This document shows positions 1 through 64,000 of a DNA stretch of 64,000 nucleotides, one piece after another. How positions within the stretch are numbered: position 1 is the first letter of the stretch; the number at the start of each line of letters is the position of its first letter. The DNA is from Nitrosopumilaceae archaeon (GTDB taxonomy: Archaea > Thermoproteota > Nitrososphaeria > Nitrososphaerales > Nitrosopumilaceae). The notes below the pieces were generated by a model, which saw nothing but the letters and a program-made list of their open reading frames with translations, made no database searches and was not told where the DNA came from. The stretch spans positions 1,472,001 through 1,536,000 of the forward strand of contig CBDCCK010000002.1 of the NCBI GenBank assembly GCA_965214835.1, read 5' to 3'. The position numbers and the translations under genes are program-made.

Positions 1-331
1 AGACATGACCCTGCTTGGAATGTTTAGCACTGAAGGCTGGCAATTTTAGTCTAGAAAGACGCACATCTGCAAGGATTTTCTGCACTACACGAGCTTTGCG
101 TATGTCGACGAGCAAAGGCCCTTGAGGCATCCCATGATCAGGTGCCCGTGCCGGCAGCAGATGGCCCTCGGAAATTCATGATTGCAAGCATGATTGTGGA
201 TCCCCCCCGGCCTGCACCTGCGCATGCCGCCGGTTCCAATGGCCTTCCTTGGCAGGGGACAGGGAGACACAGAGAAGCGATCCGCAATTAAATTACGAAT
301 GGCAGGTTGCAGTTGCCTTCTGCCGTGTCTC

Positions 332-857
332 TCAGGTCGCAGCGGCTATCCGTCCCAGTATCCTCGGGCTGACCAGCCCGCACACGATGCTGCCGGCCAG
401 ATCGTACCTTCGGAGCCGGTTTCTGTAACTGCAGCTCATCATCTTGAACGTCTTGATCCTGCGCATGACGTTTTCCACGAACACGCGTATCTTTGAGTGT
501 ATTCTGTTGTACTCTCTTTGCTCGTCGGTCAGCCTGCCGCCAGGACTCTTCTTGATGGGAAGTATCACCTCGGTTCCTGCATAGACGTGCTGCGCACCCT
601 GGTATCCGAGGTCCATATAGTGCCGCAGCTTCTCGCCGTCACTGCCGCCGCTCGAGAACGTGGGATGCTTCATCTGGCATATGCTGATGTCGTTGACGCG
701 CCCCGGCGAGTGCGGGGTCTTGTGAGCTGTGTTGCCGCGTATGCCGATCGTATACTGGGCCTTGGCCGTGTGCGTGCCTGCCTTGCCCGAATAGTGCGAC
801 TTTTCCATGTCCTTTCGCCCGGGCCTGCTTATCTGCTGCTTGGAGGCGTCAGTCATG
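332..857 (-). pseudogene. IS5-family (ISL2-group-like, DDE_Tnp_4) transposase C-terminal fragment, truncated by the adjacent IS110
   Basis: ORF 332..916 has HYSGKAGTHT, DLGYQG, LPIKKSPGGRLTDEQREYNRIHSKIRVFVEN..IKTFK motifs; the first ~20 codons lie inside the IS110 left end. Confidence 0.75.
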
Positions 858-2068
858 GTAACCATATGTGTCTCAAAAACGAAATTCAGATGGTGCCAAT
901 ATAAACGGCAGTGCAAACAAACAGATTACTGTAAAAAAGAGGAGATGCATGAAAAAGGCGGTGCAGCAGTATGTCGGCCTTGACGTGCACAAGGAGTCCA
1001 TCCAGGTCGCGATGATAGACAAGGACGGCAAGGTGCTGAGCAACACAAAAATCAGCAACAAGGACAGCGAGGCAAGGGGGATATTTGCAAAGATCCCGGA
1101 GAACGCCAGATGCGTCATGGAGTCATCCTCCGTGTGGTACGGGCTGTTCAGGTTCATTGCAGACGATCTCAAAAGAGACGTGATCCTCTCAAACCCGTTT
1201 GAGACCGGGGCAATTGCGACATCAAGGAAAAAGACCGACAAGGTCGACGCGCAGATCCTGGCAGACCTTCTCAGGGGAGGATACATAACCAAGTGCTACG
1301 TTCCGTCCGGCAAGACGGTACAGAACAGGCAGCTGACCAGGCACCGCGCAAAGCTGATACAGTCAAGGACCGTACAAAAAAACCAGATACACGCGATACT
1401 GCTGCAAAACAGGATACGGATAAGGGGGGATCCGTTCTCGGCACCGTGGATCGCAAGGGTGAGAAAGCTGGACAACTTTAGGATAGACGACAGGCTGGGA
1501 GTAATTGACTCTATAAACGACAGGGTAGCACGCACAGACCTGCGCATCAAGGACGCAGTGGCCGACAGTCCTGATGCCGTCCTACTGACATCGGTTCCGG
1601 GGTTTGGCAGGTACACTGCGCTGACCCTTGCATCAGAGATAGACGGCGTTGACAGGTTTGCCGACTCGCACAGGCTGTGCGCGTATGCCGGACTGGTGCC
1701 GTCGGTGAGAAACTCCGCAGACACCGTCCACCATGGCAGGATAACAAAGAGGGGCAGCTCCATGATGAGGTGGCTCCTGGTGGAGTCGGTGCACAGCCAC
1801 GTAAGATACACGCCGCCAGCCTCGCCCATATCCGTCTTTTACAAGAGGATTGCAAAGAAGAGGGGCAGCTCCAAGGATGCGGTGGCTGCCGCATCCAAGC
1901 TGTTGCGCATATCATACTGGATGCTAAAGAAGCAGATGACCTTCGAGCAGTGCATGGGGGATGCGTGAAATGAATGTCGTCATAATTCAGTCTTCCCGGA
2001 ACTCCCTGCAAAACGGCCTAAACCCGAAACGGTTCAAGCAAGGCTGCCTAGACCCGCATATGGTCGTC
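858..2068 (+). mobile_element. IS110/IS1111-type insertion sequence
   Basis: Left end GTAACCATATGTGTCTC is shared with the copy at 40472; ACCATATG (861-868) is inverted at CATATGGT (2057-2064); right boundary uncertain. Confidence 0.65.
949..1968 (+). CDS. IS110-family transposase (DEDD RuvC-like + Tnp20 domain), apparently intact
   Basis: YVGLDVHK, MESS, KTDKVDA, VPGFG, YAGLVPSVRNSA, GRITKRGS motifs; ATG at 949 follows GAGGAG. Confidence 0.92.
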   Translation: MKKAVQQYVGLDVHKESIQVAMIDKDGKVLSNTKISNKDSEARGIFAKIPENARCVMESSSVWYGLFRFIADDLKRDVILSNPFETGAIATSRKKTDKVDAQILADLLRGGYITKCYVPSGKTVQNRQLTRHRAKLIQSRTVQKNQIHAILLQNRIRIRGDPFSAPWIARVRKLDNFRIDDRLGVIDSINDRVARTDLRIKDAVADSPDAVLLTSVPGFGRYTALTLASEIDGVDRFADSHRLCAYAGLVPSVRNSADTVHHGRITKRGSSMMRWLLVESVHSHVRYTPPASPISVFYKRIAKKRGSSKDAVAAASKLLRISYWMLKKQMTFEQCMGDA

Positions 2069-2138
2069 TGCACCGCCACGAGCAGGCTACTGGGAAGGCT
2101 GAGAGTCGCCTGGCTTGACTGGGACCCTTATGACGCCG

Positions 2139-2233
2139 GTACGCGGTCACGTCCCCCCCGCTGTCCGGGCATGGAAATCATAATTGTACGTGCCAATTTG
2201 TGCCTGATTGGCGGGGGGCAGGTGACCTCGTAC
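2139..2233 (-). mobile_element. MITE family A (IS66-type ends)
   Basis: GTACGCGGTCAC...GTGACCTCGTAC; reverse-complement homolog of 28102-28194. Confidence 0.8.
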
Positions 2234-2980
2234 CTTTTCTCCCTGGCCTTTTATGCACCCGGAGCGACTTTTCCTCCGGTCTTTTCCTCACATTTTTTGA
2301 TCGGTAGAGTCTAAAATAACCCAAGTACACCTGATCTTAGGCGGAACTAATTTTCGTATGAAACAGCATATGTTTTGACAACCTGCTTAATATATCATGA
2401 TCACGCTGATCAAATACAGTTCCTATATAACATCAGCATTATGAAAGGCCATCAACCCACACGCAGTGAACTTGAGGCCACAACTGCATCCATTACACGC
2501 AGAATGGGTACTCCGTACACACTTAATAATCACACCCAATTTAACCATGATATCATAATGAATGTTTTACACGCTGTTGTGAGGCATGATGTATGCCTGC
2601 CGATGTCCAGCAGTCCTTGGGGGGGGGGGGTCGATATGCCTGACTTGGCCCTGATGTATGCCGTGACTTTTTCCTGCTCATGTCCAAATAACCATTGGAG
2701 GGGGGGAAGGCCAACCAAGCCCTGCTGTCGGAGCAGGAGGACGACCCCATCCGGGAGGCTGTGATATATTGGCGTCCAGTCATGATCCTGGCGGCACGAG
2801 GGGGGCCGGTACGCGGCGGATCTGCATCCATACGTCCTGCGACAGGCAGTCTGCGCAGGACGGCAAGCCGGGCTACACGGGAGGGAACCGCGCCCCCGAG
2901 TCAGGAGGCGGTGGCCTGCCATAGCTGTCGCACGGCATCATCCGTTCCATCGCGCCCCGGCAGGAACAACTTTCATACAC

Positions 2981-5900
2981 TTGGTGTTTGTTGCGGCCGC
3001 CGTCCTGGGCCTTGCCGCCGCCGGGGCCCTGCAGGAGGGCGCATACGCGCAGCAGAGCGAGATCGAGGTAGTTGCCGTTGGCCAACTGGGCGATGACCCC
3101 TCTAGACTGCTTAACGGTGCCCGCGGCGTGGACGTCTTTACCATAGACGGTAACACCTACGCCGCAGTAACCTCGGAGGTCGAAGGCGGCCTCCAGATCG
3201 TAGACGTCACCAATCCCACGAGTCCCACCCCCATCAGCAGTCTGAGAGATGATGGTGCCACTACGGAACTTGGTGGCGCTTACAACGTGGACGTCTTTAC
3301 CATAGACGGTAACACCTACGCCGCAGTGGCCTCCGGCGGCGACGACGGCCTCCAGATCGTAGACGTCACCACCCCCAGCAATCCGGCCGCCTCCGGCAGC
3401 CTGGGCAATAGCAACACTCTGGAGCTTAACAATCCTCGCGGCGTGGACGTCTTTAAGATAGGCGGTAACACCTACGCCGCAGTGGCCTCCCGCGACGACG
3501 ACGGCCTCCAGATCGTAAACGTCACCAATCCTGCCAGTCTGACGGCTGCCGGAAATCTGGACGATGACAATTCCCTGAGACTTGGTCGTGCCGTCGACGT
3601 AGCCGTATTCGAGATAGGCGGTAACACCTACGCCGTAGTCGCCTCCTCCAGCGGCAACGGCCTCCAGATCGTAAACGTCTCCGATCCTGACAATCCCGAC
3701 CCCACCAGTAATCTGGGAGACAACAACTCACGGTTGCTCCGCGGCGCCAACGCCGTGGACGTCTTTGCCATAGGCGCCAGCACCTACGCGGCAGTCACCT
3801 CTCTCAATGAGAGCGGCCTCCAGATCGTAAACGTCACAAACCCGGCCCAGCCTAGGCCCGTCGGAAACCTAGGGGATACCAAGGACGCCGACGGGCTGCG
3901 GCTTGAAGGCGCCTTTGACGTGGACGTCTTTGCCATAGGCGCCAGCACCTACGCGGCAGTCACCTCCTTCAACGACGACGGCCTCCAGATCGTAAACGTC
4001 ACCGATCCTGCAAATCCCACAGCCGCCGGGAATCTTGGGGACGGGGGATCCAGGGAGCTTGACGGCGCCTCCGGCGTGTCCGTCTTTAAGATAGGCACCA
4101 ACACCTACGCCGCAGTGGCCGCCTTTGAGGACGACGGCCTCCAGCTGGTGAGGCTGGGAGCGGATACAGAGGCTCCCAACAGCCCGCCTGTTGCGCCTGA
4201 CGAGGCGGAAACCACTGTAGAGGACACGCCTGTAACCATAACGCCTGCCATATCGGATCCCGACACATCGGACACACCGGTGATATCGGCAGTAGACGAC
4301 CCGCCAAACGGGACTGCCACACATGATGGTACTGCCATAACATATACACCTGATCAGGACTATGATGGCACGGACACCTTCGGATATACCGTATCTGACG
4401 GAACAGACACGGCGCAGGGCACGGTAACGATAACCATAACGCGCGACAACAACGATCCGGTTCTGGGTACGATAGGCGACCAGAACGCGACGCCAGACAC
4501 ACAGCTGACCATAACGCCCACGGTAACTGATACTGACACGACTGACACGCACACTTATTCTATATCGCGCGGCACGCTGCCGGCAGCTGCTGTATTTTCC
4601 ACCTCTGACGGCACCCTCATCTGGACGCCTGTTCAGGCAGATGCCGGGCAGACCCACGAGGTCACCATAACCGTAAATGACGGCCGCGGCGGCACCGACT
4701 CGGAAACCTTCGATATAGCCGTGGCCGATACCGACCCTAACACGATCGAGATAACCCCAACCGGGAATCTGGGATACGCAGACGGGACGATTCTGCTTTT
4801 CACCGCCTCCGGCGTGGACGTCTTTACGATAAACGGCAACACCTACGCCGCAGTGGCCTCAACCGATGACAGCGGCCTCCAGATTGTGGACGTCACCAAT
4901 CCCGCCAGTCCCGCCGCCTCCGGCAATCTGGAAGATGGTGGCTCTAGACGGCTTTCAGGCGCCGCCGCCGTGGAGACCTTCATGATAGACACCAACACCT
5001 ACGCCGTAGTGGTCTCCAGCCTTGATGACGGCCTCCAGATTGTGGACGTCACCAATCCCGCCAGTCCCGCCGCCGCCGGAGGACTGGGCGACAACAGCAC
5101 CCTGCTGCTTTCAGGCACCCCCGGCGTGGACGTATTTACCATAGGCACCAACACCTACGCCGCAGTGGCCTCAACCGATGAGAACGGCCTCCAGATTGTG
5201 GACGTCACCGATCCCGACCGACCCGCCGCCGCCGGGAGCCTAGAAGATACGACTTCTATACGGCTTTCAGGCGCCCAAGACGTGGAGACCTTCACGATAG
5301 GCACCAACACCTACGCCGCAGTAGCCTCCTTTAAAGAAGGCCTCCAGATTGTGAACGTCACCAATCCTGCCAATCCCGCCGCCGCCGGAGGACTGGGCGA
5401 CAACAGCACCCTGCTGCTTAACGGCGCCTCCGGCGTGGACGTCTTTGAGATAGGCACCAACACCTACGCCGCAGTAGCCTCCCGCACAGACGACGGTCTC
5501 CAGATTGTGAACATCTCCAATCCTGACAATCTCACCGCCGCAGGCAGTCTGGGGAATAACGGATCTAGGGAGCTTAACGGCGCCCGCTACATAGATACCT
5601 TCATGATAGGCGACAACACCTACGTGATTATAGCGGCACGGGATGACAACGGTCTCCAGATTGTGAACGTCACCAATCCTGCCAGTCCCGCCGACGCAGG
5701 AAGACTGGCCGATAACAACGACTTGCTGCTTGACGGCGCCTCCGACGTGGCTGTCTTCACAATTGGCACCAACACCTACGCCGCAGTAGCCGCCTATGAT
5801 GACAACGGCCTCCAGCTGGTGAGGCTGGGTGCTGAGGCAGAGACTCCCAACAGCCCGCCTGTTGCGCCTGACGAGACGGCAACCACTGCAGAGGATACGC

Positions 5901-8900
5901 CCGTTACCATAACGCCTGCAATATCGGATCTGGACACGTCGGACACCCTGGTGATATCGGCAGTATCTAACCCGCCCAACGGGGCCGCCACCCATGACGA
6001 TGATACCATAACCTACACTCCCGATACAGACTATGACGGTACGGACGCCTTTACATACACGGTATCTGACGGAACGGACACGGCGCAGGGCACGATAACT
6101 GTAACTATAACGCGCGACAACAACGACCCCGTCCTCGGTACGATAGGAGACCAGAACGCGACGCCAGACGTCCAGCTGACCATAACGCCCACGGTAACTG
6201 ATGCCGACACAACTGACACGCACAGGTATTCGATATCGCGCGGCACGCTACCGGCAGCTGCCGCATTCAATACCTCGGACGGCAGCCTCGTCTGGACGCC
6301 GGTTCAGGCAGATGCCGGGCAGACCCATACGGTCACCATAACGGTAAGTGACGGCCGCGGGGGCACCGACTCGGAAACCTTCGATATAGTCGTGGCCTCC
6401 TTGGATCTGATCGATGTGACCCCAGTCGGAAATCTCAAAGACGACGGCTCCAGACTGCTTGACACATCCTCAGGCGTGGCCGTCTTTGAAACAACCGATG
6501 ACGGGAACGCCAGGGCATACGCCGCAGTCACCTCCTTTACAGAAGGCCTCCAGATTGTCAACGTCACCAACCCTGCCCAGCCTATGGCCGTCGGAAACCT
6601 GGAAGACACCGAGGGCCAGGACGAGCTGCTGCTTGACGGCGCCTTTGGCGTGGACGTCTTTACGATAGGCAGCAAGGCATACGCCGCAGTCACCTCCGGC
6701 CTAGACGAAGGCATCCAGATCGTGGACATCACCGATCCTACCAGTCCCAACCCAGTCGGGAACCTGAACGATACGGACTCCCTCCTGCTTGGCGGCGCCC
6801 ATGACGTGGACGTCTTTACAATAGGCGGTAGCACCTACGCGGCAGTCATCAACACCTTTGATGATGATAACGGCCTCCAGATTGTCAACGTCACAAACCC
6901 TGCCGACCCGAGGGCTGCCGGAAATCTGGAGGACGATAACGACCTGCTGCTTGCCGACAGTCAACACGTGGACGTCTTTACGATAGGCACCAAGACCTAC
7001 GCGGCAGTGGCCTCCGAGACGGACAACGGCCTCCAGATTGTGGATGTGTCGGATCCGGCCGCCCCGGCGGCTGCCGGAAATCTTGGCGACGACGGATCTA
7101 GGAGGCTTGGCGGCGCCCACGGCGTGGATGTCTTTACGATTGGACATAGAACATACGCGGCGGTGACAAGTGGCGGTGACGACGGCCTCCAGATCGTGGA
7201 CGTCACCGACCCGGCCGCCCCGGCGGCTGCCGGAAATCTAGGGGATGACAACTCCCTGAAGCTTGGAAACGCCTATGGCGTGTCCGTCTTTGAGATGGGC
7301 GGCAGCACCTACGCTGCAGTGGCCTCCTTTGGGGATGACGGCCTCCAGATTGTGAACATCTCCGATCCCGACAATCCGGAAGCGGCCGGGCAGCTGGAGG
7401 ACACCAGCGATCTGCTGCTTGCTACCGCCTTTGACGTGGAAGTCTTTACAATAGGTGCCGCCACCTATGCGGTGGCAACAGCTAGGGACGACCATGGAAT
7501 CCAGATAGTGAGGCTGGATGCGGCAGATGCCACAAACGCCCCGCCGGTGGCACCCGCCGAGACGGCTACCACGCCAGAGGACACGCCCGTGACCGTAACG
7601 CCTGCCATATCAGATCCCAACGTATCGGACACACCGGTAATATCGGCAGTAGTTGATCCGCCAAACGGGACTGCCATCCATGATGATACCACCATAACGT
7701 ACACACCGGATCAAGACTATGAAGGTACGGACACCTTCGGGTATACCGTATCTGACGGAACAGACACGGCGCAGGGCACCATAACGATAACAGTCACGCG
7801 CGACAACAACGACCCCGTACTGGGAACAATAGGCGACCGGACCGTGGTGGCAGGCGTACAGCTGAGCATAACTCCTTCCGTGACCGACGCCGACACGACC
7901 GACACGCACACGTATTCCATAAAGCGCGGCACGCTGCCGGCATTTGCCGCATTTTCCACATCTGACGGCACCCTCGTCTGGAGGACGACCCCATCCGATG
8001 GCGGAGAGACTCACAAGGTCACCATAACGGTAAGTGACGGCCGCGGCGGCACCGACAAGGAAACCTTTGACATAGTGGTGACCCCCGCAGATCCGATCGT
8101 GGTGACCCCAGTCGGGAGTCTGGGAGATAGCAGCACCTTGGAGCTTGACAATGCTCGCAATGTGGATATCTTCACGATAGGCACCAAGACCTATGCCGTA
8201 GTGGTCTCCAACGCAGACGACGGCCTCCAGATCGTGGACGTCACCGATCCCGACAACCCGGCAGCGGCAGGCAAGCTGGAGGACACCGAGCCGGACGGAC
8301 TACTGCTTGACGGCGCCTACAACGTGGACGTCTTTACGACAGGCGGCAAGACCTACGCCGCAATAGCCGCCTCCTATTCAGACCACGGCCTCCAGGTTGT
8401 AGATGTCACCGATCCCGACAACCCGGCAGCGGCAGGCAATCTGGAGGACAACGAGGATGCAGATGAACTGCTGCTCCGCGGCGCCCAAGGTGTGGATGTC
8501 TTTACGATAGGCGCCAAGACCTACGCGGTGGTGGCAGCCAACGCAGACGACGGCCTCCAGATTGTAGATCTCACCAATCCTGCCAGTCCTACTGCCGTAG
8601 GGAAGATGCACAATACGACCGCCCCGCTACTTGACGGCATCTACGACGTGAGCGCCTTCACGATAGACAGCAACACCTACGCCGCAGTGGCCTCATTTAC
8701 TAGAAACGGCCTCCAGATTGTAGATCTCACCAATCCTGCCAATCCGACTGCTGCCGGGAATCTGGTCGATGACGGTTCTAGGGAGCTTGACGGTGCCAGA
8801 GGCGTGGATATATTTACGATAGACAGCAACACCTACGCCGCAGTGGCCTCCATTGACGACGATGGTCTCCAGATCGTGAACGTCACCGATCCCGACAATC

Positions 8901-11900
8901 CGACTGCTGCCGGGAATCTGGTCGATGACGGTTCTAGGGAGCTTGACGGCGCCTCTGACGTGGATATATTTACGATAGACAGCAACACCTACGCCGCAGT
9001 GGCCTCACAGCACGACGATGGTCTCCAGATCGTGAACGTCACCGATCCCGACAATCCGACTGCCGCCGGGAAGCTGGGAGATGGAGGCTCCCGGGAGCTT
9101 AACGGCGCCCACGGCGTGTCAGTCTTTACGATAGGAACCAAGACCTACGCCGCAGTGGCCTCCTACTTAGACGACGGCCTCCAGATAGTGGAGCTGTCAG
9201 TAACAGATGATGTAAGACCCGAGTTCGCATCCGCTACCCTGGACGTGGACTTGGGTGTCATGACGGTCACCTTCAGCGAGACCGTGGACGTCTCGGCTAC
9301 CAGCCTGTCCCTGCTGTACGTCAGTGACACAAACGAGACAAACACCGTCTCGCTGGCCGGCGCCGACTTTGATGATGCTGCGGCCGATTCGGATACCATA
9401 CAAATAGATCTTGCAAGCTCACAACGGGCAGCGATCGATCTGATGACGGCCCCGCAGCTCGACATCGCCGCAGGTGCCGTATCTGACCTGTCTAGAAACC
9501 TGATAGACGCCGCGGCCGACAACACGATCACGACGGCCAGCCCGGACAGCCCGATACCCTCCGGAAGGCTGCCTGACAGTGCAAGTCTGATACTTGAAAA
9601 GTCCCGCAGCGTGGATACCTTTACAATAGGAAGCAATGTCTACGCCGTCGCCGTCTCCAACGCCGAGGACGGATTCCAGATTGTCGACATCAGCAGGCCC
9701 GACAAACCCAGGGGCCTCGGCAATCTGGTAGATTCTAACCTGCCTCAACGGCTGCTTGACGGCGCCCGCGGCGTGGCAACCTTCACTGCAGGCGGCAAGA
9801 CCTACGCGGCAATAGCCTCCCATGCCGACGACGGCATCCAGGTATTCAGCGTCTCGGATCTTGCGCATCCGCAGTCTGCCGGAAGGCTGGAAGATAACGG
9901 CTTCCGCCTGCTTGATGGCGCCACCGGCGTAACCACCTTTACGATAGGCAGCAACACCTACGCGGCAGTCACCTCACAGCACGACGGCGGCCTCCAGCTT
10001 GTAAATGTCACCGATCCCAGCAGTCTGACGGCACCCGGAAGGCTGGAAGACGGCGGCTCCAGACTGCTTGCTGATACCTCCTCTGTGGACACCTTCAAGA
10101 GGGGCGGCTCTACATATGCAGTAGTGGCCTCGTGGGGAGATGACGGCCTTGAGATCATAGACGTCAGCAACCCGTCCAGTCCTGCAGAGACGGGACGGCT
10201 GGCAGACGACAGTGACATGCTACTCAGGGGAATCCGCGCCGTGGATGCCTTCGAGGCGGGAGGCTCTGCATACGTGGCAGTGGCGTCACATGGTGAAAAC
10301 GGCCTCCAGATCGTGGACGTCTCGGATCCTGCCAATCCGTCACCTGCCGGAAAGCTGGCAGACGGCGGCGACCGGCTGCTTGGCGGGGCCAGCGGCGTGG
10401 AGATATTCTGGGTGGGCCAGGCCGTCTACGCCGCAGTGGCCTCCCAGTCTGATGACGGCCTCCAGATCGTGGACGTCTCGGATCAGGATAATCCTGCAGA
10501 GGCCGGATCCCTGAGGGACGGCCCGAGACTATCGCTTGATGCGGCCCGAGATCTGTCCGTGTTCACCCGCGGTGGGGCCCAGTACGCCGTGGTGGCCTCT
10601 GACACGGAGGGCCTCCAGATTGTAAAGCTTGCAGAGAGCACAAGGCCCGCCTTTGCATCGGCAACCCTTGACAGGAACACGGGGGCCATGGCTATCACGT
10701 TTGCCGATGTCATAGATGTCTCTGAGACAGACCTGTCAAAGCTGTACATCAGCGATATAAGCGAGACAAACGCCGTCTCGCTGGGAGGTGCCGGCTTTGA
10801 CGACACGGCAGCCGACTCCGATACGATACGGCTGAGGCTCACAGGCCCGCAGCTGGCAGGAATCGCCCCAATCGTGACTGTACAGCTGGATATCGCAGCA
10901 GACGCCGTATCGGACCTGTCCGGAGGCCATATCAGGGATTCACCGGACAACCCGATTACGACGGCCAGTCCGGACAGCCCGATCTTCTCCGGAATGCTGC
11001 CCGACAATACCCAGCTGCTTCTTGGCGGCGCCTACGGCGTGGATGTCTTTACGATAGACGCCAACACCTACGCGGTAGTGGCCTCCAGCGATGAGAACGG
11101 CCTCCAGATTGTGAATATAACCGATCCCGACAATCCGACAGCGGCCGGACGGCTTGCAGATGCCACCGACCTGCTGCTTGACGGGGCCAACGCCGTGGCC
11201 GCCTTTAGAATAGACTCGAGTACCTACGCCGCCGTGCCCTCCGGCAGCGAGGGCGGCCTCCAGATTGTAGATATAACCGATCCCGACAATCCGACAGCGG
11301 CCGGGAATCTTGAAGACACCGAGCCTGCAAACCCGGGTGAGGACGAGCTGCTGCTTGGTGGAGCCGGCGGAGTGGAGATATTCCAAGTGGGATCTGACGT
11401 CTACGCCGCAGTGACATCCAACACCGAGGGCGGCCTCCAGATTGTAAATGTTACAGATCCCGACAATCCGACAGCGGCCGGACAGCTTGCAGATGCCACC
11501 GACCTGCTGCTTGACGCCCCCCTCGGCGTGGATGTCTTTCTGATAGGCGGCAAGATCTACGCGACTATGACATCGACATCCAACGGCAAGGCCGGCCTCC
11601 AGATAATAGATATAACCGATCCCGACAATCCGACAGCGGCCGGGCAGCTTGCAGATGCCAACAACCTGCTGCTTGAGGGAACCATTGGCGTGGATGTCTT
11701 TATGATAGGCACCAAGACCTATGCCGCAGTGTCCTCCGTTGTTGAACACGGCCTCCAGATAATAGACGTCTCTGATCCCGACAATCCGGCAGCGGCAGGA
11801 CGTCTTGCAGACACCACCGACCTGCTGCTTAGAAACGCCCAAGGCGTGGACGTCTTTACGACAGAAGATGGCACCTACGCGGCCGTCACCTCCGAATTCG

Positions 11901-14900
11901 GCGGCCTCCAGATAATAGACGTCTCTGATCCCGACAATCCGGCAGCGGCAGGACAGATTGCAGATGATACCGACCTGCTGCTTAGAGTCACCTACGACGT
12001 GGCCGTGTTCCTGAACGGCGGGGACACGTATGCAGTGGTGACAACCGACATGGAGGGCCTTCAGATTGTAAAGCTTGCAGAGGTTACAGATGCGACGGAT
12101 GAAACAAGGCCCTCCTTTGAGTCTGCAACCCTCGACGAGGGCACGGGCGCCATGACCATAACCTTTGATGAGACAATAGACATATCGGCTACAAACCTCT
12201 CGCTGCTGTACGTCAGCGATGTAAACCAGGCAGACACGGTACCGCTGACAGGCGCCGCATTTGACTTTGGTTCTGCTGACGTCGAGACGCTTTCACTCAC
12301 GCTTGTAGATTCCCAGATACAACAGGTGATCCCGATGGGAACCCCGCAGCTCGATATTACGGCAGGCGCCGTCTCAGACATACTGGGCAACCAGATAGCA
12401 GACTCGCCGGACAACCCGATCACGTTAACCGCAGACGACACAAGGCCCTCCTTTGAGTCTGCAACCCTCGACGAGGGCACGGGCGCCATGACCATAACCT
12501 TTGATGAGACAATAGACATATCGGCTACAAACCTCTCGCTGCTGTACGTCAGCGATGTAAACCAGGCAGACACGGTACCGCTGACAGGCGCCGCATTTGA
12601 CTTTGGTTCTGCTGACGTCGAGACCCTCTCACTTACGCTCGTCCAGGCCCAGCTGGACGAGATAGTCCCGATGGGAACCCCGCAGCTCGATATTACAGCA
12701 GGCGCCGTCTCAGACATACTGGGCAACCAGATAGCAGACTCGCCGGACAACCCGATCACGTTAACCGCAGACGACACAAGGCCCTCCTTTGAGTCTGCAA
12801 CCCTCGACGAGGGCACGGGCGCCATGACCATAACCTTTGATGAGACAATAGACATATCGGCTACAAACCTCTCGCTGCTGTACGTCAGTGATGTAAACCA
12901 GGCAGATACGGTACCGTTGATAGGCGCCGCATTTGACTTTGGTTCTGCTGACGTCGAGACCCTCTCGCTTACGCTCGTCCAGACCCAGCTGGACGAGATA
13001 GTCCCGATGGGAACCCCGCAGCTCGATATTACAGCAGGCGCCGTCTCAGACATACTGGGCAACCAGATAGCAGACTCGCCGGACAACCCGATCACGTTAA
13101 CCGCAGACGACACAAGGCCCTCCTTTGAGTCTGCAACCCTCGACGAGGGCACGGGCGCCATGACCATAACCTTTGATGAGACAATAGACATATCGGCTAC
13201 AAACCTCTCGCTGCTGTACGTCAGCGATGTAAACCAGGCAGATACGGTACCGTTGATAGGCGCCGCATTTGACTTTGGTTCTGCTGACGTCGAGACCCTC
13301 TCGCTTACGCTCGTCCAGACCCAGCTGGACGAGATAGTCCCGATGGGAACCCCGCAGCTTGACATTTCTGCGGGCGCCGTATCTGATATATTCGGCAACC
13401 AGATAGCAGACTCGCCGGACAACCCGATCACGGTCACAGGCACGACATCCAACAGCCCGCCGCTGGCACCCGCCGAGTCGGTGACCACCCAGGAGGATGT
13501 GCCTATAACCATAACGCCTGCCATATCAGATCCCGACACATCGGACACCCCTATAATATCTGCAGTTGATAACCCGCCAAACGGGACTGCCACACATGAC
13601 GATGCCACCATAACCTACACACCGAACCAGGACTTTGATGGTACGGACACGTTCGGATATACCGTATCTGACGGCACCGACTCTGTACAGGGCACGATAA
13701 CTGTGACCGTCACGCGCGACAACAACAATCCCGTTCTGGGTACCATAGGCGACCGGGCCGCCGAGCCGGACGTCCAACTGACCATAACGCCCACGGTAAC
13801 CGATGCCGACACGACTGATACTCACACGTATTCCATCACGCGCGGCACGCTGCCGGCAGCTGCCGCATTCAATACAACCGACGGCACCCTCGTCTGGACG
13901 CCCGTGCAGGCCGATGCCGGGCAGACCCACACGGTTACAATAATGGTTGATGACGGCCGCGGCGGCACCGACTCGCAAACCTTTGAGATAGTAGTGGCCG
14001 ACGGGGACGCCGTCACACTGACTCCGGTCGGGAGCATAGGCAACGGCCCGCAGCTGCTGCTTGATCTCCCGCGCGGCGTGGACGTCTTTACGATAGGCGG
14101 CAACACCTACGCCGCAGTGGCCTCCTCCGTCGATGACGGCCTCCAGATAATAGACGTCACGGATCCGGCCAGTCCAACCCCGGTCGAAAATCTGAGGGAT
14201 ACGGACTCGCTCCTGCTTGACGGCGCCCGCGCCGTGGATATATTCACGATAGGAGGCCGGACCTACGCCGCAGTGGCCTCCACCGCCGACGACGGCCTCC
14301 AGATAATAGACGTCACGGATCCGGCCAACCCCACACCTGTCGGCAGTCTGGGAGATGCCGTGGATGCGGAGACTGAAGGCGCCGTGGTGGGGCAGCTGCT
14401 ACTTGACGGCGCCCGCGACGTGGATATATTCACGATAGGCGGCCGGACCTACGCCGCAGTGGCCTCCTCCGTCGACAACGGCCTCCAGATAATAGACATT
14501 ACGGATCCGGCCAGTCCGGCAGCGGCCGGACAGCTGGAAGACACCGAGGACTCCGACGAGCTGCTGCTTGACGGCGCCCAGGGCGTGGCAGTCTTTACGA
14601 TAGGAAACAGAACCTACGCCGCAGTGGCCTCCTTTGCCGACGACGGCCTCCAGCTTGTAGACGTTACGGATCCCGCCAGTCCTGTCGCCGCCGGCAGCCT
14701 GGAGGATACGGGCTCCACGGAACTTGACGGGGCCAGCGACGTGGCAGTCTTTACGATAGGAGGCAACACCTACGCCGCAGTGGCCTCCGCCTCCGGCGAC
14801 GACGGCCTCCAGATTGTAGATGTTACGGATCCCGCCAGACCTGTAGCCGCAGGGAGTATTGCTGATGGCGACTCACTACTGCTTCTCACCGCCCGCGACG

Positions 14901-16762
14901 TGGCAGTCTTTACGATGGGAGGCCGGATCTACGCCGCAGTGACCTCCTTTGCCGACGACGGCCTCCAGATTGTAGATGTTACGGATCCCGCCAGTCCTGT
15001 CGCCGCCGGCAGCCTGGAGGATACGGGCTCCCTGAGGCTTGCAGGCGCCACCGGCGTGGCCGTCTTTACGATAGGAGGCAACACCTACGCCGCAGTGACC
15101 GCCGAGTACGATGACGGCCTCCAGCTGGTGAGGCTGGAGGCCGCATCCGGCATCTCGCAGTTCATATCACTTGTAGGAGACAACCCGCTTATACACGAGC
15201 TGGGCACCCCGTACGTCGATCCGGGCGCCACGACGGACGACGGCTCGCCGGTCACTGTGGATTACTCGCAGGTCGACGTCGGCGTGCACGGGGACTATCA
15301 GGTGATCTACACTGCCATTGGCGGCGGTGGCAGCACGGAAACGGCGATCAGGATAGTGCAGGTGCGCGACACCCTGCCGCCGGCCTTTGCATCGGCTACC
15401 CTGGACGAGGGCACGGGGGCCATGGCCATAACCTTCAGCGAGGCCGTCGACATATCGGCTGCAAACCTCTCACTGCTGCATGTCAGTGATGTAAACCAGG
15501 CAGATGCGGTCTCGCTGGGCGGTGCCGCATTTGACTTTGGATCTGCTGACGTCGAGACCCTCTCGCTTATCCTCCTTCGGGCCCAGCTGGACGGGATAAT
15601 CCCGATGGGAACCCCGCAGCTTGACATTTCTGCGGGCGCCGTATCTGATATATTCGGCAACCGGATAGGTGGCTCGCCGGACAACCCGATCACGATCCCG
15701 GGCCGTATCCAGACCGATGACGACACCGATGGCGACACAGTCCCGCCGACCGGCCGCAGCAGCGGAGTCGGAGGCGGCGGGGGAGGAGGCGGAGGCGGCC
15801 GCACCGGCATCGGGACCACACTGCCCGGTGCGGAGGCGGCGTACATAGCCTCCATATCATGGGACTGCGCGGTCGGATTCGTAACGATCGCCGCCGGGCC
15901 CGCATCCGATGATCTTGCCGTCTCTGTTCGCACCACGGAGCACAGCGTCACTAGGACTACGGGGGCAGGCCAGACGCCGGAGGGATTTGCCGTGTTTAAG
16001 GCGCCGATGCACGAGAGCGAGTCATACATCGGCGTCAGCGCAATCCTGCATTCCGGAAGCAGCGTAAGCTCCGACTATGAATCGGTAAACGTCGATGCCT
16101 GTGCCGGCAAGCGCACATACGATGTTCCGGTGTACATACCTGCAAGCACGGTTACGCAGACAGCAGGCGGGCCGGGCGATGCGGCGGTTCTGCCGCCCGT
16201 AACGCCGGAGCCTCCCGCCCCGATGCTGCCCGAGCCCGAGCCCGAGCCCGAGCCGCCCGTAACGCCGGAGCCTCCCGCCCCGATGCTGCCCGAGCCCGAG
16301 CCCGAGCCCGAGCCGCCCGTAACGCCAGAGCCTCCCGCCCCGGTGCAGCCCGAGCCCGAGCCCGAGCCGCAGGCAGCCTCGGAGCCCGGCGGCGCGTGCC
16401 TGATAGCGACTGCCGCATACGGGACCGAGCTGGCTCCGCAGGTGCAGGCACTCAGGGAGATACGCGACGGTGCGCTTCTCTCGACTGGCTCGGGATCCTC
16501 CTTTGTCGCCGGGTTCAACACTGTATACTATTCGTTCTCGCCTGCAGTAGCCGACCTGGAGCGCCAGAACCCGGCATTTCGCGAGGCCGTAAGGATTGCC
16601 ATATATCCGATGATCTCGACGCTGTCGATAATGTCGCTTGCAGAGGAGGGCTCGGAGGCCTCGGTGCTGGCGCTGGGCGCCTCGGTCATCGCCCTCAATA
16701 TCGGCATGTATGCAGCAGCCCCTGCCGCCGTCATCGTGGCTGCCCGGCGGCTGCGGGGCTGA
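2981..16762 (+). CDS. Giant secreted surface protein (4593 aa): seven LVIVD-like beta-propeller blocks, cadherin/Ig-like spacers, 112-aa Ig-like repeats, DUF5011-like domain, Pro-Glu linker, CFI-box-CTERM anchor
   Basis: Signal peptide ending AYA-Q; repeated GVDVFTIGxNTYAAVASxxDxGLQIVDVT units (7 counted in the first block); C-terminal GGACLIATAAYGTELAPQVQALREIRD plus TM helix and RRLRG. Confidence 0.92.
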   Translation: MVFVAAAVLGLAAAGALQEGAYAQQSEIEVVAVGQLGDDPSRLLNGARGVDVFTIDGNTYAAVTSEVEGGLQIVDVTNPTSPTPISSLRDDGATTELGGAYNVDVFTIDGNTYAAVASGGDDGLQIVDVTTPSNPAASGSLGNSNTLELNNPRGVDVFKIGGNTYAAVASRDDDGLQIVNVTNPASLTAAGNLDDDNSLRLGRAVDVAVFEIGGNTYAVVASSSGNGLQIVNVSDPDNPDPTSNLGDNNSRLLRGANAVDVFAIGASTYAAVTSLNESGLQIVNVTNPAQPRPVGNLGDTKDADGLRLEGAFDVDVFAIGASTYAAVTSFNDDGLQIVNVTDPANPTAAGNLGDGGSRELDGASGVSVFKIGTNTYAAVAAFEDDGLQLVRLGADTEAPNSPPVAPDEAETTVEDTPVTITPAISDPDTSDTPVISAVDDPPNGTATHDGTAITYTPDQDYDGTDTFGYTVSDGTDTAQGTVTITITRDNNDPVLGTIGDQNATPDTQLTITPTVTDTDTTDTHTYSISRGTLPAAAVFSTSDGTLIWTPVQADAGQTHEVTITVNDGRGGTDSETFDIAVADTDPNTIEITPTGNLGYADGTILLFTASGVDVFTINGNTYAAVASTDDSGLQIVDVTNPASPAASGNLEDGGSRRLSGAAAVETFMIDTNTYAVVVSSLDDGLQIVDVTNPASPAAAGGLGDNSTLLLSGTPGVDVFTIGTNTYAAVASTDENGLQIVDVTDPDRPAAAGSLEDTTSIRLSGAQDVETFTIGTNTYAAVASFKEGLQIVNVTNPANPAAAGGLGDNSTLLLNGASGVDVFEIGTNTYAAVASRTDDGLQIVNISNPDNLTAAGSLGNNGSRELNGARYIDTFMIGDNTYVIIAARDDNGLQIVNVTNPASPADAGRLADNNDLLLDGASDVAVFTIGTNTYAAVAAYDDNGLQLVRLGAEAETPNSPPVAPDETATTAEDTPVTITPAISDLDTSDTLVISAVSNPPNGAATHDDDTITYTPDTDYDGTDAFTYTVSDGTDTAQGTITVTITRDNNDPVLGTIGDQNATPDVQLTITPTVTDADTTDTHRYSISRGTLPAAAAFNTSDGSLVWTPVQADAGQTHTVTITVSDGRGGTDSETFDIVVASLDLIDVTPVGNLKDDGSRLLDTSSGVAVFETTDDGNARAYAAVTSFTEGLQIVNVTNPAQPMAVGNLEDTEGQDELLLDGAFGVDVFTIGSKAYAAVTSGLDEGIQIVDITDPTSPNPVGNLNDTDSLLLGGAHDVDVFTIGGSTYAAVINTFDDDNGLQIVNVTNPADPRAAGNLEDDNDLLLADSQHVDVFTIGTKTYAAVASETDNGLQIVDVSDPAAPAAAGNLGDDGSRRLGGAHGVDVFTIGHRTYAAVTSGGDDGLQIVDVTDPAAPAAAGNLGDDNSLKLGNAYGVSVFEMGGSTYAAVASFGDDGLQIVNISDPDNPEAAGQLEDTSDLLLATAFDVEVFTIGAATYAVATARDDHGIQIVRLDAADATNAPPVAPAETATTPEDTPVTVTPAISDPNVSDTPVISAVVDPPNGTAIHDDTTITYTPDQDYEGTDTFGYTVSDGTDTAQGTITITVTRDNNDPVLGTIGDRTVVAGVQLSITPSVTDADTTDTHTYSIKRGTLPAFAAFSTSDGTLVWRTTPSDGGETHKVTITVSDGRGGTDKETFDIVVTPADPIVVTPVGSLGDSSTLELDNARNVDIFTIGTKTYAVVVSNADDGLQIVDVTDPDNPAAAGKLEDTEPDGLLLDGAYNVDVFTTGGKTYAAIAASYSDHGLQVVDVTDPDNPAAAGNLEDNEDADELLLRGAQGVDVFTIGAKTYAVVAANADDGLQIVDLTNPASPTAVGKMHNTTAPLLDGIYDVSAFTIDSNTYAAVASFTRNGLQIVDLTNPANPTAAGNLVDDGSRELDGARGVDIFTIDSNTYAAVASIDDDGLQIVNVTDPDNPTAAGNLVDDGSRELDGASDVDIFTIDSNTYAAVASQHDDGLQIVNVTDPDNPTAAGKLGDGGSRELNGAHGVSVFTIGTKTYAAVASYLDDGLQIVELSVTDDVRPEFASATLDVDLGVMTVTFSETVDVSATSLSLLYVSDTNETNTVSLAGADFDDAAADSDTIQIDLASSQRAAIDLMTAPQLDIAAGAVSDLSRNLIDAAADNTITTASPDSPIPSGRLPDSASLILEKSRSVDTFTIGSNVYAVAVSNAEDGFQIVDISRPDKPRGLGNLVDSNLPQRLLDGARGVATFTAGGKTYAAIASHADDGIQVFSVSDLAHPQSAGRLEDNGFRLLDGATGVTTFTIGSNTYAAVTSQHDGGLQLVNVTDPSSLTAPGRLEDGGSRLLADTSSVDTFKRGGSTYAVVASWGDDGLEIIDVSNPSSPAETGRLADDSDMLLRGIRAVDAFEAGGSAYVAVASHGENGLQIVDVSDPANPSPAGKLADGGDRLLGGASGVEIFWVGQAVYAAVASQSDDGLQIVDVSDQDNPAEAGSLRDGPRLSLDAARDLSVFTRGGAQYAVVASDTEGLQIVKLAESTRPAFASATLDRNTGAMAITFADVIDVSETDLSKLYISDISETNAVSLGGAGFDDTAADSDTIRLRLTGPQLAGIAPIVTVQLDIAADAVSDLSGGHIRDSPDNPITTASPDSPIFSGMLPDNTQLLLGGAYGVDVFTIDANTYAVVASSDENGLQIVNITDPDNPTAAGRLADATDLLLDGANAVAAFRIDSSTYAAVPSGSEGGLQIVDITDPDNPTAAGNLEDTEPANPGEDELLLGGAGGVEIFQVGSDVYAAVTSNTEGGLQIVNVTDPDNPTAAGQLADATDLLLDAPLGVDVFLIGGKIYATMTSTSNGKAGLQIIDITDPDNPTAAGQLADANNLLLEGTIGVDVFMIGTKTYAAVSSVVEHGLQIIDVSDPDNPAAAGRLADTTDLLLRNAQGVDVFTTEDGTYAAVTSEFGGLQIIDVSDPDNPAAAGQIADDTDLLLRVTYDVAVFLNGGDTYAVVTTDMEGLQIVKLAEVTDATDETRPSFESATLDEGTGAMTITFDETIDISATNLSLLYVSDVNQADTVPLTGAAFDFGSADVETLSLTLVDSQIQQVIPMGTPQLDITAGAVSDILGNQIADSPDNPITLTADDTRPSFESATLDEGTGAMTITFDETIDISATNLSLLYVSDVNQADTVPLTGAAFDFGSADVETLSLTLVQAQLDEIVPMGTPQLDITAGAVSDILGNQIADSPDNPITLTADDTRPSFESATLDEGTGAMTITFDETIDISATNLSLLYVSDVNQADTVPLIGAAFDFGSADVETLSLTLVQTQLDEIVPMGTPQLDITAGAVSDILGNQIADSPDNPITLTADDTRPSFESATLDEGTGAMTITFDETIDISATNLSLLYVSDVNQADTVPLIGAAFDFGSADVETLSLTLVQTQLDEIVPMGTPQLDISAGAVSDIFGNQIADSPDNPITVTGTTSNSPPLAPAESVTTQEDVPITITPAISDPDTSDTPIISAVDNPPNGTATHDDATITYTPNQDFDGTDTFGYTVSDGTDSVQGTITVTVTRDNNNPVLGTIGDRAAEPDVQLTITPTVTDADTTDTHTYSITRGTLPAAAAFNTTDGTLVWTPVQADAGQTHTVTIMVDDGRGGTDSQTFEIVVADGDAVTLTPVGSIGNGPQLLLDLPRGVDVFTIGGNTYAAVASSVDDGLQIIDVTDPASPTPVENLRDTDSLLLDGARAVDIFTIGGRTYAAVASTADDGLQIIDVTDPANPTPVGSLGDAVDAETEGAVVGQLLLDGARDVDIFTIGGRTYAAVASSVDNGLQIIDITDPASPAAAGQLEDTEDSDELLLDGAQGVAVFTIGNRTYAAVASFADDGLQLVDVTDPASPVAAGSLEDTGSTELDGASDVAVFTIGGNTYAAVASASGDDGLQIVDVTDPARPVAAGSIADGDSLLLLTARDVAVFTMGGRIYAAVTSFADDGLQIVDVTDPASPVAAGSLEDTGSLRLAGATGVAVFTIGGNTYAAVTAEYDDGLQLVRLEAASGISQFISLVGDNPLIHELGTPYVDPGATTDDGSPVTVDYSQVDVGVHGDYQVIYTAIGGGGSTETAIRIVQVRDTLPPAFASATLDEGTGAMAITFSEAVDISAANLSLLHVSDVNQADAVSLGGAAFDFGSADVETLSLILLRAQLDGIIPMGTPQLDISAGAVSDIFGNRIGGSPDNPITIPGRIQTDDDTDGDTVPPTGRSSGVGGGGGGGGGGRTGIGTTLPGAEAAYIASISWDCAVGFVTIAAGPASDDLAVSVRTTEHSVTRTTGAGQTPEGFAVFKAPMHESESYIGVSAILHSGSSVSSDYESVNVDACAGKRTYDVPVYIPASTVTQTAGGPGDAAVLPPVTPEPPAPMLPEPEPEPEPPVTPEPPAPMLPEPEPEPEPPVTPEPPAPVQPEPEPEPQAASEPGGACLIATAAYGTELAPQVQALREIRDGALLSTGSGSSFVAGFNTVYYSFSPAVADLERQNPAFREAVRIAIYPMISTLSIMSLAEEGSEASVLALGASVIALNIGMYAAAPAAVIVAARRLRG
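12105..13435 (+). repeat. Four tandem 336-bp (112-aa) near-identical Ig-like repeats
   Basis: CAAGGCCCTCCTTTGAGTCTGCAACCC recurs at 12105, 12441, 12777, 13113. Confidence 0.95.
16193..16370 (+). repeat. Three 60-bp tandem repeats encoding a PPVTPEPPAPMLPEPEPEPE linker
   Basis: Direct repeats visible in DNA and protein, with nested CCCGAG hexamers. Confidence 0.9.
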
Positions 16763-16932
16763 GACGCAGTATCTGCCGGGCGTCTCTTGCCATACCAAGT
16801 CTGGCACGGTCGCGTGGGCAGAATCAGACCGGGACAAATGCGCCCGGATCAGATGCCAGAGGGCAGGTTCGGCTTTTGAGGTAGCTGATCAAGATCCAAG
16901 CAGGAGCGGACTCGCAAATCCCGCCTGCCTTC

Positions 16933-17754
16933 TCATCTTGCTTTTGTAAAGATATACGGCGTATCCCTTTGCTGATCCATCGTCCAGCATGTCGGCAGCA
17001 CGACTACGCCTTTCACATCAAGGCCTGCCTCGTCTATGACAAAGCCCCACCCCCACTTTTCTTTATTTGAGAACCTCTTTAACTGAAAGCTTCCCATGAA
17101 GACAAACGCAGACTCGCCCCTGAGCCTCTCATGGGAAAAAATCCTTGCAACGATGCTCTTTGCAAGCATCTCCCCCATCTCGGGCAGCCCGCCTATGAAG
17201 AATGCCGGCCTTGTCAGTCCCAGGGAGGCATACTCAAACTCGTTTGCGTCGGCATGCCTTACGCCAAACCTTACGCCAGAGTCCTGTGCGATTCGCTCCT
17301 GCAGCTCAGACAGGCTCCGGTCGATCTCTATCCCATACGAGTCCAGCCCGACGACCTGTCCGCAGTATGCAATCCGCCCGTCCCCGGAGCCGACATCGAC
17401 GATCTGCTCCATCCCAAGCCTCCTTGACTCTAGCGCAACCTCGCATGCAGAAAGGATCCATGTCGGATAAAACGGCTGGTTGCTCACGTCGTGCTTTGTA
17501 CTGCTGATCCAGTACTCGTTAATGTCCCCCTCGTACACCGTGCAGGGAACCCCCAGGATTTCCATCTCATACGAGTTGTAGTAGATGGGGTTATTTCTGG
17601 CAAAGTCGTGCAGCTTTTCCAAAATGGAGTCGTCAATCGGAATCAGCTCCGAGGACGCCCTTGGAATCGCCTCGCGTATGTGGCCGTTGCCATCGTACTT
17701 TTTTACAAACTCGGCCTTCAGTCTTGAGGCCGGGCTGTCCTTGGGATTCTCCAT
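16933..17754 (-). CDS. Putative class I SAM-dependent methyltransferase-like protein
   Basis: IVDVGSGDGRIA motif I followed by GIEID; 9 bp downstream of valS. Confidence 0.7.
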   Translation of the reverse strand: MENPKDSPASRLKAEFVKKYDGNGHIREAIPRASSELIPIDDSILEKLHDFARNNPIYYNSYEMEILGVPCTVYEGDINEYWISSTKHDVSNQPFYPTWILSACEVALESRRLGMEQIVDVGSGDGRIAYCGQVVGLDSYGIEIDRSLSELQERIAQDSGVRFGVRHADANEFEYASLGLTRPAFFIGGLPEMGEMLAKSIVARIFSHERLRGESAFVFMGSFQLKRFSNKEKWGWGFVIDEAGLDVKGVVVLPTCWTMDQQRDTPYIFTKAR

Positions 17755-17763
17755 GAGGCATCC

Positions 17764-20079
17764 CTACTCCAGGTTGTGCATAGACTGCAGATCCCTCTTG
17801 AGCTCCGCGAGGGCCTGGGGAACCTCGACTGCTATGGGGTCGCGCAGTGACAGCCCACCCGCCTTTTTGTCGTTCCACACCCTGGAGTTGAACCGGACCA
17901 CCTCCTCTGTCAGCCCCGAGACGTCTTTTGATTCCTCCGCACGTGCCTGCCGCTCCAGGTGGATGCTGCTTTTCGAGTACAGCGTCAGCCAGAGATGCTC
18001 CGTGATAAACGGCGTAATCGGGGCCAGCAGCTTGAGGATCGTAGAGAGCGTCTTGTGCAGCGTGTATATTGCGGCATCGCGCTCCTCCTCTGAGAACCCC
18101 TCCCCGTAGGCGCGCTTTTTGACCATCTCTATATAGTGCGCGGCAAACAGGTTCCGGGTAAACTCCCGTATTGCGACTGCGGGCACGAAAAAGTTGTACT
18201 CGTCATACCCCCTGTTGCACTCCCTGATTAGGCCGTCCAGCTCGGAGAGTATCCACCTGTCTGTGGCCGTCGGGGTCGCCTCCCTGACTACCGGAAAGCC
18301 AGACAGGAGCCTCGAGACGTTCCACAGCTTGCTCAGGAACTTCCTGGCCGACCTTATCTTCTCCTCGCTGCACCTAAAGTCGTATCCGTGGTTGACCTCG
18401 CTTGCGCTCCAGAACCTGAACGCGTCTGCCCCGTTTTGCTCAATCACCGGCAGGGGATCGATGGCATTTCCCCTGCTCTTGCTCATCTTCATCCCCCTCT
18501 CGTCAAGCCCGTATCCCATGATCCACGCCTCGTCCCACGGCCTTTTGGATGTCAGCTGGGCGCACCTTAGGAGCGTATAGTACAGCCATGTCCTGACTAT
18601 GTCCTTTGCCTGCGGCCTGATTGATGCCGGGTATACCTTCCCAAAGAACTCCATGTCCCTGCCATACCTTGAGACGAAGAGCGGGGATACGCTGGAATCC
18701 ATCCACGTGTCAAAGGTTCTCTCCTCCCCGGCAAACTCTGCGGCGCCGCACTTTGCACACCCGTCAAGCGGACACCTTTCCTTCCAGGGCCGGTAGTACC
18801 TTCCCGGCTCCGGTACGTGCGGATGGCCGCATCCCTTGCAGTACCAGATGGGAATCTCCGTTCCATAGTACCTCCTCCTGGAAATCGGCCAGTCGATGGA
18901 AATCGAATCCAGCCAGTTCATCAGGATCTGCCTGTGCATCTGCGGATAAAACGTGATTTGCAGGCCCAGCTCCCGCACCATTTCAACGGAGTCCCTCTGC
19001 TTGAGGTAGTACTCCTCCATCGGGATTATCTCGATTGGGGTCTTGCTTCTCTCTGATACCGGCGTCCTGTGGGAGATCTCCTCGATCTTCTCGACAAAGC
19101 CGCCTGCCTCCAGATCACCGATGATCCTCTCCCTTGCCTGCCTTGGTCTGAGTCCCTCATAGTCTCCGGCGGCCTCCGTCATTTTGCCGTCCAGGCCGAT
19201 GGCCACGACCTCCTCTAGATTCATCTCCCTGAACAGCGCGACGTCGTTCTGATCGCCGTAGCTGCAGACCATTACGGCCCCGGATCCAAAGTCCTGCCGC
19301 GCCGAGTGGTGCGCCCTGATCTCCACCTCCGCGCCGGTAACGGGGACTATTGCCCTGCATCCGACAAGCGCGGCGTACCTCTGATCCTCCGGGTTGACAA
19401 TGACTGCCCTGCATGCACAGAGCAGCTCCGGCCTCGTGCTTGCGATGATGATCTCCCCGCCCGAGTCCCTGACCTTGAATCTCATGTGGACCAGCCTTGC
19501 AGGCAGATCCTGGTAGGTGATCTCTGCGTCTGCAATGGTCGTTCCAGAGGTCCAGTCGTAGCTGTTCGGCCTGGTGGCCAAGACGATCCTTCCCTCCCTC
19601 CACAGCGTTATGAATGTGGACTGCGTCAGCGCGCGATACTCCTCGGAGTCTGTCCTGTAGTGGCCCTTGAGATCCCCGCTCAGGCCGAGGCGAGTCATGA
19701 TCTGGATCATCTCCTGCTCTAGGTCGTCTAGGGCCTCCCTGCAGAGATCTAGGAACCTTCCCCTCTCTGTCTCCCTCATCCTTATGCCGTGCTTTTTCTC
19801 GGTGTACAACTCCACGGGCAGCCCGTTCCTGTCGATTCCGATCGGAAAGTAGACGTTCTTGCCGCCCATGCGTGCTGTCCGTGCAATCATGTCGATCTGC
19901 GAATAGTGTGCCGCGGCGCCTATGTGCCACGGGCGCCCAGAAGGATACGGCGGGGGCGTGTCTATCGCATAGTTGTCCTCTGCAGGCGTGAACCTGTAGA
20001 GGTCGGACTCTTGCCATCTCCTTAGAACCTGCGCCTCCAGTCCGGGATTCCATGCCTTTTCGGTAATCTTTGGGTCCAT
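17764..20079 (-). CDS. valS: Valine--tRNA ligase
   Basis: IDTPPPYPSGRPWHIGAA (HIGH-like), DWPISRRRYYG, FDTWMDSS, KMSKS. Confidence 0.95.
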   Translation of the reverse strand: MDPKITEKAWNPGLEAQVLRRWQESDLYRFTPAEDNYAIDTPPPYPSGRPWHIGAAAHYSQIDMIARTARMGGKNVYFPIGIDRNGLPVELYTEKKHGIRMRETERGRFLDLCREALDDLEQEMIQIMTRLGLSGDLKGHYRTDSEEYRALTQSTFITLWREGRIVLATRPNSYDWTSGTTIADAEITYQDLPARLVHMRFKVRDSGGEIIIASTRPELLCACRAVIVNPEDQRYAALVGCRAIVPVTGAEVEIRAHHSARQDFGSGAVMVCSYGDQNDVALFREMNLEEVVAIGLDGKMTEAAGDYEGLRPRQARERIIGDLEAGGFVEKIEEISHRTPVSERSKTPIEIIPMEEYYLKQRDSVEMVRELGLQITFYPQMHRQILMNWLDSISIDWPISRRRYYGTEIPIWYCKGCGHPHVPEPGRYYRPWKERCPLDGCAKCGAAEFAGEERTFDTWMDSSVSPLFVSRYGRDMEFFGKVYPASIRPQAKDIVRTWLYYTLLRCAQLTSKRPWDEAWIMGYGLDERGMKMSKSRGNAIDPLPVIEQNGADAFRFWSASEVNHGYDFRCSEEKIRSARKFLSKLWNVSRLLSGFPVVREATPTATDRWILSELDGLIRECNRGYDEYNFFVPAVAIREFTRNLFAAHYIEMVKKRAYGEGFSEEERDAAIYTLHKTLSTILKLLAPITPFITEHLWLTLYSKSSIHLERQARAEESKDVSGLTEEVVRFNSRVWNDKKAGGLSLRDPIAVEVPQALAELKRDLQSMHNLE

Positions 20080-20082
20080 CTT

Positions 20083-20895
20083 CTACTTTCTTGCGACCTT
20101 TGAGATGATGTGCGAGCCCTTGCTGTATCCCTCGTAGATGTACACGCCTACTGCCTCCACGTTTGCAGGCAGCATCGGTGATAGTATCTTGATCAGCTCA
20201 GCTGCCAGGCTCTCGACTGTCGCCTCCCCCTCTAGGAGATACGTGGTATGCTTTGGGACCTGCAGGTCAAAGACCCCCTTTGGGCCCTCAAACCCGATCC
20301 TGTAGTGCGAGCCGTCCTCGGATCGGAGGTACCTTTCGTTGATGAAGAACTTGTGATCAAACGTATCGACGGCATCCTTGATGATCCTCTTGGCCTCGCC
20401 AAAGTCTACCAGCAGGTTGTTTCTCATCTGTCCGACCAGCTCCACCATTATTGACGAGGTGTGTCCGTGCAGGATGGAGCACTTTTCTACCAGCGGCAGG
20501 ATGTGCGCATAGTCAAACGCAAACGACGGGTCCTCCAGAAATATCGATCCCGTCTGCGGCGCCTTGTCATAAAATACGATCTCCTCCAGCTCCTTGATCT
20601 GCGCCGCATACTGCGGATGGCCGATTGCCATGATTTTCCGGTCCGGGAACATCTCCTTGATTGCCTTGTACTTTGCAACGTCCCCGTCTCCGTCTATCAC
20701 CTCGATTAGCCCGTCCCCCGTCTTAAAGTCGACCCTGATTTGGGGATCCGTGCTGATCGTGGCGTCGTACTCGTACTCTGTATTCAGAAACGACAGCATC
20801 TGCGCAATCGACAGCTCCGTTCTTGAGCGCATAAGGTTGTTGTTCTTATCCCGGTATCGAAAGTCCGAGTCTACAATGGCGGGACTGGCAGTCAT
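20083..20895 (-). CDS. queD: 6-pyruvoyl/6-carboxy-tetrahydropterin synthase (QueD-like) with an extra N-terminal domain
   Basis: FDYAHILP..KCSILHGH, LVDFG..K, FDHKFF; ATG at 20895 with a TATA-like element ~25 bp upstream. Confidence 0.75.
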   Translation of the reverse strand: MTASPAIVDSDFRYRDKNNNLMRSRTELSIAQMLSFLNTEYEYDATISTDPQIRVDFKTGDGLIEVIDGDGDVAKYKAIKEMFPDRKIMAIGHPQYAAQIKELEEIVFYDKAPQTGSIFLEDPSFAFDYAHILPLVEKCSILHGHTSSIMVELVGQMRNNLLVDFGEAKRIIKDAVDTFDHKFFINERYLRSEDGSHYRIGFEGPKGVFDLQVPKHTTYLLEGEATVESLAAELIKILSPMLPANVEAVGVYIYEGYSKGSHIISKVARK

Positions 20896-20936
20896 TTGGA
20901 GATCCTCCCCGCATTCAATATATAAATTCTGAAGGG

Positions 20937-21212
20937 TTACAGCGAGTTTAGAATCCTTGCAAGGGCGATGTCGTTTTGCGTGATGCCGCCTGCATCGTGC
21001 GTTATCAGGTCTACTGACAGCCTGTTGTACACGTTGAGCCATTCCGGGTGGTGGTTGATCTTCTCAATCTCCATTGCCGCCCTAGTCATGAACCCAAAGG
21101 CCTCGCCAAAGCTGGGAAACTCAAAGTCCTTGTGCAGCCTTCCGTCAACGACTGACCACCCCTCAAGCGAGGGCAGCTCCCCGGCAACCTCCTCCTCTGA
21201 TAGCCTAATCAT
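20937..21212 (-). CDS. Pterin-4-alpha-carbinolamine dehydratase
   Basis: LHKDFEFPSFGEAFGFM, NHHPEWLNVYNRL, THDAGGITQNDIALA; start at MIRLSEEE. Confidence 0.93.
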   Translation of the reverse strand: MIRLSEEEVAGELPSLEGWSVVDGRLHKDFEFPSFGEAFGFMTRAAMEIEKINHHPEWLNVYNRLSVDLITHDAGGITQNDIALARILNSL

Positions 21213-21274
21213 GACTGCCGATACGCCTGAAGCGTTATAACCATTTGCAATAATTTTAGTAGGGCGGGCCTGCC

Positions 21275-22048
21275 GTGGCTGCTGTGGACTCTGACGTACG
21301 GGCGCTGCTTGAGAGGGCGAGGCAGGCGATCTCGGAGGCGGTTCATCAAAAAAGGATCGGGGTTGCCTTCTCCGGCGGCGTGGACAGCTCCCTTGTAGCA
21401 AAGCTCTGCCATGACATGGGATATGATGTGACCCTGCTGACAGTTGGGTTTGCAGGCTCCCGCGACATCGACTCTGCAAGGGAGGTAAATGGGTATTACG
21501 GATACCCGCACGAGATCCTGGAGATCACGCATGACTCCTTTCGGAGGGTTCTTCCGGAGATCAGGGGGCGCATCCGAACCGACAACCTGTCCTGGATTGA
21601 GAACTCTATTGCGTTTTACTATGTCTCAAGGCTGGCCCGGGGAATCCGGATTGGTACCGTGGTCACCGCAAACGGAATTGACGAGCTGTTCTGCGGATAC
21701 AATGCGTACAGGGACGCCTTTGCAGGCGGCAGGCGGCGCATCATGGAGCTGATCGATGAAAGACTTGAAAACGAGCTCGGAATGTTTGAGGCCATAAATT
21801 CTGCGGCCTCAGAATTCGGGGTCTCCATAATACAGCCGCTGCTCTGCCCGGAGTTTGTAGAGTTTGCAAAGACCGTCCCGGTTGCACAAAAGATTACGGG
21901 CAGCGACGACCTGGTGAGAAAGCACGTGATCAGGCGGCTGGCGTCGCAGTGCGGCGTTCCGCAGGCCGCATGCGAGAGGAGAAAAAAGGCGCTGCAGTAC
22001 GGCTCGAAGATTCACAGGGCCCTGATGAGGTCTAGGAGAATTTCCTAG
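21275..22048 (+). CDS. Asparagine synthase C-terminal-domain (N-type ATP pyrophosphatase) protein
   Basis: AFSGGVDSSLVA PP-loop, NGIDELFCGY, RKKALQYGS; no glutaminase domain. Confidence 0.85.
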   Translation: MAAVDSDVRALLERARQAISEAVHQKRIGVAFSGGVDSSLVAKLCHDMGYDVTLLTVGFAGSRDIDSAREVNGYYGYPHEILEITHDSFRRVLPEIRGRIRTDNLSWIENSIAFYYVSRLARGIRIGTVVTANGIDELFCGYNAYRDAFAGGRRRIMELIDERLENELGMFEAINSAASEFGVSIIQPLLCPEFVEFAKTVPVAQKITGSDDLVRKHVIRRLASQCGVPQAACERRKKALQYGSKIHRALMRSRRIS

Positions 22049-23393
22049 CAGTCCTTTGCACGGACCTTTGCACGTTTGAGATGATTGTCCGCGACGCCCC
22101 CAGGTGGTTCTCGGGTACAAAGATTGCACGGATCTCCCCCTCTGCAAGCCTTGAGGAGATTGCCCCGTCCTGGATGACCGCACGCATATAGTCGCATCCT
22201 GCGTCCCTTGCCTCAAATGCAACCCTTTGCACGTCCCTGTATGCCACAAGCCTTGGAACGCCCTTTTTGATCAGCGCCTCTAGGACAAACTCGGCAAAGA
22301 TCTGCCCCCCCGTGACGTCGAGGTTCTCCCTCACCCGCCCCTCGTCTACGATCAGGCCGTCGACGATCCCCGTCATCGTCTCTAGCATCTCGTCTGCCAG
22401 TATTGCAGCAGTAGGCAGGATGAACCTCTCGTTGGCCGAGTTTGAAAGGTCCCGCTCGTGCCATAGCGGTATGTTCTCAAACGCAGGCCCGAGCTGGCCG
22501 CGCAGCAGCTTTGAGAGCGACGAGACCCTCTCGCTCTTGATTGGGTTTCTCTTGACGGGCACCGCACTGCTTCCCATCTGCCCCCTCTTGAACCGTTCGG
22601 CGACCTCGCCGATCTCGGTCCGCTGCAGGTTTCTGATCTCGACTGCCATCTTTTCCAGCGTGGCCCCGATCAGGGCAAGCTCAAAGATGTATTCGGCATA
22701 CCTCTCCCTAGGGACTACCTGTGTGGCGACCTCTGCCGGGTGCAGCCCCAGTCTTTTTGCGACTCTTGCCTGCACGCGCAGGGCCCCCGAGCCCATCAGG
22801 GAGCCGGTTCCGACCACGCCTAGCGTCTTGCATATCAGAACGCGCTTTTTGATCTCCTCGATCCTCTCAAGGTGCCTTGACATCTCCGCTGCCCAGTTTG
22901 CAAATTTTAGTCCGAACGAGATGATGCTTGCATGCTGTCCGTGCGTCCTGCCTACTGCCGGAAGATCCTTGTACCTTGCCGCCATTTTTGTCAGCATCAG
23001 CGAAATCCCGGCTGCCTTTGGCTGGATGATCTGCAGGGCGTCTCGCATCTGCATGGAGTTGCTCGTGTCTACAAGATCGTTGCTAGTCAGTCCAAAGTGT
23101 ATCCACGGCCTTGATGAGGCCTTGCACTTTTCGCCTAACGCCTCGACTAGCGCCGCCGTATCGTGATCACTTTTTGCCTCCAGCTGCCTGATTCTTTTTG
23201 CAGTGATCTTTCCGGAGCTTGCCACCCTGAGGATGTCGCGTCCGGCCGATCTTGGGATCATTCCAATCTCGCCTTGCGATACCGCAGCTGCCCCCTCGAT
23301 CTGCAGCTGGTAGTCTACCTTGCTTTGTTCGCCAAAGACTGCAGCCATCTCTTTTGTTCCGTATCTTCCGCCGTCGATGGGTAGGATCGCCAA
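22032..23393 (-). CDS. purB: Adenylosuccinate lyase
   Basis: GLTSNDLVDT, GRTHGQHA, GSSAVPVKRNPIKSE, WHERDLSNS. Confidence 0.96.
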   Translation of the reverse strand: MAILPIDGGRYGTKEMAAVFGEQSKVDYQLQIEGAAAVSQGEIGMIPRSAGRDILRVASSGKITAKRIRQLEAKSDHDTAALVEALGEKCKASSRPWIHFGLTSNDLVDTSNSMQMRDALQIIQPKAAGISLMLTKMAARYKDLPAVGRTHGQHASIISFGLKFANWAAEMSRHLERIEEIKKRVLICKTLGVVGTGSLMGSGALRVQARVAKRLGLHPAEVATQVVPRERYAEYIFELALIGATLEKMAVEIRNLQRTEIGEVAERFKRGQMGSSAVPVKRNPIKSERVSSLSKLLRGQLGPAFENIPLWHERDLSNSANERFILPTAAILADEMLETMTGIVDGLIVDEGRVRENLDVTGGQIFAEFVLEALIKKGVPRLVAYRDVQRVAFEARDAGCDYMRAVIQDGAISSRLAEGEIRAIFVPENHLGASRTIISNVQRSVQRTARKFS

Positions 23394-23426
23394 TGTCCAA
23401 GGTGGGGTCTTTATTGAAAATAAATC

Positions 23427-23890
23427 TACTGTATGAGGTATCTGTTGCAGCAGACTACAAGATACGGCGTAGCAGGCGTGATCATGAGGGCTCCGACCGG
23501 CAGTGCCGCCTGATGGTTACACATCTTGTGAAGGTTCGTAGATCTCCACCATGGCCACCCTGACATGGGCAAGACGAAAATCCCATGGATGCCATGACGG
23601 TGATAGACAATGTAGTACGGCACAAGACCAAGAAGGTTCGCAGATGCCTGAAGAAAAATCCAGGTGTTGTCCTGCTGTACCTGCCGGTAGCTATGCCGGA
23701 GCTGAGCGCCATAGAGGCAGTCTGGAAGGATGCCAAGTACAGGCTGGTCACGTCGGCCTTTTACGACACGGTGGATCGCCTCAAAAGGGCCGTCTCGGAA
23801 TACTTTAGGACGTGTTCCATCGTGGTTGATATCTACAAGTATCTTGAGCGCAGCTTGTAAGGGAGGCGAAATTTTCAATGGTCATCAGTA
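23427..23890 (+). pseudogene. IS630-family remnant (C-terminal transposase fragment 23585-23860)
   Basis: IDNVVRHK...LLYLP..PELSAIEAVWK; 3' end shared with 44204-44310 and 51830-51936. Confidence 0.75.
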
Positions 23891-24050
23891 TAGCTAACAA
23901 GGGGACGTGACCACACACGACGTTGAAGGCGCTGAATCGGAACGCGCACTCGCATATCTTAAAACTTCACTTCTGCCGTCTGTCGGCCCTGATTTGGCAA
24001 AACCAGCCGTCCTTTCATCAGTGCTGTCTTCTGGAATCCTGGGGCCAGAG

Positions 24051-25742
24051 TCATAGACCTTTCTGGTTTTTGATGGCATCCCAACTAGGATCCTCCTTTT
24101 TGACCCATAGGAATTTTTTCTGCAATGCCGGGGTGTATAGTTTTTCCCATTCGGCATCGACCTCATCTGTCCAAGCTTTGAAGACTATTGGATCGATGTA
24201 GTTTTTAAGAGACGTGCCCAGGTTGTAGTCCCTTGTCTGCTCAGACAAGTCAATTTGTAATCTTAGTTTCTCAACCCTCTCCCTGTGTCTTGTTTTTTGT
24301 TTTTTGATTTGTTTATTCAGTGTCTTGATTCTCTTTGCCTTGTTCTTCTTTTTGGCCTCTGTTTTTGGTTCAGATGCCTTGACTTTTTTCAGCGTTTCCT
24401 GGGTTTTGCCCCATGTTTTGTTTTGTTCAACTTTTTTCAGGGTATCGCGTTTTTTCTGCAATGATTGCTCAAACGTCTTGGGAATTGTCCTTTTGTGGTT
24501 GCACATGATTGCAGCCTCCAGGTTGGCCAGCTTTGCATGGTAAATCTTTGCACTTGGACTCTCCTTCCCTATGTCGTCATGTTGGCAAAGATAGTCTTTG
24601 ACCTTGGTTGTTGCCAGGCATGTTCTGAACACTTTGGCAGTTAGCCCCTCTACAATTCCAGAGAAATACCTGTTGACATCCCTGGATGTAACTTTGTCAA
24701 AAATATCCTCGCTTGGTTTTTTCTTTTCGATTGATTTTCGGAGGTTTTCTAGAAACTGCCTGTCGTCTCCTTCCACCTTTAGCGTTTCTTGCCATCTTAC
24801 ACTGTCCTTTCCCAAAAAGTCAAACTCTATCTGATCAGATGTGATCTTTACGTGCTCCTTCCTAAGCGTTGTCGCGCCGACTGTGTCTGCCTCATCTTCA
24901 CCCTTCTCATCTCCTACCCTCATTGCGGTTCTATAAATCAAATAGCATGCGGTGGCAACCTTGCCTTTCTTTGCATCCTTCATGTCTCTGACCATTGCCT
25001 TCCTGATTTTCCCTATCTCTTTTCGAAGTTTTGCTGCTTTTTCATATTTTTCCCTGTCTTTGCCTTGTTTTAGATCGGAGCTGTCAGAAAGCCAGACGTA
25101 TTTCGTCTTCTTGGTGAGAAAGTCCGTCCATCTTGCCAGCCACATGGAATCCTGATCATGCCTGATCTCCTTCCAATCGCCTTTTGGTTTTGGCGCCTTT
25201 TTTCCAAGATTTAAAATCACGTCCTTCTTGGCAATTCTGGGCTTCCATTTGCCTCTGAGCGGATGTTCTCCCCTGCCGATAAAAATTCCAGGCGGCTCGG
25301 CCATATAGTTCCCAACCTCGACTTCAACCAGCCTTCCGCCTTTTTTTAGCTGCATTTTGGCAGTTCCATATTCGGCTTTGAGCTCTTCTCGTAGTTCTTT
25401 TCTCTTTTTTGCCTGCTCTTTTTTTTCCTCCTTGGACATCGCCTCCCTGCGATATTTTTCCACGTCTATCAGCTTGTAGGCCTGAGAAAAGTCAATATCC
25501 CCATATGAAATTTTTTTGAATTTGGGGCCCAACCTCTCTGCAAAATCTGCCGTAAAATTCCTTTGGAAAACCTTGTCTTGGACATAAGGCGTGTCCTTCT
25601 TTTTTGCCCACTGGTACACCATCTCTTCCTGTTCTAGATTGAGCTCGACACTTTCTCCCCTGATCTTTATCTTGATCCCCTTGGATTCAAAATCGGGTGG
25701 AAAAAGGATTCCATTATGTTCTAATTTTTCCCATTTTGCCAT
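24051..25742 (-). CDS. DNA topoisomerase IB (eukaryote-like)
   Basis: WEKLEHNGILFPP, EPPGIFIGRGEHP, AMRVGDEK, TVGATTLR, FDFLGKDSV, TAKVFRT, CNHKRTIPK, NLGTSLKNYIDP. Confidence 0.96.
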   Translation of the reverse strand: MAKWEKLEHNGILFPPDFESKGIKIKIRGESVELNLEQEEMVYQWAKKKDTPYVQDKVFQRNFTADFAERLGPKFKKISYGDIDFSQAYKLIDVEKYRREAMSKEEKKEQAKKRKELREELKAEYGTAKMQLKKGGRLVEVEVGNYMAEPPGIFIGRGEHPLRGKWKPRIAKKDVILNLGKKAPKPKGDWKEIRHDQDSMWLARWTDFLTKKTKYVWLSDSSDLKQGKDREKYEKAAKLRKEIGKIRKAMVRDMKDAKKGKVATACYLIYRTAMRVGDEKGEDEADTVGATTLRKEHVKITSDQIEFDFLGKDSVRWQETLKVEGDDRQFLENLRKSIEKKKPSEDIFDKVTSRDVNRYFSGIVEGLTAKVFRTCLATTKVKDYLCQHDDIGKESPSAKIYHAKLANLEAAIMCNHKRTIPKTFEQSLQKKRDTLKKVEQNKTWGKTQETLKKVKASEPKTEAKKKNKAKRIKTLNKQIKKQKTRHRERVEKLRLQIDLSEQTRDYNLGTSLKNYIDPIVFKAWTDEVDAEWEKLYTPALQKKFLWVKKEDPSWDAIKNQKGL

Positions 25743-25818
25743 TCTCTTCACTCTGAAATTGTAGACTTTGACAAAAACTGAATTTCATTCGTATATCAAG
25801 TTAACGTAGGCATGGCAT

Positions 25819-27433
25819 GTATGAGTTTACCCCTCAGGCGACGCTGCCAGTCAGGGTCTTGACGAGCATTTCCCTCACGCCGCACCCCCGGGCGCGCCAG
25901 TTCATCGCGCACGTCATCAATACGGTGAATATCTCCATGCCTTCCATGGTACGGAGTCCCTGGAATACCTTGCGCGCAATTACGGACGGCCTCAGCATGC
26001 GCTAGGCCAGGTTGTTGGTGGACTCCATGCCCGGGTATGGCACGAACGTGTACAGGCATTCCGCGGCGTTCCCAAACTTCGTGGCAAATCTTTCGCATCC
26101 GGCCTCCCTGCCGAATGCCTCGGCCAGCCCGCGCGTTTCTGCCACCAGCATGTCGTGCCGGGCGGCGTCCTCCTCCGGCGGCCCCGGCCCCTTGGCGCAA
26201 TGCATCTGCCACTTGAGGCGCTCGCCTGCGGCGCGAACCTCCGGGGAGTCCGTTTTCTCGCTTTGGGCATCTGCCTCCCGGATTATGTGGGCCCAGCACC
26301 GCTGCCTGTTCCTGCCAAAGAACTTGTCGTATCCGGGGTATCCGTCAGTCACCCCGACTCTGGGCACGTATGAAAAGTGCTCATCCAGTACGGATGCCCT
26401 CCTGCTGTCAGTTGCCACCATGTGCGCGCCGACGGCATTGCCGTCCTTGACGCCCACTGCCACCCACATGTAGCCGCTCTTGCCGTCGTATGGCATCCCC
26501 GTCTCGTCCATGTGGACGTGGTCGCATCCTGCAATGTCTTTTTTGATGTCCTCCACGCACGGATCAAGCTTCTTTGCAACGGCCTTGAGGCAGTTCTGTA
26601 TCATCGCCTTGCTTACATCAATTTCAAAGATCTCCTTTACGATGCGCCTGATCGAGCCGACGGATGCCGGCATGGTGTACAGGGTGCCGATATAGGAGGC
26701 AATGTTGGGTCCAAACTCGGTGCCAGGTAACAGCTCGGGCTCTGGAAGTGATTTATGATTTTAGGCACAAATTACATCTGCGAAGATCCCTTTGGCGATA
26801 AAATTCATGCCTGAACTTCCAGAGCCCGAGCTGTTACGGTGCCAGGGACTACCAGCCCGTCCCCGTTTGTCGTGGTGATGGCGCCGCACTTGCGGCACTT
26901 GCGGCGGGTAAAGTAGTGCTGTGTCGTGACCGGCTCTGGGATCTCTGGAATGTCAGTAGCCATCCTGGTTCCGGTGGGAACCGGATCTGTCAGGTCGCGC
27001 CCGTTGCACGCGCCGCACATGTCAGGCACGTGCGTTTTGTACCGGGTCGGTGTTCTCCTGTGTGATATGCCCTCGTGTCCGGGCCTGCGGCCCGGCCTTG
27101 CCGGTGCCCTTCCAGATGCCCCTGCCGCGGCTGCTGCCTTTTTCTGCCTGGTCGGAATCGAGTTCTGCGAGGAGGGGCTGTGCGGGTTCTCATAGTATTT
27201 GATGCGCTGTTCAAGCTGCTTGATTCTTGCGGCATCCTCGGCATGTTGCATGGCAGATGCTGCCCTCTCTATGTCAAGCTCCCCCTGCGTCTTCTGAAGC
27301 TCCGCTTTGACGCAGGCAAGCTCCTTGGACAATGCCTTGAATTCCGAGGCTGTAGACATGTGTTTCCCGGGTAATGATAGTTTATAGATCAGGTGGTCAT
27401 AAAAAATCAACTAGGCAGGGGCTATCCTGTTAC
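25819..27433 (-). mobile_element. IS66-family element, inactivated (MITE insertion plus nonsense codon at ~26002), probably chimeric
   Basis: NPHSPSSQ, GRRPGHEG, zinc finger, HMDETG, TDGY, QRCWAHI, TNNLA; ends GTATGAGTTTACCCCT (25819) and GGGCTATCCTGTTAC (27433). Confidence 0.88.
26727..26837. mobile_element. MITE family B (111 bp) inserted in the IS66 transposase
   Basis: TIR GTAACAGCTCGGGCTCTGGAAGT / ACTTCCAGAGCCCGAGCTGTTAC; 8-bp TSD GGTGCCAG at 26719-26726 and 26838-26845. Confidence 0.93.
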
Positions 27434-27511
27434 GACCGAAGGATCTGAAGGCGTACCGGGAGGGAAAGGGATCCGACGGGTCGGGGGCCGGGATGCCGCG
27501 GTGGCCCCGCG

Positions 27512-28701
27512 TCACCCTGGCCCGATTTCCTTGAGAATCCCAACGAGCCTTTCGGTGGCCACGCCGTTATCCCAGCTGTCCCGTACGAACCTGCGCCCGT
27601 GCCTTCCCATCTCCTGCGCCCTATCTGCGTCGCCCAGCAGCAGCGAAATTCTTTTTATCCATCCCATATGATCCCCCTGTCTGACCAGAAACCCGGTCTT
27701 GCCGTCCAGCATCGTCGCCGATATGTAGTCGCTTTCGGTGGCGATCGCCGGCACCCCCATGGACATTGCCATTTTCAGCGAGTATGGCGACATTTCGATG
27801 GCGCTGGCAAGGCCGTAGATGTCGATCGAGGAGAGGTACTCTCTGAGCCTGTCGGGGTATTCGAGCGCCCCCAGCCACTCAAAGTTGTCGTATCCGGCCA
27901 GCTGTTCGAGTATCCTGTCGCGGTACCGTCCGTCGCCGGCCCAGTAGAACGTCACGTGCGGGAGTGCCTTGACGACCCGGCGCAGGACCAGCATCTCCTT
28001 TGCCTTGAACCACTCGTTGGCATACTGCAACAGGCCCACGCACGGATGCTTCAGCGCCATGCCCCTGCCATTGCGTCCGTCGCCACTCCAATAGTCCGTA
28101 TGTATGAGGTCACCTACCCCTGTCAATCAGGCACGAATTGACATCTATGACTGTGATTTTCACGCCTAGACAGCAGGGGGACGTGACCACATACGTCCGT
28201 ATCTATGCTGGAATAGGGGAACGTCGCCACGCTGCTTCGAGGGTAGTGCTTCCTTATGGTATCTGCTATGGAGTCGGTCTCGGCAAGTATGACCGAGGCC
28301 CTCCTCAGGCAGGGATTCATCATGCGGGCCCGTACGGCATGATATATGCTGCGATAAACCATCCTGTCCTTTCTTTCCATTTCCCGGTACGACCAGTTGT
28401 CCCAGAAATACACCAGCACCGGTATTTTTTTACAGGCTGCAACCGGCCCCAGCTCGTTTGGCACGTCAAGTACTACGGCGTCGGGTTCGAACTCGTCGAG
28501 CAGCCGCTCAAAGCGCCTTTTCTTTGACGTGTTGAGCACCGGAAGCCTCGTGATGACGTTTCCCAGATACTCCCTGCGTACGACCCTACTGTACTCGATG
28601 CCGCGCTTTTCCAGGTTTTTTATGAGCTTGCCCTGCAGTATCCATTTTGAGTTCGAACCGGGCGTGGAGTCCTGGCCTGTGGAAACAAAGAGCAGCCGCA
28701 T
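27512..28701 (-). pseudogene. GT4-family glycosyltransferase split by MITE A
   Basis: Removing the MITE and one TSD joins ...YSSIDTD|YWSGD... into one GT-B frame (EFEPDAVV, DGKTGFLV, MGRHGRRFV). Confidence 0.87.
28102..28194. mobile_element. MITE family A (93 bp)
   Basis: TIR GTATGAGGTCAC / GTGACCACATAC; 8-bp TSD GTCCGTAT at 28094-28101 and 28195-28202. Confidence 0.93.
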
Positions 28702-28866
28702 GGCGGGGCTTGTCCTGTTTGGTTAATAAGCCGTGTGCAGGGTACAACATAATTTTCATATAATACACTACGCGATCATGGTATATGGATCAGCATCGTC
28801 AGTATTGTTTGACCTATTGTGGGGGGGGGGGCAGGTGATCTCATACCGAGGGAGGGTATGTGCCTA

Positions 28867-30060
28867 ATGCGTGTAATCTCCCTTACCACAACATATCCAG
28901 ATTCATACGCATCCGCAAAGCCAAGATTTGTTCACCTGTTAAACAAGGGACTGGCAAACCTTGGAATTGATGTCTTGACGATCTGTCCGCATTCGGGTAA
29001 TGCTGCAAAATCTGAGACTATTGAAGGCGTGGAAGTTAAGAGGTTCAAGTACATTCCCAAAAGATTTGCACTAGGGAACTCTATTTCGGAAAAATCACAG
29101 ATCAAGTCCGCCTATTTTGAGATCGCAATCATGGTCACGGTATTCTTCTTTACTACGCTGGTTTCATGCATGAAAAACAGGCCAGATATCATCCACGGTC
29201 AGTGGGCGTTTCCCAGCGGTTACATTGCATGTCTTCTGGCAAGGATGTTTTCTGCAAAGCCCGTCATAACAGCACACTATGGCGAAATCCCACCATTGCA
29301 AAAATTCCCGTTTTTGAGAAAAAGAGTGGTCAGCATGCTCAACAAATCCCACAAAGTAATCGCCAACAGCAACTACACGAAAGGAAAACTGATGGAGATT
29401 GGCATAAAAGAAAAAAAGATCACAATCGTCCGTCCTATCCCAAATTTTGTATCGCATGAGCCCGACAGGGAGTTTCTTAAAGAGTTCAAAAGCAGGTTTG
29501 CACCGCCGGATCATAAGATAATATTGTTTTGTGGACGTCTTGTAGAGCACAAGGGCGTACAATACCTGATACGATCCATTCCCGCAGTCAAGACAAAGAA
29601 CATACGCCTTGTTGTTGCAGGCGACGGGATTGTAAAAAACAAGCTAAAAGAGCTTGCAGAAAGCCTAGATTTGGGTGACAGGATAACATTCTACGGCAAG
29701 CCAACTTACAGGGAGCTGGGCTTGCTGCACGACATCAGTGACGTTTTTGTGTGTCCGTCAATAATAGACTCCCGGGGACTTACCGATGGACTGGGCCTTG
29801 TAGTTCCAGAAGCCATGGAGTCCGGCCTGCCGGTGGTTGCCAGCTCGGTTGGTGGCATCGTGGATGTCATACAGCATAAGAACAACGGCGTGCTAGTCCC
29901 AGAAAAGAGCCCTGATTCCATAGCAAATGCAATTGATGAGATTTTTACAGATTCGAAACTGCGTAGTACGATGATCCACAATGCGAGGGACACTGTCAGG
30001 AAAATGTTTTTGCCAAAAGCTATCGTCGAGCAACACATGCAAATCTTTAGAAGCGTATGA
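28867..30060 (+). CDS. GT4-family glycosyltransferase
   Basis: PDIIHGQW, ILFCGRLVEHKGVQYLI, DVFVCPS, EAMESGLPVVASSVGGI. Confidence 0.92.
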   Translation: MRVISLTTTYPDSYASAKPRFVHLLNKGLANLGIDVLTICPHSGNAAKSETIEGVEVKRFKYIPKRFALGNSISEKSQIKSAYFEIAIMVTVFFFTTLVSCMKNRPDIIHGQWAFPSGYIACLLARMFSAKPVITAHYGEIPPLQKFPFLRKRVVSMLNKSHKVIANSNYTKGKLMEIGIKEKKITIVRPIPNFVSHEPDREFLKEFKSRFAPPDHKIILFCGRLVEHKGVQYLIRSIPAVKTKNIRLVVAGDGIVKNKLKELAESLDLGDRITFYGKPTYRELGLLHDISDVFVCPSIIDSRGLTDGLGLVVPEAMESGLPVVASSVGGIVDVIQHKNNGVLVPEKSPDSIANAIDEIFTDSKLRSTMIHNARDTVRKMFLPKAIVEQHMQIFRSV

Positions 30061-30065
30061 CAACC

Positions 30066-30155
30066 TATAGTGAAGAGCATAAGTTCCTCAACAACGAAAA
30101 GCATTTCCCTGTGTAGTTCATGCCCACATGTGTTGAAGAATTTTTGCTCGCCACT
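30066..30155. mobile_element. MITE family C (IS630-type ends), diverged copy
   Basis: TATAGTGAAGAGCATAAGT...TTGCTCGCCACT; reverse homolog of 47230-47322; end resembles that of IS630 52752. Confidence 0.6.
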
Positions 30156-30212
30156 CCCATATGAAATCGTACCCGATCCTACCGTGGGCCCTTGCAGGTG
30201 TCGTGTTCCAAA

Positions 30213-30728
30213 TCAGGATGATCTTGTCATGCAGAGCATCCTCTTATACTTTCGCTGCGTGAGATCCTTGTTCTGCGTCCGGTACTCCTCTCCGGTGGTC
30301 AGCATGTGCCAGATTACTTCCGTCATGTGCCTTGCCACTACAACCTTTGCCTTTTGCCATCCTCTCTTCTTCTTGACTCTGTCAAATATCTCCTTCATTC
30401 TGGGATCACTTCTCACCGCGACGGTGGCCGAGTTGACCATCACCCGGCGCAGCCATGCAGATCCCTGCTTTGTTATGCCGCCTCCCCTGTGCCTGTCCGC
30501 GCTGTCCCTGCGCGACGGAACCAGGCCGACGTATGACACGAGCTTTTCGGGGGTGGCAAACCTCTTGATGTCGACTAGCTCCGATATTATCGTCTGTGCA
30601 GTGATGTGGCTTATTCCCGGCATGCTCATCGCCAGCTTGGCCCTCGGGTCGGCCTCCGATACCGACGCAATGCGGCACTCCAGATCCCTTATCTGATCCC
30701 TCACCCTTGACAGGTCGTCCAGGTACAT
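30213..30728 (-). pseudogene. IS110 transposase C-terminal fragment, truncated by an ISH3-type element
   Basis: MPGIS, YVGLVPSRRDSA, GGITKQGSAWLR, AKVVVARH. Confidence 0.87.
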
Positions 30729-32144
30729 CAGTAGTTCCTCGATGTACTTTTGCAGGCACGATAATTACGCAATTTGCCGAGATTTTTTGACCATCATACT
30801 ATAGATCAGGCGGTGTGCCAACCATCATCATGATACCAACACAAAACGACGTGTTTGCACACCAGTTTGACATAACATCGAGACAGTTTAAAACATTGCG
30901 ACGGCGGTTTCCCAAGCTCGGGCTGGCCGTCTCAAAGAGTCGCAACGCAGTGTATGACCACATCGACGCACTGCGCGTTCTATATTTCATGTCTGAGAGG
31001 AGGATGTTTGCAGAATCTGCCGTGACGCACCTTCGCAGGCGGGCCTCAAAATGCAGCAGGCAGCAGCATGACGACGGGGCTGCCTCCAAGGGCGGCGCGT
31101 ATAGTTGCCGTACGCCTAGTCCGGACTGGATCCTAAAGGCGATCCGGGGCGTCAGCCTGGATGATGCGCAAAAGTGGTGCAGCTCCATGCTGCAGCATAC
31201 GGTAAGGTGCGCCCGCAGGTCAGGCATGCTGCACAACACGGACGTCGTGGCAGTGGACGTTACCGACGTGGAATACTATGGCAAGGGCCTGGAGGATATC
31301 GCCAGAAAGTCAAAGCCCAAGAACGGCACGTCGACGTTTCTCTCGCACATTACCATGCACGGAATAGGATCAGATGACGGGTCTGACCTCGTGCTTTCCT
31401 CGCTGCAGCTTCCAAAAGAGGCAAAACTGGCCGATTTCGTGCCTAAAATGATCCGCAAGGCGTCCAGATCAGGGATGAGGATCAAGACGTTCCTGTATGA
31501 CCGCGGATTCTTTAACGTGGACTGCATGAGGGCTGCAGAAACAAGCACGGGCAGCTACATCATGCCTGCCGTCAAGAACAGGAGGATAGTGGCGGCAATA
31601 GAGGAGCATGACCGCGGAGAACGCGGTGCGGTATCAAAATATACAATGACCAACAAGGACGGCAAGAGCGCCACATTCAGGCTAGTCATTGTGGAAAAGG
31701 ACGAGGTAGAAAAGGACGGCACGGCAGCAGCAAAGAAGGACAAGGCAGAAGAGACCATAGCCGACAGGTATCTGGTCTTTGCCACCAACATGTCTGCTAA
31801 AAGTGCAGAGGCAGTCATTGAGCAGATACCGGAGGAGTACCGCAGTCGGTGGGGAATCGAGACCGGGTTCAGGGTGATCAAGGGGATAATGGGCAAGACG
31901 TGCAGCAATTCCCCGGTCGTCAGGCTGCTGCTGTTCTATATGTCTGTCATACTGTACAACCTGTGGAGGACTGCCGTGTTCATAGACGTGGAATCCAAGT
32001 GGGACGGATTTGCAGGAGGGAAGGGGTTTACCATGATGCTGTTTGTCGCGTGCATTGTCGATGCGGCCGACTCGTTTGTAAACGATCGCGGAAAGTAGCG
32101 GAGGTGCCGTGTCGGGTCTGCAAAAGTACATCTAGGAAGTACTG
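30729..32144 (+). mobile_element. ISH3/IS4-like insertion sequence with transposase 30815..32098
   Basis: 27-bp TIRs CAGTAGTTCCTCGATGTACTTTTGCAG / CTGCAAAAGTACATCTAGGAAGTACTG; VAVDVT, YDRGFF, YRSRWGIETGFR. Confidence 0.88.
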
Positions 32145-32782
32145 AAATAGGCTGGATCACGCCTAAAAGGGCCAAAAACGACATAATAAGAGCAGGAAAA
32201 AGAGACAGGTTCAAGCCCACAGGGCCAAACCAGCTGTGGGAGACTGACATCACGTACGTCTGGTGCGGTATAGACGGGTGGTGCTACTGCCTTAGCGTAA
32301 TTGATACGTTCACCCGGAAGTGGATAACATACGTCTTTGACACGCAGGCCACCGCACAGGTCGCAGTCGAATCGCTGACAAAGGCAGTCTCCACGATTTC
32401 GGCAGACGAGGCAAGAGGACTGCTGGTCAGAAGCGACAACGGCACACAGTATACGAGCCGCGAATTCAAGGAGAGCATGAAGATTCTGGGAGTCCGGTGC
32501 GAGTACATCTGGCATAACACGCCAGAACAGAACGGACATGTCGAGTCCTTCCACAAGACCCTCAAAAAGGAGTACGTCTGGCCGCATGACTTTGCCAGGT
32601 TCCAGGATGCCGAGGTCGTCCTGGCAGAGGCATTTGCAGACTAAGACAGGATCCACTCGGCACTGGTACACCTGACGCCGGACGAGTTTGTCCGGAAAAT
32701 GCAGGAGGTGCCGCAAAAATGAGCGATCAGAGTGTGCATAAAATGGCGCCAAAATCGTTCCTACTTACAGGGGTCCACTCCA
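32145..32782 (+). pseudogene. IS3-family transposase (integrase core) fragment with right end
   Basis: PNQLWETDITYV, VIDTFTR, RSDNGTQYTS, PEQNGHVESFHKTLKKE; in-frame stop ~32642; ends ...GGGGTCCACTCCA. Confidence 0.85.
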
Positions 32783-32818
32783 GCCGACACGCATCCGGCA
32801 GGCGTGAGAAAGGCGGAA

Positions 32819-33907
32819 TCACGCCGACTCTCTGCCCTCGGTGCATGCTCTTATGTATCCTGCCAGCCTTTTGCCGGTCTGGCTGATTGACATGTTTTCC
32901 ATGTAAGGCCGCCTTCCCTGCTCGGCTATCCTCCTTCTGAGATCTGCGTCGTTTTTCAGCAGCAGTATGCCTTTGGACAGATCTTCATGCGACGCACTGC
33001 GTACCAGCAGGCAGTTCTCTCCGTCCTCCAGTCCTGCCTCGGCCGTGACATCCGTCTTCATCGTAATCAGCGGTTTTGCCGATGCCAGGATCTGGTGGAC
33101 CTTGTTGGTCAGTACCGTACGGCTTTTCCTGCTTGTGCCAAACGTCCCGAGGCACACGTCGCTGCCGTCAATGCTGTCAAGCAGCCTCTGGGTGGAGACC
33201 ATGCCGAGAAACCTCACGTTGGCCATGTTGTTTCTTTTGGCATACTCCTCGATTTCCTGCCTGTCCTGCCCGTCGCCGCAAAAGACAAACGTCACCTCGC
33301 TTAGCTGCTTGGCAGACCTTATTATGGTTTTGACCCCGTGGAGCGGGATGAACTTGCCAAAGTACAGCACTACGAACTCGTCGCGCTGCTCCTTGAACGG
33401 CAGCGGTTCAAAGAGCGGCTCGTATGCTGAGAGCCACAGCTGTCCGAACTTCTCCCTGGGCAGGCCAAACTCCGACATGAAATACTCTATGGCAGCGGTG
33501 CTCTCCAGAATTACAAGATCGGACCACCTGCATGCGGTCTTGTCGATATAGCGGATGATTCTGGCCTTTATCGAGTCCTTGTCCATCTTTTTGCGATCGT
33601 TTGTCAGCGTATCGTAGATTGAAAATGCCGGAAAGTATATGATCGGCTTCCGGCAGACCAGCCTGGCAAGGGGGAACGTTATGATTCCCCTGTACGGGAT
33701 TATCATAATGTCGTAGGCCATCCTCCTGTGCCTCAGGAACAGCCTGAGGAACGACCCAATGACAGAGGCGTACGTGCGGCAGTCCTCCCTGCACTCGATG
33801 ACCTTGAATTCCTGGGATCTGCAGATCTCGCCTATCAGATCCCCCCCGGGGCCGGACGGGATCCCGTTTGTCGAGCTTTGGTAGGAGCCGAAGAGGCATA
33901 TCCTCAT
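32819..33907 (-). CDS. GT4-family glycosyltransferase
   Basis: VLYFGKFIPLHGV, CGDGQD, SDVCLGTFG, NKVHQILAS. Confidence 0.9.
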   Translation of the reverse strand: MRICLFGSYQSSTNGIPSGPGGDLIGEICRSQEFKVIECREDCRTYASVIGSFLRLFLRHRRMAYDIMIIPYRGIITFPLARLVCRKPIIYFPAFSIYDTLTNDRKKMDKDSIKARIIRYIDKTACRWSDLVILESTAAIEYFMSEFGLPREKFGQLWLSAYEPLFEPLPFKEQRDEFVVLYFGKFIPLHGVKTIIRSAKQLSEVTFVFCGDGQDRQEIEEYAKRNNMANVRFLGMVSTQRLLDSIDGSDVCLGTFGTSRKSRTVLTNKVHQILASAKPLITMKTDVTAEAGLEDGENCLLVRSASHEDLSKGILLLKNDADLRRRIAEQGRRPYMENMSISQTGKRLAGYIRACTEGRESA

Positions 33908-34329
33908 AATGTCAGATGCGGCATGGCGGTAATAATTTTTACGTCACGCATTTGCCGCAGTCCACAAGATAGCACGCCTCGTGATGTCCAAAAAAGCGGC
34001 GCCCTGCGGTCACACAGCCGCCCCGCCACGATACGAGGACGTGGCAGATCCCGGCGATCTGCACCACAAATCATGAAATGTGGATCCTCTCCAAATTGGG
34101 CTTGGTTATTTTGCCGTATAATTTACAGAAAATCAGCCAAATAGGCCCTGCCGGCAGATCCCGGCGATCTTTCGAATAATCTGGTTCTGAGAACAGCTCC
34201 ATCATGATTTTTTCAAAAACCCTCTTTTTTGATTTCTGCAGGCGACAAAATGCCAAAAACAGTCCCGGCCTTTGCCTCCTTGTGTAATGGAACTGCCTTT
34301 TAGAAATTTGCACAAGCAAACATGACAGC

Positions 34330-34683
34330 CCTAGGTTCGCCGGTGCCACAGAAAGCACCCCAAGGCTTGCAGATGGCAGGTGACCAATGGTACTGCAACG
34401 CGCTAGGCTGACAGGGGACGCGATGCAGCATACGTCAGAGACTCCTGGGTGCAGTGGAGTCAGCTGCAATGTTCCATACGGGAGTGGCAATTCCAGATTC
34501 ATCGCGTCAAAAAACCCGCAGAAACACTACAGGGCAGGAAGGCTTGCAGTGAAGAGATTCTTTGGCCGGCCCAGGGGCGGGTTTCGCAGTGCAAGGATCA
34601 GGCATAGAAGGGCTGCGGCAACTGCCCCGGGTCTGCCTACCGGGCATGTGCCATGACGTATTGGAGAGTTTTGGGACAAGTTC
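34330..34683 (+). pseudogene. Degenerate IS5-family transposase C-terminal remnant
   Basis: ADRG-like segment and YRAGRLAVKRFFG..GGFRSARIR resemble the IS5 YxxRxxVERFF motif. Confidence 0.45.
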
Positions 34684-34684
34684 T

Positions 34685-35668
34685 TTATTCTAGCCTGGGC
34701 TTGATTTTGGCGGTTCTTATATAGTACTCTAATGTGTTTCTGGCATTACGAAGCAGCGAATTTTTCAAAAGCGGTCCGAGCGTCCTGGCCACGGCTCTTG
34801 CCAGCATGTTTTTGTGCGTGTCATGTGTAAATGAATACAAGACATGGTACACATGCCTGCATACTCTGATCTGCACTGCCTTTCTCCGGGCGTTGTTTTT
34901 CAACGCATCGTAGTACCGTCTCTGATCGTCGCCGCTAAGATCGGACACGACCGACAGGATGATCCTGTCCCTGTCCGTCCTCCTCTTCTCTGCATCAAAC
35001 ATTGCTTGCCCATCGTGCCTCCTGTATCCGTATATGATCTTTGGAATGTGATGAAACCTGTACTTGTACACTATGATCAGCCTCGTGTTGAACTCTACGT
35101 CTTCAGATCGCCAAAATCTTTCGTCAAAACCGCCCGCCTCCTCAAGAATGGATTTGTGTATGAGGGTCACGCCACCGCTGCCGAAAAGCCCGTAAAAAAT
35201 GGACACGCCCTGCTCAAACGCAGTCATGGAATTGTCCATGTCATACGCAAGCGTCCTGCCTGTTGGCCTTCCGTCATGGCTTAGTATCTGCAAGTCAAAA
35301 AATGGTATTATCTTGGTAGATGATGAGGAATTGAGCATTTGGCCTGCACGTACCATCTGCCCTATCGCGTCTGGATACATGATGTCATCAGAGTCCAAGA
35401 TGGTAAGCCACTCTCCTGTCATGTTATCGATTCCCCTGTTCCGGGCCGCCGCGATACCGCCATGCTTGGTGTCTATTATTTTGATCCTGCCTGAGTATTG
35501 CTTCAGTATTTCAAGCGAGCCATCCGTGGATCCGTCATTTACGGCTATGATCTCGGTGTTCTTATACGTCTGATTCAATGCAGACTCTATGCACTCTGTC
35601 AGATATTTTTCACTGTTATGTACGGGGATCACTATGGAGACTTTGCCATTCTTGTTGCTGGTCTGCAT
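34685..35668 (-). CDS. GT2-family glycosyltransferase
   Basis: VSIVIPVHN, VNDGSTD, ARNRGI, LDSDD, GGFDE, SEDVEF. Confidence 0.93.
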   Translation of the reverse strand: MQTSNKNGKVSIVIPVHNSEKYLTECIESALNQTYKNTEIIAVNDGSTDGSLEILKQYSGRIKIIDTKHGGIAAARNRGIDNMTGEWLTILDSDDIMYPDAIGQMVRAGQMLNSSSSTKIIPFFDLQILSHDGRPTGRTLAYDMDNSMTAFEQGVSIFYGLFGSGGVTLIHKSILEEAGGFDERFWRSEDVEFNTRLIIVYKYRFHHIPKIIYGYRRHDGQAMFDAEKRRTDRDRIILSVVSDLSGDDQRRYYDALKNNARRKAVQIRVCRHVYHVLYSFTHDTHKNMLARAVARTLGPLLKNSLLRNARNTLEYYIRTAKIKPRLE

Positions 35669-36357
35669 CGTTGGATCGTTATTTTTATCAATATTTAATA
35701 CATTGATTGAAAAGTCGCATGTGCAGACAGCCCACATCAGAAGTGGCGTTCGTTCTCCAAAGCCAGTCAGCCATGCCCATCCATGCATGATCCATTCGGA
35801 ACTGCCTTCTCCCCCCTGGCCGCACACGTTTCGTACCGTCTGTCGACCTACTTTGGATATCTTCACATGCGGTCAATAACCAGCTAAGTGAAAAGTACCC
35901 CAGTCAGGCAGAAAATCAAAGAATTTAGACCATCTTGACAACACTGGCAAATGCAAACAGATCAATTACGGTGCGGCCCCGTGGTTTTTGTTGACGCAAA
36001 AATCCAGACAGTGCCGCGATCTTGAGAACAACCCGCGCATATATGAACATGTTGCAGATGGGTTCTGTGTAATCTTCGAGACCTGAAACATGGATATTCT
36101 CCGACCCTAGTCACCATTACCCATTATTTCCATTGGACTGTTCCGGTTTTTGGTTCTGTGTAAAATTGGGGATATGGAACTTCACCGGATTCGGATTTTC
36201 CTTGGTTTGGTGGCCAGATCTCTAAGCCAGAGATGTTTGGAAATATGCATAATCTTGGACGCCTGAAAGGGGGGGATTATTTTACGCCTAGAAAGTTGAG
36301 GACCTGATGTTGTACACCACATGCAATTGCAGCCATGCCGGATCTAACTGCCTGCCG

Positions 36358-38640
36358 TTAGGAGGCAGGCGGATTTAATATTTTTTCTGCCTGTAATTCC
36401 TGCACTGCCGCATCTACGTTGTTTTGGCTAAAGTCGGCATTAGGTTTTAATTCAGTTATTATATCGAAAATTCTGTTCGAACATTTTCCATCCTCGTAGG
36501 ATGCTATATAATGCACAGATGCCAGCAATTCCATCTCTCTTGGGGTTTTGCCATCCAATAATCTGTGGACAAACTCGATTCTTGAATCAAGTTCCGGCAC
36601 TGTTCCAATCGATGCAAGGTGCTTCTTCCCGTCCTCTGTCAGCACCATATTGAATTGGGTTCTTCCCGGGGTGGACAATGACCTTGGTTCTATGCGGATT
36701 TGGCCATCTATGACCATGCCCTCTGACATGTACTTTACCTCCTCCGAGTACGGTCCGTAGCTGTTCCACTGGTACAGAAAAACCTTGCGCCCCAGATTCA
36801 CAAAGTAGAGTATTTTTTGCAGTGCCTTTTTGCCCTGGATTTGGCCGAACCTATCGAGGGCCTTTAGCACCACATATGACTTTGGGAGATCGCTGCCAGT
36901 TGCCTTGTTGTCCAACGTATCATACGTGGTAGAGCCTCCCGTATTTATCCTTTGTAATGCAGTACTAGGTACGAGTTTACCCCTCAGGCGACGCTGCCAG
37001 TCAGGGTCTTGACGAGCATTTCCCTCACGCCGCACCCCCGGGCGCGCCAATTCATCGCGCACGTCATCAATACGGTGAACATCTCCATGCCTTCCATGGT
37101 ACGGAGTCCTTGGAATACCTTGCGCGCAATTACGGACGGCCTCAGCATGCGCTCGGCCAGGTTGTTGGTGGGCTCCATGCCTGGATGCAATGTGAACGTG
37201 TAGAGAAATTCCGAGGCGTTCCCAAGCTTTGTGGCAAAGCTCTCGCATCCGGCCTCCCTGCCGAATGCCTCGGCCAGCCCGCGCGTTTCTGCCACCAGCA
37301 TGTCGTGCCGGGCGGCGCCCTCCTCCTCCGGCGGCCCCAGCCCCTTGGCATGGATGAACTTTTTCTTGAGTGTACCATACAGCGCGTGGGCCTTCCGGGA
37401 GGTCTTGCCGGCCTCCCTGGCCTCCCGGAGTATGTGTGCCCAGCACCACTGCCTGGTCTTGAATGCGGCGTATACGCCGTACCCGTCGACTGTGACCGGT
37501 TTGTCATAATACGGAAAGTTCATGTCAACTACGGCCCTGCCCCTACTGGGTGCGGCCAGCGTGTGGACGCCGGCGACGGTGCCGTCCCTGTTCCTGCCCA
37601 CGACCACCCATATGCGGGCCGTCCTGCCGTTGTATGGCATGGCAGTCTCGTCAATATGCAGATAATCAGAATCCCTGATGGCCTGCCTGATGCTCTCTAC
37701 GCCGGGCTTTATCGCATTGGCGCCGGCCCTCAGGCACTGCAGCACGCCTGCCTCTGACACTTCTATGCCTAGGATTTCTGAGCACAGTGTGGCCGTGGCC
37801 TGTATGGAGGCAGGTGCCACGCGTATTGCGGCCATCATCCCCGTGATGTTTGGTCCAAACTCGGTTCCCGGCACGTTCCATGACCTGTCGTCTTCGATGC
37901 ACATGTTGCCACAGTCGGCGCATTTGCGCCTGTATGCGGTGTGCTGTGTCGTGACCGGCTCGGGCCTCTTGGGGGTATCGGTCACAAGCTTGGAGAAGAT
38001 CTTTTTCGGCTTCTTCATGTTGGTGCTGCCGCACTTGCCGCACTTTTTGGGGCAGTGCTTTACAAACAAGGTCGGTTTTCTGGCGTGTGAGACCCCCTCG
38101 TGTCCCTGTCTGCGGCCCGGCTTTGCCTTTGCAGGTGCCGGTACATTACCTGATGCCTTTGCCGCGGCGGCCTTTTTCTGCCGGGTAGGAATAGAGTTCT
38201 GCGATGAGGGGGTGTGAGGGTTTTCGTAATATCTGATGTGCTGTCTGAGCTGCTGGTTTTCTGCTTCCAGTGCCGCGGTTTGCGCGTCAGGTGCCGTCCC
38301 TCCCCGGGGTTCGCCCTCTGGCCACCCTGGGGCGGGCCCCTTTTGCTTGAACCAGTTGATCTGTGCTGTCTGCATCAGGATTGTCACCGAGGCCTCGGCC
38401 AGCTGTTCGGCAAGCCCGACTATTGCCCGATCCCTGTCTGCGATGATTCCATCCTTCTTGTCTGATTCGGCTATGACGCGGGCCAGCTCGTCGCGCAGTA
38501 TCTTGATCTCTGAATCAGGCAATGAATACAGGTGTGGTCTTGACGTATATGGATCCAGATGGTGATCAAAAGTTGGCCTCGTACTCAACCTAAACTATAG
38601 GGAGGGGTAAACTCATACCAGTACTAGACCAATCTGTCAT
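36358..38640 (-). pseudogene. YwgA/Panacea(SocA)-like protein interrupted at ~codon 7 by IS66
   Basis: Removing IS66 gives MTDWSSTALQRINT...GKKALQKILYF...YQWNSYGPYSEE...LTEDG...ELLASVHY; ATG overlaps the HD gene stop (TGATG). Confidence 0.72.
36969..38618 (-). mobile_element. IS66-family element, apparently intact (transposase 36984..38588)
   Basis: TIR GTACGAGTTTACCCCT / AGGGGTAAACTCATAC; direct repeat CAGTACTAG on both flanks; HIDET, VDGY, QWCWAH, TNNLAERMLR. Confidence 0.93.
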
Positions 38641-39956
38641 CAATAATACTCAAAGTTTTTCCTTAAATAATCTTCAAGGTCACGTTTCCTTTTGGCGGCG
38701 GTAAAGATCCTGTGGACGCTAAAATGCCGGGCGATGGCACGTACAATCCTGGATTTTTTTTCTATTGGCTCTGTCAGGTTGGTTTTGGGATCGTAGATGA
38801 GGATGGTGTCCACGTATTTGTCAGCCTGATCGGCCAATATGTTCGAGTAGGGCTGTAGCTTGTATGGCAGACTGGTAGATCGATCAAAGATGACCTCATC
38901 GGCGTCAATGCCAATGTCGCTCAGATTTGCCTTCACGCTTGATTCTACTGCATTATGGTATCCAATGGGTTCTTCTTCCTTTTCTGGCGAGTCTGCATTC
39001 ATCTTTCTCCTGATTGTTTCAGAGTTGCTCACTTCCTTGTACGGGATTCTTCTTTCTATGTCACGAACTATGTCTTTGAGCACCTGCTTGTCGGTTGTCT
39101 TGATCTTGCTAAGAAACCACGCATCATCACATGCTGCAAATTTTTCAAAAGCTGACGGATCATCAAACTCTTTGATGGTCGGATAGCCGAGCTTGTTCTC
39201 CCTTACAAGATCTTCTGTAACCTTTGTTGCCATCCCTTCAAAGGCCCGTTTGGTTTTGTGCAGATAGACTTGGCCGAACATGTGATATCTCGCAGATATA
39301 AGCTGCTCTGCAGCAAAAAACCCGCCATCAAGTACCACCATCTGGCCGTCTTTGACCAGCAGGGAATCCAACAACCTGTCAAGATCAAACAGCCCGTATT
39401 TTACGCCGGCATAGTGAGAGTCCCTAAGGAGGTAGTCAAACTTGTCCACGTCAAGCTGCCCGGAGATGAGGCTTGTCAGAAACGGTTTCTCGGGATCGGG
39501 CTTTCCCTGGATCAGGTTGGCCACCTGCTGTGGGTCTGTTTTGGATGCGCGTATGGCATCAGAAAATCTTTTCATGACAAATGCCTCCGAATAGTCCTCG
39601 TGTGATTCCGGAAAACTCCTGTCCAGTGCGTGAGAGAACGGCCTGTGGCCCACATCATGGAGCAAGGCGGCAAATCGGACAAGACGAATGTCATCCTCCT
39701 TGACGGATAGCGGTATGTTCAGCTTGGCTGCATTGTGCTGGATCCTTCGGAGTGCCCTGTCGACAGTATGCATTGCTCCCAACACGTGGCCGAATCTCGA
39801 ATGCTCCGCCCCGTGATACACAAAATAAGAGAAGCTTAGCTGCTTTATCCTTCTAAGCCTTTGGAATACTGGATCCTGTATTATCCGTAGCTCCTCGTCA
39901 TATACTGGAATAAACCCGTGTACGGGATCACGGAATTCTTTACGAGGTGTTGTCAT
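38640..39956 (-). CDS. HD-domain phosphohydrolase (SAMHD1/YwfO-like dNTP triphosphohydrolase family)
   Basis: RDPVHGFI, FQRLRRIKQL, HSRFGHVLG, LLHDVGHRPFSH, LDVDKFDYLLRDSHYAG, VYLHK. Confidence 0.9.
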   Translation of the reverse strand: MTTPRKEFRDPVHGFIPVYDEELRIIQDPVFQRLRRIKQLSFSYFVYHGAEHSRFGHVLGAMHTVDRALRRIQHNAAKLNIPLSVKEDDIRLVRFAALLHDVGHRPFSHALDRSFPESHEDYSEAFVMKRFSDAIRASKTDPQQVANLIQGKPDPEKPFLTSLISGQLDVDKFDYLLRDSHYAGVKYGLFDLDRLLDSLLVKDGQMVVLDGGFFAAEQLISARYHMFGQVYLHKTKRAFEGMATKVTEDLVRENKLGYPTIKEFDDPSAFEKFAACDDAWFLSKIKTTDKQVLKDIVRDIERRIPYKEVSNSETIRRKMNADSPEKEEEPIGYHNAVESSVKANLSDIGIDADEVIFDRSTSLPYKLQPYSNILADQADKYVDTILIYDPKTNLTEPIEKKSRIVRAIARHFSVHRIFTAAKRKRDLEDYLRKNFEYY

Positions 39957-40202
39957 TGCTTACGTGTTGGATTAATCTTGTGGGTATAATTACTGATCAC
40001 TGCGCATCTCATCCATATGTGAGATCAATTGATCCAACATATAACATGAATTATGCTTTGGATGCATCATGATCCATTCGGTTATAAAATAATAAAAAAT
40101 AGTGGCAGGGATATTGTAGGCGTTCCGATCGCCTTCTGCCGTCGTTGTGCTAGGCAGACCCGGACCCGCTGCGGGTTCTACAACCACTAGACCCGCCTTC
40201 CA

Positions 40203-40470
40203 CTATGGGTTTGAGTTCCCCTCTAGCACGACCTTGCCGTTTGGCAGCGCGCCTGCGAATCTGTAGCCGCGCACAATCAGTACTTCGGCCTGCACGCTGT
40301 CTGCAACGACTTGGTCTGGCCCGTCTTGCCGGTGCATGTTAGCGCCTCTAGCATACGGCCAAGCTGTTCAGGCGTCGCCTCCTCTAGCGCATGCTGTGCT
40401 GCTGCTTTTGCTCGAGTATCGGATCTGCGTTGACCTGATCCAGGTGCTCCTCGGATCTGAGAAATGCCTC
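40203..40470 (-). pseudogene. Probable C-terminal remnant of an archaeal integrase-like protein
   Basis: Broken frames give EAFLRSEEHL and RGYRFAGALPNGKVVLE; the same LPNGKVVLE motif occurs at ~47740 (+); family assignment is from memory. Confidence 0.4.
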
Positions 40471-40471
40471 A

Positions 40472-40916
40472 GTAACCATATGTGTCTCAAAAACGAAATT
40501 CAGATGGTGTCAAGATAAACGGCAGTGCAAACAGACAGATTACCGCAAAAAAGAGGGCACGTGTGAAATCAAAAGCAGTGCAGCAGCAGTATGTCGGCCT
40601 TGACGTGCACAAGGAGTCCATCCAGGTTGCGGTGATGGACAAGGACGGCAAGGTGCCACTGTTTGTCGACAACGCGTCGTATCACAGGGCCGCACTGGTC
40701 AGGGAGCAGCTGGCAGAATGGAATGGCGACGTGGTGCTAAAGTTCCTGCCGCCGTACACGCCGGAGCTGAACAAGATAGAGGGGCAGTGGCGCGGGTTCA
40801 AAAAGGCGACTGCAAACCGCCTGTATCAGACCGTCGACGAGATGCAAAAGTCCATACGCGTCATGTTGCGCAGGGGCGAGATCAAGATCTGCGAAATGAG
40901 CGATTATCTCAGCTAG
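40472..40916 (+). pseudogene. Chimeric IS110 (left end plus N-terminus) / IS630 (C-terminus) remnant
   Basis: 40472-40656 homologous to 858-1036; then VDNASYH...FLPPYTPELNKIEGQW (IS630). Confidence 0.85.
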
Positions 40917-41048
40917 ATACTACAGCATGTCGTGAAACTACTGCTGTTAAACCCGATCATCATCAAAAACGGTAAAAGAATCCAAGACCCCGTCCCATCA
41001 GCCTGGATTGGAATATGATCCCTCAAAACCAAAACAGACTGTTTGTGA

Positions 41049-42371
41049 TTATCTTCCCAGGCCGATCGCTTTAAAGTCAATACCTGAAAACTTTTCTGGC
41101 TCAAAGATCCTTCGCGCATCTATGACCCTTGGCCTTTTCATGATCTTCCTCAATTTGTTCTCGCCCAGTCTCCTGTACGTGTCCCATTCAGTCAAGATTA
41201 GACAGCAGTCTGAATTCTTTAAACACGACGCAACGGATTTTGAATACTCGATCTTTCCATCAAAAATTTTTTCAAAATTCGCCATTGCCATGGGATCGTG
41301 AACCTTGATTTTTATTCCCCGTCTTAACAGCAACTTGGCAATCTTTACTGAAATGGCCTCTCTGATGTCATCTGTGTCTTTTTTAAACGCAAGCCCCAAG
41401 ATTGAGACGGTTCTTCCCTTTTTGTAAACCCCCATCTCTTTCATTAGTTGAACAATCTTTTTTGGCTGTAGATCATTTACGTTTTTTACTGCCTCAAAAA
41501 ACCTGTCTGAATCAGACTGCTTTTTTGAATAGTGGATCAGCCCCTTCAAATCTTTGGGCAGACAGCTGCCGCCGAATCCAGGACCTGCTTTTAAAAACAG
41601 CGGTCCTGTGCGTGGATCCTTGCTAATCGCATACGTTATGGCATTCACATCCGAATTTGGAATATTTTGGCACACGTTTGCAATCGAGTTGATAAAGCTG
41701 ATCTTTGTTGCAAGAAACGCATTGTTTGCATATTTGATCAGTTCGGCATTCGAATAGTCCGTATGAATGACCTCGGGCATCTTTGAATAAAATTTTCTGT
41801 AATATCTTTCAAGCATCATGCCATGGGATCTCTCGTCTTCTCCTATTAAGATTAGATGGGGCTTTGACAAGTCCTTTATGGCAAATCCCTCCTTCAAAAA
41901 TTCCGGATTTACCACCAGAACTAGCCTGTCTTTCTCAATCAGCGTTTTGACTATGGGCCGAATGACATTCTTTGTGGTCAGCGGCGCCAGCGTGCTTTTG
42001 ACAACCAGCATGTGTCTTCTTTTTTTGTCTTTCAAGGCCGAGTTTATCTGGGAAACTGCCTTCTTTACAAACGAGAGGTCTATCTCTCCGGACACTTTTG
42101 ACGGGGTTCCTACTGTAAGAAACGTGATATCCGTCTCCCTTATCGATGAGATGTCCGTTGTAAATCTTATCTTTTCATTTTTTATGGATTTTTTTAGAAT
42201 ATCTTCCAATTGTGGCTCATAAAAGTCTGGAATCCCCTTTTTCAACCCGTTTATCTTTTCATCGTTACTGTCTATTCCCACCGTGTAAAACCCTTTTTTG
42301 GAATTGACCGCTGCCAGGGATAGGCCAACAAACCCCAAACCCACTACGGAAATCTTGTCCATGCCTGCCAT
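41049..42371 (-). CDS. ugd: UDP-glucose/GDP-mannose 6-dehydrogenase family protein
   Basis: VVGLGFVG, VGTP, VKST, NPEFLKEG, AELIKYANNAFLATKISF, GFGGSCLPKD, GLAFKKDTDDIRE. Confidence 0.93.
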   Translation of the reverse strand: MAGMDKISVVGLGFVGLSLAAVNSKKGFYTVGIDSNDEKINGLKKGIPDFYEPQLEDILKKSIKNEKIRFTTDISSIRETDITFLTVGTPSKVSGEIDLSFVKKAVSQINSALKDKKRRHMLVVKSTLAPLTTKNVIRPIVKTLIEKDRLVLVVNPEFLKEGFAIKDLSKPHLILIGEDERSHGMMLERYYRKFYSKMPEVIHTDYSNAELIKYANNAFLATKISFINSIANVCQNIPNSDVNAITYAISKDPRTGPLFLKAGPGFGGSCLPKDLKGLIHYSKKQSDSDRFFEAVKNVNDLQPKKIVQLMKEMGVYKKGRTVSILGLAFKKDTDDIREAISVKIAKLLLRRGIKIKVHDPMAMANFEKIFDGKIEYSKSVASCLKNSDCCLILTEWDTYRRLGENKLRKIMKRPRVIDARRIFEPEKFSGIDFKAIGLGR

Positions 42372-42835
42372 GTTGTATTTGAACCATGATCTTGCACAAT
42401 AAATAAATATCACCTACGAAAAATTTACCCGTTTTTTGATCCTGTTGATTTTTCAGACATTTGTGCAATCCTTGCAACATCTGCTGCTTTTTGACCGTTC
42501 CCTTGCTGGAGCTGTTTTTTCATAACGCATCTGAAAAATCGTAACAGGTAGGGCCCTGGAAGTTCAGGCACGGGTTTTGCCGTCCTGGAGGTCTCCCAGG
42601 ATCCGAACTGCTGCGTCTGGCGTGTGTATCGTCTGCACCAAAATCCGGCAGGATTGCAGGCAGATCAGCGGGGATCCGACTCTTGCTGGATCCAAACCCG
42701 CCCGGTATTGGGCTTGTCGCACGTATCCCTTGACTGCTGAAAAGGGATGGAGTGTATGGGAACAGCCTTCCGCCTTTTGGACAAAGCGCCCCACCTCCCA
42801 ACTGCTTGCATGACGGGCCCGCCTTGGCGGCCTGA

Positions 42836-43915
42836 CTAGAAGCTGTCTTTCAGGATCCGGACGATTTTTTCGGATGCGCCACCGCGCCCGTATGGGGGGG
42901 GGGATCTACGTGCCCTGAGAGACGGCAGATTCGCAGCATCCATCATGGATTTCTGTATTTGTGGAGGCGATGTTCCGGCCATCAACGCATAACCGGATGC
43001 GATCGACTCTGGACGATCGGTGGTTTTTCGGATCACGACTGCCCTTTTTCTGATCGACGGTGCGGTTACCTCTTCTTGAATCCCGCCCGAGTCGGTGACA
43101 ACGAACGAGGATCTCTTCATAAGTTCCAGCATGTCAAAGTATCCTGCAGGATCCAGCAAGGTGAATCTTTTTGATCTTTTCATCTTTTCCAGGAGGCCAA
43201 GATGAGTCAGCCGCTTTTTTGTTCTGGGGTGAACGGGAAAGACAAAGCGCTGCTGTTTGCAACCAAGCAGTGCGCCGATTATCGAGGACAGGGATGCGTC
43301 GTCATCTATGTTCTCTGATCGGTGCAGGGTCAGCAGGGCATAGTCGTCGATGCCGATGTCAAGAGTGGACTTTGCCCGGGAGATCCTTGCATACCTTTCA
43401 ACAGAGTCAATCACCGTGTTTCCCGTCACGTGGATCCTTCCGTGGACGCATTCGGCAAGCAGGTTTGCCCTAGAGGTCTTTGTCGGCGCAAACAGAATCT
43501 CCGAGACGTGATCGACGCAGATCCTGTTGTGCTCTTCTGGCATCCTCCAATCGAAGCTCCTCAGCCCGGATTCGACATGGCTTACAGGAATCCTGGATTT
43601 TAGCGATGCGACAGCGGAGGCCAGAACCGTGTTTGTATCCCCCTGCACTATAACGGTGTCAGGTTTTGCCTTGTCAAGTATTTTGGAAAGCCGGATCATG
43701 ATCTCGCCCATCTGAACGGCCGGGACGGACTTTGAAACCTGCAGGGAATAGTCGGGTCTGCGCAGTCCGAGCTGCTCAATCAAGTCCATGCCCATCAAGC
43801 GATCGTAGTGCTGTCCGGAGAATATCAATGCGGAGTCTCTCTTGCGCAGCCGGCTTATGACCGGAGCAAGCTTGATTATCTCCGGCCTGGTTCCCACTAC
43901 AACGGCAGTCTTCAT
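42836..43915 (-). CDS. wecB: UDP-N-acetylglucosamine 2-epimerase (non-hydrolysing)
   Basis: GTRPEIIK, GQHYD, VQGDTNT, HVESGLRS, PEEHNR, TDSGGIQEE, PYGRG. Confidence 0.95.
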   Translation of the reverse strand: MKTAVVVGTRPEIIKLAPVISRLRKRDSALIFSGQHYDRLMGMDLIEQLGLRRPDYSLQVSKSVPAVQMGEIMIRLSKILDKAKPDTVIVQGDTNTVLASAVASLKSRIPVSHVESGLRSFDWRMPEEHNRICVDHVSEILFAPTKTSRANLLAECVHGRIHVTGNTVIDSVERYARISRAKSTLDIGIDDYALLTLHRSENIDDDASLSSIIGALLGCKQQRFVFPVHPRTKKRLTHLGLLEKMKRSKRFTLLDPAGYFDMLELMKRSSFVVTDSGGIQEEVTAPSIRKRAVVIRKTTDRPESIASGYALMAGTSPPQIQKSMMDAANLPSLRARRSPPPYGRGGASEKIVRILKDSF

Positions 43916-44094
43916 AGAATAAGTATACAAACCCGGAACTTGTTATTAATTTATGCCAGTTCAGAAACCCCGATATTGTCGGATCATTTGGACAGGCACA
44001 CGGGACGCAACCCTCACTCAGACATTGACATTTTTTTGTAATCCTGCAAAACTTTCACATATGATTCTGGAGTGCCGACATCCAGCCTTTTTTC

Positions 44095-44203
44095 GTAACA
44101 GGCCGGGCTCTGGAAGTTCAGGCACGAATTTTACCATCAAAGAAGGCCGATCAAACAGAATTTGTGCCTGAAATCATAAATCACTTCGAGCCCGATCAGC
44201 TAC
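44095..44203. mobile_element. MITE family B
   Basis: GTAACAGGCCGGGCTCTGGAAGTTCAGGCACG...GAGCCCGATCAGCTAC, homologous to 26727-26837. Confidence 0.85.
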
Positions 44204-44385
44204 TCAAAATGGCCGCCTCAGAATACTTTAGGACGTGTTCCATCAAGATTGACATCTACAAGTATCTTGAGTGCAGCGTGTGAGGCGAAATTTTCAATGA
44301 TCATCAGTATGGTTTTGATTAGTCGCCTCTCAGCCTCGGAGCTTTGCGGTGCTTTTGAGCCTGCTGAAAAAAGCAGGCCGGAGAC

Positions 44386-45370
44386 TCAAAGCATCTCCCT
44401 CATCAGATCCACAAGGGACTCGGCCGCCTTGTCGTTTGTGAGGTTCTCCAACGTGTGCCTTTTTCCGCGCGCCGCTATCTGCTCCCACTTTGGATCATCC
44501 GGAGAGGCCAGGTATTCTTCGAACCTTTTTTTGTAGTTCTTAGAGTCGATAAACACGGCGTTCTCCCCGTCACGGAATCCCAGATGTCCGCAGTCGCTTT
44601 CCTCTGAGACCTGCATGAATGTCAGGCATCCGGCAGCCGTGGACTCGTAGTACTTGACGGCGGGAAAGTACCTTGATGCAGCTATGGCTGCCCTGTACCG
44701 TGACAGGTGTGTAATAAAGTCCGGATGTCCGCCGTGCACACACGGCCCCGAATAGTCAACATATGGCAGGTTTTTGCATTTTCTCCTCAGTTTATACTGA
44801 TGCCAGATATAGGCCTCCGTGGGTCTTAAAACACTATTTTTCAGCAAATTGATGATCTTCATCCCCCCCTAGCCTGCCGGTGAGCAGGATCTGATCCTTC
44901 TTCCTGTCTTTGAATGCAGGCCCCCTGGGCAAATCGGGCTCGACGCCGTATGTTATCGTCTTGTATTTGAAGCTGCTTGGAAAGTACTTGTAAAAGTAGC
45001 TCCGTGGCATAAAGTTGAAACAGCAGTCGATCTTCCATTTTTCGTGAAATCCAATCAGATCCCAATGTCTTATACGGTGGGGATCGTGCGTATGGGCGAT
45101 CACCGGAATGTCAAGCTTTCTGACGTTTTCCAGGTGGGGCGTGCTCATGTCGCTGTTGGTGCACAGTATGACGTCATATCTGCCCCTGAGCTTTGCCGCA
45201 TCAAAGCTCCGTTCTGCGGGAAAATAGCCCATCTGCAGATGCCTGTTTCTTTTCAGGGCGTGAAAGAAAAAATAGTACCTGTTGTTAATGGAGTTGCTTT
45301 TGTTATAGTATCCCCACGACGGCCTGTAGATAAAGGCCGCCCTGATCTGGTTTTCTTCGGATTCGCTCAT
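44386..45370 (-). pseudogene. Glycosyltransferase-like (CgeB/Glyco_trans_1_2-like) gene split by a frameshift at a G7 tract
   Basis: ORFs 44834..45370 and 44386..44862; KYYESTAAGCLTF, GFRDGENAVFI. Confidence 0.7.
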
Positions 45371-45408
45371 TTTGACCTCCTTGGCTGGGAATCCTGCCTT
45401 TTTATATT

Positions 45409-45488
45409 AGACCTTATGCATAATCGACCTGAATGAGGCGAGTTTGTTCGCAATAATCCTAGATCTGAACCGATTACGCATAAAGTCT
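45409..45488. mobile_element. MITE family D (80 bp), 3-bp ATT duplication
   Basis: TIR AGACCTTATGCATAATCG / CGATTACGCATAAAGTCT; the empty site is seen in the duplicate arm at ~50730. Confidence 0.85.
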
Positions 45489-45589
45489 ATTTTACAGCCT
45501 CATGCGAAGTCTAATGCCTCTGGGTTTCATCTGAATTGCAATCCCAGCTGCAACTTCAAGCCGTTCGACCATGATGATCTGGCGTAGTA

Positions 45590-45766
45590 TCTACGTCAGC
45601 CATCTGTTCATCTTTACCATCTTTATCTCGCCTCTGCGCAGCATGACGCGTATGGACTTTTGCAGCTCGCCGACGGTCCTGTACAGGCGGTTTGCAGTCG
45701 CCTTTTTGACCCCACGCCACTGCCCCTCTATCGGGCTCAGCTCCGGCGTGTACGGCGGCAGGAATT
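45590..45766 (-). pseudogene. IS630 C-terminal remnant
   Basis: Homologous to 40740-40916 (FLPPYTPELSPIEGQW). Confidence 0.75.
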
Positions 45767-45772
45767 AGGCGA

Positions 45773-47221
45773 CATCCATCCATGGTAAAACGCCCGCCAG
45801 TAACATGGCAACGTTCCTTTCGTCTTCTGATCCGTGCCTAGTCGGCCGGGCCGTGCTTTATAGCTAACGCTAGCAATACGCACGAGCCAGTCCTGTCGCA
45901 CCTGCCAGGGTGCGGCCGATCATTGGGTGGGTGGGGGATGGAAGGTGGTAATCCTATGCCGTTCCCACCAGTTCTGTCACCCTCTTGATCTTCCTGTCGT
46001 ACAGTGCAGCATTGCGCGATGAATACGCAGTCTTTGTCGTCAGCATGTGCCAGATTATCCTGAGCATCTTGTTTGCAACATGCGTTATCGCTATGACGTG
46101 GCTGTTGCCGTTCCTTTTGCGGATCCTCTCGTAGAACTCTTTCATCCTGTCGTCGTGCTGTGCGGCGACGTTGGCTATCTGGCCCATCAGCCATTTGATC
46201 CTGCGGTTTGCATCCTTTTTCATGCGGCCGTGGTACTCGCGGTCCCCAGACTGGTACACCCGGGGACACATGCCGGCCCAGGACACCAGATGATTCGGTG
46301 ATGGAAACCGGGTTATGTCGCCGATCTCTGCCAGCAGCAGCATTGCAGCAAACGAGTCTATCCCCGTCATACTCAGCAGCAGCTTTGCGTCCTCGTTCAG
46401 TCCCGCCTGTCTTCCTATGTCCTCCTCCATCTGGCCTATCTCCTCTGTGACCGATGCAATCCTCCGGGTACAGCTTGCCAGTATCCTGTTGTCGTTTGGC
46501 ATGTCCAGTTTTGTCTCGGACAGCTTCCGTATGGCCTTCCTAGAGTACATCGTGGATGCATCTATGGTTATGTCGTACTTGTCAAGCCAAGCTGTGCAGC
46601 CCGTTTACGACTGCGGTCCTCTCCTGCACCATCCGTATCCTGTACCTCATCAGCTCCCTGACATCCCTCAGGTCTGGAGGGGCCACGTAGCATCGTGGTA
46701 TGATTCCGGCCCTGAGCGTGTCGGTTATCTTCCTTGCGTCTATCGGGTCAGTCTTTACGCTGGTCTCCGATACTATCTTCATCTTGAGGGTGTTTGCAAG
46801 CAGTATGGGGATATGCTGATCCTCGAACGCCCTGAACGTCTTCAGCCACGTGTTGCCCGTTGACTCGCACGCGGCCTGGCACCTTTTGTACTCTTTTTTC
46901 AGCCTGGCTGCAAGCCTTGCTGCCTCCTTGTACGTGTTGTCATACGAGCCCTCCTCCAGTACGTGTCCCTTGGCGTCGATGACGCACACTACACATCTTC
47001 TCTTTCCAATGTCTATTCCTATGTTTATCAATCCTTTTGTTTCACCTCCTCTCGGATCATGGTTCGACGGATCAGAAGCTGCAGTCATCCATCAGTGCGC
47101 GAAGCACAGGAACACAGCAGCGCGGATATCCCCATTCAACTACGAGTGCGCGAAGCACATGAAAATGAAGGGGTTGATCCATCACCCTGACTACGGCGGG
47201 GGTGTTTTTATCATGTGTTCA
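45773..47221 (-). mobile_element. IS110-family element with CA core at both ends; transposase (~47031..45954) frameshifted near 46587
   Basis: IGIDIGK, CESTG, KTDPIDA, TGID, WAGMCPRVYQSG; CA at 45773-45774 and 47220-47221. Confidence 0.88.
47060..47200 (-). ncRNA. Predicted IS110 bridge RNA (target-binding and donor-binding loops)
   Basis: Two identical hairpins (AGTGCGCGAAGCACA at 47094-47108 and 47145-47159) inside internal loops whose guides match the element ends and the right flank. Confidence 0.8.
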
Positions 47222-47229
47222 ACTACTGC

Positions 47230-47322
47230 TATAGTGACGATTAAAAGTTTTTGAGCGCATGTGGGCATAAGCTACGCTGGAAGGCGCCTTTTGATGATCA
47301 AAGACTTTTAATCGCCACTATA
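47230..47322. mobile_element. MITE family C (IS630-type, TA flanks)
   Basis: TATAGTGACGATTAAAAGT / ACTTTTAATCGCCACTATA. Confidence 0.8.
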
Positions 47323-47343
47323 GGAGAAGAATTCCTGATACAC

Positions 47344-47485
47344 ATGACTGATATCATAACGTGGCCCAACTTCTTCTATGTGGCCCCTCAAAAGACAGGA
47401 ACGACTACGATGTACCATGTTCTGAGGGGGATCCGTGAGATGTATGTACCTTCCATGAAGGAGATGGCTTACTTTACACGCCGTA
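47344..47485 (+). pseudogene. Sulfotransferase N-terminal fragment
   Basis: WPNFFYVAPQKTGTTTMY...KEMAYF resembles the 5'-PSB PAPS-binding motif; homology is lost afterwards. Confidence 0.65.
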
Positions 47486-47844
47486 TCACCAAGAAGCAGT
47501 CCTTGGGAATGTTAAACATGGTTTTATCTGGAGCTCGGTCTTTTTTAGAGGTTCGCTGCCTGCCGGACCTTGAAAGGTTGTTTAGATTTGCCATGATTTT
47601 TGACCATACCCGACTAATGTTGAAAAATCAGGTTTTTAAGTGGAACTGGGACATTAACTGGTGTTTGTTCCCCTTGGGACCAGGTTGTGGCCGATGAGGC
47701 CAAGGAGCTGATATCCCGTAGATGTAGGTTCGTCGGCATACTGCCCAACGGCAAGGTGGTGCTGGAAAGGCAGGACGTGAACCGCAGTAGGTTCACATCT
47801 GCAAAGACTGGATTTAAATTGTCTTGGGAGTCATCCTGCAATCA

Positions 47845-49293
47845 ATGCCACCAATTGTCCCCAAAAAGGTAGGCGGCTCACAGTATGTCATAGAGCCTGA
47901 TTCTACAAATGACATGAGGATCCCCGTCAGGATATATGCAAGCGAGGATCTGATCTCAAAAATGATGACGGATCGAACCCTGAAGCAGGCCGCAAACGTC
48001 GCATCCATGCCCGGAATCGTAAGCCACGGGGTGGTACTGCCTGACGGCCACGAGGGATACGGGTTTCCTGTCGGAGGCGTCGCGGCCATGGATGCAGAGG
48101 AGGGAATGATCAGCCCCGGCGGCGTGGGATACGACATCAACTGCGGGGTCAGGCTGCTCCGGACAAGCCTTTCTGAAGATCAGGCCCGCGCAAGACTAAG
48201 GGATCTGGTCACTGACCTGTTCGGATCCATTCCCTCGGGCGTGGGCTCCAAGGGGGCAGTAAGGTTGAGCCGCTCCCAGCTAGACGAGGTCCTCGTCCGC
48301 GGAGTCAGCTGGGCAATCGATAACGGGTACGGGACTGCCGGCGACAGGGACGTCTGTGAGGAGAATGGCGAGATCAGGCAGGCAGACCCCGGCAAGGTCT
48401 CTGACAGGGCCCGAAAGCGGGGTGCGCCGCAGCTTGGAAGCCTCGGCTCTGGCAACCACTTTTTGGAGATTCAAAAGGTGGCAGAGGTTCATGACGAGGA
48501 GGCGGCCGGACGGATGGGGCTTGAGGAGGGCTCCATTACCGTGCTGATCCACTGCGGCTCCCGCGGGCTTGGCCACCAGGTATGCAGCGACTATCTCAGG
48601 ATCTGCGAGCAGTCCATGCGGAAATACGGCATTGATCTGCCAGACAGGGAGCTTGCATGCGTTCCAAACGCGTCCGAGGAGGGTGAATCGTACAGGAAGG
48701 CCATGTTTGCGGCGCTGAACTTTGCCTGGAGCAACCGCCAGATGATTACGCACTGGACGAGAAGGTCGTTTGAGCGCGTCTTTGGGATGTCCGAGTCAGA
48801 CCTGGACATGAGGCTGGTATACGACGTATCCCACAACATTGCCAAGGTTGAAAAACACAGGGTGGATGGAGGGGAGAGAAGCCTCGTCGTGCACAGAAAG
48901 GGTGCAACGCGGGCGTTTCCTGCCAATCGCGAGGAGGTCCCGCAAAGGTACCGCGATATCGGCCAGCCCGTGTTCATTCCCGGCTCCATGGGTACTGCAA
49001 GCTGGGTGCTGCTCGGCCAGCCCGGATCCATGGATCTGAGCTTCGGCTCCACAGCGCACGGGGCAGGCAGGACGATGTCAAGATCAAGGGCGCGCAGGAG
49101 CTTTACCGAGCACGACGTCAAAAAGTCCCTGGGCGACAGGGGCATCTACATCAAGGCGCTGACCAGGGACGGCGTGGTCGAGGAGACTCCCCAGGCCTAC
49201 AAGGACGTCGACTCCGTCGTGGACGTCTCGCACGGCTTGGGAATCGCAACAAAGGTCGCCAAGCTAACCCCGGTTGGAGTGATCAAGGGTTGA
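47845..49293 (+). CDS. rtcB: RNA-splicing ligase RtcB
   Basis: LPDGHEGYGFPVGG, GYDINCG, LGSGNHFLE, HCGSRG, SHNIAK, HRKGATRA, HGAGR. Confidence 0.97.
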   Translation: MPPIVPKKVGGSQYVIEPDSTNDMRIPVRIYASEDLISKMMTDRTLKQAANVASMPGIVSHGVVLPDGHEGYGFPVGGVAAMDAEEGMISPGGVGYDINCGVRLLRTSLSEDQARARLRDLVTDLFGSIPSGVGSKGAVRLSRSQLDEVLVRGVSWAIDNGYGTAGDRDVCEENGEIRQADPGKVSDRARKRGAPQLGSLGSGNHFLEIQKVAEVHDEEAAGRMGLEEGSITVLIHCGSRGLGHQVCSDYLRICEQSMRKYGIDLPDRELACVPNASEEGESYRKAMFAALNFAWSNRQMITHWTRRSFERVFGMSESDLDMRLVYDVSHNIAKVEKHRVDGGERSLVVHRKGATRAFPANREEVPQRYRDIGQPVFIPGSMGTASWVLLGQPGSMDLSFGSTAHGAGRTMSRSRARRSFTEHDVKKSLGDRGIYIKALTRDGVVEETPQAYKDVDSVVDVSHGLGIATKVAKLTPVGVIKG

Positions 49294-49694
49294 GCGACGA
49301 CTCGGAGCTGGAGCGGCTAAAGGCAAAAAGGCTCGAGGAGATGCGAAACAACATCTCCTCGCAGCAAGGCCCGGAGCCTGCGCCTGCCGGTGAACGGCCC
49401 GGGCCTGCCAGCCATCGGGATGTTTTGCTGAGGAGCTTGGGCTACCGGGGCGAGGAGGTCCTGCGCAATGCCGAGGCGCAGTATCCGCACCAGACACCCG
49501 AGGTCGTCAGGAAGCTCGGCCAGCTTTTGGCATCCGGGGAGATCGACGAGCAGATTGACGGCGGCCAGCTCCTTGCACTGTTTCGCTCCATCGGGATAAA
49601 CGTCAGGATGGATACGAAAATCAGCGTAGAGCAGGACGGAAGGCTAGTGTCGCTGTCTGACAAGATAGGCATGGAGAGCAACGACGAGCCATGA
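49290..49694 (+). CDS. PDCD5-like double-stranded DNA-binding protein
   Basis: DSELERLKAKRLEEM N-terminus; overlaps the rtcB stop. Confidence 0.7.
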   Translation: MSDDSELERLKAKRLEEMRNNISSQQGPEPAPAGERPGPASHRDVLLRSLGYRGEEVLRNAEAQYPHQTPEVVRKLGQLLASGEIDEQIDGGQLLALFRSIGINVRMDTKISVEQDGRLVSLSDKIGMESNDEP

Positions 49695-50002
49695 CCCTGT
49701 TTGAGGCAGGCACCACCCGATATGGTGACGATGTCCTGCAGATCAAAAAGGCACTGTCGCACCTGGAGACTAGTTGCGGCGCACCTGGCACATATGTTCT
49801 GGGCCCGCCCGTATCAAGGTTCGGCTGGACCTTCTTTCAGATTACAATGAAGCCTGCACTCATCGACGGCATAGAAAAGAAATTTGCAGAGATGATCCGG
49901 AGGTACCGGGAGGGAAAACCCGAGGAAAGACTCGTCAAATTCCTGTCTGACTTTTTTGAGTCGCGCGGCTGTAAGATAAGACTAAAGATTGTAGAGTACT
50001 AG
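49691..50002 (+). CDS. Conserved hypothetical protein
   Basis: ATGA-coupled to the upstream gene; plausible composition. Confidence 0.65.
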
Positions 50003-50538
50003 ACCCTTCTTCCCCTCTTGCCGCCCTTTTTTCTCGTCGTGTCGTGCGGGATCGGCGTCACGTCGTCAATCCTCCCGATCTTGAACCCGCCCCTTGCAAG
50101 GGCCCTGATTGCTGCCTGCGCGCCCGGGCCCGGAACCCTTGAGCCGACCCCGCCGACTGCCCTCACCCTGATGTGAAAGCCCGCAAAGCCCTTTGTGCGC
50201 GCAGCCTCTACCACCTGGTTTGCAGCCTTCATTGCGGCAAACGGCGATGACTCGTACCTGTCTGCGTTTACGTGAATCCCGCCCGAGCTGATCGAGACCG
50301 TCTCGGCGCCGGTAAGGTCTGTCATGTGGATGATTGTGTTGTTGTAGCTGCTGTAGATGTGGGCGATTCCCCACTTTTCAACCTCCTCCTTTTTTGCCTC
50401 GGGGACAGCCTGTGCCTTTTGCTCTACTATGTCCCTGGCCTTTTGCTCTATGTCCCTCGTCTCCTCGGCTATGTCCCTCGTCTCCTCGGCCGGAACCTCT
50501 GTCTCTTGAACCTCTACCTGCGCTTCAGTCTCTGACAA
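49999..50538 (-). CDS. rps11: 30S ribosomal protein S11 with acidic N-terminal extension
   Basis: [59 protein letters not shown]; TTG start inferred. Confidence 0.95.
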
Positions 50539-50625
50539 TGCTAACACAACTCCCAAGGGGCTTAAAAAACATTGAGTCACGGTTAACTTGCTGCACAACT
50601 GTGCCTGAACGCGTAAAAACGTAAC

Positions 50626-50715
50626 GTACGAGGTCACCTGTACCTGTCAGTCAGGCACGAATTAACATGCACAGCTATGGTTTTCGTGCCTGCCAGCAAG
50701 GACGTGACCTCGTAC
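50626..50715. mobile_element. MITE family A
   Basis: GTACGAGGTCAC...CAGGCACGAATT...GTGACCTCGTAC; no TSD. Confidence 0.82.
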
Positions 50716-50769
50716 GCGCATGAGGCTGTAAAATATAAAAAGACAGGATTCCCAGCCAAGGAGGTCAAA

Positions 50770-51754
50770 ATGAGCGAATCCGAAGAAAACCAGATCAGGG
50801 CGGCCTTTATCTACAAGCCGTCATGGCCATACTATAACAAAAGCAACTCCATTAACAACAGGTACTATTTTTTCTTTCACGCCCTGAAAAGAAACAGGCA
50901 TCTGCAGATGGGCTATTTTCCCGCAGAACGGAGCTTTGATGCGGCAAAGCTCAGGGGCAGATATGACGTCATACTGTGCACCAACAGCGACATGAGCACG
51001 CCCCACCTGGAAAACGTCAGAAAGCTTGACATTCCGGTGATCGCCCATACGCACGATCCCCACCGTATAAGACATTGGGATCTGATTGGATTTCACGAAA
51101 AATGGAAGATCGACTGCTGTTTCAACTTTATGCCACGGAGCTACTTTTACAAGTACTTTCCAAGCAGCTTCAAATACAAGACGATAACATACGGCGTCGA
51201 GCCCGATTTGCCCAGGGGGCCTGCATTCAAAGACAGGAAGAAGGATCAGATCCTGCTCACCGGCAGGCTAGGGGGGGATGAAGATCATCAATTTGCTGAA
51301 AAATAGTGTTTTAAGACCCACGGAGGCCTATATCTGGCATCAGTATAAACTGAGGAGAAAATGCAAAAACCTGCCATATGTTGACTATTCGGGGCCGTGT
51401 GTGCACGGCGGACATCCGGACTTTATTACACACCTGTCACGGTACAGGGCAGCCATAGCTGCATCAAGGTACTTTCCCGCCGTCAAGTACTACGAGTCCA
51501 CGGCTGCCGGATGCCTGACATTCATGCAGGTCTCAGAGGAAAGCGACTGCGGACATCTGGGATTCCGTGACGGGGAGAACGCCGTGTTTATCGACTCTAA
51601 GAACTACAAAAAAAGGTTCGAAGAATACCTGGCCTCTCCGGATGATCCAAAGTGGGAGCAGATAGCGGCGCGCGGAAAAAGGCACACGTTGGAGAACCTC
51701 ACAAACGACAAGGCGGCCGAGTCCCTTGTGGATCTGATGAGGGAGATGCTTTGA
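50770..51754 (+). pseudogene. Second copy of the glycosyltransferase-like gene, same G7 frameshift (51271-51277)
   Basis: Inverted duplicate of 44386-45370. Confidence 0.7.
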
Positions 51755-51936
51755 GTCTCCGGCCTGCTTTTTTCAGCAGGCTCAAAAGCACCGCAAAGCT
51801 CCGAGGCTGAGAGGCGACTAATCAAAACCATACTGATGATCATTGAAAATTTCGCCTCACACGCTGCACTCAAGATACTTGTAGATGTCAATCTTGATGG
51901 AACACGTCCTAAAGTATTCTGAGGCGGCCATTTTGA

Positions 51937-52045
51937 GTAGCTGATCGGGCTCGAAGTGATTTATGATTTTAGGCACAAATTCTGTTTGATCGGCCTTCTT
52001 TGATGGTAAAATTCGTGCCTGAACTTCCAGAGCCCGACCTGTTAC
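51937..52045. mobile_element. MITE family B (outer end of the duplication)
   Basis: Reverse complement of 44095-44203. Confidence 0.85.
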
Positions 52046-52431
52046 TGCAGAAGACTGGCAGGATCGGACTCGGGTTCTCCGGCTGCATCTTCAATGAAGA
52101 CAGGGGATGCGATTCAGACGAGAGCGTAAGGCCCATCAGGGAATACGGAATGAAGCCGAACATCAGGATGAGAGCCGATGCCGTCCGCACCAAAATGAAG
52201 CGCAGAAGGGAGGCCGTCAGGACGTTTGGCCCCGAACCATACAAGACGCGCGGGATGATGGGGGGAATCTTTGGCGCAGAGGAGACAGGGAACCGCAGGC
52301 TGACGTGCCGGTTCATAAAGGCGCCTGCCCGCAGAAGGTTCGGCCTGTGCAAGGCCATGGGACGGAACCTCGAGGCGTCAAACAGGTTCGACTGCGCCGC
52401 AAGTCTCTGGATACCGGCGGAGGCAGCATGA
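52046..52431 (+). pseudogene. DDE (IS5/IS4-like) transposase C-terminal remnant
   Basis: EDRGCDS..IREYGMKPNIR...YKTRGMMGGIFG resembles degenerate DRGYDS and YxxRxxxE motifs. Confidence 0.5.
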
Positions 52432-52705
52432 GTGAATTAGGAAACAACCCCTGCGTCATGACACGAGCTGCATGCAGCAGCTTGATCTGATCAACACACC
52501 TGTGTTTGGAAAACCATGCGGAATTTTTAATCGCGGTCGATTGCGCATAAGGTCCAGTTGCCATACGGGGCAGGTCACGGTATGATGCGAGTCCGGATGG
52601 GATCGTCTCCGGTGGGAGATGGAGTCAGTCCTTACCGTATGCTGACTTGTGGTCACACACTCGTAGCAGTTCTATTGCTCCAGCTTGATATTGAATAAAG
52701 TATAT

Positions 52706-53906
52706 GTATGGGGTCACCTACCCCTGCCAATCAGGCACGAATTGATATCTATAGCAACGAGCATAAGTCTTTGAGCCAAAACAAGGTCATTCGAAAGGTA
52801 TAATGATCACGTAACTGGCGCAGTATGTATGACAAAAGAAACAGACATTCTGTCAGAGGCCATGCGCAAAGAAAAGGATGTCAAAGTCTACAAGAAGATC
52901 ATGGCGCTGATGTTTGTGCTAGAAGACGACATGGGCGTACCCGAGACTGCAAGAAAGATCCGGTGCAGTGAGAATTCCGTGCGCAACTGGCTGGCGAGGT
53001 TTTCGGAGGGCGGCATAGACGGTCTCCGGGATCTTCCCCGTTCCGGATGCAGACCAAAGGTGGACAGAGAAAGTATTGCAGCCATAATGGATCTGTCCAC
53101 TGCATGCAAAAGTACCGATGTCATGACGGTACGCGATGACATAAGGAATGCCACCGGGATAGAATACAGCATAGAGCATGTCCGAAGACTGATGTGCCAG
53201 CACGGCCTGTCGCGCCGCAAGGTGCAAAACATACATGTCAACCATGCCACCCCAAGCTCGGTATACTCGTGGCAGCGATACCTTGAAAACGTGCGGATTC
53301 CGTGCCTGAAAAACGACGGTTTTACGCTGGTGTCATCTGATGAGGCGTTCTTCGTGCAGGGCGCATACGACAGATACATGTGGGGTCCGGTCGGCACCAG
53401 AAGCGTGGCATCGTATTCGGGGGATCACACAAAGGTGGCCGTGTTTGGAAGCATCGCAGAAGACGGCAGAAGGCTATTCAGGACGTTTACGGGATCGTTT
53501 ACGTCGGTGCAGTTCATAGAATGTCTGGAGGCGCTGCGCATCAAGTTTGGCAAGGTTGCAGTCTTTTGTGATAGGTGGAGTGTGCACAGATCTACTGATG
53601 TCGCAGAATATCTGGCGGGCCATCCCGACGTCAGACTGATAATGATTCCGAAAGGATCGCCGTACCTCAATATCGTGGAAGAATGCTGGAACCTGGGCAA
53701 ACATTTTGTTTTCAGGGGGATAGTGTACAGAAGGATCAGCGAGCTGCGGCACACCATATCCGAATATTATAGGACGGTGTCATTTGCCCACCTTTGCATG
53801 TACAAGTACATTTACAGATCGCCGGTCAAAGCCCTCAATTACTTGTGACCGTTGCTATATGACTATGATTTTCACGCCTAGTCAACAGGGGGACGTGGCC
53901 ACATAC
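52706..53906. mobile_element. MITE family A with nested IS630
   Basis: GTATGGGGTCAC...TCTA [IS630] TATGAC...GTGGCCACATAC. Confidence 0.9.
52752..53857 (+). mobile_element. IS630-family element with single-ORF transposase 52829..53848
   Basis: Ends TAGCAAC / GTTGCTA, TA duplication; HTH, SDEAFF, CDRWSVH, SPYLNIVEECW. Confidence 0.92.
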
Positions 53907-54099
53907 AAGTATATGATTCTATGTTTGCGGCCCAACTCATAGGAAAACGTTCTCATTCCGGATTTGTATGTGCCAAGGGCAGACGGACTATCAGATGTTG
54001 CAAGGACGGTAATTGCATCATCTACACTCTGTCTTATTTTACTGTCCAGTTTTTTGTACTGCCTGATGAATCTTTCAGACCAGATTAACTCCCACATTC

Positions 54100-54237
54100 C
54101 TATACTCTGTGCAGTTCATCAAGCAGCTCTTGAAGGGTTCCTTTTTTGTGTCCTTCGGGATGGGCGTAAAACTCTTTGATGTCCCGTATCTCCTCGTCAG
54201 ACAATGGCGGGGATTCTAGCTGCTTTGTTCCAGACAT
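54100..54237 (-). CDS. Putative small antitoxin (45 aa)
   Basis: MSGTKQLESPPLSDEEIRDIKEFY...TLQELLDELHRV; ends 2 bp before the toxin ATG; TATA-like element upstream. Confidence 0.6.
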   Translation of the reverse strand: MSGTKQLESPPLSDEEIRDIKEFYAHPEGHKKGTLQELLDELHRV

Positions 54238-54419
54238 GCTTGTTGTTCCACTGGCATATAAAAAAAAGATTGTGCGTAGTGGTTCTGTGTAATCTTGGAC
54301 ACCTGAAATGTGGATCTTCTCCTGATTGAAAATTTTAGCCTAGACAGAGTCCTTGCTTAGGCCGGCGTTCTGGATTATCATCTTCCTCTTGTTTGTACCG
54401 TCCACGCTTATCAGGTTCG

Positions 54420-54903
54420 ATTCTGCCGGGAACCGGATCTGCCAGGTCGCGCCCGCTGCACGTGCCGCACCTGTCAGGCACGTGGCTCATTTCCCGGGTC
54501 GGGCGCCTCTTGTGTGATACGCCCTTGTGTCCGGGTTTTTGGCCCGGCCTTGCCGGTGCCCTGCCCGGTTCCCTTGCCGCAGTCGCCTTTTTCTGCCTGG
54601 TCGGTATCGAGTTCTCCGATGACGGGCTGTGCGGGTTCTCATAAAATTCGATGCGGTGTTTGAGCTGCTTGATTTGTGACGCCTGCATCTAGATTAGTGC
54701 GGCATCATCGGCCTGCCTTATGGCAGATGCCATCCTCTCCATATCAAGCTCCTCCTGCGTCTTCTGAAGCTCCGCCCTAGCGCAGGCCATCTCTTTGCTT
54801 AATGCATTGAATTCCGAGGCTGTAGGCATGTATTTTCTTGGTATTGATAGTTTATAGATCAGACGGTCACGAAAAATTAACTAGGCAGGGGCTATCCTAT
54901 TAC
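54420..54903 (-). pseudogene. IS66 left-end and N-terminal remnant
   Basis: Homologous to 26975-27433, including the end AACTAGGCAGGGGCTATCCT(A/G)TTAC. Confidence 0.85.
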
Positions 54904-55346
54904 GCTATTTTTAATAACCGCACCCGACTTGTCACTATAATGAATGTACTATGTGCTGTCATGCGGCAGGCAGTTCCTGTCAAATCCCTCGTGATTGGTG
55001 GTGGTGGGGTGGATCTAGCTGATTTAACCATGTCTGCACTATTTTTCTGTCAAAGACATGGTGATTGTAGGGTGGGGAGGAGGATCAGTCTTGGCCCCTA
55101 CGTCGCGGTGGCAGGATGGCCTCACCGGGACGGTCGTGACGCACTAGTACATGATCCGGACTCTGGCGGCATGGGGGCATGCACGCAGGAGGGCCATACT
55201 AGCACGGCTTGCAGGCGGCTTGTACGGGACGGCAAGCCGGGCGATACGGGCGGGAACCGCGCCAAGTCAGGGGGAGGTGGCCTGCCATAGTCCCAGCATG
55301 GCATCACCCATTCCATCGGGCCCCGGCAGGAATATCTTCCATACAC

Positions 55347-58300
55347 TTGGTGTTCATTGCGGCCGCCGTCCTAGGCCTTGCCGCCGCCGGGGCCCTGCAG
55401 GAGGGCGCATACGCGCAGCAGAGCGAGATCGCAGTAGTCGCCGTCGGCAATATGGGAGATAACAGTACCCTGCTGCTTGCCGGTGCCCACGGCGTGGATA
55501 CGTTCACGATAGGCAGCAACACCTACGCCGCAGTCGTCTCCGACCGTGAGCACGGCCTTCAGCTAGTCGACATTACGGATCCCGCCAGTCCGGTAGCGAC
55601 CGGGAATCTGGCAAACAACAACAACCTGCTGCTTCAAAGTGCTCGCGGTGTGGACGTCTTTACGATAGGCAGCAACACCTACGCCGCAGTAGCCTCCAAT
55701 CATAATGACGGCATCCAGATTGTAAACGTCACCGATCCCACCGACCCCACTGCTGCCGGGAATCTGGGGGATGGTGGCTCCAGAATTCTTAGAGGAGCCA
55801 ACGGCGTGGCAGTTTTCACACTGGGCAGCACGACCCATGCAGTAGTGGCAGCCTTCGACGACGACGGCATCCAGATTGTAAATGTAACCGATCCTGACAG
55901 CCTCAACGCAGATGGGAGACTGGGAAATAATCCCAGCAGGGAACTTGACGGCCCACGCGCTGTGGATATATTCACGATAGCCAGCAACACCTACGCCATA
56001 GTCGCCTCCGACGCAGACGACGGCATCCAGATTGTAAATGTAACCGATCCAGACAATCCCGACGCCGTAGGTCGCCTGCGGGATAGCGGCTCTAGGAATC
56101 TTGACAACACACGTGGAGTGGACGTCTTTGAGATAGGCAGCAGTACCTACGCCGCAGTTACCTCCCGCTTTGATGGCATCCAGATTGTAAATGTCACCGA
56201 TCCTACCAGTCCGACTGCCGAAGGTAGTCTGGATGATACGACCTCCACGCTACTTGCTGAAGCTCGCGGCGTGGACGTCTTTGAGATAGGCAGCAACACC
56301 TACGCCGCAGTTGCCTCAGATGGAGAAGACGGCATCCAGATTGTAAACGTCACCGATCCTACCAGTCTGACCGCCGAGGGCAGTCTGGCTGATACGGAAT
56401 CCACACTACTTGACGGCATCCAGGATGTAGATGTCTTCAAAATAGGCACCAACACCTACGCCGCAGTGGTATCCGGCAACGATAACGGTCTCCAGATACT
56501 GTGGTTGGGGGCGGCAGCAGATGCTCCCAACAGCCCGCCTGTGGCACCTGCTACGACGGCCACCACTGCAGAGGATACGCCCGTTACCATAACGCCTGCA
56601 ATATCGGATCCCGACACATCGGACACACCGGTGATATCGGCAGTCGATAACCCGCCCAACGGGACTGCCACACATGACGATGATACCATAACCTACACTC
56701 CCGATACAGACTATGACGGTACGGACGCCTTTACATACACGGTATCTGACGGAACGGACACGGCGCAGGGCACGATAACTGTAACTATAACGCGCGACAA
56801 CAACGACCCCGTCCTCGGTACGATAGGAGACCAGAACGCGACGCCAGACACACAGCTGAGCATAACGCCCACGGTAACTGATGCCGACACAACTGACACG
56901 CACAGGTATTCGATATCGCGCGGCACACTGCCGGCAGCTGCCGCATTCAATACCTCTGATGGTAGCATCACCTGGACGCCTGTTCAGTCAGATGCCGGGC
57001 AGACCCACACGGTCACCATAACGGTAAGTGACGGCCGCGGCGGCACCGACTCGCAGACCTTTGATATCACCGTGGCCTCCTTGAATGTGATCGAGGTGGC
57101 CCCCGTAGGAAATCTCAAGGATGGCGGCTCCCTACTGCTTGATACGTCCACAAGCGTGGCCGTCTTTGAAATAACCGATGGCGGGAACACCAACACCTAC
57201 GCCGCAGTGACCTCCTTTGCCGACAACGGCCTCCAGATTGTGGACGTCACGAACCCGGCCCAGCCGAGGGCAGTCGGAAACCTGGAAGACACCGAGCCTG
57301 CAAACCCGGGTGAGGACGAACTGCTGCTTGACGGTGCCTTTGGCGTAGACGTCTTCACGACAGGCGGCAAGACATATGCTGCAGTCGCATCCTCCAATGA
57401 CGGCGGCCTCCAGATTGTGGACGTCACTGACCCCGCCAGTCCCGCCGCCGCAGGAAGCCTAGCCGATAACAACACCCTGCTGCTTGACGGCGCCTCCCGC
57501 GTGAAGGTCTTCACGATAGGCGCCAACACCTACGCCGCAGTCACCTCCTCCTTTGCCGACAGCGGCCTCCAGATTGTGGACGTCACCGACCCGTCCGCCC
57601 CGGCAGCCGCCGGAAACCTGGAGGACGACAACGACCTGCTGCTTGCCGACACCCAATACGTAGACATCTTTGAAACAAACAGCAGAACCTACACCGCAGT
57701 GGCCTCCGAATCAGACAGCGGTCTCCAGATTGTGGACGTCACCGACCCATCCGCCCCGGCAGCCGCCGGAAACCTAGAGGATGACGGCTCCAGGCTGCTT
57801 GACAGCGCCCACGGCGTGGATGTCTTTACGATTGGACAAAGAACATACGCGGCGGTGACAAGTGGCGGTGACGACGGCCTCCAGATTGTGGACGTCACCA
57901 ACCCGTCCGCCCCGGCAGCCGCCGGAAACCTGGAGGATGACAACTCCCTGAAGCTTGGAAACGCCTATGGAGTGGACGTCTTTACGATAGGCGCCAACAC
58001 CTACGCCATAGTCGCATCCTTTGCCGACGACGGCCTCCAGATTGCAGACATAACCGATCCCGACAATCCGAAAGCGGCCGGGCAGCTGGAGGACACCAGC
58101 GATCTGTTGCTTGCTACCGCCTTTGACGTGGACGTCTTTACAATAAATGCCGCCACCTATGCGGTGGCAACAGCCAGGGACGACCATGGAATCCAGATAG
58201 TGAGGCTGGATGCGGCAGATGCCACAAACGCCCCGCCGGTGGCACCCGCCGAGACGGCTACCACGCCAGAGGACACGCCCGTGACCATAACGCCTGCCAT

Positions 58301-61300
58301 TTCGGATCCCAACGTATCGGACACACCGGTAATATCGGCAGTCGATGATCCGCCAAACGGGACTGCCACACATGATGATACTACGATAACGTATACGCCT
58401 GATCAGGACTATAACGGAACAGATACCTTCGGATATACGGTATCTGATGGAACAGACACGACACAGGGCACGATAACTGTAACCGTAACGCGCGACAACA
58501 ATAACCCCGTCCTAGAGAAAATAGGCAAGCAAACCGTGGTGGCCGGTGCACAGCTGAGCATAACGCCCACGGTGACTGACGCCGATCCGACCGATACGCA
58601 CACGTATTCCATTCGGATCAAGGATGGCACGCTTCCAGTATCTGCAATATTCACGTCATCTGACGGGAGCCTCGTCTGGACGCCGGCTCCGTCCGATGCA
58701 GGAACCTACAAGGTTACCATAACCGTAGATGACGGCCGCGGAGGCAGAGGCTTGACGGCCTTTGACATAACAGTGACCCCCGCGGATCCGATCGCGGTTA
58801 CCCCCGTCGGGAGTCTGGGAGATAACAGCACCTTGGAGCTTGACAATGCTCGCAATGTGGATATCTTCACGATAGGCACCAAGACCTATGCCGTAGTGGT
58901 CTCCAACGCAGACGACGGCCTCCAGATCGTGGACGTCACCGATCCCGACAACCCGGCAGCGGCAGGCAAGCTGGAGGACACCGAGCCGGACGGACTACTG
59001 CTTGACGGCGCCTACAACGTGGACGTCTTTACGACAGGCGGCAAGACCTACGCCGCAATAGCCGCCTCCTATTCAGACCACGGCCTCCAGGTTGTAGATG
59101 TCACCGATCCCGACAACCCGGCAGCGGCAGGCAATCTGGAGGACAACGAGGATGCAGATGAACTGCTGCTCCGCGGCGCCCAAGGTGTGGATGTCTTTAC
59201 GATAGGCGCCAAGACCTACGCGGTGGTGGCAGCCAACGCAGACGACGGCCTCCAGATTGTAGATCTCACCAATCCTGCCAGTCCTACTGCCGTAGGGAAG
59301 ATGCACAATACGACCGCCCCGCTACTTGACGGCATCTACGACGTGAGCGCCTTCACGATAGACAGCAACACCTACGCCGCAGTGGCCTCATTTACTAGAA
59401 ACGGCCTCCAGATTGTAGATCTCACCAATCCTGCCAATCCGACTGCTGCCGGGAATCTGGTCGATGACGGTTCTAGGGAGCTTGACGGTGCCAGAGGCGT
59501 GGATATATTTACGATAGACAGCAACACCTACGCCGCAGTGGCCTCCATTGACGACGATGGTCTCCAGATCGTGAACGTCACCGATCCCGACAATCCGACT
59601 GCCGCCGGGAATCTGGTCGATGACGGTTCTAGGGAGCTTGACGGCGCCTCTGACGTGGATATATTTACGATAGACAGCAACACCTACGCCGCAGTGGCCT
59701 CACAGCACGACGATGGTCTCCAGATCGTGAACGTCACCGATCCCGACAATCCGACTGCCGCCGGGAAGCTGGGAGATAGAGGCTCCCGGGAGCTTAACGG
59801 CGCCCACGGCGTGTCAGTCTTTACGATAGGAACCAAGACCTACGCCGCAGTGGCCTCCTACTTAGACGACGGCCTCCAGATAGTGGAGCTGTCAGTAACA
59901 GATGATGTAAGACCCGAGTTCGCATCCGCTACCCTGGACGTGGACTTGGGTGTCATGACGGTCACCTTCAGCGAGACCGTGGACGTCTCGGCTACCAGCC
60001 TGTCCCTGCTGTACGTCAGTGATACAAACGAGACAAACACCGTCTCACTGGCCGGCGCCGACTTTGATGATGCCGCGGCCGATTCAGATACCATACAAAT
60101 AGATCTTGCAAGCTCACAACGGGCAGCGATCGATCTGATGACGACCCCGCAGCTCGACATCGCCGCAGGTGCCGTATCTGACCTGTCTAGAAACCTGATA
60201 GACGCCGCGGCCGACAACACGATCACGACGGCCAGCCCGGACAGCCCGATACCCTCCGGAAGGCTGCCTGACAGTGCAAGTCTGATACTTGAAAAGTCCC
60301 GCAGCGTGGATACCTTTACAATAGGAAGCAATGTCTACGCCGTCGCCGTCTCCAACGCCGAGGACGGATTCCAGATTGTCGACATCAGCAGGCCCGACAA
60401 ACCCAGGGGCCTCGGCAATCTGGTAGATTCTAACCTGCCTCAACGGCTGCTTGACGGCGCCCGCGGCGTGGCAACCTTCACTGCAGGCGGCAAGACCTAC
60501 GCGGCAATAGCCTCCCATGCCGACGACGGCATCCAGGTATTCAGCGTCTCGGATCTTGCGCATCCGCAGTCTGCCGGAAGGCTGGAAGATAACGGCTTCC
60601 GCCTGCTTGATGGCGCCACCGGCGTAACCACCTTTACGATAGGCAGCAACACCTACGCGGCAGTCACCTCACAGCACGACGGCGGCCTCCAGCTTGTAAA
60701 TGTCACCGATCCCAGCAGTCTGACGGCACCCGGAAGGCTGGAAGACGGCGGCTCCAGACTGCTTGCTGATACCTCCTCTGTGGACACCTTCAAGAGGGGC
60801 GGCTCTACATATGCAGTAGTGGCCTCGTGGGGAGATGACGGCCTTGAGATCATAGACGTCAGCAACCCGTCCAGTCCTGCAGAGACGGGACGGCTGGCAG
60901 ACGACAGTGACATGCTACTCAGGGGAATCCGCGCCGTGGATGCCTTCGAGGCGGGAGGCTCTGCATACGTGGCAGTGGCGTCACATGGTGAAAACGGCCT
61001 CCAGATCGTGGACGTCTCGGATCCTGCCAATCCGTCACCTGCCGGAAAGCTGGCAGACGGCGGCGACCGGCTGCTTGGCGGGGCCAGCGGCGTGGAGATA
61101 TTCTGGGTGGGCCAGGCCGTCTACGCCGCAGTGGCCTCCCAGTCTGATGACGGCCTCCAGATCGTGGACGTCTCGGATCCGGATAATCCTGCAGAGGCCG
61201 GATCCCTGAGGGACGGCCCGAGACTATCGCTTGATGCGGCCCGAGATCTGTCCGTGTTCACCCGCGGTGGGGCCCAGTACGCCGTGGTGGCCTCTGACAC

Positions 61301-64000
61301 GGAGGGCCTCCAGATTGTAAAGCTTGCAGAGAGCACAAGGCCCGCCTTTGCATCGGCAACCCTTGACAGGAACACGGGGGCCATGGCTATCACGTTTGCC
61401 GATGTCATAGACGTCTCGGAGACCGACCTGTCAAAGCTGTACATCAGCGATATAAGCGAGACAAACGCCGTCTCGCTGGCCGGCGCCGGCTTTGACGACA
61501 CGGCAGCCGACTCCGATACGATACGGCTGAGGCTCACAGGCCCGCAGCTGGCAGGAATCGCCCCAATCGTGACTGTACAGCTGGATATCGCAGCAGACGC
61601 CGTATCGGACCTGTCCGGAGGCCATATCAGGGATTCACCGGACAACCCGATTACGACGGCCAGTCCGGACAGCCCGATCTTCTCCGGAATGCTGCCCGAC
61701 AATACCCAGCTGCTTCTTGGCGGCGCCTACGGCGTGGATGTCTTTACGATAGACGCCAACACCTACGCGGTAGTGGCCTCCAGCGATGAGAACGGCCTCC
61801 AGATTGTGAATATAACCGATCCCGACAATCCGACAGCGGCCGGACGGCTTGCAGATGCCACCGACCTGCTGCTTGACGGGGCCAACGCCGTGGCCGCCTT
61901 TAGGATAGACTCGAGTACCTACGCCGCCGTGCCCTCCGGCGGCGAGGGCGGCCTCCAGATTGTAAATGTTACAGATCCCGACAATCCGACAGCGGCCGGG
62001 AATCTTGAAGACACCGAGCCTGCAAACCCGGGTGAGGACGAGCTGCTGCTTGGTGGAGCCGGCGGAGTGGAGATATTCCAAGTGGGATCTGACGTCTACG
62101 CTGCAGTGACATCCAACACCGAGGGCGGCCTCCAGATTGTAAATGTTACAGATCCCGACAATCCTACAGCGGCCGGACAGCTTGCAGATGCCACCGACCT
62201 GCTGCTTGACGCCCCCCTCGGCGTGGATGTCTTTCTGATAGGCGGCAAGATCTACGCGACTATGACATCGACATCCAACGGCAAGGCCGGCCTCCAGATA
62301 ATAGATATAACCGATCCCGACAATCCGACAGCGGCCGGGCAGCTTGCAGATGCCAACAACCTGCTGCTTGAGGGAACCATTGGCGTGGATGTCTTTATGA
62401 TAGGCACCAAGACCTATGCCGCAGTGTCCTCCGTTGTTGAACACGGCCTCCAGATAATAGACGTCTCTGATCCCGACAATCCGGCAGCGGCAGGACGTCT
62501 TGCAGACACCACCGACCTGCTGCTTAGAAACGCCCAAGGCGTGGACGTCTTTACGACAGAAGATGGCACCTACGCGGCCGTCACCTCCGAATTCGGCGGC
62601 CTCCAGATAATAGACGTCTCTGATCCCGACAATCCGGCAGCGGCAGGACAGATTGCAGATGATACCGACCTGCTGCTTGGAGTCGCCTACGACGTGGCCG
62701 TGTTCCTGAACGGCGGGGACACGTATGCCGTGGTGGCAACCGACATGGAGGGCCTCCAGATTGTAAAGCTTGCCGAGGTTACAGATGCGACGGATGAAAC
62801 AAGGCCCTCCTTTGAGTCTGCAACCCTCGACGAGGGCACGGGCGCCATGACCATAACCTTTGATGAGACAATAGACATATCGGCTACAAACCTCTCGCTG
62901 CTGTACGTCAGTGATGTAAACCAGGCAGATACGGTACCGTTGATAGGCGCCGCATTTGACTTTGGTTCTGCTGACGTCGAGACCCTCTCGCTTACGCTCG
63001 TCCAGACCCAGCTGGACGAGATAGTCCCGATGGGAACCCCGCAGCTTGACATTACAGCAGGCGCCGTCTCAGACATACTGGGCAACCAGATAGCAGACTC
63101 GCCGGACAACCCGATCACGTTAACCGCAGACGACACAAGGCCCTCCTTTGAGTCTGCAACCCTCGACGAGGGCACGGGCGCCATGACCATAACCTTTGAT
63201 GAGACAATAGACATATCGGCTACAAACCTCTCGCTGCTGTACGTCAGCGATGTAAACCAGGCAGATACGGTACCGCTGACAGGCGCCGCATTTGACTTTG
63301 GTTCTGCTGACGTCGAGACCCTCTCGCTTACGCTCGTCCAGACCCAGCTGGACGAGATAGTCCCGATGGGAACCCCGCAGCTCGATATTACAGCAGGCGC
63401 CGTCTCAGACATACTGGGCAACCAGATAGCAGACTCGCCGGACAACCCGATCACGTTAACCGCAGACGACACAAGGCCCTCCTTTGAGTCTGCAACCCTC
63501 GACGAGGGCACGGGCGCCATGACCATAACCTTTGATGAGACAATAGACATATCGGCTACAAACCTCTCGCTGCTGTACGTCAGTGATGTAAACCAAGCAG
63601 ATACGGTACCGTTGATAGGCGCCGCATTTGACTTTGGTTCTGCTGACGTCGAGACCCTCTCACTCACGCTCGTCCAGACCCAGCTGGACGAGATAGTCCC
63701 GATGGGAACCCCGCAGCTCGATATTACAGCAGGCGCCGTCTCAGATACGGCGGGCAACCAGATAGCAGACTCGCCGGACAACCCGATCACGTTAACCGCA
63801 GACGACACAAGGCCCTCCTTTGAGTCTGCAACCCTCGACGAGGGCACGGGCGCCATGACCATAACCTTTGATGAGACAATAGACATATCGGCTACAAACC
63901 TCTCGCTGCTGTACGTCAGTGATGTAAACCAGGCAGATACGGTACCGTTGATAGGCGCCGCATTTGACTTTGGTTCTGCTGACGTCGAGACCCTCTCGCT
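55347..64000 (+). CDS. Second giant beta-propeller/Ig surface protein paralog (runs off the window; absent from the ORF track)
   Basis: Near-identical signal peptide LVFIAAAVLGLAAAGALQEGAYAQQSE; from 58806 near-identical to 8111 onward (offset 50695); 336-bp repeats at 62800, 63136, 63472, 63808. Confidence 0.9.
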   Translation, partial: MVFIAAAVLGLAAAGALQEGAYAQQSEIAVVAVGNMGDNSTLLLAGAHGVDTFTIGSNTYAAVVSDREHGLQLVDITDPASPVATGNLANNNNLLLQSARGVDVFTIGSNTYAAVASNHNDGIQIVNVTDPTDPTAAGNLGDGGSRILRGANGVAVFTLGSTTHAVVAAFDDDGIQIVNVTDPDSLNADGRLGNNPSRELDGPRAVDIFTIASNTYAIVASDADDGIQIVNVTDPDNPDAVGRLRDSGSRNLDNTRGVDVFEIGSSTYAAVTSRFDGIQIVNVTDPTSPTAEGSLDDTTSTLLAEARGVDVFEIGSNTYAAVASDGEDGIQIVNVTDPTSLTAEGSLADTESTLLDGIQDVDVFKIGTNTYAAVVSGNDNGLQILWLGAAADAPNSPPVAPATTATTAEDTPVTITPAISDPDTSDTPVISAVDNPPNGTATHDDDTITYTPDTDYDGTDAFTYTVSDGTDTAQGTITVTITRDNNDPVLGTIGDQNATPDTQLSITPTVTDADTTDTHRYSISRGTLPAAAAFNTSDGSITWTPVQSDAGQTHTVTITVSDGRGGTDSQTFDITVASLNVIEVAPVGNLKDGGSLLLDTSTSVAVFEITDGGNTNTYAAVTSFADNGLQIVDVTNPAQPRAVGNLEDTEPANPGEDELLLDGAFGVDVFTTGGKTYAAVASSNDGGLQIVDVTDPASPAAAGSLADNNTLLLDGASRVKVFTIGANTYAAVTSSFADSGLQIVDVTDPSAPAAAGNLEDDNDLLLADTQYVDIFETNSRTYTAVASESDSGLQIVDVTDPSAPAAAGNLEDDGSRLLDSAHGVDVFTIGQRTYAAVTSGGDDGLQIVDVTNPSAPAAAGNLEDDNSLKLGNAYGVDVFTIGANTYAIVASFADDGLQIADITDPDNPKAAGQLEDTSDLLLATAFDVDVFTINAATYAVATARDDHGIQIVRLDAADATNAPPVAPAETATTPEDTPVTITPAISDPNVSDTPVISAVDDPPNGTATHDDTTITYTPDQDYNGTDTFGYTVSDGTDTTQGTITVTVTRDNNNPVLEKIGKQTVVAGAQLSITPTVTDADPTDTHTYSIRIKDGTLPVSAIFTSSDGSLVWTPAPSDAGTYKVTITVDDGRGGRGLTAFDITVTPADPIAVTPVGSLGDNSTLELDNARNVDIFTIGTKTYAVVVSNADDGLQIVDVTDPDNPAAAGKLEDTEPDGLLLDGAYNVDVFTTGGKTYAAIAASYSDHGLQVVDVTDPDNPAAAGNLEDNEDADELLLRGAQGVDVFTIGAKTYAVVAANADDGLQIVDLTNPASPTAVGKMHNTTAPLLDGIYDVSAFTIDSNTYAAVASFTRNGLQIVDLTNPANPTAAGNLVDDGSRELDGARGVDIFTIDSNTYAAVASIDDDGLQIVNVTDPDNPTAAGNLVDDGSRELDGASDVDIFTIDSNTYAAVASQHDDGLQIVNVTDPDNPTAAGKLGDRGSRELNGAHGVSVFTIGTKTYAAVASYLDDGLQIVELSVTDDVRPEFASATLDVDLGVMTVTFSETVDVSATSLSLLYVSDTNETNTVSLAGADFDDAAADSDTIQIDLASSQRAAIDLMTTPQLDIAAGAVSDLSRNLIDAAADNTITTASPDSPIPSGRLPDSASLILEKSRSVDTFTIGSNVYAVAVSNAEDGFQIVDISRPDKPRGLGNLVDSNLPQRLLDGARGVATFTAGGKTYAAIASHADDGIQVFSVSDLAHPQSAGRLEDNGFRLLDGATGVTTFTIGSNTYAAVTSQHDGGLQLVNVTDPSSLTAPGRLEDGGSRLLADTSSVDTFKRGGSTYAVVASWGDDGLEIIDVSNPSSPAETGRLADDSDMLLRGIRAVDAFEAGGSAYVAVASHGENGLQIVDVSDPANPSPAGKLADGGDRLLGGASGVEIFWVGQAVYAAVASQSDDGLQIVDVSDPDNPAEAGSLRDGPRLSLDAARDLSVFTRGGAQYAVVASDTEGLQIVKLAESTRPAFASATLDRNTGAMAITFADVIDVSETDLSKLYISDISETNAVSLAGAGFDDTAADSDTIRLRLTGPQLAGIAPIVTVQLDIAADAVSDLSGGHIRDSPDNPITTASPDSPIFSGMLPDNTQLLLGGAYGVDVFTIDANTYAVVASSDENGLQIVNITDPDNPTAAGRLADATDLLLDGANAVAAFRIDSSTYAAVPSGGEGGLQIVNVTDPDNPTAAGNLEDTEPANPGEDELLLGGAGGVEIFQVGSDVYAAVTSNTEGGLQIVNVTDPDNPTAAGQLADATDLLLDAPLGVDVFLIGGKIYATMTSTSNGKAGLQIIDITDPDNPTAAGQLADANNLLLEGTIGVDVFMIGTKTYAAVSSVVEHGLQIIDVSDPDNPAAAGRLADTTDLLLRNAQGVDVFTTEDGTYAAVTSEFGGLQIIDVSDPDNPAAAGQIADDTDLLLGVAYDVAVFLNGGDTYAVVATDMEGLQIVKLAEVTDATDETRPSFESATLDEGTGAMTITFDETIDISATNLSLLYVSDVNQADTVPLIGAAFDFGSADVETLSLTLVQTQLDEIVPMGTPQLDITAGAVSDILGNQIADSPDNPITLTADDTRPSFESATLDEGTGAMTITFDETIDISATNLSLLYVSDVNQADTVPLTGAAFDFGSADVETLSLTLVQTQLDEIVPMGTPQLDITAGAVSDILGNQIADSPDNPITLTADDTRPSFESATLDEGTGAMTITFDETIDISATNLSLLYVSDVNQADTVPLIGAAFDFGSADVETLSLTLVQTQLDEIVPMGTPQLDITAGAVSDTAGNQIADSPDNPITLTADDTRPSFESATLDEGTGAMTITFDETIDISATNLSLLYVSDVNQADTVPLIGAAFDFGSADVETLS

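Follow-up and report, generated by a model that had tools for sequence, protein, structure and literature searches.

An insertion sequence of the IS110 family, found in the genome of an ammonia-oxidising archaeon, very probably picks its insertion sites with a two-loop guide RNA (bridge RNA or seekRNA) that it encodes itself. The DNA analysed here, henceforth the window, is a stretch of 64,000 nucleotides; the element lies on its minus strand, from position 47221 to position 45777, and makes 1445 nt with a TG core at both ends. What is observed directly is the anatomy of the element, the covariation of its guides with flanking DNA and with its own ends, the covariation of the stems of the RNA, a large set of empty sites and the conservation of presumed catalytic residues. 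An initial annotation of the window had proposed an RNA-guided recombinase of this family, with a target that could be decoded, in an ammonia-oxidising archaeon. Genomic copies, empty sites and covariation tests support this proposal, and the nature of the host is borne out by the archaeal AmoA that the genome encodes.

The element, its ends and its core

The boundaries were obtained from an alignment of 11 genomic copies and from the comparison of occupied with empty sites.

45777..47221, minus strand: whole IS110-family element (11-copy alignment, occupied and empty sites)
47220..47221, minus strand: left-end core dinucleotide TG, CA on the plus strand (copies compared with empty sites)
45777..45785, minus strand: right-end tip CCATGGA followed by the core TG (end conserved in 11 copies)
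47195..47210, minus strand: left subterminal inverted repeat TAAAAACACCCCCGCC (pairs with 45786-45800 when gaps are allowed)
45786..45800, minus strand: right subterminal inverted repeat CTGGCGGGCGTTTTA (sequence reading, copy alignment)
47205..47212, minus strand: A/T-rich box GATAAAAA, some 26 nt before the RNA's outer stem (position kept in relatives)

The right end had at first been placed at 45773. The 10 other copies end in ...CCATGGA-TG (45785-45777 in the window), which brings it to 45777; the match of 8 positions out of 9 that had been noticed at 45781-45773 does exist in the sequence, but it sits 4 nt too far outward, a misplacement that was aided by a tandem GATG. Looking at other copies had been suggested as a check of the boundaries, and boundaries and TG core are indeed common to them. 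TG is present at both junctions in the window copy, in copy c10 and in copies c2 to c8, while the empty sites have a single TG. A GT core would suit the window copy taken by itself, but we dropped it because TG alone fits c10 and c2-c8.

Subterminal inverted repeats of some 12-19 nt are found in the window copy and its relatives. Their pairing is imperfect in the window and cleaner in relatives, with 11 of 12 positions paired in genome G152 and 18 of 19 in genome G304. The left non-coding end (190 nt) contains the RNA, and the right one is about 175 nt long. The host being an archaeon, transcription must start from an archaeal-type promoter, unlike in bacterial relatives of the IS1111 group, and GATAAAAA may be its TATA-like box.

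Guides, targets and empty sites

A two-loop RNA of about 120 nt precedes the recombinase gene; its target loop comes before its donor loop, the order originally put forward.

47056..47198, minus strand: bridge/seek RNA region according to covariance model R1 (G000:C2:1519056-1519198, 139.6 bits)
47160..47167, minus strand: 5′ guide of the target loop, CAUUUUCA, complementary to TG-AAAATG (core and right target half)
47146..47158, minus strand: target-loop hairpin GUGCUUCGCGCAC (all 4 pairs covary)
47137..47143, minus strand: 3′ guide of the target loop, GUAGUUG, repeating the left target half and the core
47109..47116, minus strand: 5′ guide of the donor loop, UGUGUUCC, complementary to the start of the left end, TG-AACACA (7/8)
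47095..47107, minus strand: donor-loop hairpin GUGCUUCGCGCAC (sequence, covariation)
47086..47093, minus strand: 3′ guide of the donor loop, GAUGGAUG, repeating the right-end tip ATGGA and TG
47222..47228, minus strand: left target half CAGTAGT, the tip of another insertion sequence's inverted repeat (3′ target guide, empty sites)

In each loop, the 5′ strand complements the top strand of the core and right half, and the 3′ strand repeats the left half and the core. The donor loop was claimed to read the joined ends of the element, and this is what we find. Its 3′ guide, AUGGAUG, fits the corrected right end (45777) at 7/7 positions; the same 7/7 agreement with right-end tip plus TG holds in all ten distinct donor types, the guide covarying with the tip (ATGGA, ATAGG, ATAGA). 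The 5′ guide has its mismatch at the core-proximal base. In relatives it matches the left end at 5-7 positions out of 8, core-proximal bases being often unpaired, and only the five distal bases stay complementary.

In the target loop, the flank CAGTAGT-TG (47228-47220) had been said to fit the 3′ guide: the guide agrees with it at 7/7 positions (47226-47220), and the left target half, identical to the guide (GUAGU+UG), recurs as the left half in 23 empty sites. The target predicted from the guides, GTAGT-TG-AAAATG in the orientation of the recombinase, has 23 exact occurrences in the genome. It is also found occupied: c10, a sister copy, has CAGTAGT-TG on one side and TG-AAAATG on the other; the 5′ guide is complementary at 8/8 positions to the right flank of c10 and to the 23 empty sites.

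The genome holds nine full-length and several partial copies with common ends, TG-AACACA...CCATGGA-TG. The window copy, c10 and c12 share the guides CAUUUUCA / GUAGUUG and the flank CAGTAGT-TG, the TG-AAAATG flank being that of c10. A second subfamily of eight copies, c2 to c9, has the guides GUUAUGCA / CCUGUUG, a left flank ..CCTGT-TG (with the variants TCTGT and ACTGT) and, in c2-c8, the right flank TG-CATAAC. When c10 is compared with c2, 9 of the 20 target-loop positions differ, against 5 of 123 elsewhere (Fisher p = 4e-6). Empty sites exist for both subfamilies: GTAGTTGAAAATG has 23 exact copies in the genome, while CCTGTTGCATAAC has 4, and 30 when up to one mismatch is allowed. All of these sites are tips of inverted repeats in other repeated elements, one of which encodes a DDE_Tnp_1 transposase. 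In this genome the family has undergone natural retargeting, towards terminal inverted repeats that belong to other insertion sequences.

Guides follow flanks across genomes

Covariation of guides with flanks had been proposed as a test, and we scored it in 27 insertions from 12 genomes, representing 18 distinct guide pairs after removal of three duplicate places; guide positions were extracted with patterns devised after inspection of the data. Own flanks are far better matched than those of others. The 3′ guide agrees with its own left flank at 4.33 positions out of 5 on average, against 1.48 with the flanks of other elements; the corresponding figures for the 5′ guide and the right flank are 4.19 and 1.82 out of 6. 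Either value was attained in 0 of 100,000 permutations, a figure that overstates independence because the compared sequences are mutually related. The 5′ guide matches at two positions or fewer out of 6 in 3 of 25 insertions.

The same scoring bears on the label IS621-type, that is IS110 in the strict sense, which had been attached to the element. With IS621 it shares an RNA located upstream of the gene and a target loop that comes before the donor loop (Durrant et al., 2024, Nature 630:984). Yet when guides are read in the opposite, IS621-like geometry they match the flanks at chance level (means of 1.06/5 and 1.31/5). The order of the guide strands is reversed, and the element has subterminal inverted repeats (about 12-19 nt), a hallmark of IS1111 as described by Durrant et al. 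(2024) and Siddiquee et al. (2024, Nat Commun 15:5235), while the protein resembles that of IS621 remotely and marginally (37.6 bits, E = 1.6e-8, in two separate pieces). The label does not hold, and we consider membership of the strict IS110 group highly improbable.

A homologue at E <= 1e-20 is present in 71 of the 401 genomes of the class, a tally that counts one unpublished genome (G282). The lineage is widespread in ammonia-oxidising archaea.

A predicted RNA fold with compensatory changes

The two identical hairpins, each inside a stem-closed loop, that had drawn attention to this region are present in the minus-strand sequence. The target loop is closed by CCCC (47173-47170) and GGGG (47133-47130), the donor loop by GCUGC (47121-47117) and GCAGC (47082-47078), and an outer stem pairs GAUGGAUCA (47183-47175) with UGAUCCGUC (47074-47066). 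The two hairpin stems are identical to each other in 16 of 22 RNAs. Folding of the region, recommended at the outset, gave a mixed outcome: the helices are recovered from the single sequence, but the fold is only marginally better than that of shuffles (z = −1.77). The real support for the structure is comparative. Across 22 related RNAs, 93.5% of the cells are paired, against 79.7% in shuffles, and none of 500 shuffles reached as high; controls in which the pairing was slid gave 31-51%. Both sides have changed in 17 of the 26 pairs, with 71 cells changed on both sides where shuffles have 18.5. Four of the five helices stay paired through compensatory changes, and the fifth is invariant.

Within this genome, model R1 has 25 matching loci; at 13 archaeal loci outside its training set it also finds an RNA at the expected upstream position beside a match to the recombinase gene. 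It has no match in the right non-coding end (about 175 nt). A scan of 45000-48000 with Rfam 15, which may hold no model of this kind, gave chance-level matches only, none near the gathering score. Elements of 369-375 nt that lack an open reading frame retain the complete two-loop RNA.

Could this structure serve only to regulate the recombinase mRNA in cis, as a leader that hides for example its ribosome-binding site, with the likeness to flanks and ends as a by-product? The minimum-energy fold does pair a C-rich stretch at the 5′ side with the GGAGGUG upstream of the start codon, and leaders of this sort have a precedent in ISPpu9 (Pares-Guillen et al., 2025, NAR 53:gkaf668). A leader, however, would not account for the covariation between loop bases and the DNA flanking each copy, and leaves unexplained why the whole RNA is kept in elements of 369-375 nt without any frame to control; as the full account it is very unlikely. 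The roles of leader and of guide are compatible with each other.

Finally, the loop sequences might work as DNA, for instance as sites inside the element that bind protein or pair with DNA and resemble target and ends. A guide RNA predicted from DNA leaves this reading some room, but it is hardly credible in view of the compensatory changes just described, which, being on one strand, are the signature of a folded RNA, and of the use of RNA demonstrated in homologous systems (Durrant et al., 2024; Siddiquee et al., 2024).

The recombinase, its frameshift and the state of the window copy

The recombinase of the window copy is encoded in two overlapping parts.

46582..47031, minus strand: recombinase part 1, DEDD/RuvC-like domain (PF01548, E = 8.3e-26), from a TTG start at 47031 to a TGA at 46584-46582
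45954..46583, minus strand: recombinase part 2, read in the +1 frame, a Tnp domain that includes the conserved Ser (PF02371, E = 1.5e-26)
46582..46593, minus strand: frameshift site AGC UUG GCU UGA, one extra base with respect to c10
45591..45776, minus strand: non-cognate right flank, with GATG, TCGCCTAATTCC and the 3′ part of an IS630-like transposase gene (comparison with the guide)

The unbroken recombinase of c10, encoded at G000:C2:514459-513383, scores 234 bits on the NCBIfam model NF033542, 'IS110 family RNA-guided transposase', for a cut-off of 140. Its motifs IGID, CESTG, KTDPIDAR and YQSG align with the corresponding motifs of the solved IS621 and ISCro4 chains; by comparison with IS621, we take the D of IGID, the E of CESTG, the two D of KTDPIDAR and the Ser of YQSG to be the catalytic residues.

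The frameshift of 1 bp that had been reported is there (46593-46582). It is not a lesion of this copy alone, being common to 10 of the 11 copies. The part 2 frame lacks a stop codon in all 11 copies, and dN/dS between frameshift-carrying copies is 0.22-0.36 in both halves of the recombinase. The frame is unbroken in one of nine full-length copies of this family and in none of four copies of a second family. Conservation of the frameshift in other genomes was considered and dropped, the closest homologues (<=62% identity) having unbroken frames. A search for related loci among genome contigs, with the single protein as query, gave one locus (L031), where the recombinase gene is cut after about 96 codons.

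The right flank of the window copy, on the left in plus-strand terms, had been suspected of rearrangement, and this is what the guide indicates, with 2 matches out of 6 to the predicted AAAATG. The sequence upstream of intact IS630-like copies differs from that found beside the element. We also discarded the idea that the IS630 scrap is what remains of the cognate target, since the cognate target insertion sequence encodes DDE_Tnp_1 and not an IS630-type protein. With an interrupted reading frame and a non-cognate right flank, the window copy is probably not autonomously active. Logan contigs (four runs of one study) are short unitigs, with many alternative flanks at 47223/47228; they contain no joint of right end to left end, a result that is uninformative either way.

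A proposed mechanism and what it would mean

We infer the following course of events. The RNA would begin about 38 nt inside the left end and extend over some 120 nt, its outer stem enclosing two internal loops, each with the same small hairpin. The target would be read by the first loop; the second would recognise in the same manner the ends of the excised element once these are joined. If the element works like IS621 and ISEc11, recombinase dimers sitting on both loops would bring together the junction of the circle and the target, and strand exchange at the TG core would then leave TG at both junctions. Expression of the RNA, its binding, the circular intermediate and the chemistry are all carried over from these systems.

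Recombinases guided by bridge or seek RNAs are a class of programmable DNA-rearranging enzymes only two years old. Those characterised in the literature that we cite are bacterial. The archaeal genome described here would be a natural experiment, in which one scaffold has acquired at least two target specificities in the same genome, with many empty sites, and the same logic would be at work in 71 of the 401 genomes of the class. It would bring archaea under the guide rules known from the IS1111 type, suggests that the position of the RNA and the polarity of its guides can be separated, and offers a candidate native tool for ammonia-oxidising archaea, which are not known to have genetic systems. 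The mechanism itself is already known, and large surveys of such RNAs have been published; the supplements of Durrant et al. (2024) and Siddiquee et al. (2024) may list archaeal elements, or IS1111 elements with an upstream RNA.

A broader scenario, which we put forward as a speculation and regard as rather doubtful, is that ammonia-oxidising archaea host a distinct, self-diversifying lineage of RNA-guided recombinases issued from the IS1111 type. The guide RNA would have moved upstream, with an internal promoter of the archaeal TATA type; the most successful subfamily would rely on a programmed +1 frameshift at GCU UGA C; and guide-only elements of 370 nt, devoid of an open reading frame, would ride on the recombinase. 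Were this the case, copying and retargeting would act on the guide RNA as their unit rather than on the protein gene, and the targets in this genome would be inverted repeats carried by other insertion sequences.

Comparison with known systems

With its DEDD recombinase, the element can be placed by sequence in the IS110 family in the broad sense. Identities to the few named IS110 and IS1111 reference transposases are 20-25%; the protein aligns over its full length, residues 4-336, with the IS4321 transposase (BLASTP, 22% identity, E = 2e-14). Among the traits of IS110 in the strict sense, we find the upstream RNA; the order with the bottom strand 5′ and repeats that are absent or limited to 2-3 bp are not found. 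As for IS1111, subterminal repeats of about 11-13 bp and the guide order are there, and the downstream non-coding RNA region is not. The lineage combines the guide order and subterminal inverted repeats of IS1111 with an RNA upstream of the gene.

Elements of the IS1111 group (ISEc11, ISKpn4, ISPa11; IS4321/IS5075) have in common with the archaeal element a DEDD recombinase and subterminal inverted repeats, as described by Siddiquee et al. (2024). According to the same source, IS1111-family seekRNAs have the guide order found here and those of the IS110 type the reverse: in the part that reads the target, the complement of the top strand lies 5′ of the match to the bottom strand, with a hairpin in between. 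By eye, IS4321 on plasmid R751 has the same guide order, with the target loop before the donor loop. Its right-end tip, ..CCATAGAT, is similar to the ..ACATAGATG of the archaeal relatives, and the archaeal elements enter the terminal inverted repeats of other mobile elements just as IS4321/IS5075 enter those of transposons, to follow the title, as cited, of Partridge and Hall (2003). The differences lie in the RNA, upstream of the recombinase gene here and downstream in IS1111 (Siddiquee et al., 2024, list as exceptions ISMtsp17, and ISHvo10/ISAcp5, in which both ends have long non-coding regions), and in the termini, which reach further past the inverted repeats than in IS1111: about 7 and 5 nt, counted beyond the core, against 7 and 3.

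As in IS621 (Durrant et al., 2024), there is one RNA at the left end, upstream of the recombinase, with target then donor loop; the two pairings of each loop cover both strands and share a 2-nt core, and the donor guide for the left-end side pairs irregularly. The DEDD and Ser residues fall in matching motifs when aligned with the IS621 structures (8WT6 and others). Unlike in IS621, the guide strands come in reversed order within each loop, relative to the orientation of the gene; the core is TG where IS621 has CT; the subterminal inverted repeats, of 2-3 bp there, are long in this element; and the 5′ and 3′ guides here have 8 and 7 nt.

The window protein is one more archaeal homologue of the sort surveyed by Vaysset et al. 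(2024, bioRxiv 10.1101/2024.06.21.599552), who counted 662 IS110 recombinase homologues in archaea, spread over several clades that also contain bacterial members; the main text of that preprint does not use the terms Thaumarchaeota or Nitrososphaer*, and the survey is not known to describe archaeal RNAs, targets or guide polarity. Finally, the short elements without an open reading frame recall the MITEPpu9/ISPpu9 pair (Pares-Guillen et al., 2025), where non-autonomous derivatives of an IS110-family element keep its ends, occur in multiple copies and are presumed to be moved in trans. While MITEPpu9 carries the small RNA Ssr9, the archaeal elements of 369-375 nt carry the full two-loop guide RNA.

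Anatomy and ends of the element

The IS110-family copy in the window has a left non-coding end of 190 nt, 5′ of the recombinase gene, and a right non-coding end of about 175 nt, 3′ of it. The two identical hairpins described in the initial annotation, each in a closed internal loop, are present in the left end, as part of a predicted guide RNA with two loops: the target loop reads the insertion site and the donor loop the element ends, each through a 5′ and a 3′ guide.

Features of the window copy
47221..45777 (-), IS110-family insertion sequence, 1445 nt, encoding a DEDD recombinase in two frames
47183-47175 / 47074-47066 (-), outer stem enclosing both loops, GAUGGAUCA with UGAUCCGUC
47158-47146 (-), first hairpin, GUGCUUCGCGCAC, in an internal loop closed by CCCC/GGGG
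47107-47095 (-), second hairpin, GUGCUUCGCGCAC, identical to the first, in an internal loop closed by GCUGC/GCAGC
47088-46582 (-), Pfam match PF01548
46550-45954 (-), Pfam match PF02371

Folding of this single sequence yields the same helices, with a z-score of only -1.77, and Rfam gave no match for the guide RNA region. All lineages examined keep an A/T-rich box (GATAAAAA, 47212-47205) some 26 nt 5′ of the outer stem; going by its position, this may be a TATA box of the archaeal type, in which case the promoter would sit inside the left end.

Every copy compared within the genome starts TG-AACACATGATAAAAAC and finishes ...TTTTACCATGGA-TG, and the right end in the window is therefore 45777 rather than the 45773 of the initial annotation; the four surplus bases, GATG, happen to lengthen the donor-guide match. 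TG is the sole dinucleotide present at both junctions in all three copy groups, and it is found once in empty sites.

Guides and insertion sites in the genome

The genome (3.22 Mb, carrying archaeal amoA) contains nine full-length copies, several partial ones and many end fragments. The target-loop strands are CAUUUUCA and GUAGUUG in the window copy, in c10 (G000:C2:514459-513383) and, slightly decayed, in c12; in eight other copies, c2-c9, 98-99% identical among themselves, they are GUUAUGCA and CCUGUUG (UUUGUUG in c3). The left flank is (C)AGTAGT-TG in the first group and ..CCTGT-TG in the second (variants TCTGT, ACTGT); the right flank is TG-AAAATG at c10 and TG-CATAAC at c2-c8, the right end of c9 falling outside the matched stretch. 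It follows from the flanks of both groups that the loop carries core and right flank as reverse complement in its 5′ strand, and repeats left flank and core in its 3′ strand. By this pairing rule the 5′ guide, of 8 nt, reads TG plus right half on the top strand, and the 3′ guide, of 7 nt, reads left half plus TG on the bottom strand. Between the RNAs of c10 and c2, 9/20 target-loop positions differ, against 5/123 elsewhere (Fisher p = 4e-6).

The target predicted by the initial annotation, GTAGT-TG-AAAATG in gene orientation, does exist: the genome has 23 exact occurrences, each forming the tip of CAGTAGTTGAAAATGTACCCC, the inverted repeat carried by a ~1.36-kb element with a DDE_Tnp_1 transposase. 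That of the second subfamily, CCTGT-TG-CATAAC (4 exact occurrences, 30 with at most one mismatch), likewise coincides with inverted-repeat tips of other repeated elements. The ~1.36-kb target insertion sequence (G000:C2:506940-508303 and 22 further sites) encodes a 415-aa DDE_Tnp_1 protein. The c2-c9-type guides have as target a second repeat set with tips ..TAG-CCTGTTGCATAAC, which takes in a ~74-bp MITE-like pair at 3110706/3110779.

As for the window copy itself, its left flank is cognate: CAGTAGT is the tip of the target insertion sequence, here adjoining the end of another repeated element. The latter, a ~97-nt repeat ending ...AATCGTCACTATAG (47229-47325, -) next to the left target half, is found at about 30 other places in the same contig. 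The right flank is non-cognate, with the guide matched at 2/6, and runs from GATG through TCGCCTAATTCC into the 3′ part of an IS630-like transposase gene. This diverged 3′ fragment (45591-45776, -; ...FLPPYTPELSPIEGQW...RWLT*) directly adjoins the right end. The junction motif TCGCCTAATTC, which also borders several miniature elements elsewhere, is perhaps the tip of a further repeated element. Further along the window, a 489-aa ORF (47824-49293, +) may, by its motifs, encode an RtcB-type RNA ligase.

Conservation in other genomes

The unbroken c10 recombinase (359 aa) was used as query against 401 genomes sampled from the class (E <= 1e-20). Homologues were found in 71/401 genomes and 23/81 genera, a tally that counts one unpublished genome, G282, whose sequence enters no later comparison; among genomes with at least 90% completeness and at most 5% contamination the figure is 63/351. 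In the comparison set (20 further copies from five genomes and 30 loci from the homologue search), the same two-loop RNA lies 5′ of the gene in every case examined, at 36-62% protein identity.

Guides and flanks had been expected to covary over other copies, and for both guides own flanks do beat foreign ones. With fixed patterns, 27 insertions and 18 distinct guide pairs (three duplicate places removed), the 3′ guide scored 4.33 of 5 on its own left flanks and 1.48 of 5 on those of other elements; the 5′ guide scored 4.19 of 6 on its own right flanks and 1.82 of 6 on others. The permutation figures, 0 of 100,000 in both cases, overstate independence, because the sequences are related and the patterns were written after seeing examples. 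Four or five of five positions of the 3′ guide are matched in 25/27 insertions; the 5′ guide is perfect in 11/25 and matched at two positions or fewer in 3/25. Guide switches within a genome are separate events in four other genomes (G152, G304, G036, G117). The 3′ strand of the donor loop matches the right-end tip plus TG at 7/7 positions in 10/10 distinct donor types and changes together with the tip (AUGGA, AUAGG, AUAGA), while in its 5′ strand complementarity to the left end is kept only at the five distal bases (5-7 of 8).

The structure was examined on 22 aligned RNAs, drawn from 17 genomes, with five helices and 26 pairs. In these helices 93.5% of cells are paired. Column shuffles give 79.7%, with 0 of 500 reaching the observed figure, and sliding the partners gives 31-51%; 17/26 pairs show changes on both sides, and the GCUGC/GCAGC stem is invariant. 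Both small hairpins share one stem in 16/22 RNAs, a stem that varies by lineage (GUGC, GGGC, GCAC, CGGC, GGUC), which fits a single protein surface reading both hairpins. Concerted evolution of the two hairpins is seen in odd pairs repeated in both (G-U in one RNA of G117, G117b; a C-U mismatch in another genome, G291).

Searches with a covariance model derived from these 22 RNAs gave 25 loci in the genome, 13 archaeal loci left out of model building and, weakly (16 bits), the Haloarcula plasmid element L083; the bacterial loci searched, of IS4321 and Klebsiella, gave no hit. L083 (Haloarcula sp. plasmid NZ_CP142029.1, 252576-255938), at 35% identity the best match outside the class, is a haloarchaeal IS110-family element with the same layout, RNA upstream, and its 3′ guide GAGAUUG, compared by eye, equals left flank plus core.

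The frameshift and the miniature elements

The 1-bp frameshift annotated in the window copy is there, and is not peculiar to it: 10/11 copies, of both subfamilies, have it. The extra base lies at 46582-46593 (-), AGC UUG GCU UGA C versus AGC CUG CUU GAC in c10, whose recombinase gene is the only unbroken one found in the genome. The frameshifted subfamily is the most recent multiplier (98-99% identity). Between frameshift-bearing copies dN/dS is 0.22-0.36 in both gene halves, which are still under purifying selection, and the second frame has no stop in any copy compared. The frameshift is a local feature, since the frame is unbroken in homologues from other genomes.

There are three readings. 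The c10 protein may mobilise the frameshifted copies in trans, in which case it would recognise their scaffold and ends, the same as its own; we hold this slightly more likely than recoding, a programmed +1 frameshift at GCU UGA C. The third would have the two frames make two separate polypeptides, and the second frame does offer an ATG 10 codons in.

Four elements 369-375 nt long have no ORF and are guide-RNA-carrying miniature derivatives: in them a left end, bearing the two-loop guide RNA in full, is joined to a right end ..TTTTAACATAGATG. Donor guides fit their own right end in at least two, and one is inserted in a CTGT-TG-CATAAC target. A second IS110-family lineage (65% DNA identity) has its own guide RNA and ends TG-AACACGGGTTAAAAC ... 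TTTTAACATAGA-TG; all four copies have broken frames.

Related elements elsewhere in the genome
G000:C2:639989-640363 (+), ORF-less
G000:C2:2139577-2139947 (+), ORF-less
G000:C2:2955988-2955616 (-), ORF-less
G000:C2:3124522-3124154 (-), ORF-less
G000:C2:2665840-2667340, second lineage
G000:C2:2137450-2135950, second lineage
G000:C2:685680-687180, second lineage
G000:C2:1315110-1313610, second lineage

Probable working of the element and relation to known families

Anatomy, pairing rules, TG duplication and natural retargeting are shown by the sequences. By analogy with homologous bacterial systems, the element would be excised as a circle, recombinase dimers would assemble on each loop and strands would be exchanged at the core.

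IS621 carries the RNA in its left end, target loop then donor loop, whereas the IS1111 group is recognised by a right-end RNA and by long subterminal inverted repeats (Durrant et al. 2024, Nature 630:984). The IS621-type geometry of the initial annotation fails: reading the guides in the opposite sense gives chance matches (1.06 and 1.31). With IS1111 the archaeal elements share the order of the guides, for which Siddiquee et al. 2024 give the reverse in IS110-type elements. Subterminal inverted repeats are shared as well (11/12 in G152, 18/19 in G304, and imperfect ones in the window copy); unlike the usual IS1111, the archaeal elements have the RNA upstream of the gene. [quoted passage not shown] 2024, Nat Commun 15:5235), with exceptions: upstream in ISMtsp17, on both sides in ISHvo10 and ISAcp5 (Siddiquee et al. 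2024).

Polarity was checked on two IS4321 copies of plasmid R751. Their downstream non-coding region has AAAACGGAA, reverse complementary to the right flank TTCCGTTTT, then a hairpin, then UAUAUUUUC, repeating the left flank: the same guide order as in the archaeal elements. The right-end tips are also alike (IS4321 ..CCATAGAT, archaeal ..ACATAGATG). In pairwise comparison the c10 protein aligns over its full length with the IS4321 transposase (22% identity, E = 2e-14), and with IS621 and ISCro4 in two pieces only (E about 1e-8). The recombinase is already covered by NCBI model NF033542, 'IS110 family RNA-guided transposase'.

A full-text literature search found no paper on IS110-family guide RNAs in ammonia-oxidising archaea; supplementary tables may list such elements. 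Archaeal IS110 recombinases are known, 662 having been counted (Vaysset et al. 2024, bioRxiv 10.1101/2024.06.21.599552), IS1111 elements reportedly abound in both bacteria and archaea (Siddiquee et al. 2024, Nat Commun 15:5235), and a 2026 preprint mines such RNAs over 144K bacterial and archaeal species. For these reasons we do not call the mechanism new: the element is a well-supported addition to a known class, with an uncommon combination of features.
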